A stretch of DNA of 64,000 bases from Patescibacteria group bacterium (GTDB lineage: Bacteria > Patescibacteriota > Patescibacteriia > UBA2196). The stretch is taken from NCBI GenBank assembly GCA_036845805.1, contig DAIUDD010000002.1:129112-193111 (forward strand), written 5' to 3'. Position numbers and translations under genes: made by a program. Position 1 is the first letter of the stretch. Every line of letters begins with the position of its first letter. The notes beneath the pieces are model-generated. The model saw only the letters and a program-made list of their open reading frames with translations, was not told the DNA's origin and did no database searches. Of this stretch, positions 1-64,000 are shown piece after piece.

Positions 1-200
1 CTCGTCCACGACCACAAGCTAATACTTTTGTACCAGATTTAATATTAACATCTTCACCTAAATGTATGCCCCAGTATTTTGTGCCATACCAACATTTTTC
101 TTTAAATTTATAGCTATTAACTTTGTAATTCTCGAGTGGAAAGATTAATTTTTTGGTTAATAAATAAGCCATAAAATATTATTCGCATGTTATCCGTGTA

Positions 201-1280
201 TCACATACCCTTATCTAACAAATAAATCATCAGGGTGGTGACGCAGGCAATCGCGGTAATAATCCAATAACGCATCACAATGGTTTCATTTTTAATGCCT
301 TTAAACTGAAAATTATGGTGCAAGGGCGCGGCAATAAAAAATTGCCGTTTTTCTTGTGGCCAGCCGCGCCTTAAGCCATATTGACGATAAGCAATCTGAA
401 TAATATCGGAAAGGGTAGTTAGAACAAGCATAATACCAGCTAAAGGCAAGAGCAAAACCGTATTAGTTAAAAAGGCAATAATGGTTAAAACGGTAGTTAA
501 GGGTAAAATACCTGTTTCGCCAATATAAAAACGCGCTGGCGGGGCATTAAACCACAAAAACACAGCTAAAGTGCCGGCAATCATGGCACAAAAAGCAGCT
601 AAGTTAACTTGACCGCGCATAAAAGCAATCACGCCAAAAGTGACGAAAATCGGAGCAAAGACACCGCCGGACAAACCATCGATGCCGTCAATTACACCAG
701 AAGAAAAAACAGCCACCATGGTAATGGCAAAAAGCGGAATATAAAAACCATTAATATAAAAATCACCAAAAAAAGGAATGTGAATGGTGTCCCAACCTAA
801 TTTAAAATGAAACCACCAGGCGCCAATTAAACCAATAATTAAAACAATGATAATGCGCCGGCCCAAACTCATGCCACCGCCAAGATATTTGCCGCCAGAC
901 AATCTAGTGGTTAATAAATCATCAAACAAACCAATGATCCCGGCGGCGACCAAAGTAAAAAGAGGCAGCCAGGTTTCAGCGCGGGATAAAAAATTTAGAT
1001 TGAAAAATAAACCATCAAATAAACGATTAAATAAAGCAATGACCAATGCTAAAACCAATATAGTTACCCAAATTAAAAGGCCGCCGCCACGGGGAGTAAA
1101 TACCTTGTCATCTTTTTCAATTTTTTTAAAAGTTTCCAAAACGCGGCCGTCGGGCGTATATTTACGCGCCTGCTTTTTCCATAATTGCCACTTATGTAAG
1201 GAGCGCGCCAAAATTGGCGCCCACCAGAAAGCGCCCACAAAAGCCAAAACTGTTAAAATGAAAATTTTTACAACACTCAT
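201..1280 (-). CDS. mraY: Phospho-N-acetylmuramoyl-pentapeptide transferase (MraY), polyprenyl-phosphate sugar transferase family
   Basis: 359 aa, about 10 TM segments, and motifs DDxxD-like 'GLFDDLL', 'FYIGETG' and 'APLHHNFQ' typical of MraY/WecA. Confidence 0.8.
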   Translation of the reverse strand: MSVVKIFILTVLAFVGAFWWAPILARSLHKWQLWKKQARKYTPDGRVLETFKKIEKDDKVFTPRGGGLLIWVTILVLALVIALFNRLFDGLFFNLNFLSRAETWLPLFTLVAAGIIGLFDDLLTTRLSGGKYLGGGMSLGRRIIIVLIIGLIGAWWFHFKLGWDTIHIPFFGDFYINGFYIPLFAITMVAVFSSGVIDGIDGLSGGVFAPIFVTFGVIAFMRGQVNLAAFCAMIAGTLAVFLWFNAPPARFYIGETGILPLTTVLTIIAFLTNTVLLLPLAGIMLVLTTLSDIIQIAYRQYGLRRGWPQEKRQFFIAAPLHHNFQFKGIKNETIVMRYWIITAIACVTTLMIYLLDKGM

Positions 1281-1410
1281 AAATTATGAATTATGGTTTT
1301 CTGTCCTCTCCTTTTCAGGGAGGGGACTTAAGCCCAAAGGGCTAAGGGGGTGGTTAATAAATCGCCGATAAGCGTTGTCATCCCGTGCCACGACACGGGA
1401 TCCAGAAAAA

Positions 1411-1818
1411 TTATTTACTTACATGATAAATTACGCTCCATTGTTTAAACCATCTAAAATCTTTATGAAAATGATAATGCTCAACAATATCTAAAATTAA
1501 ATGAATCATATTACTCAAAAATATTAATAAAATTATCTGATTAAAAAATGATAAAATCGCTAAAACAAAATTAAATTCTGGCGAATGAAAAATATATAAA
1601 TGGGCTTGCATCTTTTTACGTTCATTTTTCCCAGCCACAAGCAATTTTTTAAAATTTGAAGTTTTTTCTTTAAAAATAAGGTATATAACATGATCAACGT
1701 CTATTAAAATTCCAAAAATAATAAATAATAAATAAAATTTTAATGAATTAATAACCCCAAAACGGTAAAATATTACGCCCGTAGCTATATTGACGACTAA
1801 GTGTTTTGAAAGATTCAT
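1411..1818 (-). CDS. Small integral membrane protein (hypothetical; His-rich C-terminal 'HYHFH')
   Basis: 135-aa ORF with 3-4 hydrophobic helices; no family recognised. Confidence 0.35.
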   Translation of the reverse strand: MNLSKHLVVNIATGVIFYRFGVINSLKFYLLFIIFGILIDVDHVIYLIFKEKTSNFKKLLVAGKNERKKMQAHLYIFHSPEFNFVLAILSFFNQIILLIFLSNMIHLILDIVEHYHFHKDFRWFKQWSVIYHVSK

Positions 1819-1971
1819 GTTTTAATTTTTTATTTTCTGGATTCCCGATTTTCATCGGAATGACAATTTTTATTACTTTATTACCTTATTACTTTATTAC
1901 CAAATAATCACGGAATCCTTCGACTTCATTTCGCTTTTGCAAAACTTCGCTCGCTCAGGATGATAACCACC

Positions 1972-3045
1972 TTAGAATTGCTTTAAAAACCTTAAATCAC
2001 CAGAATGCATCAAGCGCACATCATCAATGCCATATTTCATCATCACCAGCCGATCAAGGCCCACATTAATATAAAATCCTTGCCATTTTTTTGGATCAAG
2101 ACCACCAGCTTTTAGGACGTTGGGGTGTGGCGCGCCGCCGGGCATCACTTCCAACCAACCGCGCTGTTTACAAACACTGCAACCCTTTCCACCACAAACC
2201 TGGCATTCCATATCAATTTCAAAGCCGGGTTCCACAAAAGGAAAAAAACCGGCACGCATGCGAATTTTTACCTCATGGCCAAAAGTGCGCGCTAATATAG
2301 TTTTAATTAAAATTTTACCAGCGGCAAAAGAAATATTTTCATCCACAATTAAAGCTTCGTATTGATAAAAACAACGTTCGTGTCCGGCATCGGTGGCTTC
2401 ACTTCGAAAAACACGACCAGGATAAACAAATCTAAGTGGCGGTTGGTGGGTTTGCATATAAAGCACGCTGCCACCTGTTAAATGTGGCCGCAAACACAAC
2501 CTTTCAAATCCTTTTTCTTCACTTTCATTTTGACTTTTTAATTTTGACTTTTGACTTTGTATCCAATACGTATCCATTGATTCGCGCGCCGGATGATCAG
2601 GGGGAAAATTTAAAGAATCAAAAGCATAACCTTCGGAAGTAATTTCCGGCCCGTCATAAATTTCAAAATTTAAAGAACGAAATGTGTCATTTAATTCGTA
2701 GATTATGGAAGTGATCGGATGAAGCGAGCCAATTTTCTGTGATTGGCCGGGGATGGTGGGATCAAAAGTTTTTTGAAAATTCTTATTTTTTTCCTTAGCA
2801 TCACCAGCTAAAATATTTTTGGTTTCTGAAAAAATTTTCTCGGCTTCAGTTTTAATCTCATTAATCAAACGACCCATGGCTGGCTTTTCTGCAATTGCTA
2901 CATTTCTGACCTCTTTAAAAACTGTGGTCAATTGTCCTTGACGGCCAAGATATTTATAATACAATTCCTCTAGTTCTTGGCTATTTTTGACCGCTTTAAT
3001 TTTTTCTAATAATTCTTTTTTTAAGTGGTTTAATTTTGCCTGCAT
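1972..3045 (-). CDS. pheS: Phenylalanine--tRNA ligase alpha subunit
   Basis: Class II aaRS motifs ('FRSEATDAGHERCFYQYEALIVDENISFA', 'GFFPFVEPGFEIDMEC', 'GGLDPKKWQGFYINVGLDRL'). Also carries an in-frame tandem 'ttttgact' repeat encoding a KSKLKSQ insert. Confidence 0.9.
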   Translation of the reverse strand: MQAKLNHLKKELLEKIKAVKNSQELEELYYKYLGRQGQLTTVFKEVRNVAIAEKPAMGRLINEIKTEAEKIFSETKNILAGDAKEKNKNFQKTFDPTIPGQSQKIGSLHPITSIIYELNDTFRSLNFEIYDGPEITSEGYAFDSLNFPPDHPARESMDTYWIQSQKSKLKSQNESEEKGFERLCLRPHLTGGSVLYMQTHQPPLRFVYPGRVFRSEATDAGHERCFYQYEALIVDENISFAAGKILIKTILARTFGHEVKIRMRAGFFPFVEPGFEIDMECQVCGGKGCSVCKQRGWLEVMPGGAPHPNVLKAGGLDPKKWQGFYINVGLDRLVMMKYGIDDVRLMHSGDLRFLKQF

Positions 3046-3078
3046 ATTATTTTTTAAAATTTGTCGCCGGTGAGGCAG

Positions 3079-3573
3079 CTAGGATTTAGTTAAATTAGAA
3101 GATAAATTTTCGGGGATAGATTTTTCAGTTTTATTTTTTTCTGATTCTTCACTGTTTTGATAATGATTTTGAAAATAAAATTCAACAAGAGAAAAAAGAA
3201 TAACTAATAAAAGTAGATTCCACCAGGTAACCAAGCGCTGACTTTGTAACAATAATGTACCAACGATAATTAAAGCAAACCAAATACTTTGGCGGCCGGA
3301 AGCAATCATCTGATCGGCGGGAAAAACACTATGATGAAAAAAATAACGCATTAAAAATCCAAACAAAGAAAATGTCCCAACTAAAGCAAAAAATAAGGAG
3401 AGATAAAACAAAACAAAAACAAAAAAAGTAGCGCTTTCGGGGTTAATATTAAAGACTACCAAAAACCAAGCACCCCAACTCAACAATAAGGAAAAAATTA
3501 TAAAAATAAGGTAGGTTTTTAAAGACATTTTAATTAAACCTTGAAAGTTTTCCCAAGGTTGATTAAACTTCAC
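3079..3573 (-). CDS. Integral membrane protein (hypothetical, 4 TM)
   Basis: 164-aa hydrophobic ORF; no family recognised. Confidence 0.4.
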   Translation of the reverse strand: MKFNQPWENFQGLIKMSLKTYLIFIIFSLLLSWGAWFLVVFNINPESATFFVFVLFYLSLFFALVGTFSLFGFLMRYFFHHSVFPADQMIASGRQSIWFALIIVGTLLLQSQRLVTWWNLLLLVILFSLVEFYFQNHYQNSEESEKNKTEKSIPENLSSNLTKS

Positions 3574-3699
3574 TATTTACTTTAATTTTACCAAAATAAC
3601 AGATCTTTAGCAAACACAGTTAAAAACAGAAAATCCCGGCTTTAAGGCGGGATTTTCTGTTCTCTAAAAAATTGCTTTTGGCTAAAAAACAATAAAAGA

Positions 3700-3876
3700 T
3701 TAAAGATCAGCTGGTCTGATAGTTGATCTTTTGTTATCTTCACATCTTTTGGCGGCTTTGTCAAGCATATGAGCAACTTCTTTGCTCAAAGCTTCAGCCA
3801 AATCGCCAGCCATATGAAGATTTTTGCCTTTGACATAGGCTTTAACTTTGGAACCGACTACAAGCATGTCTTCCAT
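3700..3876 (-). CDS. Bacterial histone-fold DNA-binding protein (Bd0055/HBb-like, DUF1931-like singlet histone)
   Basis: Hand-translated 58-aa ORF, below the ORF-track cutoff: MEDMLVVGSKVKAYVKGKNLHMAGDLAEALSKEVAHMLDKAAKRCEDNKRSTIRPADL. Aligns residue-by-residue with my recollection of Bdellovibrio histone Bd0055 (MAEVLVVTSKVKKLIKEKGQMNTSAETIDVLSKAIEQLCLKAVDSAKADGRKTVMARDI), including the 'VVxSKVK' motif and the C-terminal 'RKT/RST-I-xxxDI' motif of the histone fold. Confidence 0.55.
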   Translation of the reverse strand: MEDMLVVGSKVKAYVKGKNLHMAGDLAEALSKEVAHMLDKAAKRCEDNKRSTIRPADL

Positions 3877-3994
3877 AATATTATTGAGTTTAAATTTGTT
3901 TTAAATTTAAACTAATTAATTTTAATTTAATGTTGCGCAAAACTTAAAGATATTATAGCAAATTGGGGAAAAAAATAACAATTTCTTTTTTAAG

Positions 3995-4068
3995 CGGAGC
4001 GGACGAGACTTGAACTCGCGACCTCTGCCGTGACAGGGCAGCGTTCTAACCAACTGAACTACCGCTCC
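3995..4068 (-). tRNA. tRNA-Asp (GTC)
   Basis: Hand-folded cloverleaf GGAGCGG-TA-GTTC..GAAC-G-CTGCC-CTGTCAC-GGCAG-..-GCGAG-TTCAAGT-CTCGT-CCGCTCC-G. Anticodon GTC; no encoded CCA. Confidence 0.8.
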
Positions 4069-4090
4069 GCGCAAAAAAGAAAAGTAAATT

Positions 4091-4411
4091 TTATTCATTC
4101 CAAAAAATCAAAGCTACAGAAATTATACCTAAAAAAATACCCACTAATTGTATTTTTGTCAAATATTCTTTATACAAAATAATGCCTATCAAGCTAGCAA
4201 AAACAGCGGAAACAACAGAAAAAATTACTGCGCCTCTGGCTAAACCAGAACCATTTTTTAAAGCAAATAACCAAAAAGTATTAGCTATAACATATGCCAA
4301 AATAGCACCAACGGCCCAAACTAAACCTGTTTTTAAAGACCATTCTTTGGCCAAAATATCTGCAATTATCTCAAACAAAATTAATAAACTTAAGAAAAAT
4401 ATCCAGTTCAT
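4091..4411 (-). CDS. Small multidrug resistance (SMR/EmrE-like) 4-TM transporter
   Basis: 106 aa with four TM helices and a conserved Glu in TM1 ('FEIIADILAKEW'), typical of the SMR/DMT superfamily. Confidence 0.65.
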   Translation of the reverse strand: MNWIFFLSLLILFEIIADILAKEWSLKTGLVWAVGAILAYVIANTFWLFALKNGSGLARGAVIFSVVSAVFASLIGIILYKEYLTKIQLVGIFLGIISVALIFWNE

Positions 4412-4575
4412 AAGATCAAAATTATTCTATCACAAATTTGAAATAAAGCAAGAAAAAATATTATCGCCTATTGGCTATCTTGTTAACCGCCCCCTCCGCT
4501 CCACTCTCCACAAGGGAGGTGAAGCGAGAGGCCCCGCCTTGAAAAGGCGGGGAGTTTTAAAATTCCCTTAATTTC

Positions 4576-6039
4576 TTAGTTTCTAATTTCTAATTTCTCC
4601 CCCACTCCAAACAAAATCTCTTCTCCCCACCATGGGCCGATGAGTTGCGCGCCAATTGGCAAACCGGCTTTGGTTTGGCCACAAGGAATTGACATGGCGG
4701 GCAGACCGGCTAAATTAACTGGCACAGTAAAAATATCTTCCAAATACATGGTCAAAGGATCATTAATTTTTTCACCGATTTTAAAAGCGGGCGTGGGAGT
4801 GGTGGGAGTTAATAAAAGATCAACTTGCTTAAATACTTTTTCAAAATCTTCGCGAATTAAAGCACGCACTTGCTGCGCTTTTTTATAATAGGCATCATAG
4901 TAACCAGCAGACAAAGTATAAGTGCCGAGCATTATTCTTCTTTTAACTTCTTCGCCCAAAAATTCAGCCCTTGTTTTTTTATAATGAGCTAACAAATTTT
5001 CTGAATCTACAGACTGGCCATAACGAATGCCATCAAAACGAGCCAAATTAGCGCTGGTTTCGGCTGGCTGAATTATATAATAAACAGCGAGCGCATATTC
5101 GGTATGCGGCAAACTAATATCAATAATTTGGGCGCCTAATTCTTCAGCTTTTTTGATTGCTTCTTTCACCGATTTCTCTACTTCCGGATCGATTCCAGCA
5201 ACAAAATATTCTTTAGGAATGCCGATTTTAAGATTCTTCAAATTTTCTTTTCCCTTAATTTCTTCATTTCTGGTTGCTTCAGCAACCATCCCGCCGTGGC
5301 GGGATGAAAGCGGAGCTTTCAATTTCTTAATTTCCATGCTAGTTGCATCTTTTTCATCTTTGCCTTTAATGACATCAAAAACAATTTTAGCATCAGCCAC
5401 TGTTTTGGTTAGAGGGCCAACTTGATCCAAAGATGAGGCCATGGCAATCAAACCATAACGGGAAACTGCGCCATAAGTTGGTTTTAGACCAACTACGCCG
5501 CAAAAAGTAGCTGGTTCGCGCACTGAACCGCCAGTATCAGTGCCGAGCGCATAAACAGCTAAATCAGCAGCCACGGCGGCGGCGGAACCACCAGAAGACC
5601 CGCCAGGCACGCGCTCTAAGTCATGGGGGTTTTTTACCAAGCCAAAACCAGAATTTTCATTAGAGCCGCCCATGGCAAATTCATCACAATTATTTTTACC
5701 TAAAATCACCGCGTCGGCGTTTTTTATTTTGGCGACGGCCATGGCGTCGTATGGAGCAAAGTAATTAGCTAAAATTTTGGAAGCGGCAGTGGTTTTGATG
5801 CCTTCAGTCATTAAAACATCTTTCACGCTCATTGGGATGCCAGCCAATAAAGAAATTTCAGCACCATTTTTAATTTTTTCATCAACAACAGCGGCTTGAG
5901 CTAAAGCTTCATCTTTAGTCACGGTAATAAAAGCATTAAGTTCCGGGTTTTTGTTTTCAAGACGCGCTAAATATTCGCGGGTTAATTCGACCGCAGAGAA
6001 TTTTTTATTAATTAATTTTTCATGAAGTTCTTGGATCAT
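4576..6039 (-). CDS. gatA: Glutamyl-tRNA(Gln) amidotransferase subunit A
   Basis: Amidase signature 'GGSSGGSAAAVAA' plus 'GTDTGGSVREPA'; 487 aa; immediately downstream of gatC. Confidence 0.9.
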   Translation of the reverse strand: MIQELHEKLINKKFSAVELTREYLARLENKNPELNAFITVTKDEALAQAAVVDEKIKNGAEISLLAGIPMSVKDVLMTEGIKTTAASKILANYFAPYDAMAVAKIKNADAVILGKNNCDEFAMGGSNENSGFGLVKNPHDLERVPGGSSGGSAAAVAADLAVYALGTDTGGSVREPATFCGVVGLKPTYGAVSRYGLIAMASSLDQVGPLTKTVADAKIVFDVIKGKDEKDATSMEIKKLKAPLSSRHGGMVAEATRNEEIKGKENLKNLKIGIPKEYFVAGIDPEVEKSVKEAIKKAEELGAQIIDISLPHTEYALAVYYIIQPAETSANLARFDGIRYGQSVDSENLLAHYKKTRAEFLGEEVKRRIMLGTYTLSAGYYDAYYKKAQQVRALIREDFEKVFKQVDLLLTPTTPTPAFKIGEKINDPLTMYLEDIFTVPVNLAGLPAMSIPCGQTKAGLPIGAQLIGPWWGEEILFGVGEKLEIRN

Positions 6040-6149
6040 AATTTTATGTCATGCCGTCCCGCGTTCGCGGGATCGGCATCTCTTTATTTCAAAATAATCT
6101 TAGGTTGAGAGATCCTGAAATAAATTCAGGATGACAAAATAAATTAAAA

Positions 6150-6488
6150 CTAAAACACTGACCTGACTTTCACTTGCCCCTTCTCTACTTCTGGCGCCAT
6201 ATCAATTAATTCCCCAAATTTCTCCTGCCTGCCATCGCCTGACGGCGAAGCCAATGGCGGGCAGGCTACTTCTTTATTTCTTAATTTCTCCTCATCTTCC
6301 CGCCAAACATTGGTCAAATCAATCGTGCCGCCATCAGCGGTAGGCACGTTTTGTGTATCAACCTCTTTTAATTTATTCATATAATCTAAAATGCGATCAA
6401 GCTGGGCTTGATATTTTTCTACTTCATCATTAGTTAAACTGATTTTAGCTAAATCAGCTATATGTTCGACATCACTTTTGGTAAGCAT
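6150..6488 (-). CDS. gatC: Asp/Glu-tRNA amidotransferase subunit C
   Basis: 112 aa; N-terminus 'LTKSDVEHIADLAKISLTNDEVEKYQAQLDRILDYMNKL' matches GatC; sits upstream of gatA. Confidence 0.8.
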   Translation of the reverse strand: MLTKSDVEHIADLAKISLTNDEVEKYQAQLDRILDYMNKLKEVDTQNVPTADGGTIDLTNVWREDEEKLRNKEVACPPLASPSGDGRQEKFGELIDMAPEVEKGQVKVRSVF

Positions 6489-6531
6489 AAAAATTAAAAT
6501 TATGTCTCTATTTTAGCATAAATTTAATTTT

Positions 6532-6559
6532 TGACAAATTATAATTTTTAGTTTATAAT
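6532..6559 (+). promoter_or_regulatory. Consensus sigma70-like promoter (TTGACA-N16-TATAAT) driving a short non-coding transcript
   Basis: Exact TTGACA at 6532-6537 and exact TATAAT at 6554-6559. Confidence 0.5.
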
Positions 6560-6566
6560 CTATTTG

Positions 6567-6706
6567 GTTCGTTCGCGAGATTACATTAAGCCCTGATAAG
6601 ATAAAAAGTGCTGGAAAACGTGTGCCAAATCAAAGCCACTCCTCTTTGATTTTGGCTATCCCCGCGTTTTCTTACGGTTGCTTATCAGGGCTTTTTTATT
6701 TTTTAC
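6567..6706 (+). ncRNA. Candidate small structured RNA (unclassified), about 130 nt, ending in an intrinsic terminator
   Basis: Closing 12-bp helix AGCCCTGATAAG (6590-6601) / CTTATCAGGGCT (6681-6692) followed by TTTTTTATTTTTT. Nested helices inside (CCAAATCAAAG/CTTTGATTTTGG; GGAAAACG/CGTTTTC). No ORF. Confidence 0.3.
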
Positions 6707-6798
6707 ACTTGACTTTTAAATTTAAAATATTAAAATCAGATTAAACATCAAAATTTAAAATTAAAAAAATTCTGCTAAGCCAAAGCGAGGAGGTAAAA

Positions 6799-7128
6799 AT
6801 GCAGAAGAAAAAATACAAAAATTATCCAACATGCACATGGTTTGTGCTGATTGTACATTGGACAAAAAAACAGATACAAATTTTTTATTCAAAGCGAGAA
6901 CAGGCTATAGATGAAAAAATTAGCAATTTACAAGAATCCATTCCTGATTTACCAGAGAATGAAAGAGCACGACCAATTGATGGCACAAATATGCCGAGCG
7001 CTCACAAATATAAAATGCCTTTTGCTGGATCAAAACGTGGCCCAACTCAGATAAACATTAAAAAAAGTTTCCACACAATATTGCCACATTTAAAAGGAGT
7101 AAAAATCAAATTCACCAAATTAGAATAG
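6799..7128 (+). CDS. Hypothetical Lys-rich protein (109 aa)
   Basis: Strong SD 'GAGGAGGTAAAA' before the ATG; TTGACT-N16-TAAAAT promoter at 6709-6736; hairpin terminator at 7133-7170. No family recognised. Confidence 0.4.
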   Translation: MQKKKYKNYPTCTWFVLIVHWTKKQIQIFYSKREQAIDEKISNLQESIPDLPENERARPIDGTNMPSAHKYKMPFAGSKRGPTQINIKKSFHTILPHLKGVKIKFTKLE

Positions 7129-7132
7129 AATT

Positions 7133-7170
7133 AAAAATCCTCCGTTTGAAGCGGAGGATTTTATTTTACT
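7133..7170. terminator. Bidirectional rho-independent terminator (AATCCTCCG-TTTGA-AGCGGAGGATT + T-run)
   Basis: 9-bp GC-rich stem flanked by T/A runs; lies between convergent genes. Confidence 0.6.
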
Positions 7171-7197
7171 CATCATTTATATTTACTGCCGAATTAT

Positions 7198-8835
7198 CTA
7201 ATTATTGTCGCTTGTCTCTTGTTGCTTGTTGCTAATTATTAAATATTTCTGCGCTTCTTTTTTGTTTTTAATTTTACCCAATAATTGCGCTTCGCGAAGC
7301 TTTTCTTTAAGTTCACCGACTCTTTTTCCTGACGAGATTTTAAGCAGGTGCATAATCTCAGTGCCATCAATCAGAGGTTTGGGCAGAGCATTTAATCTTT
7401 GCTTTTCTTTTAACAACGCTCTCATACTTTTAATTCTTTTCAAAAGCGCGCCAATTAAATCAAATTCTAATTTGCCAGTTTGGGGAATAGTGGCCAAAGA
7501 ATCAAGATAAGCTAATTTGATTAAATTTAAACCTGAATAATTTTCGGAAAAAAAATATTTTTCAATAGTGGTTGGCCGAAATTCCGAAGGATGGCCATGA
7601 ATTAACATCATGTGTTTTCGAACCAACCAAGAAACATTGTCAGGACTAATGCCATATTTCTCCGGGGCAGAAAAAGTTAATCGTTCACAAATATTCTTGG
7701 CCAAATCAGCGCCGACGTTGTCATGTTCATAAAATCTAATGCGTTCAACCTTGTCTTTGGCTGGCGTTTCAATGGTATAGGGTTTGCCGAGGTCGTGAAA
7801 AATAATTGCAAAGACTAATTCGAGTCTTTGTTTAATAAAATCTTTTCCTGGTTGCTTGTCGCTTATTACTAATAACTTTTCCACTTTCTTCTCAAATATT
7901 CTAAATTGCGGACTATTTATTTTATTAAGTGCTAATTTTGTATGCTGCCAAACATCGCCTTCAGAATGAAAATTTTTTGGCTGGGGGCATTTTTTCATTT
8001 TTAAAATTTCCGGCATTAAAATTTTAAAAATTCCCAGCTGATCGCACAAATCAAGGGCGGAGACGGGCTGATAATAAAAAGCACGCAATAATTCTTTGGC
8101 AATGGTTTCCCGTGGTGCAATCCAGTCCCCTTTTTTATTTTTATCATTAAGGCGCGGGGTTAATTTTTTAATCGCGATAAAAGTTTTTTTCTCAATTTTA
8201 AAATTCAACTGGCACGAAAGGCGCACGGCACGCAAAATTCTGGAATAATCTTCCCCAAATCTTTCGGCTGGCTTACCAACCGCTCGGATAGTTTTATTTT
8301 TCAGGTCATCAAGACCACAAAAAGGGTCAATTATTTTATCTGTCATCCTCGAGAAATCGAGGATCCCATCTTTATTAGCAATCAACACCGCCACAGCATT
8401 AATGGTAAAATCTCTTCTTAACAAATCTTCTTTCAGCGCTAATTTTTTATCAAATTTAACTTTAAAATCTTTATAACCGCCGGTGTTAAAAGAAAATTCT
8501 GTGCGCGGCAGGGCAATATCAAGCGGTTCAAAATTATTATCATTAATAAATTTCTTGGGCTTAAATTTCAAAACGCCAAAATTCCGACCAAGTTTTTCCA
8601 CCCAGCCAAGACGGCCTAAAAATTCTTCTAACTTTTTCATGGGGACATGACGAACCACAAAATCAAAATCCTTATTGTCTTTGACACCAAGCAAAGCATC
8701 GCGGACCGCGCCACCAACTAAATAAACTTCGGCCTGGGGAAATTCTTTAACTAACTTCTTTGACCAATCTAAAACCGCGCCCTTTTCCAGGGTTTGCAGA
8801 AATTTATTTAAATTGGACTCATGAGTTTTATTCAT
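7198..8835 (-). CDS. cca: CCA-adding tRNA nucleotidyltransferase / poly(A) polymerase family with HD domain
   Basis: Pol-beta NTase motif 'LVGGAVRDALLGVKDNKDFDFVV', 'RDFTINA', and C-terminal HD region ('IFHDLGKP'). Start set at MNKTHES (8835); the longer ORF-track start reads through a palindromic repeat. Confidence 0.8.
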   Translation of the reverse strand: MNKTHESNLNKFLQTLEKGAVLDWSKKLVKEFPQAEVYLVGGAVRDALLGVKDNKDFDFVVRHVPMKKLEEFLGRLGWVEKLGRNFGVLKFKPKKFINDNNFEPLDIALPRTEFSFNTGGYKDFKVKFDKKLALKEDLLRRDFTINAVAVLIANKDGILDFSRMTDKIIDPFCGLDDLKNKTIRAVGKPAERFGEDYSRILRAVRLSCQLNFKIEKKTFIAIKKLTPRLNDKNKKGDWIAPRETIAKELLRAFYYQPVSALDLCDQLGIFKILMPEILKMKKCPQPKNFHSEGDVWQHTKLALNKINSPQFRIFEKKVEKLLVISDKQPGKDFIKQRLELVFAIIFHDLGKPYTIETPAKDKVERIRFYEHDNVGADLAKNICERLTFSAPEKYGISPDNVSWLVRKHMMLIHGHPSEFRPTTIEKYFFSENYSGLNLIKLAYLDSLATIPQTGKLEFDLIGALLKRIKSMRALLKEKQRLNALPKPLIDGTEIMHLLKISSGKRVGELKEKLREAQLLGKIKNKKEAQKYLIISNKQQETSDNN

Positions 8836-9073
8836 GCTCTGTTTTATTTTGTCGTCCCGAACTCCCGCCCGCCTCGCAAGCGAGAGCGTTGCGGGCAGGT
8901 GTTTCAGGATCTCTATAATAAAAAAATTATTCTTTGTAAAAAGATGCTGAAATAAATTCAGCATGACAAAAAACATTACTATTATAATAAATTCATTTTA
9001 CCTCTAAAAATCAATTTTTTCAAGCAAACAAAAAATTACCATCTCTGATAATTTTTTGTTTTATAATTTAAAA

Positions 9074-9586
9074 TTACTTAATTGCTAATAATTCCACTTC
9101 AAAAATCAAAGTGGCTTTGGCTGGAATAGCACCGGGGATACCCTCTTCGCCATAAGCTAAATTATAGGGAATGGTTAATTTTCTTTTTTCACCAACTTTC
9201 ATGCCAGAAACCCCCTGATCCCAACCAGCAATCACCCGGCCAGCACCTAGCGGAAATTCAAATGGCGCGCCACGATCAAGACTAGAATCAAATTTAGTGC
9301 CATCAGTCAACCAGCCGGTATAATGAACCACGGCAATCTCGCCAGCCATAATTTGTCTATCACCGGTGCCCACATTTAATGTTTCAATTTGTAATTCCAT
9401 ATTATTATTTATTTTTTCTGGTTCTTTGGGTGTAGTCTCTGCCAACTGGTTCTCTTCTTTGGTTAAAACATTTTCTGTAGTCGGATTAGAAATATCGGCA
9501 ACATCGGGCTTGATAAAAACCAAATAAACAGCCAGAATGACAATTATTAATATGACTAATAAGGCAATGCTTTCGCGCGTATTCAT
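9074..9586 (-). CDS. FKBP-type peptidyl-prolyl cis-trans isomerase, membrane-anchored
   Basis: N-terminal TM then FKBP domain ('[55 protein letters not shown]...[12 protein letters not shown]'). Confidence 0.8.
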
Positions 9587-9628
9587 AAATATAAAAAACA
9601 AATTTTATATTAAAAAATATTTTTCAAT

Positions 9629-9672
9629 TGCCTGGGGGCAGAACCCCGATGGACATCGGGGCGCAAGGATAC
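9629..9672 (-). pseudogene. Degenerate 3' fragment of tRNA-Phe (duplicate of anticodon-stem-to-3'-end region, T-stem replaced by a CCCCGATG..CATCGGGG hairpin)
   Basis: 27-nt identical repeat 'atatttttcaattgcctgggggcagaa' at 9611-9637 and 9697-9723; reverse complement reads ...ATCCTTGCG[CCCCGATGTCCATCGGGG]TTCTGCCCCCAGGCA. Confidence 0.5.
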
Positions 9673-9710
9673 ATTCCACAACGGGTTTTGATATTAAAAT
9701 ATTTTTCAAT

Positions 9711-9782
9711 TGCCTGGGGGCAGAATCGGACTGCCGACGCAAGGATTTTCAGTCCTTCGCTCTACCACTGAGCTACCCAGGC
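9711..9782 (-). tRNA. tRNA-Phe (GAA)
   Basis: GCCTGGG-TA-GCTC..GAGC-AAGGA-CTGAAAA-TCCTT-..-GGCAG-TCCGATT-CTGCC-CCCAGGC-A. Anticodon GAA. Confidence 0.8.
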
Positions 9783-9789
9783 ATTAATT

Positions 9790-9830
9790 TGGGCATGGAT
9801 GGATTTGAACCATCGACATTCACCTTATAC
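9790..9830 (-). pseudogene. tRNA 3'-half fragment (Ile-like; anticodon loop to acceptor 3' strand CATGCCCA)
   Basis: Reverse complement TATAAGGTGAATGTCGATGGTTCAAATCCATCCATGCCCA parallels the 3' half of the adjacent intact tRNA-Ile. Confidence 0.45.
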
Positions 9831-9876
9831 TAAATATAATTACTGCGTTCGCAAAAAATATAAATGTCAAGACAAT

Positions 9877-9952
9877 TGGTGGGCACGGGTGGATTTGAAC
9901 CACCGACATCCACCTTATAAGGGTGGCGCTCTAACCGCTGAGCTACGTGCCC
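9877..9952 (-). tRNA. tRNA-Ile (TAT), CCA encoded
   Basis: GGGCACG-TA-GCTC..GAGC-G-CCACC-CTTATAA-GGTGG-..-GGTGG-TTCAAAT-CCACC-CGTGCCC-A-CCA. Anticodon read as UAU. Confidence 0.6.
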
Positions 9953-9990
9953 AGTGGTTTTAACATTTACATTTTATTGCTCTCTGGTAA

Positions 9991-10074
9991 TTATAAGGGT
10001 GGCGCTCTAACCCGCCCGCCTCGCAAGCGAGAGCGTTGCGGGCAGGCCGCTCGACTACATGCCCTTTATTATAA
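9991..10074 (-). pseudogene. tRNA 5'-half fragment (acceptor GGGCATG + D-arm + anticodon stem/loop) with a 35-nt GC-rich palindromic element inserted in the D-loop
   Basis: Reverse complement GGGCATGTAGTCGAGCGG[CCTGCCCGCAACGCTCTCGCTTGCGAGGCGGGCGG]GTTAGAGCGCCACCCTTATAA. The 5' acceptor GGGCATG is exactly complementary to the 3' fragment at 9790-9830 (CATGCCC). Confidence 0.45.
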
Positions 10075-10167
10075 ATATAATAACAAATTTGATCAAGCAT
10101 TTCAACTCTTGCCAAAATTTTATAAATGTATTATTATTAAAACATTAATTTTAAAATTTATAACTCT

Positions 10168-10431
10168 ATGCCTCAAATGAAAGCAGCTGAAAAAGCTTTA
10201 AGACAAACTAAAAAAAGAACGGTCAAAAACGACCAGATAAGAAAAAATTTGGATTATTTGCTGCGAAGTTTTAAAAAAGCAATTAATATTAAAGATGGCC
10301 AAAAGAGTCAAGAAATTGCCAAACAACTCGCCAAAGCCCTGGATAAAGCCGCACAAAAAAGAGTGATTAAAAAAAATAATGCGGCGAGAAAAAAATCTCG
10401 GCTAATGAAGAAAGTAAAGGTAATAAAATAA
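10168..10431 (+). CDS. rpsT: 30S ribosomal protein S20
   Basis: 87-aa basic protein 'MPQMKAAEKALRQTKKRTVKNDQIRKNL...KALDKAAQKRVIKKNNAARKKSRL' matching the S20 pattern. Terminator hairpin CCCCGC..GCGGGG+T-run at 10443-10476. Confidence 0.8.
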   Translation: MPQMKAAEKALRQTKKRTVKNDQIRKNLDYLLRSFKKAINIKDGQKSQEIAKQLAKALDKAAQKRVIKKNNAARKKSRLMKKVKVIK

Positions 10432-10519
10432 CAAATTTCCTACCCCGCCCTTCACGAAGAGCGGGGTTTTGGTTTTTTAAAAAAAATGTTAAGATAAAAT
10501 AAACTAATCAAATAAACAT

Positions 10520-11020
10520 ATGCTCGAAGAACAAAATAACCAACACGTTCGTCCATCTTGGGATGAATATTTTATGAAATTAGCCCAAATGGTTGGTGAA
10601 CGCGGAACTTGTGACCGTGGTCGAGCTGGTTCAGTAGCAGTTAAAGATAAAAGAATTATGGCCACTGGCTATGTCGGTTCACCACCAGGGATGCCACACT
10701 GCGATGAAGCTGGCCACATTATTCATGAAGTGATCAATGATGATGGTACGGTTTCTAAACATTGCGTGCGTACTATTCATTCAGAACAAAACATCATCTG
10801 TCAGGCTGCTAAGTATGGTATTTCCTTAGATGGCTGCACTATTTATACTAAAATGGAACCCTGTTATGTTTGTGCGCGCATGTTGGTAGCAGTGGGCATA
10901 AAAAGAGTGGTGTGCCAAAAAAGATATCATGGCGCCAAATTAACACGTGAACTTTTTGAAAAAGCTGGTATAAAACTTGATGTTTTAGAAGATGAGTTAG
11001 AAACTTATAAAGACATGTAA
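10520..11020 (+). CDS. dCMP deaminase (cytidine/deoxycytidylate deaminase zinc-binding family)
   Basis: Zinc motifs 'HSEQNIICQAAKYG' (HxE) and 'PCYVCARML' (PCxxC). Confidence 0.85.
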   Translation: MLEEQNNQHVRPSWDEYFMKLAQMVGERGTCDRGRAGSVAVKDKRIMATGYVGSPPGMPHCDEAGHIIHEVINDDGTVSKHCVRTIHSEQNIICQAAKYGISLDGCTIYTKMEPCYVCARMLVAVGIKRVVCQKRYHGAKLTRELFEKAGIKLDVLEDELETYKDM

Positions 11021-11022
11021 AT

Positions 11023-11604
11023 ATGAATAACAAAATCGTCTGCATAACCGGACTTTGTGGTTCGGGAAAAAGTGAGGTAGCAGAATTTTTTGTAAGGGCG
11101 GGTTATGCTTATATTAGGTTTGGTCAAATTGTATTGGATGAAATAAAAAAAAGAGGCTTAGAACCAAATGAAGCAAACGAAAGACCAATTAGAGAAAGTT
11201 TTAGAAAACAATATGGAATGGCGGCTTTTGCAATTTTGAACCAACCCAAAATTGATAATTTTTTAGAAGAAGGTAAAAATGTTTTAGCTGACGGTCTTTA
11301 TAGTTGGTCTGAATACAAAGAATTAAAAAATAAATATAACAATAATCTGATAGTTATTGCAGTATATGCCTCTCCTAAAACACGTTATGCTAGATTAGAG
11401 GATAGAAGAAATCGCTATGACAATGACCCTAATTTAAAATATCGTTCATTTTCCAAAAAAGAAGCCAAGGATCGTGATTATGCCGAAATAGAAAATATTG
11501 AAAAGGCAGGACCAATTGCGATGGCCGATTTTACTATTATTAATGAAGGAACTTTGGTAGATTTACATGCACAAATAGAAAAAATTTTAGAAAAAATATG
11601 TTAA
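11023..11604 (+). CDS. P-loop nucleotide kinase (dephospho-CoA kinase / dNMP kinase-like)
   Basis: Walker A 'GLCGSGKS' at the N-terminus; about 190 aa; overlaps stop/start with flanking nucleotide-metabolism genes. Confidence 0.55.
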   Translation: MNNKIVCITGLCGSGKSEVAEFFVRAGYAYIRFGQIVLDEIKKRGLEPNEANERPIRESFRKQYGMAAFAILNQPKIDNFLEEGKNVLADGLYSWSEYKELKNKYNNNLIVIAVYASPKTRYARLEDRRNRYDNDPNLKYRSFSKKEAKDRDYAEIENIEKAGPIAMADFTIINEGTLVDLHAQIEKILEKIC

Positions 11605-12218
11605 AAAATATTATTTTTGATTGGTCCGGAACAATAAGTGATAATACAAAAAAAGTTTATTTAACAGCTATGGCTATTTTTAAAAAGTTTGGTGTGAAAA
11701 AAATAAGCTTTAAAGATTTTAGAAAAAATTTTAAATTACCAGTGATGCTTTTCTATAACCAATATATTCCTAATCTTTCTTTGAGTGAAGAAAAAAAAAT
11801 TTATGCCGAAGAGTACGCTAAATTAAAAAAATCTACCCCTTATAAAAGTATCGATAAAATTATAAAAAATTTAGCCAAACGCGACCTTAATTTGGTGGTT
11901 ATAAGCACAGATCCGCCAGCACAACTAAAAAAAGAAATTAAAAAATTTGATTTAGAAAATGTTTTTATGGATATTGAATCTGGAGTTCACGATAAATATT
12001 CGACTCTGAAAAAAAATATTAAGAAAAATAAATTTAGATTATCAGAAACCATATTTATTGCTGATACTAAATGGGAAATAGAAATTGGAAATAAAATTGG
12101 GATAAAAACTGGAGGAGTTACTTGGGGCATAGGCACGCTTAAAGAGATATCTGAAGCTAAACCAACTTATCTTATTAATAATATCGCAAAATTTAAAAAA
12201 ATTTTTAATGAAACTTAA
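11598..12218 (+). CDS. HAD-superfamily hydrolase (putative nucleotidase/phosphatase)
   Basis: N-terminal motif I-like 'IIFDWSGTISD', later 'VVISTDPP' and 'IADTKWEIEIGNKIG' (motif III/IV-like). Confidence 0.55.
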   Translation: MLKNIIFDWSGTISDNTKKVYLTAMAIFKKFGVKKISFKDFRKNFKLPVMLFYNQYIPNLSLSEEKKIYAEEYAKLKKSTPYKSIDKIIKNLAKRDLNLVVISTDPPAQLKKEIKKFDLENVFMDIESGVHDKYSTLKKNIKKNKFRLSETIFIADTKWEIEIGNKIGIKTGGVTWGIGTLKEISEAKPTYLINNIAKFKKIFNET

Positions 12219-12630
12219 ATTTAAAAAAATATATTCAGATGCGATGGTGCCGACCTATGGCCGGGCGGGTGACGCGGGTATGGATTTGTATTCTTACGAA
12301 GATAAAGAACTTTTACCCGGTGAACGTTATACTTTTAAAACTGGCGTGGCGGTAGAAATTCCGGAAAATTTTGTGATGGTCTTTTGGGATCGTTCAGGCT
12401 TGGCAGTCAAACACGGATTAACGGTTTTAGCGGGCGTAATTGATTCTAATTTCCGCGGAGAAATGGGGGTTTGTGTTTTAAATACTTCTAATGAAGAATA
12501 TCAAATTAAAAAAGGAGATCGCATTGCCCAATTTTTGGTTCAGCCGGTTGAAAAAATAGAATTGGAAGAGGCGGATGAGTTGTCAGAAACAAATCGTGGG
12601 GAAAAGTGGCAGGCGTCGAGTGGGTATTAA
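12208..12630 (+). CDS. dut: dUTP diphosphatase
   Basis: dUTPase motifs 'RAGDAGMDLYS', 'GLAVKHGL', 'GVIDSNFRGEMGV'. Confidence 0.9.
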   Translation: MKLKFKKIYSDAMVPTYGRAGDAGMDLYSYEDKELLPGERYTFKTGVAVEIPENFVMVFWDRSGLAVKHGLTVLAGVIDSNFRGEMGVCVLNTSNEEYQIKKGDRIAQFLVQPVEKIELEEADELSETNRGEKWQASSGY

Positions 12631-12654
12631 TATGTTTAAAATTATCAGATGCCA

Positions 12655-12682
12655 AAAAACACTTTTTAAAAAGTGTTTTTTG
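12655..12682. terminator. Perfect 28-bp palindrome (AAAAAACACTTTTT|AAAAAGTGTTTTTT); bidirectional terminator between convergent genes
   Basis: Exact inverted repeat with flanking A/T runs on both strands. Confidence 0.65.
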
Positions 12683-12705
12683 ATTATCAATTTCTATTTC
12701 TAAAA

Positions 12706-13317
12706 TTAAAGTTCTTTTCTGGGTAAAAGAATAATAAAAATGCCACAAAAAAAAGAAAGCCCGGCCATAATCATAAAAATCAAACCAAAGCCATAACTGG
12801 CCACCAACCAACCACCAATAGCCGAGCCAATCGCAGGAATAAAATAGGCTAAACCATCATAAATTCCCCATTGCCAAGTGGCTTTTTTACCATCAGTGTG
12901 TTTAGCAAAAACAGAATGAAAAGCTGGCCAATAAAGCGCTTCGGCCATGCCCAAAACAATCATATCAAGATAAAGCATGGCTACATTATCGGTCAAATAT
13001 AACATTATATAACCGAGACCAATCACAAACTGGGACCAAGCAATGGCCAATTCGGTTTCTTTCATTTTATTTTCATAACGACTGAATAAAAAAGTTAAAA
13101 GACCAGCTACCACGCCAAAGATAGCCCAAGAATTTGCCGCCACTTCAATACCGCCGCCAACCTGCTCGACAAAAATGGCGTAAATTGGAGAGAACATGGC
13201 AAAAGCAAACATAAAAATTCCACTAATAAACAAAAGGTATTTTAAAGCGTCATTAATTAAATTGTTTTTGGAATTAATATTTTTCCTTTGTTCGTGACTG
13301 TGGTGTGGTAAATTCAT
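12706..13317 (-). CDS. Integral membrane protein, 6 TM (MFS-like half transporter?)
   Basis: 203 aa with 6 predicted TM helices; weak MFS-like features; no confident family. Confidence 0.4.
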   Translation of the reverse strand: MNLPHHSHEQRKNINSKNNLINDALKYLLFISGIFMFAFAMFSPIYAIFVEQVGGGIEVAANSWAIFGVVAGLLTFLFSRYENKMKETELAIAWSQFVIGLGYIMLYLTDNVAMLYLDMIVLGMAEALYWPAFHSVFAKHTDGKKATWQWGIYDGLAYFIPAIGSAIGGWLVASYGFGLIFMIMAGLSFFCGIFIILLPRKEL

Positions 13318-13449
13318 AAATTTTTTATTTTTATTTAATTAATATTTAATATTATATCATTTTTTAAGACACTTGCCAAAATCTATAGGCGTGATAAGGT
13401 AATAAAGGAAAAGAAATGTATCTAAAAAAAATAAAAGTGAGGAGGAAAA

Positions 13450-14439
13450 ATGAAAGCAGAAAAAAATGGGGAATTAAAAATATTCTCCGGGCGCGCTAAC
13501 AGTATTTTAGCCACACAAATAGTTACGGCACTGGCAAAAAATTTAAACAGAAATGTGGCTTTGGGTGAAATGGCGGCAAAAAATTTCTCTGATGGAGAAA
13601 TTTGGGTAAAATACGAAGAAAACATTCGTGGTTGCGATGTTTTTTTAATCCAACCAACCAATCCACCGGCTGATAATTTGATGGAATTATTGATCATGAT
13701 TGATGCGGCCAGACGCGCTTCAGCCAGACGGATTACGGCGGTGATTCCTTATTTTGGCTATGCGCGCCAAGATCGAAAAGATCAACCGCGAGTGGCTATC
13801 TCTGGAAAACTAATGGCAAACTTAATCACCCAAGCCGGTGCTGATCGAGTCTTGACCATTGAATTGCATGCGCCACAAATCCAAGGATTTTTTGATATTC
13901 CTTTGGACCATCTTTATACTGGCACTGTTTTGATAGATAAAATCAAAAAAATGAAAATACCAGATCTAACGGTAGCGGCGCCAGATATCGGTAGCGTGCT
14001 TTTAGGAAGATCATACGCTCGGAGGTTAAGGGCGAAGCTGGCGATTATAAACAAAGACCGAACCGCCCATAACAAATGCAAGGTTGATTGTATTATTGGG
14101 GAGGTAGAAAACAGGAATATCTTGCTGCCCGATGATATGATTGACACCGCGGGAACTCTGCGAACCGATGTTGAAGAATTGTTAACCCGAGGAGCAAAAA
14201 AAATTTTTATTGCCGTAACGCATGGGGTGTTATCTGGGGACGCTTGGCAAAATCTAACACACCCGCAAATTGAAAAAATTCTAATTTGTAACACTCTAGA
14301 GTTTGCCGTGCCAGAGCAATTACAAAAAAAAGTAGAAATTGTTTCAGTGGGAAAACTGTTAGCTGATGGTATCCAAAGAATACACGAAGAAAGATCAATC
14401 TCTGACCTTTTCCCAGAGAGAAGAAATGCTATTTCATAA
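13450..14439 (+). CDS. prs: Ribose-phosphate pyrophosphokinase (PRPP synthetase)
   Basis: 'KIFSGRANSILATQI...FSDGEIWVKYEENIRGCDVFLIQ', PRPP-binding 'DDMIDTAGTL'. SD GTGAGGAGG upstream; terminator at 14448-14480. Confidence 0.9.
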   Translation: MKAEKNGELKIFSGRANSILATQIVTALAKNLNRNVALGEMAAKNFSDGEIWVKYEENIRGCDVFLIQPTNPPADNLMELLIMIDAARRASARRITAVIPYFGYARQDRKDQPRVAISGKLMANLITQAGADRVLTIELHAPQIQGFFDIPLDHLYTGTVLIDKIKKMKIPDLTVAAPDIGSVLLGRSYARRLRAKLAIINKDRTAHNKCKVDCIIGEVENRNILLPDDMIDTAGTLRTDVEELLTRGAKKIFIAVTHGVLSGDAWQNLTHPQIEKILICNTLEFAVPEQLQKKVEIVSVGKLLADGIQRIHEERSISDLFPERRNAIS

Positions 14440-14501
14440 ATAACATAAAAGCTCCTGCCAGAGACGGGAGCTTTTTTATTTTTAGAAAAATTTTTTATCT
14501 A

Positions 14502-15236
14502 TTAAAATATTTTTCCTTTTTGCCAATCAAGTTCGGCCTGCTGCAATCGCTCTACAGTACCGATATCTTGCCAATAATAATCATCAACTTCAAAAACATT
14601 AATTAATTTTCCTTGGGCAACCAGATTTAGATATAAATCAACACTACTAAATTTGTTTTCTTGGGGCATTAAGGAAAAAATTTTTGGCGAGACAAGATGA
14701 ATACCCAAAAAACCAACTTCTTTTGGTGTCCCAGTAAAATTTTTTGCCACTATTCTTTTGAGGTTATTTTTCTTATCAAAATGTCCGATTAAGCGGCCGC
14801 CTGGAGCTACTAAAAACGGGCGGGAAGTGATTCGATTATTAACTAATAAAGTGGCCAAAGCCGAGCTGCTTTTTTGAAATTCCAAAGCTGGCAATAAATT
14901 AATATTAGTTAAAATATCAGCATTAAAGATAATAAAAGGGTTTGAATCTTTTAAAAAAAATTGGGCGTTTTTAATAGCGCCGCCAGTATCCAAAAGCTCA
15001 TGTTCAAAAAATGTCTGACAAATATTTAAATCCTTTTTTTGGGTTAAAAAATCAGTAATTTGATTAGCTAAATAATGACTATTAACAGCAATTTCCTTGA
15101 CACCGTTTTTTCTTAAATAAAAAATAGCTCGCTCCAAGAGAGTTAAATCACCCACTTTAAGCAGCGCTTTGGGGGTAGTAATGGTTAATGGTTGCAAACG
15201 AGTACCAAGTCCGGCCGCTAAAATCAAAGCTTTCAT
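14502..15236 (-). CDS. Sugar-1-phosphate nucleotidyltransferase (MurU / N-acetylmuramate-1-P uridylyltransferase-like)
   Basis: NTP-transferase signature 'LILAAGLGTRLQPLTITTPKALL'; 244 aa; 4-nt overlap with the upstream AmgK-like kinase gene. Confidence 0.7.
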   Translation of the reverse strand: MKALILAAGLGTRLQPLTITTPKALLKVGDLTLLERAIFYLRKNGVKEIAVNSHYLANQITDFLTQKKDLNICQTFFEHELLDTGGAIKNAQFFLKDSNPFIIFNADILTNINLLPALEFQKSSSALATLLVNNRITSRPFLVAPGGRLIGHFDKKNNLKRIVAKNFTGTPKEVGFLGIHLVSPKIFSLMPQENKFSSVDLYLNLVAQGKLINVFEVDDYYWQDIGTVERLQQAELDWQKGKIF

Positions 15237-16666
15237 AAATTATTTTTTAAAGAAAGATGTTGAACCTTAACCTTAATACCTTTTTCTTTTAGATAGCTGG
15301 CTAACTTTTCGGCGCAATAAACGGAACGGTGGGCGCCGCCAGTACAACCAAAAGAAACCATCAAATCAGTATAGCCCCTGGTTTGATAACTATTGATGGA
15401 GAGATCAATAAGCTCATAGACATGATTTAAAAAATTTTGCACTCTTTCTTTGGCGTCGAGATAGTTTTTAACTGCTTCATCCAATCCGGTTAATTTTTCT
15501 AAATCTTTTTCCCAAAAAGGATTAACCAGACCGCGACAATCAAAAACAAAGCCGCCATTATTTTCTGTTTCATCAATTGGTCGGTCTGATTTTTTAAAAC
15601 CAAAACTAAAAATTCTAACCAAAAAATCTCTATTTTCCGGCATGGCCTGGTCCCAAGAATTTAGTTGGCAAATTTTAGCAATAATCTCTTTCAAGCTGGG
15701 CATGTTGGTTAAGAAAGAAAGTTTTCTTTCGATTAAATTTAGATTTTCAATAGCCAAAGGAATGCTTTTTAAAAAATGTGGCTTGTTTTTAACTAAACCC
15801 AAAAAACCATAAGCGCCCAAAGCTTGCATAATTCTAATCAAGACAAAACCATAGAAATATTTTTTAAACTTTTCTTGGTCAACACTTTTTATTTTATTAA
15901 CTTCGGATAAATAATAATCTAATAATTCGGCCCTAATCTCTTCGGGAATTTTAGCTTTAGCATCATAAAGCAAAGAAGCCAGATCATATTGCAAGGCCCC
16001 CCGTCGACCAGATTGATAATCGATAAAATAAGGTGTCCCATTTTTTAACATAATATTGCGAGACTGAAAATCACGATAAACAAAAAAATCTTTTTCTGCT
16101 TCTAACAAAAAACCGGCTAATTTGTTAAAGTCTTCTTCTAGGCGTTCATTATCAATTTCTTCCTTATAAAAAAGGTTTAAAAAATTCCATTTAAAATAGT
16201 GCATGTCCCAAAGCATCGATTCGTGGGCAAACTCAATATGTTGATAACAAAGACCATAATTAATGTGTTGGCCAGCAGTAATTTGAATAAGTGGTAAAAT
16301 CGCTAAAATTTCTTTATACTTGGCAATTATTTCTGAATCAAATTCTTGTTTCTCTTGTCTTTTTTTTTCTAACCAAGTAAATAAAGTTTCGTCACCCAAA
16401 TCTTCTTCTAAATAAACATGGCGTTCTAAGTCGACTAAATAAATTTGTGGCACATTAATTTTATGAGCGAAAAAAGTCTCAGAAAAAGAAATAAAGGCCT
16501 CATTTTCTTTGCGATTTTTACCATAAACCCCAATGGCTGTTTGACCATTGCCGACTAACCGATAGAGTGTGCGATCCGAACCGTCACCTTTTAAATTTTT
16601 AATTTCGGTGCTCGCTACTCCAAAATATTCCTGAAACATTTTTTTTAACAATTCTTGCTCAGACAT
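15233..16666 (-). CDS. Fusion protein: AmgK-like anomeric MurNAc/GlcNAc kinase (APH fold) N-terminal + RapZ/YvcJ C-terminal domain
   Basis: N-terminal residues 1-340 show APH/Brenner motifs 'YRDFQSRNIML...YFIDYQSG' as in AmgK. The C-terminal ~135 aa 'FGFKKSDRPIDETENNGGFVFDCRGLVNPFWEKDLEKLTGLDEAVKNYLDAKERVQNFLNHVYELIDLSINSYQTRGYTDLMVSFGCTGGAHRSVYCAEKLASYLKEKGIKV' align closely with the E. coli RapZ C-terminal domain (..[20 protein letters not shown]..). Confidence 0.75.
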   Translation of the reverse strand: MSEQELLKKMFQEYFGVASTEIKNLKGDGSDRTLYRLVGNGQTAIGVYGKNRKENEAFISFSETFFAHKINVPQIYLVDLERHVYLEEDLGDETLFTWLEKKRQEKQEFDSEIIAKYKEILAILPLIQITAGQHINYGLCYQHIEFAHESMLWDMHYFKWNFLNLFYKEEIDNERLEEDFNKLAGFLLEAEKDFFVYRDFQSRNIMLKNGTPYFIDYQSGRRGALQYDLASLLYDAKAKIPEEIRAELLDYYLSEVNKIKSVDQEKFKKYFYGFVLIRIMQALGAYGFLGLVKNKPHFLKSIPLAIENLNLIERKLSFLTNMPSLKEIIAKICQLNSWDQAMPENRDFLVRIFSFGFKKSDRPIDETENNGGFVFDCRGLVNPFWEKDLEKLTGLDEAVKNYLDAKERVQNFLNHVYELIDLSINSYQTRGYTDLMVSFGCTGGAHRSVYCAEKLASYLKEKGIKVKVQHLSLKNNL

Positions 16667-16670
16667 AATT

Positions 16671-17777
16671 TTAATTTAAAATCGCCGTTAAATATTTTTC
16701 ACCAGTATAATCCACAAAAATTTTATTAATTTGTTCCCCCAATTCTTTTTGTGATTGTTCATCAACTAATAAATTTTTAATCTGGGCCACCAATTTTTCG
16801 CTTGTTAATTCTTTTTGTGATAAATAAAGAGCGGATTTTTTCTCTGCAAAATACTTGGCATTTTCCTCTTGGTGCGAATCGGGAATCGGAATAATAATAG
16901 TTGGTTTTTTAAAATAGGCCAGTTCGGTTAAAGTGGACATGCCAGCACGAGAAATGACCAGGGTTGCCTTAGAATAAACCACGGCCAGCTGATCTGCATT
17001 TAAAAATGTAAATTGCTGATAATTTTCTCTGGCATTTTGGCGCTGGATACCTGCCTTGCCGGCAGGCAGGCTTTGACACTTGTTTTTACCAGTCAGGTGA
17101 ATGATATTACAAAACTTAGTCAATTTCTCTAATGACTGCCAAACTAATTCATTAAGGAACAAAGCACCAGTGCCACCGCCAAGAACGAGAACTATTGGTA
17201 AATTATTATTAAAATGAACAAACATTTTTTCTCTTAATTTCTCTATTTCTTTATTTCTTAATTTCTCTCTAACTGGATTACCAACTAAAACAGCTTTTTC
17301 TTTTTTAAAATCATCCAAAGATTTTTCTAAGGCCACGGTTATTTTTTTGGCAAACGGAGCCATTAATTTATTAGCCAGGCCCACCCGCACATCTTGCTGA
17401 TGCACAAAAATTGGCACTCTTAAAAACCAGCCAGCCCACGCCACAGGCACAGCCACAAAAGAGCCGGCAGTTAAAATTAAATCTGGCTTAAATTTTTTAA
17501 TAATAAAAAAAGCTTGCCAAAAGCCAACTTTAATTTTAAAAAAATCAAATAAATTTTTAAAAGAAAAATAACGGCGAAATTTACCGCCGACAATGGATTT
17601 AAAATTAATGCCTTCACTCTCAACCACTTGGCGCTCTGGGCCAAACCTGGTGCCTAACCATAAGGCTTCGTCACTCGGCACTTTGGCACTTTGACGCTTT
17701 GACACTAATTTCTGATGGGTGGCAATAAGCGGACTAACCGAACCCAAAGTGCCGCCACCGCTATAAAGAATTTTCAT
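16671..17777 (-). CDS. murG: UDP-GlcNAc:MurNAc-(pentapeptide)-PP-undecaprenol GlcNAc transferase
   Basis: GT28 features: N-terminal 'ILYSGGGTLGSVSPL', C-terminal 'VLVLGGGTGALFLNELV'; 368 aa. Confidence 0.8.
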   Translation of the reverse strand: MKILYSGGGTLGSVSPLIATHQKLVSKRQSAKVPSDEALWLGTRFGPERQVVESEGINFKSIVGGKFRRYFSFKNLFDFFKIKVGFWQAFFIIKKFKPDLILTAGSFVAVPVAWAGWFLRVPIFVHQQDVRVGLANKLMAPFAKKITVALEKSLDDFKKEKAVLVGNPVREKLRNKEIEKLREKMFVHFNNNLPIVLVLGGGTGALFLNELVWQSLEKLTKFCNIIHLTGKNKCQSLPAGKAGIQRQNARENYQQFTFLNADQLAVVYSKATLVISRAGMSTLTELAYFKKPTIIIPIPDSHQEENAKYFAEKKSALYLSQKELTSEKLVAQIKNLLVDEQSQKELGEQINKIFVDYTGEKYLTAILN

Positions 17778-17790
17778 AGGATAAATAATT

Positions 17791-17865
17791 TGGTAGCCCG
17801 TAGGAGAATCGAACTCCTGTTACTAGGATGAGAACCTAGCGTCCTAGCCGCTAGACGAACGGGCC
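17791..17865 (-). tRNA. tRNA-Glu (CTC), CCA encoded
   Basis: GGCCCGT-TC-GTCT..GGAC-G-CTAGG-TTCTCAT-CCTAG-TAAC-AGGAG-TTCGATT-CTCCT-ACGGGCT-A-CCA. Anticodon CTC. Confidence 0.65.
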
Positions 17866-17893
17866 AAAAATAATTGTGATTTATAATAAATTT

Positions 17894-18610
17894 TTAAAGA
17901 TGGTGCTTTTGTTTAATTATTTTTTTAGCTAATTCATATTCTTTAACTTTTTTTAACCAAGTCAGGCGATAAAAAAATTTAGGCAGCCAAGAACTCATGG
18001 TACCATGACTTTTAGATTGCCACAAGAGTTCGGGTAGAAAAATTCCTGTTTCATGGTGGGCTAAAAGAGCCAGCCATAAATCCCAATCTTGAAATTTTTT
18101 TAATGATTCATCCCAAGGGATATTGGGAAAAGATAATTTTTCCAAAGCCCGGCGGCGAATTAAAGACATGGTGGAAATGTAATTATTTTGTTTTAATTTT
18201 TCTTGGTCAAAGGGAAAAAGTTTAAAAGTTTTCCAACCAAATTTAAAAGATGAGTATGAGTAGGCTTTATCTAGGTTATTTTCTAAAACATTAAGCATTT
18301 TTTCTAAAGCATTATTTTTTAAAAAAATTACATCGCTATCACAGAAAAAAATATACTCTCCAGTTGATTTTTGCCAGCCAAAATTTCTGGCTTTGGCTGC
18401 ACCAGAATGATCAATAAAATATTTCTGTAATTTTAATCCTTTAATTTCTAAATTTCTCAATTTCTCAATTTCTTTACTCCCATCATCAACCACGATTATC
18501 TCTATTTCATCTTTATACAATTCAAAAATTGTCTGCGGTTTTAAATTGTTTAGCAGTTTGGTTAAATTTTTTTCATTATTATAAACAGGAATAATAATAG
18601 ATAACAACAT
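17894..18610 (-). CDS. Glycosyltransferase family 2
   Basis: 'LSIIIPVYNNEKNL...IEIIVVDDGS' with DxD 'CDSD'. ATG start at 18610 preferred over the ORF-track TTG start at 18628. Confidence 0.75.
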   Translation of the reverse strand: MLLSIIIPVYNNEKNLTKLLNNLKPQTIFELYKDEIEIIVVDDGSKEIEKLRNLEIKGLKLQKYFIDHSGAAKARNFGWQKSTGEYIFFCDSDVIFLKNNALEKMLNVLENNLDKAYSYSSFKFGWKTFKLFPFDQEKLKQNNYISTMSLIRRRALEKLSFPNIPWDESLKKFQDWDLWLALLAHHETGIFLPELLWQSKSHGTMSSWLPKFFYRLTWLKKVKEYELAKKIIKQKHHL

Positions 18611-18656
18611 AAAAATAGCGCTTGACAATTTTAGAAAGATAAATTAAAATAAAAAG

Positions 18657-18912
18657 CACCAAAAAAATAAAGTTGGGAAGGAGGCATCATTGGTTTTGGT
18701 AAACCAAATTTACCGCGGAAATGATGTTGGTTCAAAAGAGACTTTTGTGCGAGTGGTTAGTCACCACGAGCATAAAAACGAAGTCCAGTATCATTTCTGT
18801 GATCAAAACGGCAGAGCTAAAACCGGGCTCGTAAGCCGGACGACGGAGAGTTTTTTATCTCTTTTTAGACTGGCTTAAAAACACCACAGACGATGAACGC
18901 ATGTTTGTCGTC
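18657..18912 (+). ncRNA. Candidate structured non-coding RNA (about 250 nt, unclassified) with its own promoter and intrinsic terminator
   Basis: TTGACA (18623-18628)-N16-TAAAAT on the plus strand between two minus-strand genes. Nested helices (GGCATCATTGG..GGTAAA/TTTACC..CCAACATCATTTCC; CCGG-GCTCGTAAG-CCGG; GGAGAG-TTTTTTAT-CTCTTT). Terminator GACGA..TCGTC+TTTTTTATT at about 18878-18912. The in-frame 62-aa TTG ORF looks non-protein-like. Confidence 0.3.
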
Positions 18913-18916
18913 TTTT

Positions 18917-20131
18917 TTATTTTTCTAAAACTTTTATTATATTGTCAACTAAATCATCAATATTTTCTGGATTAACAAAATTTGCTTTAAAATAATTCTG
19001 TAAAGATTCTTTAATGCCGCCAACATCCGAGGTAATAATTGGTAAATTAAATTCTTGGGCCTCTAAAAAAACCACGCCAAAACTTTCAGTATCTGTTGAA
19101 GGCGAGGTTCCGGAACCTCGCCTTCGAGGAGTCATAATAAACGCGTCGGCCAACTCATAATAATTAGGCAAATCTTGGTGTGGCACAGAACCAGCAAAAA
19201 TTACCCTATCGACACTTTTTATTTGAAAAGTGCCAGCCACATCATCCCCTCCTTTCGAAGGAGGGGCCTCTCGGCGATTAGCCGGAGGGGGAGGTAATAA
19301 TTCGTTGGCAATTTTAATTAATCTGTTTTTATCTGGGCCATCGCCAATAATTAGATAAACCAAATCTGGAATTTTCTGCCAAACTTTTGGCAAAGATTCA
19401 AGCACCCGATCAATACCTTTAGATTCTACCAAGCGCGCCACAGTTAATAAAACTTTTTTGTTAGCTAAATTATATTTTTCTTTTAATTCTGCTACTTTCT
19501 GTGGATCAACCATTTCTTTTTTTAATGTATTAACTGGATAAACAATTCTTATTTTTTCCGGCTGAACTTTAAAATCATTGATTAAAATATTTTTAGTAAA
19601 TTCAGTGTTGGCCTCAACAAATTCGGCGTCCTTCAAGATTTTCTTAGCTAACAAAAATTTGCGTTTATTCTTTTTGGCACGAAGCAAATCATTACCGTGG
19701 CAGGTGACAAAGTAAATTATGTCATTCCCGCCCCGCAAAATGCGGGGGGAATCCCCTTGAACTACGAGATCCTCACTTTTGTGAGGATGACAATGAGAAA
19801 ATAAATTCATTATTTTACAGATTAACCAAACCGCTGTGCCCACTGGCAAAATTTGCCCTGCCCATAAACGTTTAATTTTTTCTTTTTTTGCTATTTTATA
19901 AATGTGCCAAACTAAAGGCAGCCAGTGGGGCCAGATAAAACGCCAAAAAAAATGCTTATAAATTAATTTAAAATCATAAATCTTAAATCGTAAATCATAA
20001 ATCTCTGATTTATTCATCAAAACAACCACTGTCTTACCGGTATCAACCACCTGTCTGACTCTTTGCCTATAATAATTGGCAATGCCACCGATTAGGGGCG
20101 GAAAATCCATGGTAATTAAAAGCGTTTTCAT
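18917..20131 (-). CDS. Glycosyltransferase family 4 (GT-B) carrying multiple in-frame palindromic-repeat insertions
   Basis: C-terminal GT4 core 'VIFAGSVPHQDLPNYYELADAFIMTP...ESFGVVFLEAQEFNLPIITSDVGGIKE'. Segments 'PPPPANRREAPPSKGGD', 'RRRGSGTSPSTDT', 'CHPHKSEDL' and 'GDSPRILRGG' are encoded by hairpin repeats (see findings). Confidence 0.75.
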   Translation of the reverse strand: MKTLLITMDFPPLIGGIANYYRQRVRQVVDTGKTVVVLMNKSEIYDLRFKIYDFKLIYKHFFWRFIWPHWLPLVWHIYKIAKKEKIKRLWAGQILPVGTAVWLICKIMNLFSHCHPHKSEDLVVQGDSPRILRGGNDIIYFVTCHGNDLLRAKKNKRKFLLAKKILKDAEFVEANTEFTKNILINDFKVQPEKIRIVYPVNTLKKEMVDPQKVAELKEKYNLANKKVLLTVARLVESKGIDRVLESLPKVWQKIPDLVYLIIGDGPDKNRLIKIANELLPPPPANRREAPPSKGGDDVAGTFQIKSVDRVIFAGSVPHQDLPNYYELADAFIMTPRRRGSGTSPSTDTESFGVVFLEAQEFNLPIITSDVGGIKESLQNYFKANFVNPENIDDLVDNIIKVLEK

Positions 20132-20205
20132 GGCTTAATTTTATTAAATTTAAGCCGAAAAAGCAAATTAAAAACAGGCGCTAAACCTGTTTAATAAATA
20201 AGCAA

Positions 20206-21672
20206 TTATAATGACTTTTTAATTCTTAAAGACAATAAAATGTCATTTAATTCCTGGCGGGTAAAAAAACCAAATAAAAACAAGGCCAAAAAATAAACTA
20301 AGGCGCCTAAAATAATTAGATATATAAAATGAATTTTAAACAATAAGAGCCATAAAACGAAAACCATAATAATGCCGGCAAGCAAGCTTTGTAAAAAACT
20401 GGTTAATAAATATTTTTTATTATATTTTAAAATTTTGTTAGTGGCATAAATTCCTAAAACAAAAAGCACGACAGTGCTCACTAATGAGGAAATGGCGCCA
20501 CCAACATAAGTTAAGCGCGGAATTAAAAAAATATTTAAAAGAGTGTTAACCGCCACAGCCACACCAATTTGCTTGGTGTTTTGCAGCTGTTTAGAGCAGG
20601 CATTTAAAAGCGAGCCAATGGGAAAAGTTAAAAATAAAAAGATGAGCGAGCCGGCTAAAATCTGCAGTGGCAAAATGGCGCCATAATATTCGCGGCCAAA
20701 AATTTGGGGCACAAAATCCGGCGCTAAAATTAAAAGCCCGCCGGCAATGGGCGCGCTAATGAACATTAAATAGCGCATGGCTTTTTCAAAAGTACGCGCT
20801 AACTTTTCCTGGTCAGTGGCAAAAAATTCTGACAAGGCTGGGAAAAGAGCGGCCACAAAAGCCAGGGGCAAAAAATGAATGGCTAAAATTATTTTTGTCG
20901 CGACCGAATAGATGCCGACATTGGCATCGCAAATAGCTTGGGTAGCGCAACCAATTTTGGATAAAAAAATCGTATCAATTTGGGTATTAAGGCGCGCTAA
21001 AATTCCGGTCAAAGCAAAAGGCCAGGCAATAATTAAAAGTTTTTTGGCTAAAGAACGATCAATTTGTATAGTCGGAATAAGATGAGTGCGCCGGCGCATT
21101 TCCCAATAACTAAAAAAACACAAAAAAGAGCTGCCCATCAAAACAGCCAAAACCTGCACCACCACCCCCAAATCTAGGATTAACAAAATTGCGCCGACAA
21201 TAATTACTAATGATTCAAAAAAAACAATCCCCGCGCTTTCATATTTTAAATTTTGGTGGCCACGAAGCACACCCCAAAAAGTATTGGAAAAAGTATCAAG
21301 GAGCATAATAACACCGGTCAAATAAACCAAATTTTTGGTAATTTCCGGATAGTCCATGAGATTAATTAAAATCACAACGAATAAATAGACAAATAAACTT
21401 AAAAATAATTTTATACCAAGCACGTTGGCGAGAATTTCTTTGGTCCGGCTCCGATCTTTGGCAATCTCACGGGTTAAAACAGAATTCAAACCGACATCAA
21501 CAAAAACACTAAAAATAGTGGTGAACGAAAAAGCAAAAGTATAACGACCCAAATCTTCCACGCCTAAACCGCGCGCTAAAAAAGTAAAATAAACAAAAGC
21601 CAAGACTTTTTGAAATACTAAAGCTAAAGTATAATAAGTGGTGTTTTGAGTTAAGGTTTTAGCTTGGACCAT
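20206..21672 (-). CDS. Polysaccharide biosynthesis/export flippase (MOP superfamily, Wzx/MurJ-like), about 14 TM
   Basis: 488 aa, highly hydrophobic; N-terminus 'YYTLALVFQKVLAFVYFTFLARGLGVEDLGRYTFAFS' typical of Wzx/PST family. Confidence 0.7.
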   Translation of the reverse strand: MVQAKTLTQNTTYYTLALVFQKVLAFVYFTFLARGLGVEDLGRYTFAFSFTTIFSVFVDVGLNSVLTREIAKDRSRTKEILANVLGIKLFLSLFVYLFVVILINLMDYPEITKNLVYLTGVIMLLDTFSNTFWGVLRGHQNLKYESAGIVFFESLVIIVGAILLILDLGVVVQVLAVLMGSSFLCFFSYWEMRRRTHLIPTIQIDRSLAKKLLIIAWPFALTGILARLNTQIDTIFLSKIGCATQAICDANVGIYSVATKIILAIHFLPLAFVAALFPALSEFFATDQEKLARTFEKAMRYLMFISAPIAGGLLILAPDFVPQIFGREYYGAILPLQILAGSLIFLFLTFPIGSLLNACSKQLQNTKQIGVAVAVNTLLNIFLIPRLTYVGGAISSLVSTVVLFVLGIYATNKILKYNKKYLLTSFLQSLLAGIIMVFVLWLLLFKIHFIYLIILGALVYFLALFLFGFFTRQELNDILLSLRIKKSL

Positions 21673-21871
21673 ACAAATTTTATCCCCTCCTTACTAAGGA
21701 GGGGCCTCTCGCCACAAAGTGGCGGAGGGGGGGTTAAGAAAAACAAATTACTTTTAGTTTAGCAAAAAAATGTCAATCTGACAAAATATAAAAATCTCAT
21801 ATTTTCTACACTTGCCTCGAAAATGTAAAACTTTGTTTTACGTTTCACTCGCTCACTTGAAAATAAAAAGC

Positions 21872-21896
21872 GGGTCGTTCTTACGAACGACCCGCA
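21872..21896 (-). terminator. Rho-independent terminator (GCGGGTCGTTC-GTAAGA-ACGACCCGC + T-run on minus strand)
   Basis: 10-bp GC stem directly downstream of the 21911 stop. Confidence 0.6.
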
Positions 21897-21910
21897 CGAT
21901 GTAGCGCAAG

Positions 21911-22495
21911 CTATTTGATTTTGTAACTGCCCGCAACAAGAAACATTGGAGCGTTGTCGCGGATGTTATATGTTGATGAAACTTCAATCACGGCTGGCCC
22001 CGCCGGGATTGAGTATTTCATATATGGGAGATTCATCGGCTTCTCTCGCAAATAATGCAGAAGAGAATAGCCGAGGCCTAATTTACCAACCGAGACATCA
22101 ACGGCTTGGTAACCAAAGCCAAAATTGATGTCCCAGCCGGGGTGCTGCGGCCGACCAAAGAAAATTCCGTTCCAGCTTGTGAAGCTTAGGAATTTCCACG
22201 GGCTGAAAACCGCAATCGGCGCTACCCACATGGCGTTGTTCTGCTGGCCAAAAGTCGGGCCGCAGAAAAAACTACCATGCTTTTTCATCAACACCACCTG
22301 GCCCAGAGTGGCGTTGACTTCAAGAGAGAGCAGGTCACCATGGGCATTGGCCATGGTGCCGATGGCACCAACTCCGGACGAGAGCGCACTCTCTCCAGAG
22401 TAGATCTTCGCCTCGGCGAGGCGAAAACCTTGGGCCAACACAGCCCCGGCCAAAAACACAACAGCCAGAACAAAAACCAACAAAAACTTTTTCAT
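21911..22495 (-). CDS. Secreted hypothetical protein (signal peptide; beta-rich, OmpW/PagL-like size)
   Basis: N-terminal 'MKKFLLVFVLAVVFLAGAVLAQG' signal peptide; alternating hydrophobic pattern; local GC clearly above window average. Confidence 0.45.
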   Translation of the reverse strand: MKKFLLVFVLAVVFLAGAVLAQGFRLAEAKIYSGESALSSGVGAIGTMANAHGDLLSLEVNATLGQVVLMKKHGSFFCGPTFGQQNNAMWVAPIAVFSPWKFLSFTSWNGIFFGRPQHPGWDINFGFGYQAVDVSVGKLGLGYSLLHYLREKPMNLPYMKYSIPAGPAVIEVSSTYNIRDNAPMFLVAGSYKIK

Positions 22496-22528
22496 AAATA
22501 ATCCTCCCTAATTTTATATGTGAAAAAA

Positions 22529-23404
22529 TTAAAATTGCTGCTGGAATAAAATTCCCCAGCCGTTTTGATTGTTGCTCGCTAACTTAAACAAATTAAAGCG
22601 AACAACAGTCTTTGAACTGGGAGAAAAATTAACCCCAGCGCTCCAGCCATTGGTTGTTTTGTCACCAACTTTAAGCGACTCAACTAAACCAACCAGCTGA
22701 AAATATTTGTTTAGATCAAACGTTGACATGATCCAGCGGCCGATCTTTTGACCGTTGTAGTCAATATTGTTTTGCCCTCCATTGATCCAAAACATTTTAT
22801 ACTTCCACGTTAGGTCGCCGCCCAAAATTTGGCGATAACCATCAGGCTGCTGACCAGACCAACAAATCACTCCTGGTGTAAAACCAAAAGATAAATTGTA
22901 GGTCGCGCGACCAGTAAAATCCAAGGACTTATTATCGTCCTTGAATTTAGATGTGCCATTGGTCACGCCGACCATGGCCCAAATTCCCTTCCAATTTTCC
23001 TGCGCGAATACACCTAAGCCATATGGGTGGCTAAACAAAGCAACAGGATAATTAAGAATGGGTAAATTATGCGGCCCTGGAAATTGATATGAAATCGGAT
23101 CCAGGGTTCTTCCGACAATCAGCTTCGGCATCCACTCCTTTGGAAACTGAAAATTAATTTGAGCAAAGCCAAGTTCTGGCTTGCCCTCTTTGTCAAAGTC
23201 GGTATAGGTAACATAACCGACTTTAATATTTTTAATTCCAATTTCCACTGGTCCGGTAAGTATTACTCGAACCTTAGGAATGGAAAATCCACTGGAATCG
23301 GCCTTGATCTGGCCAAAACCAGACACAGTGGCTCCGTTTTCACCAGCAATAAGCTGGCTAACCAGAACCAAAATAACCACGATGCTAAAGAAAAAATTTT
23401 TCAT
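22529..23404 (-). CDS. Secreted hypothetical protein with outer-membrane beta-barrel-like features (C-terminal ...GWGILFQQQF)
   Basis: Signal peptide 'MKNFFFSIVVILVLVSQLIAG'; 291 aa rich in G/Y/W/F/N with alternating pattern and a terminal Phe; GC-rich relative to surroundings. Confidence 0.45.
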   Translation of the reverse strand: MKNFFFSIVVILVLVSQLIAGENGATVSGFGQIKADSSGFSIPKVRVILTGPVEIGIKNIKVGYVTYTDFDKEGKPELGFAQINFQFPKEWMPKLIVGRTLDPISYQFPGPHNLPILNYPVALFSHPYGLGVFAQENWKGIWAMVGVTNGTSKFKDDNKSLDFTGRATYNLSFGFTPGVICWSGQQPDGYRQILGGDLTWKYKMFWINGGQNNIDYNGQKIGRWIMSTFDLNKYFQLVGLVESLKVGDKTTNGWSAGVNFSPSSKTVVRFNLFKLASNNQNGWGILFQQQF

Positions 23405-23680
23405 TTTGAACTCCTATTCTTTTGATTTATAAATGAACATTTTTCTTTTTATTTAATAAAAAAACTTCTCCATAGAGAAGAAGATTAAAAAATATGCGCT
23501 GAAAGACCTATATAAATAATACTTTATAAGTCTTTTTCTCTCTTCTCTAATTATAGTTAGTATAGCACAAATAGAATTTTTGTCAATATTTTTATTAAAT
23601 TCTAGCTAATATTGGCTAAATTTATCTAATAAAAAACTGGCCCAAGATTATGAGCCAGATGATTTATAAAAAACTTAAAA

Positions 23681-23977
23681 TTATTTTAAATAAAATTGAT
23701 AAACAATAAAGCCATCAACAATTAGACCAGCAATGCCAATTAATAAAAGAATAATTATACACCAGCGCGGTACCTGATGATATTTTTTTAAAATAAAAAA
23801 AGACAAAATTATAATATAACAGAAACAAATAATGCCAAAGATGTCGAAAAATTGTGGTGGTAACATATTTTTATTGGATAATATTTGGTGTTTACTTGAT
23901 AAAATCCGAGCCAATTGGAACCAAGTTATTGAAGTAATAATACCAATGCAACCGCAATAAGAAAAAGGGCGAGCCAA
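23681..23977 (-). CDS. Small membrane protein (hypothetical)
   Basis: 98 aa, 3 TM helices; terminator hairpin CTGGCCCAAG..GAGCCAG+T-run just downstream. Confidence 0.35.
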   Translation of the reverse strand: MARPFSYCGCIGIITSITWFQLARILSSKHQILSNKNMLPPQFFDIFGIICFCYIIILSFFILKKYHQVPRWCIIILLLIGIAGLIVDGFIVYQFYLK

Positions 23978-24243
23978 CCAAGAGTAACTAAAAGCAAAAT
24001 AATTGCCTCTTTTTTCGAGCCGCCAAGATATAAATAAATTGGTCTACCAAAAACCAAGAGCCCGGTAACGGTTGCTGATATTATAAAAAGCAGCAACATA
24101 AAAATGGGGATAAATAAATTAGGCTCCGGCACTTCCCCAAATAATGATTTAGTATTGGATAATAATCCCGCTACGGCGGATACATAAACCAAAACGCTAA
24201 ATGCACTGATTAAACTTTTTATAAGATAATCTTTTTTCTTCAT
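23926..24243 (-). CDS. Small membrane protein (hypothetical)
   Basis: 105 aa, 3 TM helices; overlaps the downstream ORF in a different frame. Confidence 0.35.
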   Translation of the reverse strand: MKKKDYLIKSLISAFSVLVYVSAVAGLLSNTKSLFGEVPEPNLFIPIFMLLLFIISATVTGLLVFGRPIYLYLGGSKKEAIILLLVTLGWLALFLIAVALVLLLQ

Positions 24244-24278
24244 AAAATTAATAGCTACGCGTAGTCTGTTGTAAATTT

Positions 24279-24350
24279 TGGTGGACCCTACCGGGCTCGA
24301 ACCGTTTTAAAGCAATACTATTGCTTTAAAACCCTCCGCGTTGCTATGCT
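24279..24350 (-). pseudogene. tRNA-like 3' fragment (13-bp hairpin + T-arm + acceptor 3' strand + CCA) without a matching 5' acceptor strand
   Basis: Reverse complement GCATAGCAACGCGGAGGG-[TTTTAAAGCAATA-G-TATTGCTTTAAAA]-CGGTTCGAGCCCGGTAGGGTCCACCA. The complementary GGACCCT is absent nearby. The 3' end GGTCCACCA is identical to the 3' end of the adjacent tRNA-Ala. Confidence 0.4.
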
Positions 24351-24377
24351 AAATTCTGGAATTAAAATAATGTCATT

Positions 24378-24453
24378 TGGTGGACCGATGGGGACTCGAA
24401 CCCCAGACCCTCGCGTTGCAAACGCGATGCTCTACCAACTGAGCTATCGGCCC
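24378..24453 (-). tRNA. tRNA-Ala (TGC), CCA encoded
   Basis: GGGCCGA-TA-GCTC..GAGC-A-TCGCG-TTTGCAA-CGCGA-..-TGGGG-TTCGAGT-CCCCA-TCGGTCC-A-CCA, with the G3:U70 Ala identity pair present. Confidence 0.85.
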
Positions 24454-24590
24454 GAAAATTAAATTGTTACTGTTGTCATCCTGAACTTGTTTCAGGATCT
24501 CAATTAACTAGTTATTATTGATGCAAAGAGATGCTGAAATAAATTCAGCATAACATAATAAAAAAATTTTATATTTTAAAGATGATTATT

Positions 24591-24842
24591 TTATTCTCCT
24601 CCAAGTCGGCGCCCGGGCGCAAAAACAGCTAATAAAATTTCTTGCATTAAGCCAGTCATCCACATTAAAGCCAAAATAATAATAATCAAGCCAATTAATT
24701 TATACAGGGTGCGCGAACCGCCCCAGGTGCCAAATTTAGCTTCGGCCCAGGCAGAATAATCAAAAAAGTTTAAAATCCATTCGGTTTTGACGACCATAAA
24801 ACAACCAATAGCGATAAAAAGAAAAGAAATAAAGTATTTCAT
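24591..24842 (-). CDS. Small membrane protein (hypothetical, 2 TM)
   Basis: 83-aa ORF, hydrophobic. Confidence 0.35.
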   Translation of the reverse strand: MKYFISFLFIAIGCFMVVKTEWILNFFDYSAWAEAKFGTWGGSRTLYKLIGLIIIILALMWMTGLMQEILLAVFAPGRRLGGE

Positions 24843-24906
24843 AAGAATTTAGATTCCTGATCCACCGCAAATGCGGGGCAGGCAGGTCGGGAATGACAAA
24901 ATGATT

Positions 24907-24982
24907 TGGTGGGCAGTATAGGACTCGAACCTATGACATCTTCGATGTAAACGAAGCGCTCTACCAACTGAGCTAACTGCCC
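24907..24982 (-). tRNA. tRNA-Val (TAC), CCA encoded
   Basis: GGGCAGT-TA-GCTC..GAGC-G-CTTCG-TTTACAT-CGAAG-..-ATAGG-TTCGAGT-CCTAT-ACTGCCC-A-CCA. Confidence 0.85.
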
Positions 24983-25452
24983 ATTTTTTCCATTTCTTTT
25001 AGTTTCTCTTGCCACCAATTATTAATAGCCTCTCTGTGTTGGGTGGGCCCCATTTGACGAAAATAAGTAACTTTGTCTTTTAAAATTTTTCGATAATAGT
25101 TATAAATTTTTTTATCAGACAAAACCATTAAACTTATTTTTAAATCGGCCAATTCTTTCCGTTTAAGAAATTCTGGATCACGATAACGATTAATGGATAA
25201 ATCAAAATCTAGTGGAATAATTTGAAATTTGTTTTTAATAATTTTTTTAGCCAAAGTTTTTATTTTTAAGACGCGGGTCTGTTCTACAAAAATAAAAATA
25301 TTTTTATCAATCTTTGTGTTTTCAATTATTTTATTAGCAAAAAGAATATTTTCCATGGTAGATAAAGATTTATTTTCCAGTTTATATTGCCAACTCTTGG
25401 TGTAATTTTTAACAAAATCTCTTTTAGCAAAAAATAAAAACAGTTTTTTCAT
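24973..25452 (-). CDS. Hypothetical protein (Lys/Ile-rich)
   Basis: 159-aa ORF; C-terminus overlaps the tRNA-Val 5' end by 10 nt; no family recognised. Confidence 0.35.
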   Translation of the reverse strand: MKKLFLFFAKRDFVKNYTKSWQYKLENKSLSTMENILFANKIIENTKIDKNIFIFVEQTRVLKIKTLAKKIIKNKFQIIPLDFDLSINRYRDPEFLKRKELADLKISLMVLSDKKIYNYYRKILKDKVTYFRQMGPTQHREAINNWWQEKLKEMEKMGS

Positions 25453-25458
25453 TTCTGC

Positions 25459-25653
25459 TTATTCTGTTCTGGTATAAGGCTTAAAAATATCTGTATTACC
25501 ACCACAAAAAATTATGACCGGTTTGTTTTCATCTTTATTTAAACAAATCTGATAGATATGATTAAACACCAATCCCAAATATTTTCTGTAGGGTTCATCC
25601 TTTAAGATATCTTTCGGAATACCATAACCGGGTATTATAAAAATATTTTTCAT
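25459..25653 (-). CDS. Hypothetical small protein (DUF218/YdcF-like fragment?)
   Basis: 64 aa 'MKNIFIIPGYG...VIIFCGGNTD'. The longer ORF-track start would run through tRNA-Leu, so the internal ATG at 25653 was chosen. Confidence 0.3.
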   Translation of the reverse strand: MKNIFIIPGYGIPKDILKDEPYRKYLGLVFNHIYQICLNKDENKPVIIFCGGNTDIFKPYTRTE

Positions 25654-25735
25654 AATTTTTATTTGCAAACGAGAGGACTTGCCGTGCCCCACATAGGGTG
25701 CGTGATCCGCCTTTGGCGGAAACTCTTTATAAAAA

Positions 25736-25819
25736 TGCCGAGGAGAGGATTTGAACCTCCAAACCCTTGCGGGTGCTACCACCTCAAGGTAGTGCGTCTA
25801 CCAGTTTCGCCACCTCGGC
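25736..25819 (-). tRNA. tRNA-Leu (GAG), long variable arm
   Basis: GCCGAGG-TG-GCGAAACTGGTAGACGC-A-CTACC-TTGAGGT-GGTAG-CACCCGCAAGGGTTT-GGAGG-TTCAAAT-CCTCT-CCTCGGC-A. Confidence 0.85.
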
Positions 25820-25907
25820 ATATTGTCTACTGCGTCCGTATAATAATTAAAAACGACCACTAATGATCGTTTTTTATTATAACAAAATAATCAATTTAAG
25901 CAAGAAA

Positions 25908-26252
25908 TTAAAACTTTTTTTCGTTTAATCTTTTTTTGTAGGTGCGCAAATAATATAATTTAGCCCGGCGCACAGCAGCTTGTTTAACTGGCACAATTTT
26001 TTCAATTAAAGGCGAATAAAGAGGGTAAATTTTTTCCACACCGATACCATCAGAAATTTTACGCACCGTGAAAGTGGCTGAAGGAGTGTTTGGTTTTTTA
26101 ACAGCAATAATAATCCCTTCAAAAACCTGGGCGCGAGTTCTTTCTTTGCCTTTAGCATCAATGTCTTTGATTAATTCATAAACTTTCACGGTTAAACCGG
26201 GTTTAACCAATGCGGCTAATTTTTCTTTTTTATTGTCTGTCTGATCGCTCAT
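25908..26252 (-). CDS. rplS: 50S ribosomal protein L19
   Basis: 114 aa; 'VKPGLTVKVYELIKD...RAQVFEGIIIAVKK...TFTVRKISDGIGVEKIYPLYSPLIEKI' is the L19 signature. Confidence 0.9.
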   Translation of the reverse strand: MSDQTDNKKEKLAALVKPGLTVKVYELIKDIDAKGKERTRAQVFEGIIIAVKKPNTPSATFTVRKISDGIGVEKIYPLYSPLIEKIVPVKQAAVRRAKLYYLRTYKKRLNEKKF

Positions 26253-26329
26253 ATTTTTGATTAATTAATGTGGTTATGACTATTTTATCAAGTATTTAAA
26301 ATCTAGTCAAGTTACTGCGCGGTTGATAA

Positions 26330-27286
26330 TTAAACAGCTGCGGCGGCTAAAAATTTTTTAAATTTTATTGGTTGAGATAATTTAAACTCCTGCCAATCAT
26401 GATTTAAATCATAAAAACCAAGTTTGGCCGCATAAAGAAAAATAAAATCAGGTGCTGATTTTTTATTTTGATGACGAAGGTCTTTGGTTTGATAGAGTTT
26501 ATCGCCGACAATGGAATGGCCAATACTTTTTAAGTGCACGCGAATTTGATGAGTCCGGCCAGTAAGAAGTACTATTTTTAATAAAGTATAAGATTTAAAT
26601 CTTTTAACAACTTCAAATTCCGTAATGGCTTCCTTGCCGTTCTCTACTTCACCAAAATGGGCGGTCATAAGCCCAGTCCTAGCCGACCGACTAATAACGC
26701 GCTCAATCCGACCGGAATCTAAATTAACGGAGCCGTATACCAAAGCCAAATACTCTTTTTTAATCTGACGAGTTTTAAATTGCTCTTTTAAAGAATTAAA
26801 CATTTTTTGCGTTTTGGCAATAACCATCAAACCAGAAACATCTCGATCAAGGCGATGCACAATACCCGGGCGAATTTTACCATCTTTATTTTCCCGATCA
26901 TAAACTTTCTTAATAGCTGGATATTTTCTAATAAGCCAGTCGACTAGCGTATTATTTTCTTGGGCAGCAGTAGGATGAACCAAAATTCCAGCTGGTTTAT
27001 TAATAACTAAGTAATCATTGTTTTCGGCTATAATTTTGATGTTTATCTTTTTATCATTGGTCTTATTGCTCTCTAATTTCTTTATTTCTAATTTCTTTAT
27101 TTCTATGATGTCTTTTTCTTTTAAAAAATAATGCGGTGTAACTTTTTTTTGATTAACAAAAACAAAACCGGCTTTAACCAATTCTTGAAGCTTGCTTCGG
27201 GATAAAGCCGGAAATTTTTGTGATAAAAATTTATCCAAGCGTTCGTTAACTTGGAAATCAGTAACAATAAATTTTTGGCCAGCCAT
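26330..27286 (-). CDS. RluA-family 23S rRNA pseudouridine synthase (RluD-like) with S4 domain
   Basis: N-terminal S4-like 'ERLDKFLSQKF', catalytic 'HRLDRDVSGLMVIAKT', 'GRTHQIRVHL'. Confidence 0.85.
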   Translation of the reverse strand: MAGQKFIVTDFQVNERLDKFLSQKFPALSRSKLQELVKAGFVFVNQKKVTPHYFLKEKDIIEIKKLEIKKLESNKTNDKKINIKIIAENNDYLVINKPAGILVHPTAAQENNTLVDWLIRKYPAIKKVYDRENKDGKIRPGIVHRLDRDVSGLMVIAKTQKMFNSLKEQFKTRQIKKEYLALVYGSVNLDSGRIERVISRSARTGLMTAHFGEVENGKEAITEFEVVKRFKSYTLLKIVLLTGRTHQIRVHLKSIGHSIVGDKLYQTKDLRHQNKKSAPDFIFLYAAKLGFYDLNHDWQEFKLSQPIKFKKFLAAAAV

Positions 27287-27290
27287 AAAA

Positions 27291-27569
27291 TTATTTTTTC
27301 AAAGCATCCTTCAGGGTCTTGCCAGCCTTAAATTTAGGCACGGTAACTGAAGGCACCTGAATCCGTTCACTGGGATTTCTGGGATTAACACCAGCTCGAG
27401 CAGAACGAAATTTGGCCGAAAAAGTACCAAAGCCAGTTAAAGTTACTTCTTTGCCGGCTTTTAAATTTTCAATCACCACGTCTTCTAAGGCCTGTAAAAC
27501 TTTTTCTACTGTTATTTTCTCCTGGCTGGTTTTATCCGCAATGGTTTGAATTAATTCGGGTTTATTCAT
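27291..27569 (-). CDS. hup: DNA-binding protein HU
   Basis: 92 aa 'MNKPELIQTIADKT...GFGTFSAKFRSARAGVNPRNPSERIQVPSVTVPKFKAGKTLKDAL', the HU/IHF fold signature. Confidence 0.85.
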   Translation of the reverse strand: MNKPELIQTIADKTSQEKITVEKVLQALEDVVIENLKAGKEVTLTGFGTFSAKFRSARAGVNPRNPSERIQVPSVTVPKFKAGKTLKDALKK

Positions 27570-27585
27570 AGGGTTAAATATTAAA

Positions 27586-28395
27586 TTAATTAATATGAAC
27601 TAACTTTTCAATTCTTTTTAGAGACAAACATTTGGCGGTTTTATCATCGATAGCTACTACTACGGCATTAATGACTGCCTGGCCATTTTCTGGAAATTCG
27701 TGGGCCATGCCAGTTTGCGTTAAAAATTTATCGATAATAATTTCTTTTTTCACGCCAATAACTGTATTGACACCACCGACCATACCTACATCAGTTAAAT
27801 AACCGGTCCCGCCCGGTAATATTTTTTCATCGGCAGTCGGAACGTGGGTGTGGGTCCCCAATACAACAGAAACACGGCCATCAGCATACCAGCCAAAAGC
27901 AACCTTTTCCGAAGTAGCCTCGGCATGTAAATCTATTAAGATAATATCACTTTTCTTGGGTTTAATCAATTTCAATAAATAGTCCAATTTACGAAAAGGA
28001 CAGTCAGCACTTTCAGAAAAAAATACCCGGCCCAGTAAATTAATGATGTAAATTTTTTTTAAACCGTTTTTGGTTTTAAAATTAAGCGCCAAATATTCTT
28101 TACCCGGCACAGTGGGCGGATAATTGGCTGGCCGTAAAAGATTAAATTCCTGGCTCTTTAAAAGTTCGCCGTATTCACCTTTTTTAGTCACGTGATTGCC
28201 GGAAGTAAAAACATTAATGCCTAAAGTTTTAATCTCATTTAAGGTTTTAGCGGTTACCCCTTGACCGTGAGCCAAATTTTCCACATTAGCCATAATTAAA
28301 TCTGGCTGATATTTTTTTTTCAATTCAGGCAATGCCTTGGCCAAAGCCCGGCGACCAAGTTTGCCAACAACGTCACCAAAAAATAAAATGGTCAT
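27586..28395 (-). CDS. ymdB: YmdB-like metallophosphoesterase (TIGR00282; 2',3'-cyclic-nucleotide phosphodiesterase)
   Basis: 'MTILFFGDVVGKLGR', 'VENLAHGQG', 'GNHVT' and 'IDLHAEATSEK' motifs; conserved rny-ymdB pairing. Confidence 0.8.
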   Translation of the reverse strand: MTILFFGDVVGKLGRRALAKALPELKKKYQPDLIMANVENLAHGQGVTAKTLNEIKTLGINVFTSGNHVTKKGEYGELLKSQEFNLLRPANYPPTVPGKEYLALNFKTKNGLKKIYIINLLGRVFFSESADCPFRKLDYLLKLIKPKKSDIILIDLHAEATSEKVAFGWYADGRVSVVLGTHTHVPTADEKILPGGTGYLTDVGMVGGVNTVIGVKKEIIIDKFLTQTGMAHEFPENGQAVINAVVVAIDDKTAKCLSLKRIEKLVHIN

Positions 28396-28397
28396 AA

Positions 28398-29927
28398 TTA
28401 TCTCGCGTATTCAATAATCCGAGTTTCACGAATCACATTAACTTTAATTTCACCCGGATATTTTAATTCTTGTTCAATTTTATTAGCAATTTCACGCGCT
28501 AATTTTTTAGCTGACCAATCATCGATTTTCTCTGGCTCAACAAAAACACGAATCTCACGGCCAGCTTGAATAGCATAAACCTTGTCTACGCCAGCAAAAG
28601 ATTTAGCTGTATCTTCTAATTCAGACAAGCGTTGAATATAGTTTTCATAACTGTCTTTTCTGGCGCCCAAACGGGCACCGGAAATAGCATCGGCCACTTT
28701 GGAAATGGCCCCTAAAAGAGATTCGGGTCGATCCTCATGATGTTCGATAGAGACTCGGGCAATTTCCTCTGGTAGACCATATTTTTTTAAAATTTTATAA
28801 CCAATTTCTGGGTGGGTGCCTTCAATTTCATGATCTACGGCCTTACCAATATCGTGAAGCAAGCCAGCTTTTTTGGCCAAAGCCGGGCTAGCACCCAATT
28901 CCTCAGCCAAAAGTGCGGAAAGTTGCGCCACCTCGATCGAATGTTGCAAAACATTTTGGCCATATGAAGTGCGATATTTAAGCCGGCCTAAAATTTGAAT
29001 TAATTTTGGATCAAGTCCGGCCACCCCAACCTCATAACACGCATCTTCGCCAGCCTTTTTAATTTCCAAAGCTAGTTCTTTCTTAACTTGATCGACGGTC
29101 TCTTCAATCCGACCAGGATGAATGCGCCCGTCTAAAATCAATTTTTCCAAAGACATCTTAGCCACTTGGCGCCGAAGTGGAGAAAAAGCGGAAACCAAAA
29201 TGGCACCCGGAGTGTCATCGACGACAATTTCCACACCCAATAAATTTTCCAAGGTTTTAATGTTTCTACCTTCGCGACCAATAATCCGACCCTTCATTTC
29301 ATCGGAGGGTAAATTAACAACCGAGCTAGTGGTTTCAGCGGTATGAGCCGAGGCGCAACGTTCAATAGCTAAAGTTAATAATTCTTTGGCTTTGTGTTCC
29401 AATTCTTCTTGAGTTTGATTTTCAATTTTTCTGACGCGCGAAAACAATTCATCCTTGACGCCTTGCTCTACATTCTCAATCAAAACTCTCTGCGCTTCGC
29501 TTTTGGTCATTTCAGCAACTTTTTGCAATTTTTCTAATTGCTGGGTCTTAATTTGTTCGATCTCTTGTTTGATTTTTTCCACCTTTTCCGCCTTGTCTAA
29601 TAATTGCTGTTTTTTGTCTTCAAACTCCAAAAGTTTTTGATCAAACATCGATTCTCTCTTTTCTAGTCGGCGTTGTAGTTCATTAATTTCTTTGCGCCGT
29701 TCCTGTTCTTCACCCTTAGCTTCATCTATAATCTTAAGAGCCTTATCTTTGGCATCCATCAAAACATCGCGATATTTAACCTTGGCTTCTTCAATTATTT
29801 TTTCGGCTCGAGCTTCGGCTGATTCAGCATAACGACGCGCCAGAGCCCGACGGACCAAGTAGCCAATACTCAATCCTAAAAGCAAGCCGATTAATAAATA
29901 AAATAACATAAAAACTCCTAATTTCAT
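28398..29927 (-). CDS. rny: Ribonuclease Y
   Basis: N-terminal TM, coiled-coil, KH domain ('GRIIGREGRNI') and HD domain ('LLHDIGKAVDHE'); 509 aa. Confidence 0.9.
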   Translation of the reverse strand: MKLGVFMLFYLLIGLLLGLSIGYLVRRALARRYAESAEARAEKIIEEAKVKYRDVLMDAKDKALKIIDEAKGEEQERRKEINELQRRLEKRESMFDQKLLEFEDKKQQLLDKAEKVEKIKQEIEQIKTQQLEKLQKVAEMTKSEAQRVLIENVEQGVKDELFSRVRKIENQTQEELEHKAKELLTLAIERCASAHTAETTSSVVNLPSDEMKGRIIGREGRNIKTLENLLGVEIVVDDTPGAILVSAFSPLRRQVAKMSLEKLILDGRIHPGRIEETVDQVKKELALEIKKAGEDACYEVGVAGLDPKLIQILGRLKYRTSYGQNVLQHSIEVAQLSALLAEELGASPALAKKAGLLHDIGKAVDHEIEGTHPEIGYKILKKYGLPEEIARVSIEHHEDRPESLLGAISKVADAISGARLGARKDSYENYIQRLSELEDTAKSFAGVDKVYAIQAGREIRVFVEPEKIDDWSAKKLAREIANKIEQELKYPGEIKVNVIRETRIIEYAR

Positions 29928-30417
29928 TTTGGAATATAGAAAAAAGGAGTTTGATAATAAAGCTATTTATCTTTTAAAATAAAGCTAAAAATCAAATAAC
30001 AAAAATTTCCTTAAAATAATTTAAAAAAGGAGGCTGATGTATTAATTAATGAAAAAATTAGTAGTTCCATTTTAAATTAAAATATTGAAATTTTTTACTA
30101 AAATTAGCCAATAATTCCTTTATTTTGACAAAATTTTCTGTATTCCAAAATATGATAGTTAATAAATTTTCATGGTTATTATAACACCAAAAAAATAATT
30201 TGGCAAGACGGCCAAATTACTTAATTTCCAAACCAACAAAGGCCCATTTAGCTAATTCCCAAAAAAACAAGAATAGAATAATAAAAAAAGCAAAGCGTGA
30301 GGCCATGTTTCTTAGGCCGGGAAAAATAAGCAAAAATAAACCAGCAACAACCATGGTTAAAAACAAAGAAATTAATTTAGTGTCTTCGGCTTTATCCATA
30401 TTTTTTATTTTATCATC

Positions 30418-32604
30418 TTATTTAATTATCGGCCAACGCTCAACCATTAAAAGGTCACTTTTTTTTACTGGCAAAGATTGATAAATGGTTTCGGTAATAA
30501 AAGGTATAAAAGGATGTAAAAGCTTTAAACTGGTAATTAAAACATAAAATAAAATTTCTTGCGCTGCTTTTTTACTTTTTTCGTCGGCACCGTTTAGGCG
30601 ATCCTTAACGGCTTCAATATAAACATCACAGAAATCATGCCAAAAAAATTGATAAGCATCTTGAGCCGCTTCATGAAACATATAATTATCTAGATTTCGC
30701 GTGACGCTTTTAGTAGCTTCATTTAAAGCTGCTAAAATTGTTTGATCAGCGGGGTCAGAAGCGACAGGAGTGGCAAGGGTGGAAGAAAAATCGTTGCCCA
30801 GGTTGTTTAAAACAAATTTACTGGCGTTCCAAATTTTATTGGCAAATCTTTTAAAACCGATAATTTTTTCTTCATAAAATTTGGAATCATTACCGGGTGT
30901 GACGCCAAAAATTAAAGACAAGCGCAGGGCGTCAGTGCCGTGTTTGTCACACACTTCTCTGGGATCAATGCCAATGCCAAGAGATTTAGAAAATTTTTGG
31001 CCACTCTTATTGCGGAGCATGCCATGAATATAGACTTCTTTAAAAGGAATTTCCTCCAAAGCATAAGTGGACATTAAAATCATCCGCGCCATCCAGAAAA
31101 ATAATATTTCATAACCCATCTGCATCCAACTGGTGGGGTGAAATTTTTTCAAATCCTCTGTTTTCTCCGGCCAGCCAAGCGTGGAAAATGTCCACAGCCC
31201 TGATGAAAACCAAGTGTCCAAAGTATCAGGATCTTGCTCCCAATCCCCACCTTTTGGTGGTTTGTCACCAACATAAATTTCTTGTTTATGATAGTAAACC
31301 GGAATCCGGTGTCCAAACCAAATCTGGCGGGAAATGCACCAGTCGCGCAGATTATCAATCCAGTTGAAATAACTTTTTTCAAACCGCTCGGGCGTGATTT
31401 TTATTTTTTGTTTTGGATCATTATTCAAGCCGGTGGTAAAAGCTTCTTTCATTAAATCTTTTAAACTTTTATTTTTGCCGGGAATTTTTTTATTAACACT
31501 CACAAACCACTGGAGCATGGGAATGGCTTCCACCACGTCGCCAAAACGGTCAGAAGTGCCGACATTTTGCGGAATGTCTTCTTCTTTGATAAATAAATTA
31601 TTTTCTTTAAGCCAGTCAATAAATTTTTCTCTGGCTGCCAAAACTTTTAAGCCCGCATAATTTTTGCCAGCGGCTTCAGTCATCCGGCCGAAATTATCAA
31701 TCACTGGAATTAATTCCAAGTTATGTTTTTCTTTTAATTCAAAATCAATTTGGCTATGGGCTGGCGTCACACCCAAAGCGCCGGTGCCATATTCAGGATC
31801 AACTATTTCATCGCCAATAATTTTGATGGCTAGGGGTTTGGCGGCGCCAACATCAACTTGAAAAGTTTGGCCAATATATTTTTTATAACGTTCGTCGTTT
31901 GGATTAACCGCAACCGCGGTGTCACCAAGCTTTGTTTCTGGCCTGGTGGTGGCAATCGTGATGGGAAAATCAGCACTATATTTAAAAGTATAAAGCTTGC
32001 CGGATTGTTCCTGATAAACCAATTCATCATCACTGCAAGTGGACTGGCCCTTGACTGACCAATTCACCACCCGGTAGCCGCGATAAATTAAGCCATCATT
32101 ATACATTTTAATGAACATTTCATTAACCGCCTTTTCTCGCTTATCATCAAAAGTATAAGCCAAGCGGCTCCAGTCGCAAGAGGTGCCCATTTTTTTAATT
32201 TGTTCCAAAATTGTTTTTTGTGATTTTTCCGCATAATCTTTAATCAGCGTCAATAGTTTTTCGCGGCCGAGTTCAGCCCGCGGATTTTTATATTGGCCAG
32301 ATTTAACCAATTCTTTTTCCACTTTGGCTTGGGTGGCGACCGCCGCATGATCAGTGCCGGGAATAATGACGGCCCGCTTGCCTTGCATTCTTTGATATCT
32401 GATTTCAATATCCATGAGCGCGTTTTCCAAAGCATGGCCCAAATGCAAAACACCGGTCACATTCACCGGCGGCATGGCCAGGGAAAAAACCGGCGCGTCT
32501 TTCTCGATTGGCAAATTATCAGGATTAAAATAACCAGATTTTTCCCAAAGCTGGTAAATTTTTTCTTCGTGCTCTTTTGAATTATATGGACCTGGAGGCA
32601 GCAT
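30418..32604 (-). CDS. valS: Valine--tRNA ligase (short form, 728 aa, no C-terminal coiled coil)
   Basis: Class I motifs 'PPVNVTGVLHLGHAL' (HIGH) and 'KFSKS' (KMSKS); overall ValRS-like N-terminus 'QLWEKSGYFNP'. Confidence 0.8.
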   Translation of the reverse strand: MLPPGPYNSKEHEEKIYQLWEKSGYFNPDNLPIEKDAPVFSLAMPPVNVTGVLHLGHALENALMDIEIRYQRMQGKRAVIIPGTDHAAVATQAKVEKELVKSGQYKNPRAELGREKLLTLIKDYAEKSQKTILEQIKKMGTSCDWSRLAYTFDDKREKAVNEMFIKMYNDGLIYRGYRVVNWSVKGQSTCSDDELVYQEQSGKLYTFKYSADFPITIATTRPETKLGDTAVAVNPNDERYKKYIGQTFQVDVGAAKPLAIKIIGDEIVDPEYGTGALGVTPAHSQIDFELKEKHNLELIPVIDNFGRMTEAAGKNYAGLKVLAAREKFIDWLKENNLFIKEEDIPQNVGTSDRFGDVVEAIPMLQWFVSVNKKIPGKNKSLKDLMKEAFTTGLNNDPKQKIKITPERFEKSYFNWIDNLRDWCISRQIWFGHRIPVYYHKQEIYVGDKPPKGGDWEQDPDTLDTWFSSGLWTFSTLGWPEKTEDLKKFHPTSWMQMGYEILFFWMARMILMSTYALEEIPFKEVYIHGMLRNKSGQKFSKSLGIGIDPREVCDKHGTDALRLSLIFGVTPGNDSKFYEEKIIGFKRFANKIWNASKFVLNNLGNDFSSTLATPVASDPADQTILAALNEATKSVTRNLDNYMFHEAAQDAYQFFWHDFCDVYIEAVKDRLNGADEKSKKAAQEILFYVLITSLKLLHPFIPFITETIYQSLPVKKSDLLMVERWPIIK

Positions 32605-32725
32605 AAATTTTTGTCATCCTTATATAAATAAGGATCCAATCATTAATCATATTTTACTTTTTTTTCTTGATTTAGTCAATTAAAAATCCAGCTGGCGCTG
32701 GAAGATTAAAAAATGTTTTTTAAAT

Positions 32726-33025
32726 TTAATGACTGGCTAATTTAATAATTTCTTCCACATTATCACTAGGTAATGATTTGACAGAAAATTTTTGGCCGCA
32801 TTTTTGGCATTGGTAATGAATAATATATTTTTGATTTTTTAAAGTCACGCCTTGGGGCGCCATTAAGCCGCCGCAGTTGGCTTGACGGTCACCCGGAAAA
32901 ACATCAACATGCTTAGACCATAAACAATTAGGGCAGTGGTCAGTATAACCAGTGCCAATAATTTTGGCGTCGCATAATTCACAAACAAAATTTTCTTTAG
33001 TGCGTTTAAATTTTAGATTAGCCAT
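32726..33025 (-). CDS. RNHCP-domain zinc-ribbon protein
   Basis: 99 aa with 'CELCDAK...TDHCPNCLWSKHVD...CGGLM...HYQCQKCGQKF', matching the RNHCP/zinc-ribbon pattern. Confidence 0.55.
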   Translation of the reverse strand: MANLKFKRTKENFVCELCDAKIIGTGYTDHCPNCLWSKHVDVFPGDRQANCGGLMAPQGVTLKNQKYIIHYQCQKCGQKFSVKSLPSDNVEEIIKLASH

Positions 33026-33123
33026 GTTGATTTTTATTATTATTCAGTTTTTACCAATTGTCAATTGGTTTTGATGGCACAATTTTTAAAAAAGTGTTAA
33101 AATTAAGAGGTTAATAATTACCT

Positions 33124-34074
33124 GTGTATATGAAAAAAAATATTACTTGGCTATTGTTGCTTTTATTTTTAATATTAATTCCATTAAAAAGTCAGGCTGC
33201 CGATATTGCCTTGTCTTGTTATGATACTGGCAATTGTAATTTGTGTAATGCTTTAGAATTGGGGCAAAAAATTATGCGGGCAATTTTAGGCCTAGCCGGT
33301 TCTTTGGCTTTATTATTTTTTGTCTTAGCTGGTTTTAAGATGATCTTAAGCCAAGGTAATGCCAGTAAATTTGGGGAAGCGCAAAAAATGATGACCACGG
33401 CCGTAGTAGGTATTTTTATTGTACTTTTAGCTTGGACAATTGTTAATTTTGTGATCTGGGCTTTGGTTTCTGGGCAAGGAACACCGGGCGCTGGACAAAT
33501 TTTTACTAAGCCTTGGCAAACCATAGAATGCAATGTGCCAGCCGGTGGAGGTGGAAGTGGTGGTGCTGACGGAAGTGGTGGGGGCGGTGGTTCGGGAACA
33601 CCAATTATTTATACTGGCTGCATATCCTCTTGGGAAGTCGGTACACCAAATCCATGCAATTCAACCCCTGGTAATTTCCCTTTCAAAATTACCAATAGTC
33701 AACAAAAACAAGATGCGTCGCCCAGTTTAATAAAATTTTTAAATAATTTGTATTCTAATCTGTTGAGTGGCGGCGTGCTATCTCCAGGAGAAATTACCAT
33801 TACTTCTGTTAGCGATAGCAATGGCATTGGTTATTGTCGCGATTCAAATCCATTTCCACAACCTTGCGAAGAGGATAGAGTGACAACCAATTGTTGTTGG
33901 CATACAAAAGGTTCTTGCCATTATCGAAAAGACGGTTCTCATGCAGTAGACATAAGACTCCTAGGTAGTGATACCAAAAAAACTGCCTTGGAGAACGCAG
34001 TAAATTTTTTAGGAGGTTATTTTAAAACGGAAGGCGATCATTATCATGTGAGTTATCAGTGTAGCGGATATTAA
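33124..34074 (+). CDS. TrbC/VirB2-like pilin-domain membrane protein with Gly-rich linker and C-terminal putative LAS-type (HxxD...HxH) Zn hydrolase domain
   Basis: Signal peptide; N-terminal two-helix pilin-like module 'LGQKIMRAILGLAGSLALLFFVLAGFKMILSQGNASKFGEAQKMMTTAVVGIFIVLLAWTIVNFV', paralogous to the C-terminus of the 53774-54397 protein. 'GGGGSGGADGSGGGGGSG' linker; C-terminal 'GSHAVDIRL...GDHYHVSY'. Confidence 0.55.
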   Translation: MYMKKNITWLLLLLFLILIPLKSQAADIALSCYDTGNCNLCNALELGQKIMRAILGLAGSLALLFFVLAGFKMILSQGNASKFGEAQKMMTTAVVGIFIVLLAWTIVNFVIWALVSGQGTPGAGQIFTKPWQTIECNVPAGGGGSGGADGSGGGGGSGTPIIYTGCISSWEVGTPNPCNSTPGNFPFKITNSQQKQDASPSLIKFLNNLYSNLLSGGVLSPGEITITSVSDSNGIGYCRDSNPFPQPCEEDRVTTNCCWHTKGSCHYRKDGSHAVDIRLLGSDTKKTALENAVNFLGGYFKTEGDHYHVSYQCSGY

Positions 34075-34097
34075 TAAAAAAATAAAAAAATATTTAT

Positions 34098-35132
34098 ATG
34101 ACCCTTAAAGAAATTTTTCAAGAAGCAGTAAAAAATAAAGCTTCCGATGTACATATTATTGTGGGTAAACCGCCAATTTTTCGCATTAATGGCGAATTAA
34201 AAGCGATAAAAAATGCGCCAGATGTTAATGAAAAAAAAGCAGAAGAATTAATTTTTGGATTATTAAATCCCCAGCAAAAGGAAAGGTTTTTAAAAGAAAA
34301 AGAATTAGATATTTCTGCACAACTACCCGATAATAATCGCTTAAGAGTAAATTGCCACTTGGAGAAGGGTAATATTGGCCTGGTGGCGCGCCTTATCCCG
34401 GCTGTACTACCAACCATGGAAGAAATTTTAATGCCGCCAATTGCCTATGATTTAGCCAGGCGCAAACAAGGCTTGGTTTTATTAACTGGGCCAACTGGCT
34501 GCGGCAAATCAACCTCACTCGCGGCCATGATTAACTTAATTAATAATGAACGTTCAGTGCATATTGTCACTTTAGAAGACCCAATTGAATTTATTTTCCA
34601 CCCAGTTAAATCAATTATTAAACAAAGACAAATTGGAACAGACACTGTTTCTTTCGCTGAAGGTTTAAAACATGTTGTACGGCAAGATCCAAATGTGATT
34701 ATGGTCGGTGAAATGCGCGACTTAGAAACTATTAGTACCACTTTGACTTTGGCCGAAACCGGACATTTGGTTTTAGCGACCCTACACACCAACAGTTCTT
34801 CGCAAGCAATTGACCGGATTATTGATGTTTTCCCGCCATACCAACAAGTACAAATTCGGCTACAACTATCTTTAGTCTTAAACGGCATCATTGCCCAACA
34901 ATTATTGCCAAAAACAGATGGCGGGCGTATTGCGGCACGAGAAATATTAATTAATACGGCCGCAGTGGCTAATTTAATCAGAGATCAAAAAACTGCTCAA
35001 ATCAGAAGTATTTTACAAACTTCTTCCAGCCAAGGCATGTTTACTATGGATCAGGATCTAGAAAAATTAATTGATCAAAATCTGGTAACGAAAGAAATGG
35101 CTAGTATGTATATGCTTGACGGAAAAAGCTAA
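34098..35132 (+). CDS. pilT: Type IV pilus retraction ATPase PilT
   Basis: 344 aa; Walker A 'GPTGCGKST'; Asp box, Walker B 'VIMVGEMRD'; His box 'GHLVLATLHTNS'; N-terminus 'ASDVHI' typical of PilT. Confidence 0.85.
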   Translation: MTLKEIFQEAVKNKASDVHIIVGKPPIFRINGELKAIKNAPDVNEKKAEELIFGLLNPQQKERFLKEKELDISAQLPDNNRLRVNCHLEKGNIGLVARLIPAVLPTMEEILMPPIAYDLARRKQGLVLLTGPTGCGKSTSLAAMINLINNERSVHIVTLEDPIEFIFHPVKSIIKQRQIGTDTVSFAEGLKHVVRQDPNVIMVGEMRDLETISTTLTLAETGHLVLATLHTNSSSQAIDRIIDVFPPYQQVQIRLQLSLVLNGIIAQQLLPKTDGGRIAAREILINTAAVANLIRDQKTAQIRSILQTSSSQGMFTMDQDLEKLIDQNLVTKEMASMYMLDGKS

Positions 35133-35200
35133 GCGGTATAAATTTAAACAAGAATAAAACGGGCCCGAGCCTCTTGCCCGGTCCGTTTTTAAAAATTTTA

Positions 35201-35272
35201 GCCCCTGTGGTGAAATGGATATCACGTTTGGCTTCGGACCAAAAATTTTGGGTTCAAATCCTGACAGGGGCA
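35201..35272 (+). tRNA. tRNA-Arg (TCG)
   Basis: GCCCCTG-TG-GTGA..TCAC-G-TTTGG-CTTCGGA-CCAAA-..-TTCAAAT-..-CAGGGGC-A. T-stem weak, so could be marginal. Confidence 0.6.
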
Positions 35273-35299
35273 AAATATTCATAATTTGATAATTTTTTT

Positions 35300-35372
35300 G
35301 CCCCGTTAGCTCAGTTGGTAGAGCAGACGCCTCTTAAGCGTATGGTCGCAGGTTCGAATCCTGCACGGGGCA
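35300..35372 (+). tRNA. tRNA-Lys (CTT)
   Basis: GCCCCGT-TA-GCTC..GAGC-A-GACGC-CTCTTAA-GCGTA-..-GCAGG-TTCGAAT-CCTGC-ACGGGGC-A; followed by terminator hairpin AACAGAAA..TTTCTGTT+T-run (35374-35410). Confidence 0.8.
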
Positions 35373-35429
35373 AATAAAAAAACAGAAATTTTATTTTCTG
35401 TTTTTTTGATTATTTCAATTAAATATTTT

Positions 35430-38252
35430 TTAAAGAACTTCTTTTAAATATTTTCCAGTCCAGCTTTTTTTAACTTTGGCCACTTGTTCGGGTGTGCCTT
35501 CGGCCACCAAATAGCCGCCCTTATCCCCGCCCTCGGGACCCAAATCAATGACCCAATCAGAATTTTTAATAACGTCAAGATTGTGTTCAATGATTAAGAC
35601 AGAATTTCCCTTAACCACCAACTTTTGTAAAATCAATAATAATTTTTTGATATCATCAAAATGCAAACCAGTAGTGGGCTCATCTAAAATATACAAAGTC
35701 CGGCCGGTGGCGCGACGCGATAATTCAGTGGCAAGCTTAATCCGTTGAGCTTCACCGCCAGACAAAGTATTGGCTGGCTGGCCCAAAGGCAAATAACCCA
35801 AACCAACCTCGGCAAGAGTTTTCATTTTAGCAGTGATAAAAGGATTACCGCGAAAAAAATCACCTGCTTCTTCCACGGTCATTTGTAAAATATCGGCAAT
35901 GTTTTGACCATGGTAATGGATATCTAAAATTTCATTTTTAAATCTCTTACCTTGACAAACTTCGCACAATCGATAAACATCGGGCATAAAATTCATTTCA
36001 ATTTTAACCGCGCCTTCTCCTTGACAAGCTTCACAACGGCCACCAATTACATTAAAAGAAAAAGAACCTGGCTCAAATCTTTTGATTTTAGCTTCAGGCA
36101 AATTAGCAAATAAATCGCGAATGTAGGTAAAGGCGCCGGTATATGTGGCCGGATTAGAACGCGGAGTGCGGCCAATGGGACTTTGATCAACCGTAATAAC
36201 TTTATCTAAATTTTCTAAGCCAATAATTTTTTCGTGGGCTGCTGGCAGATCTTTGGCTTGATAAAAATAGTGAGATAGAGCTTTAGATAAAATTTCAGTA
36301 ATTAAAGTTGATTTGCCAGAACCAGAAACACCGGTAATACTAACTAAAACACCAAGCGGAATTTTAACATCAATGTTTTTTAAATTAAAAGCTTTGGCTT
36401 TTTTTATCATTAAAAATTTACCATTGCCTTTGTGTCTTTTGGTGGCTGTTAAAATCTCTAAACGATTAGCCAAATAAGCACCGGTTAGAGAATTTTTATT
36501 ATTTTTTATTTGAATGGGCGTACCCTCAGCAATAATTTCGCCGCCGTGTTTGCCAGCGCCGGGACCAATGTCGATTAACCAATCGGAAGCTAACATGGTG
36601 GCTTTATCGTGTTCCACCACGATGACACTATTGCCCGAAGCGCGTAAATCTTTTAACGTGGTAATTAATTGCTCGTTGTCTTTTTGATGCAAGCCAATCG
36701 ATGGCTCATCAAGAACATAGATAATACCCGAAAGACCAGAGCTGGTCTGGGTTGCTAAACGCACCCGCTGAGCTTCACCACCGGAAAGTGTTTCCGCAGA
36801 ACGAGCCAGAGATAAATAAGATAAGCCCACTTGGCATAAACAATGTAAGCGCTGGCTAATTTCTTTAATTAAAGGTTTAGCAATTAATGCTTCAGTGGTT
36901 GATAATTTTAAAGTTGATAAAAAATTATTTAAAATTAGTAAATTAAGTTCAGTAATCTGTGCCATATTTTTACCAGCTAATAAAACTGATAGGGCGGTCT
37001 TATTAAGACGACTGCCTTGGCAGGTGGGACAGACAGAAAAACGCATATAACGTTCTAATTCGCTTTTCATGTAATCGGTGTCGGCGGCGGCATATTTATG
37101 GACCAAACTGGGAATAACACCGCTAAACAAATCATCACCATATAAAACAACATCTAATTGTTTTTTGGTGAGCTTGGCAACGGGAATGTGCATGGTAAAA
37201 CCATGACGACTAGCCGCTTTAGCCAAGTCTTCGTTTAAGCGCGCATTAGTTTTGGCCAGTGCCCGGACCCAAGGTCTAATCGCGCCTTCAGCTAAAGTCA
37301 ATTTTTTATTGGGGATAACCAAATCTGGGTCAACTTGTTCTTTAACGCCCAAACCAGCGCAAACAGGGCAAGCGCCCAGAGGAGAATTAAAAGAAAAGAG
37401 ACGCGGTTCAATGGCGGGCAATTGAAAATGACATGCCGGGCAGGAAAGATGAAGAGAAAACATCTTTTCTTCTTTGGTTTTAAGACTAAATAAAGAGACA
37501 AAGCCATTGCCCAATTCAAGAGCAGTGTTTAATTCTTTTTCAAAAATATTACTAGTTAAATTATTTTTCTTTAGTGGTTCATTGTTAATGTTAAAAGTAC
37601 CAGTCACCACATCCAAATCATATTTTTTATCGCTATCAAAAGGAAGCAGCTGGGCTTCATCGATAGATAAAAATTCCTTATTCAGGCGAATGATTTTAAA
37701 CCCAGCTTTTTTAAGCTCGGCTAAAATTTTTTGACTTAAGCCTTTTTTCTGCTGAGCAATGGGAGTTAAAAAATAGACTTCCTGGTGGTTGAAAAAATTT
37801 TTAAGTTCGTTAATTATTTCGTTGATGTTTTTTTGAATCACCTCGCTGCCACAAATTGGACAATGAGGGTGGCCTAAACGGGCCATTAAAAGCCGCAGAT
37901 AATCATGAATTTCAGTCATGGTGCCCACGGTCGAGCGCGGATTTCTGGCAGCGGTTTTTTGATCAATCGCAATGGCTGGCGAAAGGCCGGAAATTTGATC
38001 AACATCGGGCTTATCTTTTAGCGCCGCAAACTGCCTGGCATAAGAAGAAATACTGTCCAGATAACGTCTTTGTCCTTCAGCATAAATAGTATCAAAGGCT
38101 AAGGAAGATTTGCCCGAACCAGAAACGCCGGTAATTACAACTAATTTATTTTTAGGAATATTAACATTAATATTTTTTAAATTATTAACCCGAGCACCAT
38201 GAATGGCAATAAAATCTGAATTTTTATGATTATTTGTTTTGGAACTGGGCAT
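35430..38252 (-). CDS. uvrA: Excinuclease ABC subunit A
   Basis: Two ABC ATPase modules (Walker A 'GVSGSGKSS' and 'GVSGSGKST'; signature 'LSGGEAQR' x2) plus Zn-finger Cys clusters. Start at MPSSKTN (38252); the ORF-track start is 17 codons further upstream. Confidence 0.9.
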
Positions 38253-38315
38253 AAAATATTTTTTATTTAACACAATTATATAACCTTTTCTGGTTATGGT
38301 CAAGGAAAATAAAAA

Positions 38316-38338
38316 ACCCCGGCGATCCGGGGTTCAAA
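38316..38338 (-). terminator. Rho-independent terminator (AACCCCGGATCGCCGGGGTT + T-run on minus strand)
   Basis: GC-rich 7-bp stem followed by TTTTTT in minus orientation, immediately after the stop of the Cys-rich ORF. Confidence 0.65.
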
Positions 38339-38344
38339 CTTATA

Positions 38345-38557
38345 TTACTCATTGCCCTGTGCGCACTTGCACACAAGACAAGGAGTGGTGCAGCTGCAAG
38401 CACCAGCTTCGTTGGCTGCTTTTCGGAACACGGGGCAATCTTCTCTATGGGCACAAGATTCTGGACCGCATCCACGGACCCCGGAATCATCTATTCCGCG
38501 ACATGTTGTTTTGCTACACGCCGCCAATCCTGCGGCCACTTGTTTGCAATTAAACAT
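38345..38557 (-). CDS. Cys-rich small protein (70 aa, 11 Cys; metallothionein-like or RiPP-precursor-like; unclassified)
   Basis: MFNCKQVAAGLAACSKTTCRGIDDSGVRGCGPESCAHREDCPVFRKAANEAGACSCTTPCLVCKCAQGNE. SD GGAGGG 8 nt upstream; terminator downstream; local GC about 55% against about 35% background. Confidence 0.4.
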   Translation of the reverse strand: MFNCKQVAAGLAACSKTTCRGIDDSGVRGCGPESCAHREDCPVFRKAANEAGACSCTTPCLVCKCAQGNE

Positions 38558-38575
38558 TAGCCTTAGCCCTCCAAT

Positions 38576-38722
38576 TTATTTTTTAAAAATTTTATCTGGG
38601 ATCAAATATATGACCGCTGATAAAGCTACGGCCACTAAAAAAAATAGTGGAATAAAAAATGGTCGGCAAAATTTATTGTCAGCCAAATTATCAATAAAAA
38701 CTAGAAACTTTTTCATTTTCAT
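38576..38722 (-). CDS. Small hydrophobic membrane peptide (48 aa) co-transcribed upstream of the Cys-rich ORF
   Basis: Hand-translated (not in ORF track): MKMKKFLVFIDNLADNKFCRPFFIPLFFLVAVALSAVIYLIPDKIFKK. Strong SD 'GGGAGGAGAGA' immediately upstream; stop 18 nt before the next ORF's start. Confidence 0.4.
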   Translation of the reverse strand: MKMKKFLVFIDNLADNKFCRPFFIPLFFLVAVALSAVIYLIPDKIFKK

Positions 38723-38789
38723 TCTCTCCTCCCGTTAATGACTTTTAAAAAAATAATTTACTATGTAATTAAAAATTTATTAATCTTTA

Positions 38790-39500
38790 TTACCAATCTT
38801 TAACTCTAAGAGCCTCTTCGGCTGCAGCCATCTGTGCTTCTTGCTTAGAAGTGCCAGTGCCTTGAGCCACCAGCTCATCTTCTAAATAGACCCCGATCAC
38901 AAAATTCTTATTATGATCAGGACCAGATTCAGCTAGAACCTGATAAGAGGGGGTGATTCCGACGCGGTCCTGCGCTTCTTCTTGAAACCGAGATTTGGCA
39001 TCAATATACAATTTTTTATCTAAGATGTTTGGCAGGTGTGTAATAATATTTTTATTAATAAATTCACTGGCCTTAGCTATGCCTTGATCAAGATAAATAG
39101 CGCCAATAATAGCTTCCATGGCGTTAGCCAAAATATAATTGCGAGCCTTCTGGTTTTTATCTTTAGCTTCACCGCGCGATAAATGCAAATATTCCTCCAC
39201 GCCTAATTGATGTGCAATGTCGGCTAACATTTTGGCATTAACCAAAGCGGCTCGCCAGTTAGTCAATTCGCCTTCGGGATTTTTATATTGTTTATAAAGA
39301 TATTCAGTCACTACTAACTCTAAAACAGCGTCGCCCAAAAACTCTAAACGTTCATTGTGGCCCAAAGATAAATCAGGATGTTCATTTAAATAGGAACGAT
39401 GAATTAAGGCCTGGAGCAATAAATTTTCGTCATTAAACCGACAAGTAAGGTGTTTGGCAAACTCACTAATGTTTTTCATAAAAAAAATAGCCCCATTCAA
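38790..39500 (-). CDS. rnc: Ribonuclease III
   Basis: RNase III signature 'ERLEFLGDAVLELVVTEYLY' and C-terminal dsRBD ('GPDHNKNFVIGVYL...AQGTGTSKQEAQMAAAEEAL'). Confidence 0.9.
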   Translation of the reverse strand: MNGAIFFMKNISEFAKHLTCRFNDENLLLQALIHRSYLNEHPDLSLGHNERLEFLGDAVLELVVTEYLYKQYKNPEGELTNWRAALVNAKMLADIAHQLGVEEYLHLSRGEAKDKNQKARNYILANAMEAIIGAIYLDQGIAKASEFINKNIITHLPNILDKKLYIDAKSRFQEEAQDRVGITPSYQVLAESGPDHNKNFVIGVYLEDELVAQGTGTSKQEAQMAAAEEALRVKDW

Positions 39501-39603
39501 AGTTCAAAACCCGCCAAGTTATGAAAACAAAAGCGGATTTTGAAATTTGGATGATTAATTAATTTTTATAAAAGAAAATAAAAGTATTCTGCTTTCAAAA
39601 AAA

Positions 39604-39957
39604 TTATTCTTCATCAATATCGTCTGTTTTTTCTTCTTCTTCAATTTTTATTAAATCTTCTTCTTCGCCAACCACAGCGGTAGTTTCTTCAATTTTTTTC
39701 AGTTTTAATTTTTTTACTAAATTTTCATAATTGGTCGGGTTATCTTTACTTAAAAATTTAAGCAAGCGGCGGCGTTGGCCAATCTTACGCAAAAGACCGC
39801 GCCGAGAAGAAAAATCTTTCTTGTGAATTTTTAAATGTTCAGTTAATTCACGAATTTCTTCTGACAAAATTGCAATTTGCACCTCAGAAGAACCAGAATC
39901 GCTTTCATGAACACGGAATTTTTTGATAATCGCTTCTTTTCTTTTTTTATCTAACAT
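39604..39957 (-). CDS. rpsO: 30S ribosomal protein S15 with acidic C-terminal tail
   Basis: 'GSSEVQIAILSEEIRELTEHLKIHKKDFSSRRGLLRKIGQRRRLLKFL' is the S15 signature. Unusual ~30-aa E/D-rich extension. Start uncertain (39957 or 40002). Confidence 0.75.
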   Translation of the reverse strand: MLDKKRKEAIIKKFRVHESDSGSSEVQIAILSEEIRELTEHLKIHKKDFSSRRGLLRKIGQRRRLLKFLSKDNPTNYENLVKKLKLKKIEETTAVVGEEEDLIKIEEEEKTDDIDEE

Positions 39958-40200
39958 AAATTTATAGCCACGATAATCCGAGTTATAAGCCAAGTTAGAC
40001 AAAATGTTAGCTAAGAACCCAGAAAATCGTCATTAATTGATGTTTTGTATTTTAGCATAAAGTTAAAAATCTTGCAAGTTTGGCAAAAATAAGGTAAAGT
40101 GAGAATAACGATTTTAATCATGATGGCTTGCTTGCAACACCAATAAATCGGCTGGCGCGATGGGCAGAAAATAGTAATCTAAACATCAATTTTAAAAAAT

Positions 40201-40429
40201 AAGTTTTATTACTTGTGCCCTCATAGTTCAATGGAGTTCGAACCAGTAAAGCAAGCAAACCGCTTTGCTTGCGATGGTGAGAACGGGTTTGGGCTTGTGC
40301 CAATAGGCACGACCAAAACCAAGAACACCAGCCTTCTAAGCTGGTTATGTAGGTCCGCCCTAAACCATAAAGGTTTAGGGTGCCATGCACCTTTATGGTG
40401 CATGGCGATTCCTTATTCTTTGTGTTAAC
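40201..40429 (+). pseudogene. Degenerate tRNA-Arg(TCT) copy disrupted by a ~90-nt insertion in the D-loop and a double-hairpin insertion in the T-loop
   Basis: Contains GTGCCCTCATAGTTCAATGGA (acceptor/D 5' side), then ..AGAAC-ACCAGC-CTTCTAA-GCTGGT (intact anticodon arm, anticodon TCT), then TATGTAGGTCCG-[CCCTAAACC..GGTTTAGGG][CGCCATGCACC..GGTGCATGGCG]-ATTCCT (T-loop TCCGATTCCT split by two hairpins). No acceptor 3' strand. Confidence 0.45.
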
Positions 40430-40690
40430 ATGTATTATCATTATATTTTATTACTTGCCAATAGAAGTTTATATAATGGTTTTTCTAACGATTTAAAAAC
40501 TAGATTTTTTGAACATGAAAAAGGCAAGGTAAAATCTACGAAAAATTTGAGACCAGTCAAATTAATCTATTATGAAGCTTTTTTAAATAAAAATGACGCT
40601 TTAAGGAGAGAAAAATATTTCAAAACGAATAAAGGCAAAAAGATGACTAAAATAATATTAAGGGAGTTTTTTAATCAGATAGGCGAATAA
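40430..40690 (+). CDS. GIY-YIG family endonuclease (small Slx1/UPF0213-type, homing-endonuclease-like)
   Basis: 86 aa 'MYYHYILLLANRSLYNGFSNDLKTRFFEHEKGKVKSTKNLRPVKLIYYEAFLNKNDALRREKYFKTNKGKKMTKIIL', matching the GIY-(x10)-YIG pattern, the 'R..EH' motif and the C-terminal 'REK.LK' signature. Confidence 0.7.
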   Translation: MYYHYILLLANRSLYNGFSNDLKTRFFEHEKGKVKSTKNLRPVKLIYYEAFLNKNDALRREKYFKTNKGKKMTKIILREFFNQIGE

Positions 40691-40776
40691 GTTTTATTAC
40701 TTGTGCCCTCATAGTTCAATGGATACTTTTAATTTGCCAGTGGCAAATTAAAAGACCAGCCTTCTATTTATTTTTT
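40689..40776 (+). pseudogene. Second degenerate tRNA-Arg(TCT) 5' fragment (acceptor/D 5' side + hairpin insert + anticodon stem/loop), truncated
   Basis: 35-nt exact direct repeat of 40201-40235 (aagttttattacttgtgccctcatagttcaatgga), then hairpin CTTTTAATTTGCCA-GTGGCAAATTAAAAG, then ACCAGCCTTCTA (anticodon 5' stem + loop), then a T-run. Confidence 0.45.
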
Positions 40777-40848
40777 GCCCCCGTAGCACAATGGATAGTG
40801 CAGTAGCCTTCTAAGCTATTTATAGAGGTCCGATTCCTCTCGGGGGTA
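40777..40848 (+). tRNA. tRNA-Arg (TCT), intact
   Basis: GCCCCCG-TA-GCAC..GTGC-A-GTAGC-CTTCTAA-GCTAT-TTAT-AGAGG-TCCGATT-CCTCT-CGGGGGT-A. Confidence 0.75.
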
Positions 40849-40998
40849 CTTAGAAATGTAGGTCCGAGGGTTTCGCGGTGCCTGTCGGCACATCGCTCAA
40901 CCCGTTGTGGCTACAAAAAGTCAAGCAGTTGACTTTTTGTTTAACGCCACAACTCCACACTGAGGATATAGGTAATAAAATTTATTTTATAAATTAAA

Positions 40999-42246
40999 AT
41001 GGATCAAGAAATTTCCAATTTAATCAAAAAAGAAGAAGCTCGCCAAAGAGAGAGAATTACTTTGATCGCTTCGGAAAATTATGCTTCGCCAAACGTGCGC
41101 GAAGTTTTAAGTTCTGTTTTGGCTAATAAATATTCTGAGGGCGAACCTGGCAAAAGATATTATCAAGGCAATGAAATTATTGATGAAATTGAAACTCTAA
41201 CTAATGCTCGTGCATTAAAAGTTTTTGGTTTAAAAGAAAAAGATTGGCATGTAAATTGCAAAGCGGTTTCCGCTTCTATTGCTAATTTGGCAGTGATTTC
41301 TGGTTTACTAGAACCAGGGCAAAAAATTTTAGCCATGGATTTGACTCATGGCGGACACCTGTCTCATGGTTGGCAATTACCTTCAGGCAAACCAATTTCT
41401 CTTTCCTCAAAAATTTTTAAGGTCAGTTATTATGGTGTTAATAAAAAAACTAATCTTTTTGGTTATAATCAAATTTTGAAAATTGCTAAAAAGTTTAAGC
41501 CCGATTTAATAATTTCTGGCGGCACGGCCTATGCGCGGGATATTAATTATAAAAAAATGTCGGTTATTGCCAAAGCTGTTGGCGCTTATTATTTGGCTGA
41601 CATTGCTCATGAAGCTGGTTTAATTGCTGGCCGAGCGATAAATTCTCCATTTCCTTATGCTGATGTGGTCACCATGTCCACGCAAAAAACTTTAAGAGGT
41701 CCACGCGGCGCTATTATTATTTGTAAAAAAGAATTACAGGAAAAAATTGATAAAGGAATTTTTCCCGGGCTGATGGGTGGCCCTTGTGATAATGTTATTG
41801 CCGCCATTGCTGTTTGTCTAAAAGAAGCGCAAACAGGTGCCTTTAAAAAATATACCAAGCAAACAATAGTTAATGCCAAAGTTTTAGCTCAAGAATTGAA
41901 AAAATATGGTTTTAAAATTGTTACTGATGGTACAGACAAACATTTATTTTTAATTGATTTGAGAAATCTACCAACTGGCGGAAAAAATATCAATGGTCAC
42001 GAGGCTGCTGTTTTATTAGATAAAGCAGGTTTGGTTTGCAATAAAAATACTGTTCCATATGAAACAGGCACGCCCATGAAGCCCTCGGGCATCCGCCTTG
42101 GCACACCAGCTTGCACCACTCGGGGCATGAAAGAGGGTGAAATGAAAATTATTGCTAAATGGATTTATGAAGTTTTGGTTTTAAATAGAAAATCAGAAGA
42201 TGTACTTAAAGAAGTAAAACAGTTGACTAAGAGATTTAAGATTTAA
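40999..42246 (+). CDS. glyA: Serine hydroxymethyltransferase
   Basis: 'LIASENYASPNVREVLSSVLANKYSEG', PLP-Lys region 'VVTMSTQKTLRGPRGAII'; 415 aa. Confidence 0.9.
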   Translation: MDQEISNLIKKEEARQRERITLIASENYASPNVREVLSSVLANKYSEGEPGKRYYQGNEIIDEIETLTNARALKVFGLKEKDWHVNCKAVSASIANLAVISGLLEPGQKILAMDLTHGGHLSHGWQLPSGKPISLSSKIFKVSYYGVNKKTNLFGYNQILKIAKKFKPDLIISGGTAYARDINYKKMSVIAKAVGAYYLADIAHEAGLIAGRAINSPFPYADVVTMSTQKTLRGPRGAIIICKKELQEKIDKGIFPGLMGGPCDNVIAAIAVCLKEAQTGAFKKYTKQTIVNAKVLAQELKKYGFKIVTDGTDKHLFLIDLRNLPTGGKNINGHEAAVLLDKAGLVCNKNTVPYETGTPMKPSGIRLGTPACTTRGMKEGEMKIIAKWIYEVLVLNRKSEDVLKEVKQLTKRFKI

Positions 42247-42304
42247 TTATTTTTTCCCCTCTCCTTTATAAGGAGAGGGTGGGGAGAGGTATTAAAAACC
42301 GTGC

Positions 42305-42748
42305 ATGTTTACGCAACTTTACAATACGGTAGAACGGAAAAATATCAGAAGAGTGTTAAGGAAATCAATGCCTAAAGGTGAAAAACTTTTGTGGTCTAAA
42401 CTTAAAGCTAATCAATTAGGTTATAAATTTAAAAGACAATATAGTATCGGGGCATATATATTAGATTTTTATGCTCCCGCTATTAAACTATGCATTGAAA
42501 TTGACGGTCGAACTCATGATTATGATGAACAAACTAAATATGATGATAAAAGACAAAAATATTTGGAATCAATAGGTATAATTGTTAAAAGATTTAATAG
42601 TAAAGAAATTTTTGATAATATTAATTCAGTAGTAGAACAAATATGGTTCATCGGGGAAGATATTAAAAATAAAAACATAAAAACACCTCTCCCCAACCCT
42701 CCCCTTATTAAGGGAAGGGAGCCGACCTTCATAAGACAAATATGTTAA
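42305..42748 (+). CDS. DUF559 (Vsr/restriction-endonuclease-like fold) endonuclease-domain protein, flanked by GC-rich inverted repeats
   Basis: 'LWSKLKANQLGYKFKRQYSIGAYILDFYAPAIKLCIEIDGRTHDYDEQTKYDDKRQKYLESIGIIVKRF' is typical of DUF559. The last ~20 codons read through the right-hand repeat. Confidence 0.65.
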   Translation: MFTQLYNTVERKNIRRVLRKSMPKGEKLLWSKLKANQLGYKFKRQYSIGAYILDFYAPAIKLCIEIDGRTHDYDEQTKYDDKRQKYLESIGIIVKRFNSKEIFDNINSVVEQIWFIGEDIKNKNIKTPLPNPPLIKGREPTFIRQIC

Positions 42749-43578
42749 ATAACCAAGTTTTTCTTGATGGCAAAGCCGAAGCGGAAAAGCTTATTAATTC
42801 ATTAAAGCAACAAATTGCCCAAAAAAAGATGAACTTAAGCTTGGCCGTTATTTTGGTTGGCAATAACCCGGCTTCTAAGGTCTATGTTAATATTAAAGAA
42901 AAAAGAGCTAAAGAATTGGGGGTGGAATTTAAAAAATATATTTTACCAGCTACTGTGAGTGAAAATAAAATTTTAACTTTAATTAATAAATTAAATAATA
43001 ATAAAAAAATAACTGGGATTTTGTTGCAATTACCTTTACCAAAAAAATTTAAGACTAATAAAATAATCCAAGCTATTGATATCAAGAAAGATGTGGATGG
43101 GCTCTGTCCCTCTCTCCTTACGAAGGAGAGGGGTGGGGTGAGGTTATTAATTATTTCACCAACTATTCAAGCAATTTCACACTTAATCAAATTATCAAAA
43201 ATAAGGTTAGCGGGTAAAAAGGCAGTGATTTTATGCCATAGCCAAGAATTTGCTCAATCGTTGAAGCAAGAATTATGTAGACAAAAAATTAGTGTGGACG
43301 TTTTATTGAAACCTCCTATTAAAACTCATAATTCATTATCCGTAATTCATTATTCAATTGTTATTATTGCTTTGGGCAAAAAATATTTTCTTAAATCAAA
43401 AATGATCAAAAAAAATGCGGTTATTATTGATGTGGGTATAAACAGGGTTGATAAAAAAATATTTGGTGATGTTGATCCAAGATGTTTTAAAAAAACAAAA
43501 TACATTTCGCCAGTACCGGGCGGGGTAGGACCTTTAACAGTGGCTTATTTATTTAAAAATTTAATAAAATTAAAATAA
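42742..43578 (+). CDS. folD: Bifunctional methylenetetrahydrofolate dehydrogenase/cyclohydrolase carrying an in-frame palindromic insertion
   Basis: FolD motifs 'ILLQLPLP', 'KDVDG', 'IIDVGINR', 'PVPGGVGPLTVAYL'. The expected 'HPxNxGxL' segment after KDVDG is replaced by 'LCPSLLTKERGGVRL', encoded by a GC-rich hairpin repeat (43101-43145). Confidence 0.75.
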   Translation: MLNNQVFLDGKAEAEKLINSLKQQIAQKKMNLSLAVILVGNNPASKVYVNIKEKRAKELGVEFKKYILPATVSENKILTLINKLNNNKKITGILLQLPLPKKFKTNKIIQAIDIKKDVDGLCPSLLTKERGGVRLLIISPTIQAISHLIKLSKIRLAGKKAVILCHSQEFAQSLKQELCRQKISVDVLLKPPIKTHNSLSVIHYSIVIIALGKKYFLKSKMIKKNAVIIDVGINRVDKKIFGDVDPRCFKKTKYISPVPGGVGPLTVAYLFKNLIKLK

Positions 43579-43692
43579 TAATTATAAATTTAAAAACACC
43601 CTAAAATTAATTAGAGTGTTTTTTATTTAACTTAAAATAATCATTATTCGAAAGAATAATTAATAATTCGGCCACTATCTTAATTTTAAATT

Positions 43693-43950
43693 TTATTCGG
43701 TGACCAGATAAACTTCTACCCCTTCTTTAACCGGACTATCAACCTTAAAACCAATTTCATCACCGGCGTTAGCAGTCTCGATGTTTTGTCCATCAATTTG
43801 CATGGAAGAGAGGGTTTGCGTGAAATCAGCGCCATGACCAATAAGATGAATAACATCACCAACCTTCAAGGAGGCCTCTACTCTCATGGCGGCCACGGAA
43901 ATTTTGCCAAAATAGTGGGTAATTTTGCCAATTAGTTTTTCTTCGGCCAT
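43693..43950 (-). CDS. Small beta-barrel protein (EF-Tu domain-2-like; hypothetical)
   Basis: 85 aa; Gly/Val-rich beta pattern 'KVGDVIHLIGHGADFTQTLSSMQIDGQNIETANAGDEIGFKV'; co-oriented with the DsbA-like and Grx genes upstream. Confidence 0.4.
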   Translation of the reverse strand: MAEEKLIGKITHYFGKISVAAMRVEASLKVGDVIHLIGHGADFTQTLSSMQIDGQNIETANAGDEIGFKVDSPVKEGVEVYLVTE

Positions 43951-43951
43951 A

Positions 43952-44683
43952 TTATTTTTTTAATAATTGATCAATAATGGTTTTTAAATTTTCATAAGGC
44001 ACTGCACCGGGCACAGGATTATTGTTAATAAAATTAGTCGGGGTGCCTTGTACGCCAGATTCTACGCCTAAATTATAATCAGCTAAAATTTTCTCTTTAT
44101 ATTTCTCTTCTTCGATACAGGTATTAAATTTATCAGTATCGAGATTTAATTGGCCAGCAAATTTGCTAAAACTCGCTTCAGATAAGGTGTCCTGATTAGC
44201 AAAAATCATATCGCTCATTTCCCAAAACTTATCTTGCTCGCCAGCACATTCAGCTGCCAAAGATCCAGGCATGCCCAAAGGATGAGAAGCAATAGGAAAG
44301 TTTTTAAAAACCCAAACAACTTGATCGCCATATTCCTTAACAATCTTAGCCATGGTTTCTTGGTGTCTGGCACAATAAGGACATTGAAAATCAGAAAATT
44401 CAAAAATTTTAACTGGGGCGTTTTTATTACCACGCACATGATCATTATCAGAAATTTTTAAATCAACCTTAACCGCTGGTTCATTTTCATTGTTTTGTTG
44501 ATTAGCTGCTTGATTGTTATTATTGGCATTATTATTAGCTTGATTATCTTTGTTAGAAAAACCACCAGTAAAATAGGCAGCGGTGGAAATAAGAGCAATG
44601 CCCAAAATCAGTCCTAAGAAAAAATTTACTTTAGGAGAATCAGTAATAAATTTTTGTGAAGTTTGATTGTTTGCTTCAGTCAT
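43952..44683 (-). CDS. DsbA-like thioredoxin-fold thiol:disulfide oxidoreductase, membrane-anchored
   Basis: N-terminal TM, Asn/Gln-rich linker, CxxC 'FQCPYCARHQ', and thioredoxin-fold C-terminus. Confidence 0.75.
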   Translation of the reverse strand: MTEANNQTSQKFITDSPKVNFFLGLILGIALISTAAYFTGGFSNKDNQANNNANNNNQAANQQNNENEPAVKVDLKISDNDHVRGNKNAPVKIFEFSDFQCPYCARHQETMAKIVKEYGDQVVWVFKNFPIASHPLGMPGSLAAECAGEQDKFWEMSDMIFANQDTLSEASFSKFAGQLNLDTDKFNTCIEEEKYKEKILADYNLGVESGVQGTPTNFINNNPVPGAVPYENLKTIIDQLLKK

Positions 44684-44694
44684 ATAATAATTAA

Positions 44695-44940
44695 TTAGTT
44701 AATATTTAATAAATGATTTAATTTATCTTTTTGAAAACCAATAATAATTTCTTCGGTTTTGATAATAATTACCGGCACACCCATTTGCTTGGTTTTATTA
44801 ATCATTTCTTGTTGTGCGGCTTCATTTTCGGAAACATCAATTTCCGTATAAGCAATACCTTTTTCGGTTAGATATTGCTTGGCTAGCTGACAGTAACCAC
44901 AATAAGGTGTCGAGTAGATAGTTACTTGGGGTTGGGACAT
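44695..44940 (-). CDS. Glutaredoxin/NrdH-like redoxin
   Basis: 81 aa 'VTIYSTPYCGYCQLAKQYLTEKGIAYTEIDV...GVPVIII'; CxxC motif and glutaredoxin fold pattern. Confidence 0.75.
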   Translation of the reverse strand: MSQPQVTIYSTPYCGYCQLAKQYLTEKGIAYTEIDVSENEAAQQEMINKTKQMGVPVIIIKTEEIIIGFQKDKLNHLLNIN

Positions 44941-45212
44941 AATTTTATGATTAACTAGTGACTTGGCCTCCTTAAACTTAAGTACTAGAAATTAATTATA
45001 AAAACATTTAAATAGTATAAATTAGTTTAACATATTTTTAAAAAAGCAACAATTCTTGCTTTTTTTAAAAAAATATGCTATACTATAGATAGTTATCAGG
45101 AAGAGCGCAAAACAAGATTTTTATGAAAATAAAAGTCCGCAACCTGACTCCGAAAGCTTATTTAATAAAAATCAAGGCCCATTAGGCCTTGATTTTTATT
45201 TAAACAAAAAAA

Positions 45213-45560
45213 TTATTTTTTAATTTGATTGACAATCTTAACAAAAATTTCCGGCTGTTTTATGGCTAATTCAACCAAAACCTTACGATCTAGGGCAATT
45301 TTATTCTTTTTAAGCAAATCGATAAATAAGGAATATTTAAGACCCAACGGTCTGAGAGCCGCATTAAGACGCACTTGCCATAAAGCACGGGCGGTTCTTT
45401 TTTTATTACGCCGATCGCGAAAAGCATAGACGCCGGCTTTTTTTACCGCGGTCTTAGCTAATTTGGTTAAATTTTTGCGGCCCCAGTGATAACCCTTGGT
45501 TTGACTTAAGAGCGCGCGTCGTTTTCTGGTCCGTACTGTCCCTCTTTTAACTCTAGGCAT
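45213..45560 (-). CDS. rplT: 50S ribosomal protein L20
   Basis: 'MPRVKRGTVRTRKRR...KGYHWGRKNL...ALWQVRLNAALRPLGLKYSLFIDLL' is the L20 signature. Confidence 0.9.
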   Translation of the reverse strand: MPRVKRGTVRTRKRRALLSQTKGYHWGRKNLTKLAKTAVKKAGVYAFRDRRNKKRTARALWQVRLNAALRPLGLKYSLFIDLLKKNKIALDRKVLVELAIKQPEIFVKIVNQIKK

Positions 45561-45605
45561 ATAACACGATTAATTATGGAGAACTAAAATAGTAATCCAA
45601 AATAA

Positions 45606-45791
45606 TTAAATTAATTTTTTAATATTTTGAGCTAATGTTTTGTCGGTGGACAAATCATTTCTCTTTTTTCTAACAATTTTACCAGATTCCTTGGCGTTAA
45701 AATGATCTTGCCCGGCGCGACGTTTTAAAATAAGACCGCGGCGGGTTTTTTTAAACCTTTTAGCCAATGATTTGACTGTTTTTTGTTTCAT
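45606..45791 (-). CDS. rpmI: 50S ribosomal protein L35
   Basis: 'MKQKTVKSLAKRFKKTRRGLILKRRAGQDH', basic, about 61 aa; sits between infC and rplT. Confidence 0.8.
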   Translation of the reverse strand: MKQKTVKSLAKRFKKTRRGLILKRRAGQDHFNAKESGKIVRKKRNDLSTDKTLAQNIKKLI

Positions 45792-45885
45792 ATAAATAAG
45801 ACTAATCGACACAAATTATTTACAGATTAACACAGACTAAGATAAAATAAATATTGGACGATTGAATAAAAATTAATTTTTTGGT

Positions 45886-46434
45886 TTAATTGGGAGCGAT
45901 GAGAGCAGAAAATTTGCCGCCCTGTTTTTGAACGGGCTGAACAATTTTTATTTTCTCCCCCAAAGTATCAATAAAATTACTAATAATCTGACGGGCGTTA
46001 TCAGCATGAGCCTTTTCTCGACCCTTTAAAATTAATTCGATCCGCACTTGGTTACCTTCGGTTAAAAATTTTTCAGCTTGGTGCAGGCGATTTTCCAAGT
46101 CACCACCCTTGATTTTAAAAGATAAGCGAATACCTTTAATTTCCACTTTCTTACTGGCAATTCTTTGCTTGTGAGCCAATTTATCTTGTTCATATTTAAA
46201 TTTACCAAAATCCATAATTTTGCACACTGGCGGATTAACCACGGGATTAACTTCTACTAAATCTAATTCTAATTCCCTGGCCTGTCTTAAGGCAGTGGCA
46301 GTATCAACTATGCCCTGGCCTTGTCCATTTTCATCTATTAAAAAAACACTGGGTATGCGAATCATTTCATTATAACGTGTTTTTTTTTCCGGTATTTTTT
46401 GATTTTTAGAAACACCGCGGTGACGAATCTGCAT
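45886..46434 (-). CDS. infC: Translation initiation factor IF-3
   Basis: 'IRIPSVFLIDENGQGQGIVDTATALRQARELELDLVEVNP...CKIMDFGKFKYEQ' N-domain and C-domain 'KGREKAHADNARQII'. True start is probably a non-ATG codon upstream of MIRIP; the 5' boundary is uncertain. Confidence 0.75.
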   Translation of the reverse strand: MQIRHRGVSKNQKIPEKKTRYNEMIRIPSVFLIDENGQGQGIVDTATALRQARELELDLVEVNPVVNPPVCKIMDFGKFKYEQDKLAHKQRIASKKVEIKGIRLSFKIKGGDLENRLHQAEKFLTEGNQVRIELILKGREKAHADNARQIISNFIDTLGEKIKIVQPVQKQGGKFSALIAPN

Positions 46435-47021
46435 ATTTTTGGTGGAGGTGGCCGGAATTGCACCGGCGTCTAAAATTTTTTATTAAACCATTGCTACAAA
46501 GTTAGTTTGTTTAAGTGATCGACCAATTTTCTAAAACAAACAAAACAAATTGGCTTAAGCCTAATTGTTCTTACTAATTTTAAGCGGCCTTAAAATTAGC
46601 CAGCTTGTATTTTATAACACCTTGGCTGCTTTTACAAGCTTTAAGCAGTAAGATGGCGGTTGGATTTAAGCAACCACATAAGCTGGTTGAAAAGAAAAAG
46701 CGTGAGCTAGTTTAGCCACACCTTCTTTCACCCGGCTAAAAAGATTGGCATTTATTGTGCCGTGAATCAGTTTTAAGAGATGATTCAACTCTCTTTGATA
46801 AGTTTAATAGCTAAATTTTATCAAATTTGAACACCCCCATAATATTAAACTCAAAGTTCAAAATGCCAGCTCTGCGCCGGCATCCCGCATTTTGTGGGTT
46901 GGTTGTCCAAAGAACAACCAAAACTCAAAATTTAAGGTAAAAAGTTAGAATTATTGTAGCTTAAAAAATAAAAGATGTCAAATATAATAAAAAACTTTTA
47001 AAATATCTTATTATATTAAAA

Positions 47022-49418
47022 TCAATTTTTTTTGATCTTCTTTTCCATGGTAGCAATAGCAAGTTTGGTTTTAACCACGGAATCGGGATTTAACGAAATT
47101 GAATCAATACCTTCACGCACTAAAAACTGGGCAAAGTCTGGGAAGTCCGAAGGTGCTTGGCCGCAAATGCCGATTTTGGTTTTGGTCTTATTAGCCACTT
47201 TGATGACAGTGCTAATTAATTCTTTAACTGCTTCATCTTTTTCATTGCCAATATGAGTTAAAATTCCAGAATCACGATCAAGACCTAAAGTTAATTGGGT
47301 TAGATCATTGGAGCCAATGGAAAAACCATCAAAGAGTTTGGCAAATTTTTCCGCTAAAATTACGTTGGAAGGAATCTCCACCATCATATACAATTGCAAA
47401 CCATTTTGATGGCGTTTTAAGCCAGCATCAGACATAATTTTAATAACTTTCTTAGCTTCCTCCAGCGTCCGCACAAAAGGAATCATAATTTTAACATTGG
47501 TTAAACCCATGTCATCACGAACTTTTTTAAAAGCCTGGCATTCTAATTTAAAAATATCAACAAATTTAGGATCATAATAACGGGAAGCGCCGCGCCAACC
47601 AATCATCGGGTTTTCTTCTTGCGGTTCAAAATTTTTGCCGCCGATTAAATTAGCGTATTCATTAGTCTTAAAATCAGACAAGCGCACAATTACACTTTTT
47701 GGATAAAAAGCGGCGGCAATCATAGCAATGCCTTCGGCTAATTTATCGACAAAAAAATCTGTTTTATGTGCGTAGCCTAAAGTCATTTTGGTAATTTGAT
47801 TTTTAACTTTTTGATCTTTAAGCTGATCAAAGTTCCATAGCGCCGACGGATGAATTTTAATAGAATTAGTAACAATAAATTCTTCACGGGCCAAACCCAC
47901 GCCATCACTTGGCAAAAAAGAAAATTCAAAAGCCCGTTCGGGTTCAGCCAAGTTTAACATGATTTTGGTCCGGGTAGCTGGTAATTTTTTTAAATCAATT
48001 TTTCTTTGTCCAAATTTAAGTAAGTCTTGATAAACAAAGCCGGTTTCACCGTCAGCGCAATTAATAGTCACCAAATCGCCAGTTTTTATTTTTTCTGTGG
48101 CGTTAGCAGTACCAACGATACACGGTACCCCAAGTTCGCGCGAAACAATGGCAGCGTGGCAAGTGCGCCCGCCAGAATTAGTAATAATGCCGGCAGCGAT
48201 TTTCATGATTGGCACCCAATCCGGATCGGTCATTTCCGTAACCAAAACATCGCCGGGTTTAAATTTTTTAATATCTTTAATATTTAAAATAACATGGGCT
48301 TTGCCAGCGCCAATTTTACTGCCTACGGCCTTACCGGTTACCAAAATTTTTTCCTGGCTATTTTTTTTATTATCAACCAAATAATATTCTTCTAAATAAG
48401 AAAAATCGCGTTGCGATTGCACGGTTTCCGGCCGAGCTTGAACTAAATAAATGCGGCCGCTTTTACCATCTTTGGCCCATTCCATATCCATGGGCCGGCC
48501 ATAATGTTCTTCAATTTTAACAGCCCAATTAGCAAGCTGGTGTACCTCTCTATCGGTCAAAGAAAATTTCTGTTGATCATCAACGGGCACCGCAACATTA
48601 ATTAAATCACTGCGATTATAAATGAGTTTCTTTTTTTTGTCACCTAATTTTTTATTAATAATGGCATATTTGCCCTTTTTTAAACTGGGTTTAAAAACAT
48701 AAAATTCGTCTGGATTAACTTTGCCTAAAACAATATTTTCGCCCAGGCCAAAAATAGAATTAATCAAGACGATATCGGCAAAACCAGTTTCGGTATCAAT
48801 AGAAAACATGACGCCGGAAGAAGCCAAATCGCTTCGAACCATTTTCTGCACGCCAACGGAAAGAAAAACAGTGCTGTCTTTTATTTTTTTAGTGCGGCGA
48901 TAAATAATAGCCCGGGCATGATAAAGCGAAGCAAAGCACTGTTTAACTGACATTAAAAGCTCTTCACGGCCAGTAACATTTAAAAAAGTTTCATGTTGGC
49001 CGGCAAAAGAAGCGTCGGGCAAATCTTCAGCCGTAGCAGAAGAGCGCACCGCTACATCAGTGGCGCGTCCAAACTTATGGTAAGCAGATAAAATCTTTAA
49101 TTCTAAATCCAAGGGCATCTTAGCACTCATAATAAGATGGCGCGCGGCAGCTGAACGACGGTTTAAGTCGGCCATATCGCGCGGCCGTAAACCAGATAAA
49201 ATTTCCGCTACTTGATCATTCAAATTATTCTTGGCCATAAAATAACGATACGCGGCGGCCGTAATCGCAAAACCATTAGGCACCAAAACGCCTTTTTTAG
49301 TGAGCTGGCTGTACATTTCACCAAGCGAAGCGTTTTTACCGCCAACCAGAGCAACGTCATTGTTAGTGATTTCTGAAAACCAAAGGATGTGGGGCTGTTT
49401 TTTGTTTTTGTTAAACAT
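47022..49418 (-). CDS. ppsA: Phosphoenolpyruvate synthase (pyruvate, water dikinase)
   Basis: 798 aa; phosphohistidine domain 'GGRTCHAAIVSRELGVPCIVG'; N-terminal ATP-grasp and C-terminal PEP-utilising TIM barrel pattern. Confidence 0.85.
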   Translation of the reverse strand: MFNKNKKQPHILWFSEITNNDVALVGGKNASLGEMYSQLTKKGVLVPNGFAITAAAYRYFMAKNNLNDQVAEILSGLRPRDMADLNRRSAAARHLIMSAKMPLDLELKILSAYHKFGRATDVAVRSSATAEDLPDASFAGQHETFLNVTGREELLMSVKQCFASLYHARAIIYRRTKKIKDSTVFLSVGVQKMVRSDLASSGVMFSIDTETGFADIVLINSIFGLGENIVLGKVNPDEFYVFKPSLKKGKYAIINKKLGDKKKKLIYNRSDLINVAVPVDDQQKFSLTDREVHQLANWAVKIEEHYGRPMDMEWAKDGKSGRIYLVQARPETVQSQRDFSYLEEYYLVDNKKNSQEKILVTGKAVGSKIGAGKAHVILNIKDIKKFKPGDVLVTEMTDPDWVPIMKIAAGIITNSGGRTCHAAIVSRELGVPCIVGTANATEKIKTGDLVTINCADGETGFVYQDLLKFGQRKIDLKKLPATRTKIMLNLAEPERAFEFSFLPSDGVGLAREEFIVTNSIKIHPSALWNFDQLKDQKVKNQITKMTLGYAHKTDFFVDKLAEGIAMIAAAFYPKSVIVRLSDFKTNEYANLIGGKNFEPQEENPMIGWRGASRYYDPKFVDIFKLECQAFKKVRDDMGLTNVKIMIPFVRTLEEAKKVIKIMSDAGLKRHQNGLQLYMMVEIPSNVILAEKFAKLFDGFSIGSNDLTQLTLGLDRDSGILTHIGNEKDEAVKELISTVIKVANKTKTKIGICGQAPSDFPDFAQFLVREGIDSISLNPDSVVKTKLAIATMEKKIKKN

Positions 49419-49439
49419 AAAAATATAGAAAATTTTAAA

Positions 49440-49757
49440 TTATAAATTTATTCTTTTAGCATATTTGCTTAAATAAGGCATTTCCCATTCTTTACCTTGA
49501 AGAGCATTAAGAAAGCCAAGCACAGAAAAAATAATGATAACAAGCCAGCCCAGCGGGGCGATAATCAACCAACCGATCAAAGGCAAGGCGCCAAAAAACA
49601 AAACCAGCAAAGAAAAAAAGAATAAAACAAGGCCTTGTTTGGCGTGAAATTGACAAAAACTATTGTCTTTTTTTAAAATCAAAGGCACTAAAAATAACAG
49701 CCAAACATAACTAATGGCCGCAATTATTTTTTCTTCTGAGTGAGAGTTGTTGTCCAT
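49440..49757 (-). CDS. Small membrane protein (hypothetical, 3 TM)
   Basis: 105-aa hydrophobic ORF. Confidence 0.4.
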   Translation of the reverse strand: MDNNSHSEEKIIAAISYVWLLFLVPLILKKDNSFCQFHAKQGLVLFFFSLLVLFFGALPLIGWLIIAPLGWLVIIIFSVLGFLNALQGKEWEMPYLSKYAKRINL

Positions 49758-49770
49758 AATATTTTTAAAT

Positions 49771-51249
49771 TTATAAATCGCCTAATTCATAATTAATTGT
49801 TTGATTTTTATAGCGCGACATCAGCCGACGATCGCTGATTAACAAGCTAATAATTAAGGCGCTGCCGCCAGCCACTAAACCATCAATTAAACTTTCGGAG
49901 ATAAGATTAAAAACCGTCCAAAGTTCACCAATCCAAATAACTTTAAAAAAAGAGCGCGCTAAACCAACGAGTAATCCGGCCAAAATCAAACACTTAACAG
50001 TGGTGGAGCGATTTTCAAAATGAACCAAGCGCAGCCGCAACGACATCCAAACAAAAACTACCACGTCAAGCAACACCAGGTAAGGCAAAAAGACGCCCAA
50101 AAACAAAGTTCGCCAACCGGGAATAAGACTAAAAAAATATAACAAAAATTCCAACCCGGCTAAATAAATGACTGGCCGTCTAATTATGGAAACATACCAG
50201 CCCCGATGATGAAAAGGACGGTGCTTTAGCCAATTTTCTCTGGCTTGTAAATACTTAGCACGCGCATTTTGTTTTTGTGCCTGTTTTAATTTCTGCGCGG
50301 CTTGTTTTTGTACTTTCTTAGCTGCTAACTGTTCTTGCCAATCTTTGATTTTTTGTTCGCGAGCATTTTTTTTACTCTCTTCCAGAGCAATTTTTTGCTG
50401 GCGGCTTTCTTTAGCTGCTTGTTCTTTGTCGGCTTTAATCTGTTGTTTTAATAATTCTTTTTGGGCGCGCAATTCGGCTCTTTTCGTCTGCTCTAAAACT
50501 AAGAGTCTCTCTTGTTCTGCCTGGTGGTCTTTTTCTTTGGCCAAACGTTGTGCTTTTAATAATTGCGCGGCTTTTTCTGCCGCGGCTTTTTTTTGCTCGC
50601 GCTCGATTTGTTGTTGTTTTATTTTTAACAGCTCGGCTTGGCGCGCTTCTTCTTTTGCTTTTTTAGCTTGTTCTTTGGCTAAATGCTTGGCTTCGATTTT
50701 GGCTTGTCTATCTGCCAACCATTTTTCTTCAGCCGCTATTTTTTCTTGACGAATCTTTTCTTTCTCAGCAGCAGCTTTCTGAGCTTTAATAATTTTTTCT
50801 GCTTGTCGACGTTTTTGATCTTGTTGTCTTTTTTCATAACGCAAAGCTCTGGCCTTTCTAATTTCTTCGCGCTGTTCTTGTAAAAAATTTTTTCTCTTGG
50901 CTGTTACCTCTTTAAGATTACCAGGATGGAGTTTAAAGCTTTGATATAATGGCCAAGAAGACTTTTTTTCATTTTCAGCATTATTAGTGACTGGCTCTTT
51001 AAGCGCTGATTCTCTTTTAACTAATGGCAATAATTCTGATTCTTTTTTTAATTCAGCCAGTTCTTTTTCTAATTCTAAAATTTCGGCTTTTTTTTCTAAA
51101 TAAGAGGCGTAAGAGGAAGTTGGTGCTAAATTTTTTTCATCAATTTGTTCCTCTAGTTGTGTAATTAAAGTTGATAAATCATCTGAGGCAATGGAATCAG
51201 TTAATAAACTTTCAATTTTTTTAGATGAAGAAGTAAAATCATCAGCCAT
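49771..51249 (-). CDS. Membrane-anchored protein with ~250-aa K/E/A/Q-rich charged helix (single-alpha-helix/coiled-coil, TolA-like) and C-terminal 4-TM domain
   Basis: Compositional: long 'KAEKAAQ...EQAKKAKEEARQAELLK' low-complexity helix, then hydrophobic C-terminus. Confidence 0.45.
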   Translation of the reverse strand: MADDFTSSSKKIESLLTDSIASDDLSTLITQLEEQIDEKNLAPTSSYASYLEKKAEILELEKELAELKKESELLPLVKRESALKEPVTNNAENEKKSSWPLYQSFKLHPGNLKEVTAKRKNFLQEQREEIRKARALRYEKRQQDQKRRQAEKIIKAQKAAAEKEKIRQEKIAAEEKWLADRQAKIEAKHLAKEQAKKAKEEARQAELLKIKQQQIEREQKKAAAEKAAQLLKAQRLAKEKDHQAEQERLLVLEQTKRAELRAQKELLKQQIKADKEQAAKESRQQKIALEESKKNAREQKIKDWQEQLAAKKVQKQAAQKLKQAQKQNARAKYLQARENWLKHRPFHHRGWYVSIIRRPVIYLAGLEFLLYFFSLIPGWRTLFLGVFLPYLVLLDVVVFVWMSLRLRLVHFENRSTTVKCLILAGLLVGLARSFFKVIWIGELWTVFNLISESLIDGLVAGGSALIISLLISDRRLMSRYKNQTINYELGDL

Positions 51250-51482
51250 ATGTGGATATTATAACACAAAAAAGAGTTTAGATGAATGATTAAAAACGTA
51301 AAATTTTTTTAGAAAATAAATTTTAAAGACCGCATATAATGATTGATAAATTTAATAGCTGGCTAGAAAAATTATTAAATTTATTGACAAAAAATTTATG
51401 GCAATAAAGAAACAGCAATATTTATTCTTAAAATAGAATAAACAAAAAAATTAATACGGATTATTAAATTGTTATATATTAC

Positions 51483-51511
51483 TTGACAAATTTTTAATTT
51501 TATGATAAAAT
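51483..51511 (+). promoter_or_regulatory. Sigma70-like promoter TTGACA-N17-TAAAAT for the 51579-53708 operon
   Basis: Exact -35, good -10, followed by SD GGAGG 8 nt before the ATG at 51579. Confidence 0.5.
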
Positions 51512-51578
51512 CTTTATTAAAATAAAAATAATAAGGAACATTAATAAATAATGATGTTAACTTTTTTGGAGGCAAAAA

Positions 51579-51848
51579 ATGAGCGAAAAAACTCAAAAAA
51601 TTGTTTCGCTGGTCCTTTATGTGATCGGCGCTGCATTCGTGCTTGTGGGCATGGTTACACATTCACGGGCAGTGATCTTTGGTGGTTTGCTTTTTGTTTT
51701 TTTAACAAGCAGACTATCCAAAGCATTGAAACAACTGACAGCCAAAGAGGATGAGGAACCAACTTGGTTGTTTTTGTTAAAAAAAGTTTTTGGCAACCAA
51801 TGGTCGATTTTGTTTATCGGCCTGTGGTTAATCATTTTTATTCTGTAA
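51579..51848 (+). CDS. Small membrane protein (3 TM), first gene of a GC-rich 3-gene operon
   Basis: 89-aa ORF with SD; local GC well above background. Confidence 0.45.
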   Translation: MSEKTQKIVSLVLYVIGAAFVLVGMVTHSRAVIFGGLLFVFLTSRLSKALKQLTAKEDEEPTWLFLLKKVFGNQWSILFIGLWLIIFIL

Positions 51849-51858
51849 GGAGAAAGAG

Positions 51859-52434
51859 ATGGCAAAAGATAAGGAAAGAAAAAAGGGTGGTGGTGCCGAA
51901 GATTCAATTGGCATCATCTTAGAGCAAATCGGTCCGCCGATTGCTCAAGTTCTGGTCACTTTTTTCTCAGTTAATTTTTTGGAAAAAAATTTGGACATAA
52001 TCAAAACCAGCCCCTTTTTCAGCTGGATCATTAACATGCTCCTGCCGGATACGGGGATTGGGAAGACACTGGCTGATATACAGCAGGAGATTTTTGCCAA
52101 GCAGCTAGTAATAGCTGTTGAAGCAAAGATAAAAAACCCTAGAAATTTTCAAGACCGAAGCCAGATCTGGCAAAGTCTGCGAGAAAAAATTGCTGGCCTG
52201 AGAGCCAGCAACCCAGAATTGCCTGGCGTTCTGGAAAAAATTCCTGACCGGCTGGAAAAAATTGGCGCAAAAATTCAAGAGTGGCTTGGAAAAAATCAAC
52301 CTCTGGAAAAAATAAACCAGGGGGTTGGTGAATGGGCCATGCGCCAATGGGGCACGAAAGAAAAAGCCCCTGCCAATTTGGCCGAATGGAAGAAAAAAAG
52401 TGAAGAATTTCGCAAAAGATATTGGAGGGATTAA
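51859..52434 (+). CDS. Hypothetical protein (191 aa)
   Basis: Follows the upstream gene by 10 nt with SD 'AAGGAGAAAGAG'; no family recognised. Confidence 0.45.
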   Translation: MAKDKERKKGGGAEDSIGIILEQIGPPIAQVLVTFFSVNFLEKNLDIIKTSPFFSWIINMLLPDTGIGKTLADIQQEIFAKQLVIAVEAKIKNPRNFQDRSQIWQSLREKIAGLRASNPELPGVLEKIPDRLEKIGAKIQEWLGKNQPLEKINQGVGEWAMRQWGTKEKAPANLAEWKKKSEEFRKRYWRD

Positions 52435-53708
52435 AAATGGATAGAATTATTGACATCATTGACGATTTTTTTACCACCGTTCTTAATCTCGTATATGGTG
52501 GTTTCGGCGCGCTTATCAATCAGGGCGTGCCAGAAGCCCGCCGGATATTGAGAGGGTTTGAATGGTTGACGGTAACGCTGATTCTCGCCGGCGTGTATGC
52601 CCTCATAAACCGGGATGTGCCGATTTTATCGGCCGTTCTGTTGGTTGTTTTGTTGATTTATTATGGAGGAATTTTTTTCAGCTCCATAAAAATCAATATC
52701 AGGGACCATGAGATCGGCGGCTGGGATGGCGCGCAAAGGACATTGTCATTACTGTTCATGTTCTTTACGCCGGTCGTTGTTCTGTTTTTGTTTGATATCG
52801 ACTTTGCTACCAGCAAAGTTGGTATTGGCATGATGGCCGGATATTTTATAATAGGCGTCTTTTTTGACGCATTTGGCCGATTCATCGGGCGAGTAACAAA
52901 TGCCCCGGCTTATTGGCTGACAATTTTCATGCTCACCACGCTTGCTTTGGTGGCATGGAAGAGCGCTTTCCCTGAAAACTATCTAGCCCACAAGGTGGAC
53001 TGGGAAAGAAAGGTCGGCGTGTGGACTGCGCACAAAGACCGCAAATCTTTCCCCAGTGGCCTTGACGGGTCTGCCACTTACACAAAAGTAACAGAAGAAA
53101 CTTTTTGTTTTTATAAATGCGGAGGAACCTTCATACCGGCCACCGCCGATACCACCAACAGGGAACATCTCAGAATCGAGCTGGGCACCGAAGTTGCCGT
53201 GGTCAACCACGGTACTGCCCCAGAAATGTGGGGCGACGAACAAATGGTGTTGGTGCGATTAAAAAATTCGACAACCAATTTGTTCACGGGAAAAAAGGTC
53301 TGGGTGCCAAGCCGATTTTTGGATAATTTCCAAAGCCCGCTGGATTATCGGCCAAAACCGGCCCCAACACCAGGTTCTAATACCACCACTACCACCACTA
53401 ATTCCCCGCCGAGAAAAGACACTACTACAATCTCAATTTCCAATCAAGGTGAGTGGGTGGAAATCGGCACACCATTGCACGAGGGCATGCGCGTTTATGT
53501 GCATGCGCCGTATAAAGAAGTGAGGGGGATGTTTAGTTGGATGGAGGAGGAGGATTCAATTCTTCTCCAACCAATCTATAAACACCACGCTGGCGGATGG
53601 TGGGGTTTTTATCGGGTCACGGCTGAGCCGGATGACCCAAGCACCAAATTTTTAATCCAAGTACCTGAAGCCGTGGCGGGAGAAACGGTGCAGTACTGGA
53701 TTGGGTAA
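52422..53708 (+). CDS. Polytopic membrane protein (about 5 TM) with Thr-rich linker and C-terminal extracytoplasmic domain (hypothetical)
   Basis: Start overlaps the preceding stop; 'NTTTTTTNSPPRKDTTT' linker; terminator GGACGGACT..GTCCGCCC+T-run at 53722-53750. Confidence 0.45.
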   Translation: MEGLKMDRIIDIIDDFFTTVLNLVYGGFGALINQGVPEARRILRGFEWLTVTLILAGVYALINRDVPILSAVLLVVLLIYYGGIFFSSIKINIRDHEIGGWDGAQRTLSLLFMFFTPVVVLFLFDIDFATSKVGIGMMAGYFIIGVFFDAFGRFIGRVTNAPAYWLTIFMLTTLALVAWKSAFPENYLAHKVDWERKVGVWTAHKDRKSFPSGLDGSATYTKVTEETFCFYKCGGTFIPATADTTNREHLRIELGTEVAVVNHGTAPEMWGDEQMVLVRLKNSTTNLFTGKKVWVPSRFLDNFQSPLDYRPKPAPTPGSNTTTTTTNSPPRKDTTTISISNQGEWVEIGTPLHEGMRVYVHAPYKEVRGMFSWMEEEDSILLQPIYKHHAGGWWGFYRVTAEPDDPSTKFLIQVPEAVAGETVQYWIG

Positions 53709-53773
53709 AAACAGAAACACAAAGGACGGACTTTTAGTCCGCCCTTTTTTATTTTGAAAAATTTTTAATTTAT

Positions 53774-54397
53774 TTAATTAAAAACATTAAAAACAAAATT
53801 TAACAAGGCATAAGAAGCAAAGACAATTAAAATTCCAATGGAAGCATAAACCAAAGTATCTTGACCGGTTTTTATTTTAGCAGAATTGCCTTGCGAAGTT
53901 AATAAAATAAAGCCGCCATAAACAAAAATTAATAAAGAAATACTGCCAATAATACCAAGAAAAGCTTTAATAATCCGGCCAATTATTTGTTCAATTGAAC
54001 CAGCAGCAATAGGATTGTTTAAGCTTGATTGATTAGTAGTGGGGTTGGCGGGCGCATTCGGATCAACAGGACAACCGGCCATATTTGGATCAACGTCTTT
54101 TTGTCCGGGTAGTGGGTTGGCACAACAGCCGACTAAAGCGGGATTAGCTCCACACTCATCAGAAGAAGGTAGGTTGGTACAAGTAGCAGTACAGCCAGTG
54201 GGATTTGAACCACAACACTGAGTTTGGCATTCTGCCTGATTGGTGGTAATAAAATAATCACTGCCAGAACTTGGCGATACCCGACAATCACACAAACAAC
54301 TTGGATCTGCTGCCAAAGTAAAACTAGTCACAAAAAAAATACTAAATAAACTTAAGATAAAAATAAATAAAAATTTTTTTAACATAAACTTATTCAT
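53774..54397 (-). CDS. Secreted Cys-rich protein (14 Cys in ~95 aa) with C-terminal TrbC/VirB2-like pilin module
   Basis: Signal peptide; 'CLCDCRVSP...CQTQCCGSNPTGCTATC...CGANPALVGCCANP...GCPVDP'; C-terminus 'IIKAFLGIIGSISLLIFVYGGFILLTSQGNSAKIKTGQDTLVYASIGILIVFASYALLNFV' paralogous to the N-terminus of the 33124-34074 protein. Confidence 0.5.
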   Translation of the reverse strand: MNKFMLKKFLFIFILSLFSIFFVTSFTLAADPSCLCDCRVSPSSGSDYFITTNQAECQTQCCGSNPTGCTATCTNLPSSDECGANPALVGCCANPLPGQKDVDPNMAGCPVDPNAPANPTTNQSSLNNPIAAGSIEQIIGRIIKAFLGIIGSISLLIFVYGGFILLTSQGNSAKIKTGQDTLVYASIGILIVFASYALLNFVFNVFN

Positions 54398-54465
54398 TAA
54401 AGCATTAAATCATCAAAGCATTAAAACAATTAAAATTTCTATTTTGCTTTTTTGTTTTAATGTTT

Positions 54466-55332
54466 TTATATTGTTATGATTTTATTATACCACTTTTTTC
54501 GGTGCAAATAAACAACCACGGCAAGAATAATCAAAAAGATACTGACCCACTGGCCTAGGCGCAAAGTTAAAAATACTGGCTGGTGGTCAAGACGCAAAAA
54601 TTCAATAAAAAAACGCCATAAACCATAACTAAATAAATAAAGAGTCAAAATCAAACCGGGTGGCTTGTTAATGATGGCGGACTGATAAATTTTTCGGGTG
54701 AGAAAAAACAAAAAGACAAAAAGCAAAAAACAAAACAAGCTTTCATACAAAAAAAGCGGATGAAAAAATTCAAAATTAAGATAGCTGGCCGGCCGGTTAA
54801 CGGGATCAATTGGAATGCCCCATGATAAAAAAGTGGGTCGGCCAAAAATTTCCTGATTAAAATAATTACCCCAGCGGCCAAGCGCTTGGCCCAAAGCCAG
54901 GGAAGGCACGAGTAAATCCAATAAAACAAAAAAACAAGTGACAAGTGATAAGTGACAAGCGGCAGAAAAAACATTAATTTCTTTTTGGTTTTTTTTAATA
55001 AAAAAATAAATGGCGAGGACACCGCCGAGCATGGCACCATAAATTCCCAAACCGCCTTGCCAAAGAAAAAATATTTTTAAAGGCTCATGCCAATAATAAT
55101 TAAATTCAGAAAAAACATGATAAAAACGGCCGCCAAGCAGGCCAAAAATTAAAACATAAAATAATAAATCAATAATCAGGGAACTTTTGATTTTTAGGGA
55201 CTTGGTTAGGAAATAAAAAATTAAGGCGCCAAAAATTATGGCGAGAGCCATTAAAAAACCATACCAATAAATAGTAACTGGGCCAAAAGAGAAAAGGGCT
55301 GGCGTGGGATGATAAAAATGAAGAAAATTCAT
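54466..55332 (-). CDS. lgt: Prolipoprotein diacylglyceryl transferase
   Basis: 'GPVTIYWYGFLMALAIIFG...GGRFYHVF...' Lgt signature (G-x-R-x-Y/G103-like), 7 TM; internal 'gtgacaagtgataagtgacaag' micro-repeat. Confidence 0.8.
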   Translation of the reverse strand: MNFLHFYHPTPALFSFGPVTIYWYGFLMALAIIFGALIFYFLTKSLKIKSSLIIDLLFYVLIFGLLGGRFYHVFSEFNYYWHEPLKIFFLWQGGLGIYGAMLGGVLAIYFFIKKNQKEINVFSAACHLSLVTCFFVLLDLLVPSLALGQALGRWGNYFNQEIFGRPTFLSWGIPIDPVNRPASYLNFEFFHPLFLYESLFCFLLFVFLFFLTRKIYQSAIINKPPGLILTLYLFSYGLWRFFIEFLRLDHQPVFLTLRLGQWVSIFLIILAVVVYLHRKKWYNKIITI

Positions 55333-55419
55333 AAATATATTTTAACATTAAATAGCGATTAAAAAAACCACTTTAACAAAAGCGGTTTTTAAATAAATAT
55401 TTTATTTAAATTTATAAAA

Positions 55420-56337
55420 TTAAAAATTTTTCTGCACATAATCATATACTTCCAAAGCCGCGATGGCGCCTGCACCTTCCGCTACCACAATTTGCTTATA
55501 TTTACTATTAGTCACATCACCGGCAGCAAAAATTCCGGCTTGATTAGTATGGCCCAAATTATCAATTTTGATTTGGCCCAATTCATCTAAGTTAATCAAT
55601 TCTTTTAGCCAGCTGGTTTCGGCTTGATAGCCAATTTCCACAAAAACACCACTGACATTTAATTCTTGGAGCTGGCCATCTTTCTCTGCGGTCACACTGG
55701 CTAAAAAATCAGTGCCAGCTAAATTGGTAAGTTTGGTTTTGGGCCAGAGGGTGACATTTTTTAATTGTTTAATTTTTTCTTGGGTGCGTTCGTCAGCCCG
55801 AAATTTATCAGTCACTTCTAACCAATAGACTTGCGGGCAAATTTTAGCTAAAAATTCCACCGCATCAGCGCCAGAATTACCACCGCCAACCACCACCACA
55901 TTTTTATCTTTAAACAGGGGGCCGTCGCAGTTAACACAATAAGATAAACCGCGGCCATCAAATTTTTCTTCATTGGCCAAACCTAATTTTCTTTTTTTCA
56001 AACCAAAAGCCAAGATAATTGTTTTAGCAAAATAATTTTGACCATTACTTAAAGTAAGTTGCCATATTTTATCTTGCAATTTAAGGCTAGTGGCCTGATC
56101 AGTTATAATTTCTGCCCCAAAAGATTTTAATTGTTCTTGCATTTGGTAAGCCAGTCCCAAACCGCCAGTAGTTTTAATCCCAGGATAATTTTCAATTAAG
56201 ACGGTTTTACTAATCTGGCCGCCAAGTTCGGCGCCAACAACTAAAGTTTTTAAGGCGCGACGTGTCGTATAGATACCGGCCGTCAAACCCGCTGGCCCGG
56301 CACCAACAATAATAACGTCATAAATATTTTCAGACAT
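55420..56337 (-). CDS. trxB: Thioredoxin-disulfide reductase
   Basis: FAD motif 'VIIVGAGPAGLTAGIY', redox-active 'CVNCDG', NADPH motif 'VVVVGGGNSGADAV'. Confidence 0.85.
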   Translation of the reverse strand: MSENIYDVIIVGAGPAGLTAGIYTTRRALKTLVVGAELGGQISKTVLIENYPGIKTTGGLGLAYQMQEQLKSFGAEIITDQATSLKLQDKIWQLTLSNGQNYFAKTIILAFGLKKRKLGLANEEKFDGRGLSYCVNCDGPLFKDKNVVVVGGGNSGADAVEFLAKICPQVYWLEVTDKFRADERTQEKIKQLKNVTLWPKTKLTNLAGTDFLASVTAEKDGQLQELNVSGVFVEIGYQAETSWLKELINLDELGQIKIDNLGHTNQAGIFAAGDVTNSKYKQIVVAEGAGAIAALEVYDYVQKNF

Positions 56338-56340
56338 AAA

Positions 56341-57321
56341 TTAGATAAGACCGATTAATTTTTTAATTTCTTTAAAATTTTTATCAGCGATAAGGTGAGC
56401 TTGTTTCGCGCCCGCGGCTAAAATCTTAAGCAACTTTTCTGGTGATTTAAGATAGACTGCTCTTTGCGCTTGAATGGGAGCGAGAGTCTTAATAATTTCT
56501 TCTGCTAAAACTGGTTTTAGTTCGGAATATTTCAGTGTGCCTTTTTTATAATCAGCTTCAAATTTAGTAATAATTTTTTGATCACCACAAAATTCATTTA
56601 ACAAATTCAATAAATTGCGGCCGCCACTAACTTGATTTTTTCCTTGGCCACCGAGATCAGTCACCGCTGATTGAATTTTTTTACGAATCACTTCCGGACG
56701 ATCGCTTAAAGCAATATAGGAATTAACCAGAGATTTAGACATTTTTTTATCCGGGGCGTTTAGAGCCATGATTCGTTTGCCAGAACTAACTAAAGCTTGC
56801 GGCTCGGGAAAATATTGACCAAATTTTTGGTTAAAGCGTCGCGCCAAGGTGCGGGCTAATTCCAAATGTTGCAGTTGATCTTCGCCCACTGGCACCACGG
56901 AAGTTTTATAAAGCAAAATATCAGCGGCCATTAAAATCGGGTAGGTAAAAAGACCGGCATTAATATTTTCTTTTTGTCTTAATGATTTGTCTTTATATTG
57001 TGTCATTCTTTCCAGTTCGCCCATGGGAGTCAGACAATTTAGAATCCAAGACAACTCGGCGTGAGCGCTCACTTCTGATTGTACAAAAAGAATGGATTTT
57101 TTAGGATCAATGCCGACGGCTAAAATTTCCGCGGCGGTGGTTAAAATTTGCTGGCGTTTAGTTTGGGGATCAAAATTTTCTGTTAAAGAATGATAATCAA
57201 CTACGGAAAAAATTGATTGATATTGATCTTGTAATTTAACCCACTGTTTAAGCGCACCCAAATAATTGCCAAGGTGTAATTCACCAGTGGGTTGGATGCC
57301 AGAAAAAAGTATTTTTTTCAT
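56341..57321 (-). CDS. trpS: Tryptophan--tRNA ligase
   Basis: 'FSGIQPTGELHLGNYLG' (HIGH-type) and 'KMSKS' present; 326 aa. Confidence 0.9.
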   Translation of the reverse strand: MKKILFSGIQPTGELHLGNYLGALKQWVKLQDQYQSIFSVVDYHSLTENFDPQTKRQQILTTAAEILAVGIDPKKSILFVQSEVSAHAELSWILNCLTPMGELERMTQYKDKSLRQKENINAGLFTYPILMAADILLYKTSVVPVGEDQLQHLELARTLARRFNQKFGQYFPEPQALVSSGKRIMALNAPDKKMSKSLVNSYIALSDRPEVIRKKIQSAVTDLGGQGKNQVSGGRNLLNLLNEFCGDQKIITKFEADYKKGTLKYSELKPVLAEEIIKTLAPIQAQRAVYLKSPEKLLKILAAGAKQAHLIADKNFKEIKKLIGLI

Positions 57322-57334
57322 AGATTTTAATTAA

Positions 57335-57408
57335 AGGTCACGATGGGATTTGAACCCATGAATAACAGTTTTGCAGACTGTCGCCTTAGACCACTTGGCT
57401 ACGTGACC
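57335..57408 (-). tRNA. tRNA-Cys (GCA)
   Basis: GGTCACG-TA-GCCAAGTGGTCTAAGGC-G-ACAGT-CTGCAAA-ACTGT-..-ATGGG-TTCAAAT-CCCAT-CGTGACC-U. The U73 discriminator is typical of tRNA-Cys. Confidence 0.85.
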
Positions 57409-57506
57409 GTTTAATAATAGATATATCATAACCAAAATTTAACGGTTTGGCAATGTTTTTTGTTTTTACCAAAAAAATGATAAAATAATAACAAACAACG
57501 AAATTT

Positions 57507-60296
57507 ATGAGTCAGAAAAAATTTATTATTATTGATGCCAATTCACTAATTCACCGCTCGTTTCACGCCTTGCCGCCGTTAACTAATAAAGCGGGGCAGT
57601 TGGTAAATGCGGTTTACGGCTTTACAGTGATTTTACTAAAAATTTTAAAAGAGTTAAAGCCCGATTATCTGGCTTGCTGTTTTGATGTTTCGCGCGACAC
57701 TTTTCGCAAGCAAGAATATGAAGATTACAAAGCCCATCGAGTGGAACAGCCGTCAGAATTATATCAACAATTTCCTTTTATCAAACAATTGCTCGCGGCT
57801 TTTAAAATCCCGGTTTTTGAAAAACATGGCTTTGAAGCTGATGATTTAATCGGTACTTTAAGCCGCCTATCAGTAAAAGATAAACGTGATGGTAAAAATT
57901 TAAAAAATATTATTGTCAGCGGAGACCTTGATGCGCTGCAATTGGTTGACGAGCATAATGTGGTTTATACCTTAAAAAAAGGCATTTCCGAAACCATAAT
58001 TTATGATGAAAAAGCAGTTAAAGAAAGATATGGTTTTGGTCCGGAAAAAATGGTCGATTATAAGGCGCTCAGAGGTGATGCCTCTGATAATATTCCCGGA
58101 GTCAAAGGCATTGGCGAAAAAACCGCCATGGAGTTAATTAAAAATTTAGATTCTTTGGATGAGATTTATGAAACTTTGGAAAAATATAAAGATGACGAAA
58201 AAAAGTTAAAAGAATTTGGCTTAACCAAAAGTGTCAGAGAAAAATTATTAGCACAAAAAAAACAAGCCTATCAAAGCCAAAAGCTAGCTAGGATTGTTTC
58301 AGATATGCCGCTTAAGTTTGACTTGGCAGATTGCCAAGTGGAAGCTTTTAACACAGAAGAAGTGGTTAATATTCTCCAACAATTAAATTTTACTTCTTTG
58401 ATTAATAAAATACCGCAGGCAGAAAGAGTGATGTGGGAAAGACAAGGAAATATTTTTGAAAAATCCGAAATCCGAAATCCGAAATCCGAAAATAAAAATG
58501 CAAATTTAAAAAAAGGATATAATTTGATCGACGACGAGGAAAAATATGAAAAATTTATTAAGGAATTAAAAAAACAAAAAGAATTTTCCTTGGATACGGA
58601 AACCGACGGGCTTGATCCATTTCAAAATAAATTAATTGGCATTTCTTTTGCCTGGCAAAAGGGCCAGGCGGCATATATTCCGGTTGAGACTCTGACGGCG
58701 ACCGATGATTTAAAAGAATTAAAAAATATTTTAGGTGATGAAAAAATAAAAAAAATCGGGCATAATATAAAATTTGATGCAGAAGTTTTGGAAACTTTCG
58801 GGCTGCCTTTGCAAGGCATTTATTTTGATACCATGGTAGCGTCATATTTATTAAACCCAGGCAGCCGGCAACACAATTTGGACAGTTTGGCTTTTACGGA
58901 ACTCGGTTATAAAACCCAAAGTATTCAGGAATTAACTGGTGAAAAACAGGCAGATAAAATTGATTTGTCAAAAATTCCGATCCCGTTAGTAGCCAATTAT
59001 TCTTGCGAAGACGCCGAGATCAGCTGGCGGCTGTATGAAAAATTAAAACCACGGTTAAAAGAAAATATGGTCGATAGGGTTTTTAAAGAAATAGAAATGC
59101 CCTTAATTTCAATCTTGGCCGAGATGGAAAAAAATGGAATCAAGATAGATGTCATTTTTTTAAAAAAAATGAGCCAGGAATTAGGTCAAAAAATTAATAA
59201 ACTAGAGCAAAAAATCCAAAAATTGGCCCATAAAAAATTTAATGTCGCTTCACCACAACAATTAAAAGAAATTTTGTTTGATGAATTAAAAATTCCAACC
59301 CGCGGCTTAAGTCGGACTAAAACCGGCATTTCGACCGCCGCCGGTGAATTAGATAAATTAAAAGGCAATCATCCAATTATTGACTTGATTTTAGAATTTA
59401 GAGAATATACTAAATTAAAAAATACTTATCTTGACCCATTGCCAGAATTAGCTGATAAAAATAATCGAGTGCACACCTCTTTTAATCAAACCGTTACCGC
59501 TACGGGGCGCTTATCATCGACCGAACCAAATTTACAAAATATTCCAATTCGCACGGAATTAGGTAAAAAAATACGTCATGGTTTTATTGCGGAAAATGGT
59601 TATAAAATTTTAGCGGCCGATTATTCGCAAATAGAACTTCGAATTGCAGCCAGCGTTGCCCAAGACGAAAAAATGATTAATGCTTTTAATAATAAAGAAG
59701 ATATTCACACCCAAACAGCAAGTGAAATTTTTGGAATAAAAAAAGAAGCAGTGACTAGTGAAATGCGCCGGCAGGCTAAAGTGGTAAATTTTGGCATTCT
59801 TTATGGGCTCGGTCCGCGTGGCCTAGCGGAAGGCACTGGTTTGGCTTATGAAGAAGCCCAAGAATTTATTGAAAAATATTTCGCAACTTATAAAAAAATA
59901 AATGATTATATCAATCGCACCATTGCTCAAGCGAGGGCTTTTGGTTATGTGGAAACAATTTTTGGCCGCCGTCGTTATTTGCCAGAAATTGGAGCGGAGC
60001 ATCAACAGCTTAGGGCGCAAGCGGAAAGGATGGCGATTAATCACCCAATTCAAGGTACAGCGGCAGACATTATTAAAATTGCCATGTTTAAAGTTGACCA
60101 GGCAATAAAAAAACATTTTGACAATAATGAGGTGCGTATGATTTTACAAATTCACGATGAATTGGTGTTTGAGATAAAAAAAGAAAGAATAGCGGCGGCT
60201 AAAAAAATTATTGAAAAAGAAATGGTTGATTTTAAAGAAATTAAAGTTCCCTTAGCAGTAGAAATAGCAGTAGGCAATAGTTGGGGCGAGTGTTAA
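57507..60296 (+). CDS. polA: DNA polymerase I
   Basis: N-terminal 5'-3' exonuclease (FEN) domain, central 3'-5'-exo-like domain, C-terminal pol A motifs ('DYSQIELR', 'RRQAKVVNFGILYG', 'QIHDELVFE'). Internal 'ccgaaat' x3 in-frame tandem repeat. Confidence 0.9.
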   Translation: MSQKKFIIIDANSLIHRSFHALPPLTNKAGQLVNAVYGFTVILLKILKELKPDYLACCFDVSRDTFRKQEYEDYKAHRVEQPSELYQQFPFIKQLLAAFKIPVFEKHGFEADDLIGTLSRLSVKDKRDGKNLKNIIVSGDLDALQLVDEHNVVYTLKKGISETIIYDEKAVKERYGFGPEKMVDYKALRGDASDNIPGVKGIGEKTAMELIKNLDSLDEIYETLEKYKDDEKKLKEFGLTKSVREKLLAQKKQAYQSQKLARIVSDMPLKFDLADCQVEAFNTEEVVNILQQLNFTSLINKIPQAERVMWERQGNIFEKSEIRNPKSENKNANLKKGYNLIDDEEKYEKFIKELKKQKEFSLDTETDGLDPFQNKLIGISFAWQKGQAAYIPVETLTATDDLKELKNILGDEKIKKIGHNIKFDAEVLETFGLPLQGIYFDTMVASYLLNPGSRQHNLDSLAFTELGYKTQSIQELTGEKQADKIDLSKIPIPLVANYSCEDAEISWRLYEKLKPRLKENMVDRVFKEIEMPLISILAEMEKNGIKIDVIFLKKMSQELGQKINKLEQKIQKLAHKKFNVASPQQLKEILFDELKIPTRGLSRTKTGISTAAGELDKLKGNHPIIDLILEFREYTKLKNTYLDPLPELADKNNRVHTSFNQTVTATGRLSSTEPNLQNIPIRTELGKKIRHGFIAENGYKILAADYSQIELRIAASVAQDEKMINAFNNKEDIHTQTASEIFGIKKEAVTSEMRRQAKVVNFGILYGLGPRGLAEGTGLAYEEAQEFIEKYFATYKKINDYINRTIAQARAFGYVETIFGRRRYLPEIGAEHQQLRAQAERMAINHPIQGTAADIIKIAMFKVDQAIKKHFDNNEVRMILQIHDELVFEIKKERIAAAKKIIEKEMVDFKEIKVPLAVEIAVGNSWGEC

Positions 60297-60339
60297 GAGG
60301 CGATTTGACTGTTAAAAAATTTTTTGCCAAAATTAGTCC

Positions 60340-61725
60340 ATGATTAAAAAGATTAATTTTAATTCAATAGTAGTTATTGTTTTTTGCTTAGCGCTGGCCG
60401 CTGGCCTTTTTTATTTTCATAACCTAAAAAATAATCAAAAGACGTGCCGCGCTTATTTGTCAGATGAGACGCGCTGGTATGCCGAGTTTAGTTTAAAAAA
60501 TACAACTTGGAGCAATTTAAATAAGGAAGAAAAAAATTTTTTTTATCAACAAAAAATAATGCCGGAACTAGAAGAAAAATTTTGGCCGTTAATTGATCTG
60601 GTGGCAACAGTTAATACCCCCGAAGGGGTGGTTTGGTTATTAGAAACTAAAAATAGTAAAAAAATATTAGCGGAATTGCCAAAAAAATTTAAATCGGTCT
60701 TATTAGAATCAGATTTAGTCGGCTTAGCTAACAATGAAAAAAGTCTTGAGCTTATTAAAAAGAGCGGCGCCACACCCCCGGGTGATGTATCAAAATTAAT
60801 TACCAATAATTTTTTGCCCACCGCAACTCTTAATTTCTATTTTTCATCACATCAAGCACCAAAAATAAGTGCTTGGCTACCATTTGAGATTGGTGAACAA
60901 AAAAAATATGTTTTTTTGTCTTTAAATAAAAAAGATGTCTTCTGGCAATATGAGCTAAACACCAAGATTGGCGAAAAAAAGACAACCAACTCAAAATTTA
61001 ATAGTCAATTTAAAAATTGGCAAGATGAAGAAAATAAAATAAGTAAAAACATTTTTTTACAAAACGATGGGGTGTTATTAATCGCCGTAGCAAATTTGGC
61101 TGAATTATGGCCAATAGAAAATGACTTTGGAAATGAGTTTAAAAAAACAATTAATAATAAATATCCTGATATAGATATAAATAATTTTGATAAAAATTTA
61201 ATAAATGGCCCGGCTTTGATGTTGTTAGAAAAAAAACCAACGGCCAACAGTAATAATTGGTTATTGGCGGTGCAAGTAAAGGATGCAAAAGAAAAAATAA
61301 ATATTCTTAAAGAATTACTTAGTAAGATTTTGGCTTATACTTATCCCGAGGAACAGATTAAAAAATTGCCCGATGGATCAACTGCCATAAATTTGGTAGC
61401 TAATAATAAAAAATATTCTTTTCAAGCAAGCACCAACGGATTATATGAAACAACTGAGACGCCAGAAGGTGTTTGGGCGGTAATGCAAAATGGCAATTAT
61501 CTGTTATTAACTAATAAGGCGGCGCTATTAGATAAAATCTTAATTTCAGAAAAAAATAATCAAGTGCTTACAATATTGGAGCAGCCACCGTGTTTTTTTG
61601 CCACTGGTCAAGAATTCATGAAAGTCAACTTAGCAGCCCTGGAGCTAAAATTGCCGAATCAATTTTTAAGCGCTAACTTAGAAAATAATAATGGCCAGCT
61701 TAAGATAAGAGGCTGTTTAAAATAA
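60340..61725 (+). CDS. Hypothetical N-terminally anchored/secreted Lys/Asn-rich protein (461 aa)
   Basis: N-terminal TM 'IVVIVFCLALAAGLFYF'; no family recognised. Confidence 0.45.
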   Translation: MIKKINFNSIVVIVFCLALAAGLFYFHNLKNNQKTCRAYLSDETRWYAEFSLKNTTWSNLNKEEKNFFYQQKIMPELEEKFWPLIDLVATVNTPEGVVWLLETKNSKKILAELPKKFKSVLLESDLVGLANNEKSLELIKKSGATPPGDVSKLITNNFLPTATLNFYFSSHQAPKISAWLPFEIGEQKKYVFLSLNKKDVFWQYELNTKIGEKKTTNSKFNSQFKNWQDEENKISKNIFLQNDGVLLIAVANLAELWPIENDFGNEFKKTINNKYPDIDINNFDKNLINGPALMLLEKKPTANSNNWLLAVQVKDAKEKINILKELLSKILAYTYPEEQIKKLPDGSTAINLVANNKKYSFQASTNGLYETTETPEGVWAVMQNGNYLLLTNKAALLDKILISEKNNQVLTILEQPPCFFATGQEFMKVNLAALELKLPNQFLSANLENNNGQLKIRGCLK

Positions 61726-61726
61726 T

Positions 61727-62191
61727 ATGTTAAAGATAATTTTAGACACTAATGTTTTAATTAATGCCATGAATGACAATCTTTCCTATACTTGGAAAAT
61801 TATTAATTTAGTATTAAAGGGCGAAATTGAAGCTTATGCCTCAGAAAAAATTATTAAAGAATATAATTTAATTGTCGAGAGAAATATTGTAAAGAAACAA
61901 GACCGCGAACAATTAGAAAATTTTATTCAACAAGTAAATTTGATACCAGTTTATCAAAAAATTATGGCCATTGCCGATGATCCAGAAGATAATAAATTCA
62001 TTGAATGTGCGGTAGAGGCAAAAGCTGATTATATAATTTCTTCAGATAGACACTTGCTACGTCTTGGTAACTATGACAATATTAAAATTAAAGAGCCAAA
62101 AGATTTTTGGTATCTATATCAAGGCCAAAAACCAGAGGCGGATGAAGAATGGAAAGATTTTTTTAGAAATATTTTGGGAATCAATAAATAA
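61727..62191 (+). CDS. PIN-domain protein (putative VapC-like nuclease)
   Basis: 'ILDTNVLINA' N-terminal acidic motif and 'IISSDRHL' C-terminal Asp, consistent with the PIN fold; 154 aa. Confidence 0.6.
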   Translation: MLKIILDTNVLINAMNDNLSYTWKIINLVLKGEIEAYASEKIIKEYNLIVERNIVKKQDREQLENFIQQVNLIPVYQKIMAIADDPEDNKFIECAVEAKADYIISSDRHLLRLGNYDNIKIKEPKDFWYLYQGQKPEADEEWKDFFRNILGINK

Positions 62192-62343
62192 TAAAAAAAT
62201 CGTCCTCATAAAGGGGGCGGTTTTTTATTTTCCGTAGATTTATTTATAAATTTTATTAACCACCCTGTCACCCTACCGGAAAAAGGTGGGGATTATTTTT
62301 TTCCTTTGTTTCTCAATTTCTTTATTTCTTAATTTCTTATTTT

Positions 62344-63870
62344 TTATTCTACTTTTGCTCGATACTGAAGAGCTTCGGCCACATGGGCTAAAGCAATATT
62401 TTCTTCGCCGGCCAAATCAGCAATAGTGCGCGCGACTTTTAAAATCCGGTGATAACCGCGGCCAGATAAATGTAGCTGCTCCACCGCGTTATGCATTAAT
62501 TCTTGTGTCTGGCCATCAAGAAGACAAATGTCTTTGATTTCTTTGGCTGTCATTTCAGCATTAGTACTAATTTTAGTACCTTTAAAACGTAGATGTTGGC
62601 GCTCCCGAGCAGGCACAATACGACCGCGAATATTTTCTGATGATTCACTTAACTCCGCGCTGTTTAATTTATCAAATTTAAGACGCGGCACTTCAATATG
62701 TAAATCAATCCGATCTAAAAGCGGCCCAGAAATTCTTTTACGATATTTTAAAATTTGTCCCGGAGCGCAAACACAAGCGCGTTCTGGATCAGAAGCATAA
62801 CCACAAGGGCAAGGATTTTGCGAAGCAATTAAGGTGAAGCGGGCGGGGAAAGTAATAGTGCCTTGGGCGCGGGAAACGGTGACTACCCCATCTTCCAGGG
62901 GCTGGCGCAAATTTTCTAAAACCAAGCGCGGAAATTCTGGAAATTCATCCAGAAACAAAATACCTTTATGCGCTAAGCTTATTTCGCCAGGGCGGGGAAA
63001 TGCCCCGCCGCCAACCAAAGCCACGCCACTCGCAGTGTGGTGTGGGCTTCTAAACGGCCGTTCTGTGATTAAGTTGCCACCATTAATTAATTTGCCAGCC
63101 ACTGAATAGATTTTGGTCACTTCTAATACCTCGTCGCGACTTAAGGGCGGTAAAATAGTGGTCATGGCGCGCGCTAGAAGGGTTTTGCCCGAACCAGGCG
63201 GACCCGAGAGAAGCACGTTGTGACCACCAGCGGCCGCGATTTCGAGTGCACGTTTAGCGTGTTCTTGACCTTTAACATAGGCCATGTCAATCTCTTTACT
63301 ATAATCAGGTACAAATTCTTGCCAAGGCGCGGGCACAAAAGGAGTAATATTTTTTTGGCCAGTCAAATGCTCAAATAATTCTAATAAATTATCAACCGGC
63401 ATAACTTCCAAACCATCAATCAGAGAAGCTTCGGGGGCGTTGGCTAGAGGCACATAAAGGCGCGGAATGTTTTTGGCTTTAGCCATTAAAGCGATGGGTA
63501 AAATGCCAGCAATGGGACGCAAACGGCCGTCTAAAGATAACTCGCCCAAATAGATTGCTTCCTTGTCGATTTCATTTAAGGTAAGATGGCCAGCAGCCAT
63601 AATTAAAGAAAGAGCAATGGGTAAATCATAGGCCGGGCCTTCTTTACGCAAATCAGCTGGCGCTAAATTTACCACAATTTTATAACGTGGAAAATCTAAT
63701 TCACAGTTTTTAATAGCTGACCAAACTCGTTCCCGAGCTTCTTGCACCGCCGCGTCTGGCAATCCAACCACAATAAAAACACCGCCCTGACCACCGCCAA
63801 TATCTGCTTCTACTTCTACAACTTGCGCTTCTAAACCCAAGGTAGCAGCTGAAAAAATTTTTGATGACAT
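62344..63870 (-). CDS. Mg-chelatase-family AAA+ ATPase YifB/ComM
   Basis: N-terminal Lon-like domain, Walker A 'GPPGSGKTL', 'ILFLDEFPEF', C-terminal Mg-chelatase domain; 508 aa. Confidence 0.85.
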   Translation of the reverse strand: MSSKIFSAATLGLEAQVVEVEADIGGGQGGVFIVVGLPDAAVQEARERVWSAIKNCELDFPRYKIVVNLAPADLRKEGPAYDLPIALSLIMAAGHLTLNEIDKEAIYLGELSLDGRLRPIAGILPIALMAKAKNIPRLYVPLANAPEASLIDGLEVMPVDNLLELFEHLTGQKNITPFVPAPWQEFVPDYSKEIDMAYVKGQEHAKRALEIAAAGGHNVLLSGPPGSGKTLLARAMTTILPPLSRDEVLEVTKIYSVAGKLINGGNLITERPFRSPHHTASGVALVGGGAFPRPGEISLAHKGILFLDEFPEFPRLVLENLRQPLEDGVVTVSRAQGTITFPARFTLIASQNPCPCGYASDPERACVCAPGQILKYRKRISGPLLDRIDLHIEVPRLKFDKLNSAELSESSENIRGRIVPARERQHLRFKGTKISTNAEMTAKEIKDICLLDGQTQELMHNAVEQLHLSGRGYHRILKVARTIADLAGEENIALAHVAEALQYRAKVE

Positions 63871-64000
63871 ATTAAATTGTTTCTATAATTTTATTATAAC
63901 ATGTTTTGACTAAAGGTAAGGATTAGTATTAAAATAAATGCATGGAAACAACAAAAACAACAATAAATAGTATGTCTGAAGTTGATTTAATTAGATTATC

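Follow-up and report, generated by a model that had tools for sequence, protein, structure and literature searches.

In the 64-kb stretch of Patescibacteria DNA analysed here (the window, 64,000 nucleotides in full), the glyA-folD junction carries a well-supported insertion of ~0.47 kb, composed of a DUF559 nuclease gene and two inverted repeat units of the class II triplex type. Our best explanation, to which we give a slightly better than even chance, is that DUF559 and its cognate triplex-type units would form a nuclease-repeat partnership similar to that between REP sequences and RAYT, the mechanism of which we infer.

The window holds three copies of a GC-rich unit of ~36 nt, at positions 42256-42290 (+ strand), 42685-42721 (- strand) and 43108-43144 (+ strand), much as a first-pass annotation had reported from the letters alone at slightly different coordinates. 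The pattern CCTTNNNAAGGRGAGGGN{1,3}GGGGWGAGG matches the 64 kb at these three sites only and has no match in any of 100 dinucleotide-preserving shuffles of the window, i.e. the chance expectation is none. Every unit is built in the same way: a loop joins a pyrimidine arm to a purine arm, and after a further 1-3 nt comes a tail of G, A and T in which the purine arm is mirrored. In the left unit (CCCCTCTCCTT TAT AAGGAGAGGG T GGGGAGAGGT), the pyrimidine arm occupies 42257-42266, the loop 42267-42269, the purine arm 42270-42279, the spacer 42280 and the mirror tail 42281-42290, the tail being a mirror image of the purine arm at 10/10 positions and a direct repeat of it at 7/10. The right unit is inverted and reads ACCTCTCCCC AA CCCTCCCCTT ATT AAGGGAAGGG AG on the + strand, where the complement of its tail (ACCTCTCCCC, 42685-42694) precedes the spacer AA and an imperfect hairpin (42697-42719). 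This tail complement pairs at 10/10 positions with the left tail GGGGAGAGGT, and the tails of both units point toward the DUF559 gene. The third, solo unit lies within folD and reads CCCTCTCTCCTT ACG AAGGAGAGGGG T GGGGTGAGGT. As single-stranded DNA, all three units were computed to fold into a hairpin of 10-11 bp with the tail unpaired, the hairpin energies of the left, right and folD units being -10.1, -7.9 and -9.3 kcal/mol (z-scores -3.4, -1.9 and -3.4). Rfam returned no family at the repeats (gathering scan of the whole window; E-value scan of 40050-41000).

The three window units and 157 hairpins flanking DUF559 genes all have a pyrimidine arm that folds onto a complementary purine arm of the same strand across a loop of 3-6 nt. 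Where the tail is clear (81 units), a mirror repeat describes it better than a direct repeat by 59:2. A G of the purine arm faces G in the tail in 99% of cases (n=469), and an A faces T in 59% and A in 38% (n=257); these preferences fit the G*G:C, A*A:T and T*A:T triplets by which purine-motif triplexes are built. The 59:2 result rules out a tail that, as a direct repeat, pairs with the pyrimidine arm, and such pairing is also rejected because Watson-Crick rules leave no place for T opposite A:T pairs.

Repeats of the BoxC/PIT/TM class have been known since the 1990s, and we know of no function, mobility mechanism or enzyme for them. As judged from their sequences, the window units are well supported as members of the class II intrastrand purine-motif triplex repeats and are predicted triplex formers. 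They share the structural class of BoxC/PIT/TM and represent another sequence subfamily, for they do not match the published TM_ECO consensus CCCTCNCCC N3-6 GGGNGAGGG N3 GGGNGAGGG: the window stem is CCCTCTCCTT/AAGGAGAGGG versus CCCTCNCCC/GGGNGAGGG in TM_ECO, and the second loop measures 1-2 nt. The BoxC/PIT/TM_ECO repeats were described by Bachellier, by Hoyne and Maher (2000) and by Holder et al. (2015; PMC4666352). CD and NMR show that TM_ECO oligonucleotides adopt a triplex in vitro, and Holder et al. did not detect the triplex in double-stranded DNA or in vivo (PMC4666352).

The tight placement of the units at the 5' and 3' ends of the gene, together with the complementarity of the two tails, which might pair across the mRNA, could be taken to mean that the hairpins regulate or insulate in cis, as terminators, attenuators or mRNA-stabilising stem-loops of the DUF559 transcript, with the folD copy being a coincidence. 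We consider this very improbable, since the mirror-tail rule has no Watson-Crick rationale, inspection of the sequence 3' of the window hairpins found no T-run, and hundreds of units lie elsewhere than at DUF559 genes, also in coding regions. Moreover, RNA does not form purine-motif triplexes, and no promoter or terminator activity was seen for PIT elements (both as cited in PMC4666352).

The gene flanked by the inverted units (42305-42748, + strand) encodes a YcjD-family, Vsr-like PD-(D/E)XK nuclease of 147 aa, the domain of which (aa 12-114) matches Pfam DUF559 (PF04480) with E = 1.3e-27 and 96.3 bits (cut-off 20.6). The protein also matches PDB 3HRL (E = 4e-16) and is 35% identical to E. 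coli YcjD; because it scores 63 bits with the YcjD equivalog model, under the 218-bit cut-off, it is a homologue of YcjD and not its equivalog. DUF559 is a very large nuclease family, including E. coli YcjD, whose function is not known; to our knowledge, no biochemical activity has been described for any DUF559 protein, and 3HRL, the closest structure, is uncharacterised. The window protein retains the conserved D, ExDG and H residues of the DUF559/YcjD family as well as all of the invariant E5, W9, Q24, D33, E44, D46, H50 and R75 (numbering of the 126-aa form), and homologues conserve its N-terminal extension MFTQLYN..., in support of a start at 42305. With a dN/dS of 0.07-0.09 relative to two related genes (L011 and L015, see below) and with its catalytic residues intact, the gene is well supported as being under strong purifying selection and has probably retained its function. 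Given the Vsr-like fold and the D...ExDG..H motif, Mg-dependent nicking or cleavage of DNA is predicted; strand transfer or ligation is impossible for a lone PD-(D/E)XK nuclease by itself. The stop codon of the gene overlaps the folD start (7 nt overlap with the start codon), and the ORF reads through the right unit, which encodes its last ~20 aa. Thus, the earlier description of repeats bracketing the ORF holds insofar as inverted units lie on either side, and needs amending in that the right one sits within the 3' end of the ORF. A defence system was considered and rejected, PADLOC having yielded only weak similarity to restriction-nuclease folds, as were phages as carriers, with only 5 DUF559 relatives among 2.9 million viral contigs. 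Literature searches covering DUF559/ycjD, palindromic elements (including those of CPR) and the repeat strings returned nothing connecting DUF559 with these repeats.

The cassette is preceded by glyA (serine hydroxymethyltransferase; 40999-42246, + strand; Pfam SHMT, E = 5e-143) and followed by folD (bifunctional methylene-THF dehydrogenase/cyclohydrolase; 42742-43578, + strand; Pfam PF00763 and PF02882). Comparison of the glyA-folD spacing in relatives revealed an empty site in L001 and L004, where the two genes abut or overlap with nothing between them, in agreement with the insertion proposed in the first-pass annotation. In L011, a DUF559 gene resides at the same glyA-folD locus, and there too it is flanked by the repeats, so that no DUF559 gene devoid of repeats was encountered at this locus. 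L011 and the window share 80% identity in GlyA, 80% in DUF559 and 70% in FolD, and their left units are identical at 34/35 positions, although synonymous sites between the DUF559 genes are saturated (dS = 1.3). The search for further repeat-flanked copies uncovered one in L015, where a 71%-identical DUF559 gene and both repeats occupy an unrelated locus (unknown gene / GT2 glycosyltransferase); inverted units at both gene ends were found in the window, L015, L064, L136, L187, L214 and others. All six contigs of the same species share an identical three-copy layout and show no recent mobility, and, going by these comparisons, the cassette is old and vertically inherited at this locus.

A target-site duplication was found neither in the window nor in L011, with a possible ATCG in L015 only, the empty sites being much diverged; since empty and filled sites share only ~60-70% protein identity, exact insertion boundaries and target-site duplications are undefinable. 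The DUF559 gene is the sole ORF of the cassette, in which no DDE, serine or tyrosine transposase was found; a Y1 HUH transposase (IS200/IS605-like) was likewise absent, and the Pfam and NCBIfam scans gave only nuclease-type (restriction-endonuclease-like) families. The idea that the repeats are ordinary terminal inverted repeats or a pair of MITEs finds no support: the unit is a hairpin with a mirror-repeat tail, of the intrastrand-triplex (BoxC/PIT/TM) class, there is neither a visible target-site duplication nor a transposase-type enzyme, and copies elsewhere are mostly single units and not paired ends.

The solo unit in folD lies in-frame, as had been noticed initially, and encodes FolD residues 123-134 (PSLLTKERGGVR), within a short hypervariable linker that leads from the catalytic domain to the NAD(P)-binding domain. 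It is a true insertion and not ancestral sequence, as the alignment shows it to be missing in P0001 (KDVDG-LNSSK-LISPT) and in more than 10 further orthologues, while a unit of the same family occupies the same site in the folD genes of L011 and L004. The annotation had also suggested that the unit replaces the conserved HPxNxGxL segment, which turned out to be wrong: the FolD of the whole clade natively lacks this segment and reads KDVDGF-xxx-KIIPPT, FHPEN being kept only in the more distant relative P0040, and the unit is therefore an addition of ~12 aa. The catalytic and structural invariants S45, Y48, K52, KDVDG and PVPGGVGP are all found in the aligned protein. In the AlphaFold2 model of the window FolD (mean pLDDT 89.9, pTM 0.88), the insert forms a low-confidence linker loop, with a mean pLDDT of 57 over the block 121-130 and values below 50 for residues 127-130. 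That the FolD linker is a permissive site for the inserted unit is well supported.

Outside the window, the exact pattern is present in more than 120 contigs from many phyla, among them Cyanobacteria, Patescibacteria, Ignavibacteriota, Proteobacteria, Nitrospirae, Chloroflexi and Elusimicrobia. Only 8 of its 134 matches (~6%) lie at most 300 nt from a DUF559 domain. Of the same 134 matches, 40 fall within long ORFs, all ten of the tested cases (10/10) being real proteins, and the proteins that host in-frame solo units include IF-2, LeuRS and ATP synthase gamma; PLLxKERGxGEV and SPxPSPYxGEG are examples of the encoded peptides. As the units are 36-39 nt long and have no stop codons in several frames, copies landing in tolerant surface loops of proteins, such as that of FolD, would survive. 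This bears on the annotation of minimal genomes, in that units add peptides of 12-13 aa to housekeeping proteins of Patescibacteria and other phyla. Two units with their tails inside and 14-30 nt between them were found in L067, L075, L094, L098 and L111, yet such short doublets are uncommon next to single units and forms with the tails outside.

The association of DUF559 genes with hairpins extends well beyond this locus, and the combination of gene and repeats turns up in numerous bacterial phyla. Among 80 metagenomic DUF559 loci with 38-55% identity, GC-rich pyrimidine-first hairpins were located upstream of the gene in 58/80, downstream in 55/80 and on both sides in 41/80. They cluster right at the borders of the gene, the three 50-nt bins to either side of it counting 14-35 hairpins each, versus mostly 0-3 far away. 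Hairpins occur at 106/142 DUF559 gene ends versus 5/68 ends of other ORFs on the same contigs (odds ratio 37, p = 2e-21), and at both ends of 39/71 DUF559 genes versus 0/34 controls. The tail is directed toward the gene rather than away from it at a ratio of 39:15 on the upstream side and 37:17 on the downstream side; the reverse orientation accounts for ~30% of flanking units, and under strict criteria 36/88 loci lack a gene-facing unit. Furthermore, the arms of 16/36 distant hairpins exactly match the DUF559 flanks of their own contig, while 7% would be expected from other contigs (p = 1.7e-5), which shows that repeat sequences are, by this measure of arm identity, cognate to each DUF559 gene.

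In E. coli, TM_ECO no. 9 is located 167 nt downstream of ycjD (Holder Table S2), its tail directed away from the gene. In a spread sample of complete E. coli genomes (37 ycjD+ and 23 ycjD-), the median number of TM-containing places is 19 in the former and 8 in the latter (p = 1e-9), and in every ycjD- genome TM is still present at least once. A divergent allele (92% identity) occurs in two ycjD+ genomes, which contain only 11-12 TM places, and several ycjD- genomes contain 12-13. Strains in the table of Holder et al. that we take to be phylogroup B2 carry only 1-2 TM. The correlation between ycjD and TM counts is confounded by phylogeny, and we downgraded it as causal evidence because the divergent-allele ycjD+ strains have TM counts like those of their ycjD- relatives.

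This lack of an excess in divergent-allele strains, as well as the presence of at least one TM copy in all 5426 E. coli genomes, those without ycjD included, would agree with the units having no dedicated enzyme and being spread by host replication and repair (template switching or slippage at structured DNA), DUF559 being either a host repair nuclease acting on such structures or a passive passenger with a preferred neighbourhood. A DUF559 gene is not nearby for 94% of solo units, and Holder et al. found mobility genes to be absent near TM_ECO sites and tied the repeats to local instability (PMC4666352). Nevertheless, we regard this explanation as quite unlikely, because it accounts neither for units at both ends of DUF559 genes and not at the ends of neighbouring ORFs, nor for the preferred inverted arrangement with tails toward the gene, the locus-specific cognate sequences and the joint occurrence of gene and repeats at unrelated loci.

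Another alternative, which we consider unlikely, is a selfish gene resembling those of homing endonucleases, where DUF559 would cut pre-existing TM sites serving as multi-copy landing pads and recombinational repair would copy the gene in, the flanking units representing target halves and the solo units having spread otherwise. A nuclease gene of ~125 aa between two conserved genes, at a site empty in relatives, is typical of free-standing homing genes, the Vsr-like fold is used by the homing endonuclease family I-Bth0305I, solo units far outnumber genes, and the tails-inside doublets could be empty targets or deletion remnants. The rarity of these doublets argues against such a scenario, however, and so does the vertical stability of the gene under strong purifying selection, with no decay cycle or patchiness typical of homing genes. 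Co-variation of the repeat sequence with the gene lineage, with distant units matching the flanks of the gene, also fits a partnership, although it does not cleanly separate the two readings, as a nuclease tracking its own target would produce co-variation as well.

If DUF559 and its units are indeed partners, the protein would be a structure-specific nicking nuclease, and its target would be its own cognate units folded on transiently single-stranded DNA, i.e. a hairpin with the tail docked as the third strand. Repair or copying initiated by the nick would keep single units in place and now and then spread them to new sites, and less often would spread the gene along with both of its bordering units. 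Speaking for such a partnership are the empty glyA-folD junctions and the second locus, the hairpins at DUF559 gene ends, the triplet code of the tails, the cognate arms, the purifying selection and the dispersed solo units. Against it weigh the inability of a lone PD-(D/E)XK nuclease to join strands, the lack of a definable insertion boundary, the small share of solo units (~6%) next to a DUF559 gene, the reversed tails of ~30% of flanking units and of the TM unit near ycjD, the vertical descent of the cassette, the phylogenetic confounding in E. coli and the failure of Holder et al. to detect a triplex in double-stranded DNA or in vivo. In a wider form, which we put forward tentatively and with more doubt than conviction, DUF559/YcjD proteins may be the missing partner enzymes of BoxC/PIT/TM repeats, acting as structure-specific, triplex-recognising nucleases; with their inverted cognate units they might constitute a pan-bacterial, previously unrecognised class of self-propagating elements, whose 36-39-nt offspring settle in intergenic DNA and, keeping the frame, even in essential genes. 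Should this be true, two orphans, the BoxC/PIT/TM repeats and the DUF559 nuclease family, would explain each other, and the system would be the first in nature whose nuclease is directed by a DNA triplex, as well as a new analogue of REP/RAYT. E. coli K-12, with YcjD and 23 TM_ECO loci, offers a direct test of the DUF559-TM link. New in the present analysis are the association with DUF559, the gene-facing tails, the cognate pairing, the purifying selection, the in-frame solo units and the ycjD pattern.

With BoxC/PIT/TM_ECO, the units described here share the class II layout (C-rich arm, loop, G-rich arm, short second loop and G-rich mirror segment), conserved stems with variable loops, multi-copy and widespread occurrence, including cyanobacteria, and 'palindromic' paired forms. 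They differ from TM_ECO in the stem sequence and the second loop (3 nt in TM_ECO, 1-2 nt here), and, whereas TM_ECO is reported as always intergenic and without an associated enzyme, our units flank a nuclease gene and also occur in-frame in proteins. The DUF559 protein has the fold class and the acidic/His catalytic motif (D...ExDG..H) in common with Vsr and I-Bth0305I, but it belongs to a separate Pfam family, is associated with no intron or intein and, unlike Vsr, has no T:G mismatch or Dcm context. Rickettsia palindromic elements (RPE), which have no known transposase, are likewise short palindromic repeats found in-frame at permissive surface positions of protein-coding genes, essential ones among them, comparable to FolD, IF-2, LeuRS and ATP synthase gamma here; RPE are, however, ~100-150 bp long, AT-richer and confined to Rickettsia, in contrast to the 36-39 nt, GC-rich, triplex-type units present in many phyla. 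The likeness to REP/REPIN and RAYT (TnpA_REP), in inverted cognate flanks and dispersed copies, is an analogy of architecture only. In both cases, one small nuclease-type gene, vertically inherited under purifying selection, lies between inverted copies of its own cognate palindromic repeat, of which many solo and doublet copies are dispersed, and the repeat sequence co-varies with the gene lineage. The enzyme, however, is a Vsr-like PD-(D/E)XK protein here and a Y1 HUH transposase in RAYT, the repeat is a hairpin with a triplex-type tail as opposed to the simple hairpin with a GTAG head of REP, and, while REPs are extragenic, the units of the DUF559 system reside in coding sequence as well.

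Between glyA (40999-42246) and folD (42742-43578), in a window of low GC content (~36%) with small genes and many tRNAs, lies a DUF559 ORF (42305-42748; Pfam E = 1.3e-27) with a putative Vsr-like active site (D...ExDG..H). It is accompanied by two inverted GC-rich units (left, 42256-42290, plus strand; right, 42685-42721, minus strand), and a third copy lies within folD (43108-43144, plus strand). At its 3′ end the DUF559 ORF reads through the right unit and overlaps the start of folD. These three sites are the sole matches in the window to a pattern with 21 specified bases, none of 100 window shuffles matched it, and each unit folds as single-stranded DNA into a 10-11 bp hairpin with an unpaired 10-nt tail; therefore, the first-pass annotation correctly described three repeat copies around the DUF559 gene and in folD. 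The finding is real and also more general than was then thought.

The arm order in the hairpin is always pyrimidine to purine; stems are conserved, loops are free to vary, and in some copies a larger structure is closed by a complementary 'tail' lying further upstream. A clear tail is present in 81 of the 157 flanking hairpins, and among these a model of the tail as a mirror image of the purine arm won over a direct repeat of that arm by 59:2, and the latter was rejected. The tail base opposite a purine-arm G is G in 99% of cases and that opposite an A is T (59%) or A (38%), with mirror matching of 0.74 on the gene-proximal side versus 0.59 distally and 0.58 with shuffled tails. These preferences correspond to the antiparallel purine-motif triplet code. 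Class II intrastrand triplex motifs of this kind have been described as BoxC, PIT or TM_ECO repeats, with the consensus CCCTCNCCC N3-6 GGGNGAGGG N3 GGGNGAGGG and triplex formation demonstrated on oligonucleotides by CD and NMR (Holder et al. 2015); they are abundant in E. coli, Enterobacter, cyanobacteria and Neisseria, and are 'never' associated with mobility genes (PMC4666352). Our exact-pattern scan, with one genome per species, found the unit in at least 120 contigs; the matches listed include Nostocales and other Cyanobacteria, Gastranaerophilales, many Patescibacteria, Ignavibacteriota, Bacteroidota, Alpha-, Gamma- and Deltaproteobacteria, Nitrospirae, Armatimonadetes, Spirochaetales, Elusimicrobia and Chloroflexi. 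One cyanobacterial MAG contig (L084, 1796-1946) carries four triplex units head-to-tail with a 41-nt period, and in Nostoc (e.g. contigs L032, L034, L042 and L045) the unit forms part of a longer, conserved MITE-like repeat.

In a set of 80 metagenomic loci with DUF559 genes (38-55% identity), the borders of the gene are precisely where GC-rich pyrimidine-first hairpins concentrate (upstream in 58, downstream in 55, on both sides in 41); such hairpins are nearly absent within the gene and rare far away. Of 142 DUF559 gene ends, 106 carry a hairpin, versus 5 of 68 ends of other ORFs on the same contigs (odds ratio 37, p = 2e-21), and 39 of 71 DUF559 genes have one at both ends versus 0 of 34 control ORFs. 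In many homologues, read-through of such units accounts for an N- or C-terminal extension, for example PSPLQGEG or PLPLLNKGGE. Stems vary among loci (CCTCTCC, CCTCCCC, CCCCCC and others) and co-vary between the upstream and downstream units of one locus, a cognate pairing that extends to distant hairpins, 16 of 36 of which exactly match the DUF559 flanks of their own contig versus 7% expected from other contigs (p = 1.7e-5). Most units among the 134 matches listed are solitary; 8 of the 134 have a DUF559 domain within 300 nt, far more than chance predicts for a gene this rare. The commonest layout is a plus-strand unit, the gene and a minus-strand unit with both tails facing the gene (gene-facing versus opposite tails, 39:15 upstream and 37:17 downstream). 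Short 'tails-inside' doublets of units also exist, which would fit a homing-type DUF559 gene using the repeats as landing pads, a reading to which we grant a small but appreciable chance. We prefer a model in which a cognate unit, once folded on transiently single-stranded DNA, would be recognised by DUF559 and the DNA nicked close by; repair or copy synthesis could then maintain or disperse units and, in rare cases, also the gene enclosed by two of them in inverted orientation.

The first-pass annotation had taken the locus for a small TIR-bounded mobile cassette or a MITE pair that had captured the gene, and the empty site was found: in two relatives (contigs L001 and L004) nothing separates glyA from folD, which abut or overlap. 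FolD of the nearest relatives is 60-70% identical, and the closest FolD homologues with a named source are named after Parcubacteria. Contigs as long as 722 kb encode an identical DUF559 protein, and six contigs from different samples share the layout. In an NCBI MAG contig (L011), a DUF559 gene 80% identical at the protein level occupies the same glyA-folD locus, with a left unit identical at 34/35 positions, a hairpin on the right, and a unit at the same codon position of folD. A second locus (L015) has both inverted units and a 71% identical DUF559 in unrelated surroundings, between an unknown gene and a GT2 glycosyltransferase gene. Identities between the window and L011 are 80% for GlyA, 70% for FolD and 80% for DUF559, the last being under purifying selection (dN/dS 0.07-0.09; dS > 1). 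These loci, identities and rates show that the DUF559 gene is functional, old and largely vertically inherited, with at least one relocation together with its repeats. L011 also has an extra ~0.9 kb (3420-4283) between cassette and folD, with small opposite-strand ORFs (67 aa, plus 54 aa in one sibling contig).

The folD copy was rightly read as an in-frame insertion, since 'empty' members of the clade lack the unit and read KDVDGF-xxx-KIIPPT. The accompanying claim, that the unit had replaced a conserved motif, did not hold: in an alignment of 33 FolD sequences, the canonical FHPxNxGxL is natively absent from the window's clade, FHPEN being kept only in the more distant P0040. The window protein gains PSLLTKERGGVR from the unit, and the same unit family occupies the same site in L011 and in orthologue P0007 (L004). 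Many other relatives carry unrelated insertions at this linker, some also at a second hot spot, so the position is evidently permissive and hypervariable. AlphaFold2 predicts a confident fold (pLDDT 89.9, pTM 0.88) with the insert as a low-confidence loop between the two domains, and the catalytic invariants are intact in the alignment. Orthologues P0005, P0006, P0009 and P0014 have CHPE..RCRNKFGMT at the first hot spot, and P0006, P0008 and P0014 have a different widespread repeat-encoded peptide, VIPAEAGIQK..LDSRSxSGMT, at the second (alignment columns ~250-270).

Colonisation of coding sequence is not confined to folD: 40 of the 134 solo matches listed lie inside long ORFs, and all 10 such ORFs tested are bona fide proteins (IF-2, leucyl-tRNA synthetase, ATP synthase gamma, a radical SAM enzyme, an M16 peptidase, FemAB, hydantoinase B, a PKD/LTD protein and two T9SS C-terminal sorting domains), the encoded peptide being PLLxKERGxGEV, SPxPSPYxGEG or PHPxPLLxKER according to strand and frame. 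These insertions resemble those of the Rickettsia palindromic elements and contrast with the 'always intergenic' rule for TM_ECO, which is strictly intergenic in E. coli (PMC4666352). A purely cis-regulatory role for the flanking hairpins is unlikely because of these in-ORF units, the occurrence in many phyla, the mirror rule of the tails, and the finding that class II triplex repeats have no promoter or terminator activity (PMC4666352).

E. coli K-12 itself has a DUF559 gene, ycjD (35% identity to the window protein), with fabI and sapF as neighbours. Its stop codon overlaps with a degenerate unit, and the canonical TM_ECO found 167 nt downstream is listed without comment as no. 9 in Holder Table S2 (PMC4666352). 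The last ~45 nt of ycjD are duplicated ~70 nt downstream, between stop codon and TM_ECO (L216, the K-12 locus, 7195-7480), which suggests a past rearrangement at the gene-repeat junction. The gene is present in 3378 of 5426 complete E. coli genomes. For strains of Holder Table S7, phylogroups are those to which we take them to belong. That table gives 13-30 TM_ECO copies in A/B1/C strains, 1-2 in B2, 10-11 in O157/O55 and 6-13 in D/F (PMC4666352); the ycjD site is occupied by ycjD in phylogroups A, B1 and C plus ST69 and ST182, and by eefRABCD in other E. coli (PMC12817139). When ycjD and its TM were BLASTed against all complete genomes and an evenly spread sample was taken, the median number of TM places was 19 in 37 ycjD+ genomes versus 8 in 23 ycjD- genomes (p = 1e-9). 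In the same sample, the two ycjD+ genomes whose allele is divergent (92% identity) have 11-12 places, close to the 12-13 of several ycjD- genomes, and no genome is without a copy, so shared ancestry alone could account for the correlation. That units spread independently of the enzyme, DUF559 being a repair factor or bystander, we consider improbable.

The window holds further repeats. Palindromes of a separate family, sharing CCTGCC(C)...GGGCAGG outer arms around variable inner hairpins (6221-6272, 8864-8899, 10011-10046, 17037-17079, 24856-24895), occupy intergenic DNA, gatC and a tRNA fragment; the 36-nt GC-rich member at 10011-10046, in the D-loop of a degenerate tRNA-Ile 5′ half, has 100% identity to the one at 8864-8899, which lies upstream of the CCA-adding enzyme gene. 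The two halves of this degenerate tRNA-Ile, with mutually matching acceptor arms, flank an intact tRNA-Ile(TAT) (9793-9832, 9877-9952, 9985-10060; minus strand), and a tRNA-Phe 3′-end duplicate (9614-9668; 30 nt identical to 9696-9725) has hairpin CCCCGATGTCCATCGGGG in place of the T-arm. At 40203-40905, a 35-bp direct repeat (40203-40237 = 40690-40724) with a tRNA-Arg-like start encloses a GC-rich tRNA-Arg(TCT)-like stretch with ~90-nt D-loop and ~50-nt T-loop insertions, then a GIY-YIG nuclease gene (~40430-40690); an intact tRNA-Arg(TCT) (40777-40849), the only tRNA that Rfam recognises there, and another T-arm-like fragment follow. This may be a second type of nuclease cassette, targeting tRNA genes. 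In-frame GC-rich palindromic stretches, several from families other than the DUF559-associated one, occur in the housekeeping genes gatA (5272-5320), gatC (6221-6272; the 66-position Pfam GatC profile extends over 91 aa) and a GT4 glycosyltransferase gene (19100-19131, 19245-19296, 19720-19759). The stretch at 19245-19296 recurs at 21684-21735 as a triplex-type unit, CCCCTCCTT..AAGGAGGGG .. GGGGAGGT, with an extra small hairpin in the second loop whose stem differs between the two copies by compensatory changes, and an AT-rich intergenic hairpin repeat, AGATGCTGAAATAAATTCAGCATGACA, lies at 6091-6155, 8923-8987 and 24510-24574.

In the literature searched, we found no link of DUF559 or YcjD to these repeats. 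Repeats of this class have been described before. Their partnership with a nuclease, the organisation of the cassette and the in-frame spread of units into essential genes seem to be undescribed and can be tested in E. coli. The window units share the structural class of BoxC/PIT/TM repeats but form a different sequence subfamily, and the proposed action of DUF559 on its units would follow a logic like that of REP/RAYT, with a different enzyme and a different DNA structure.
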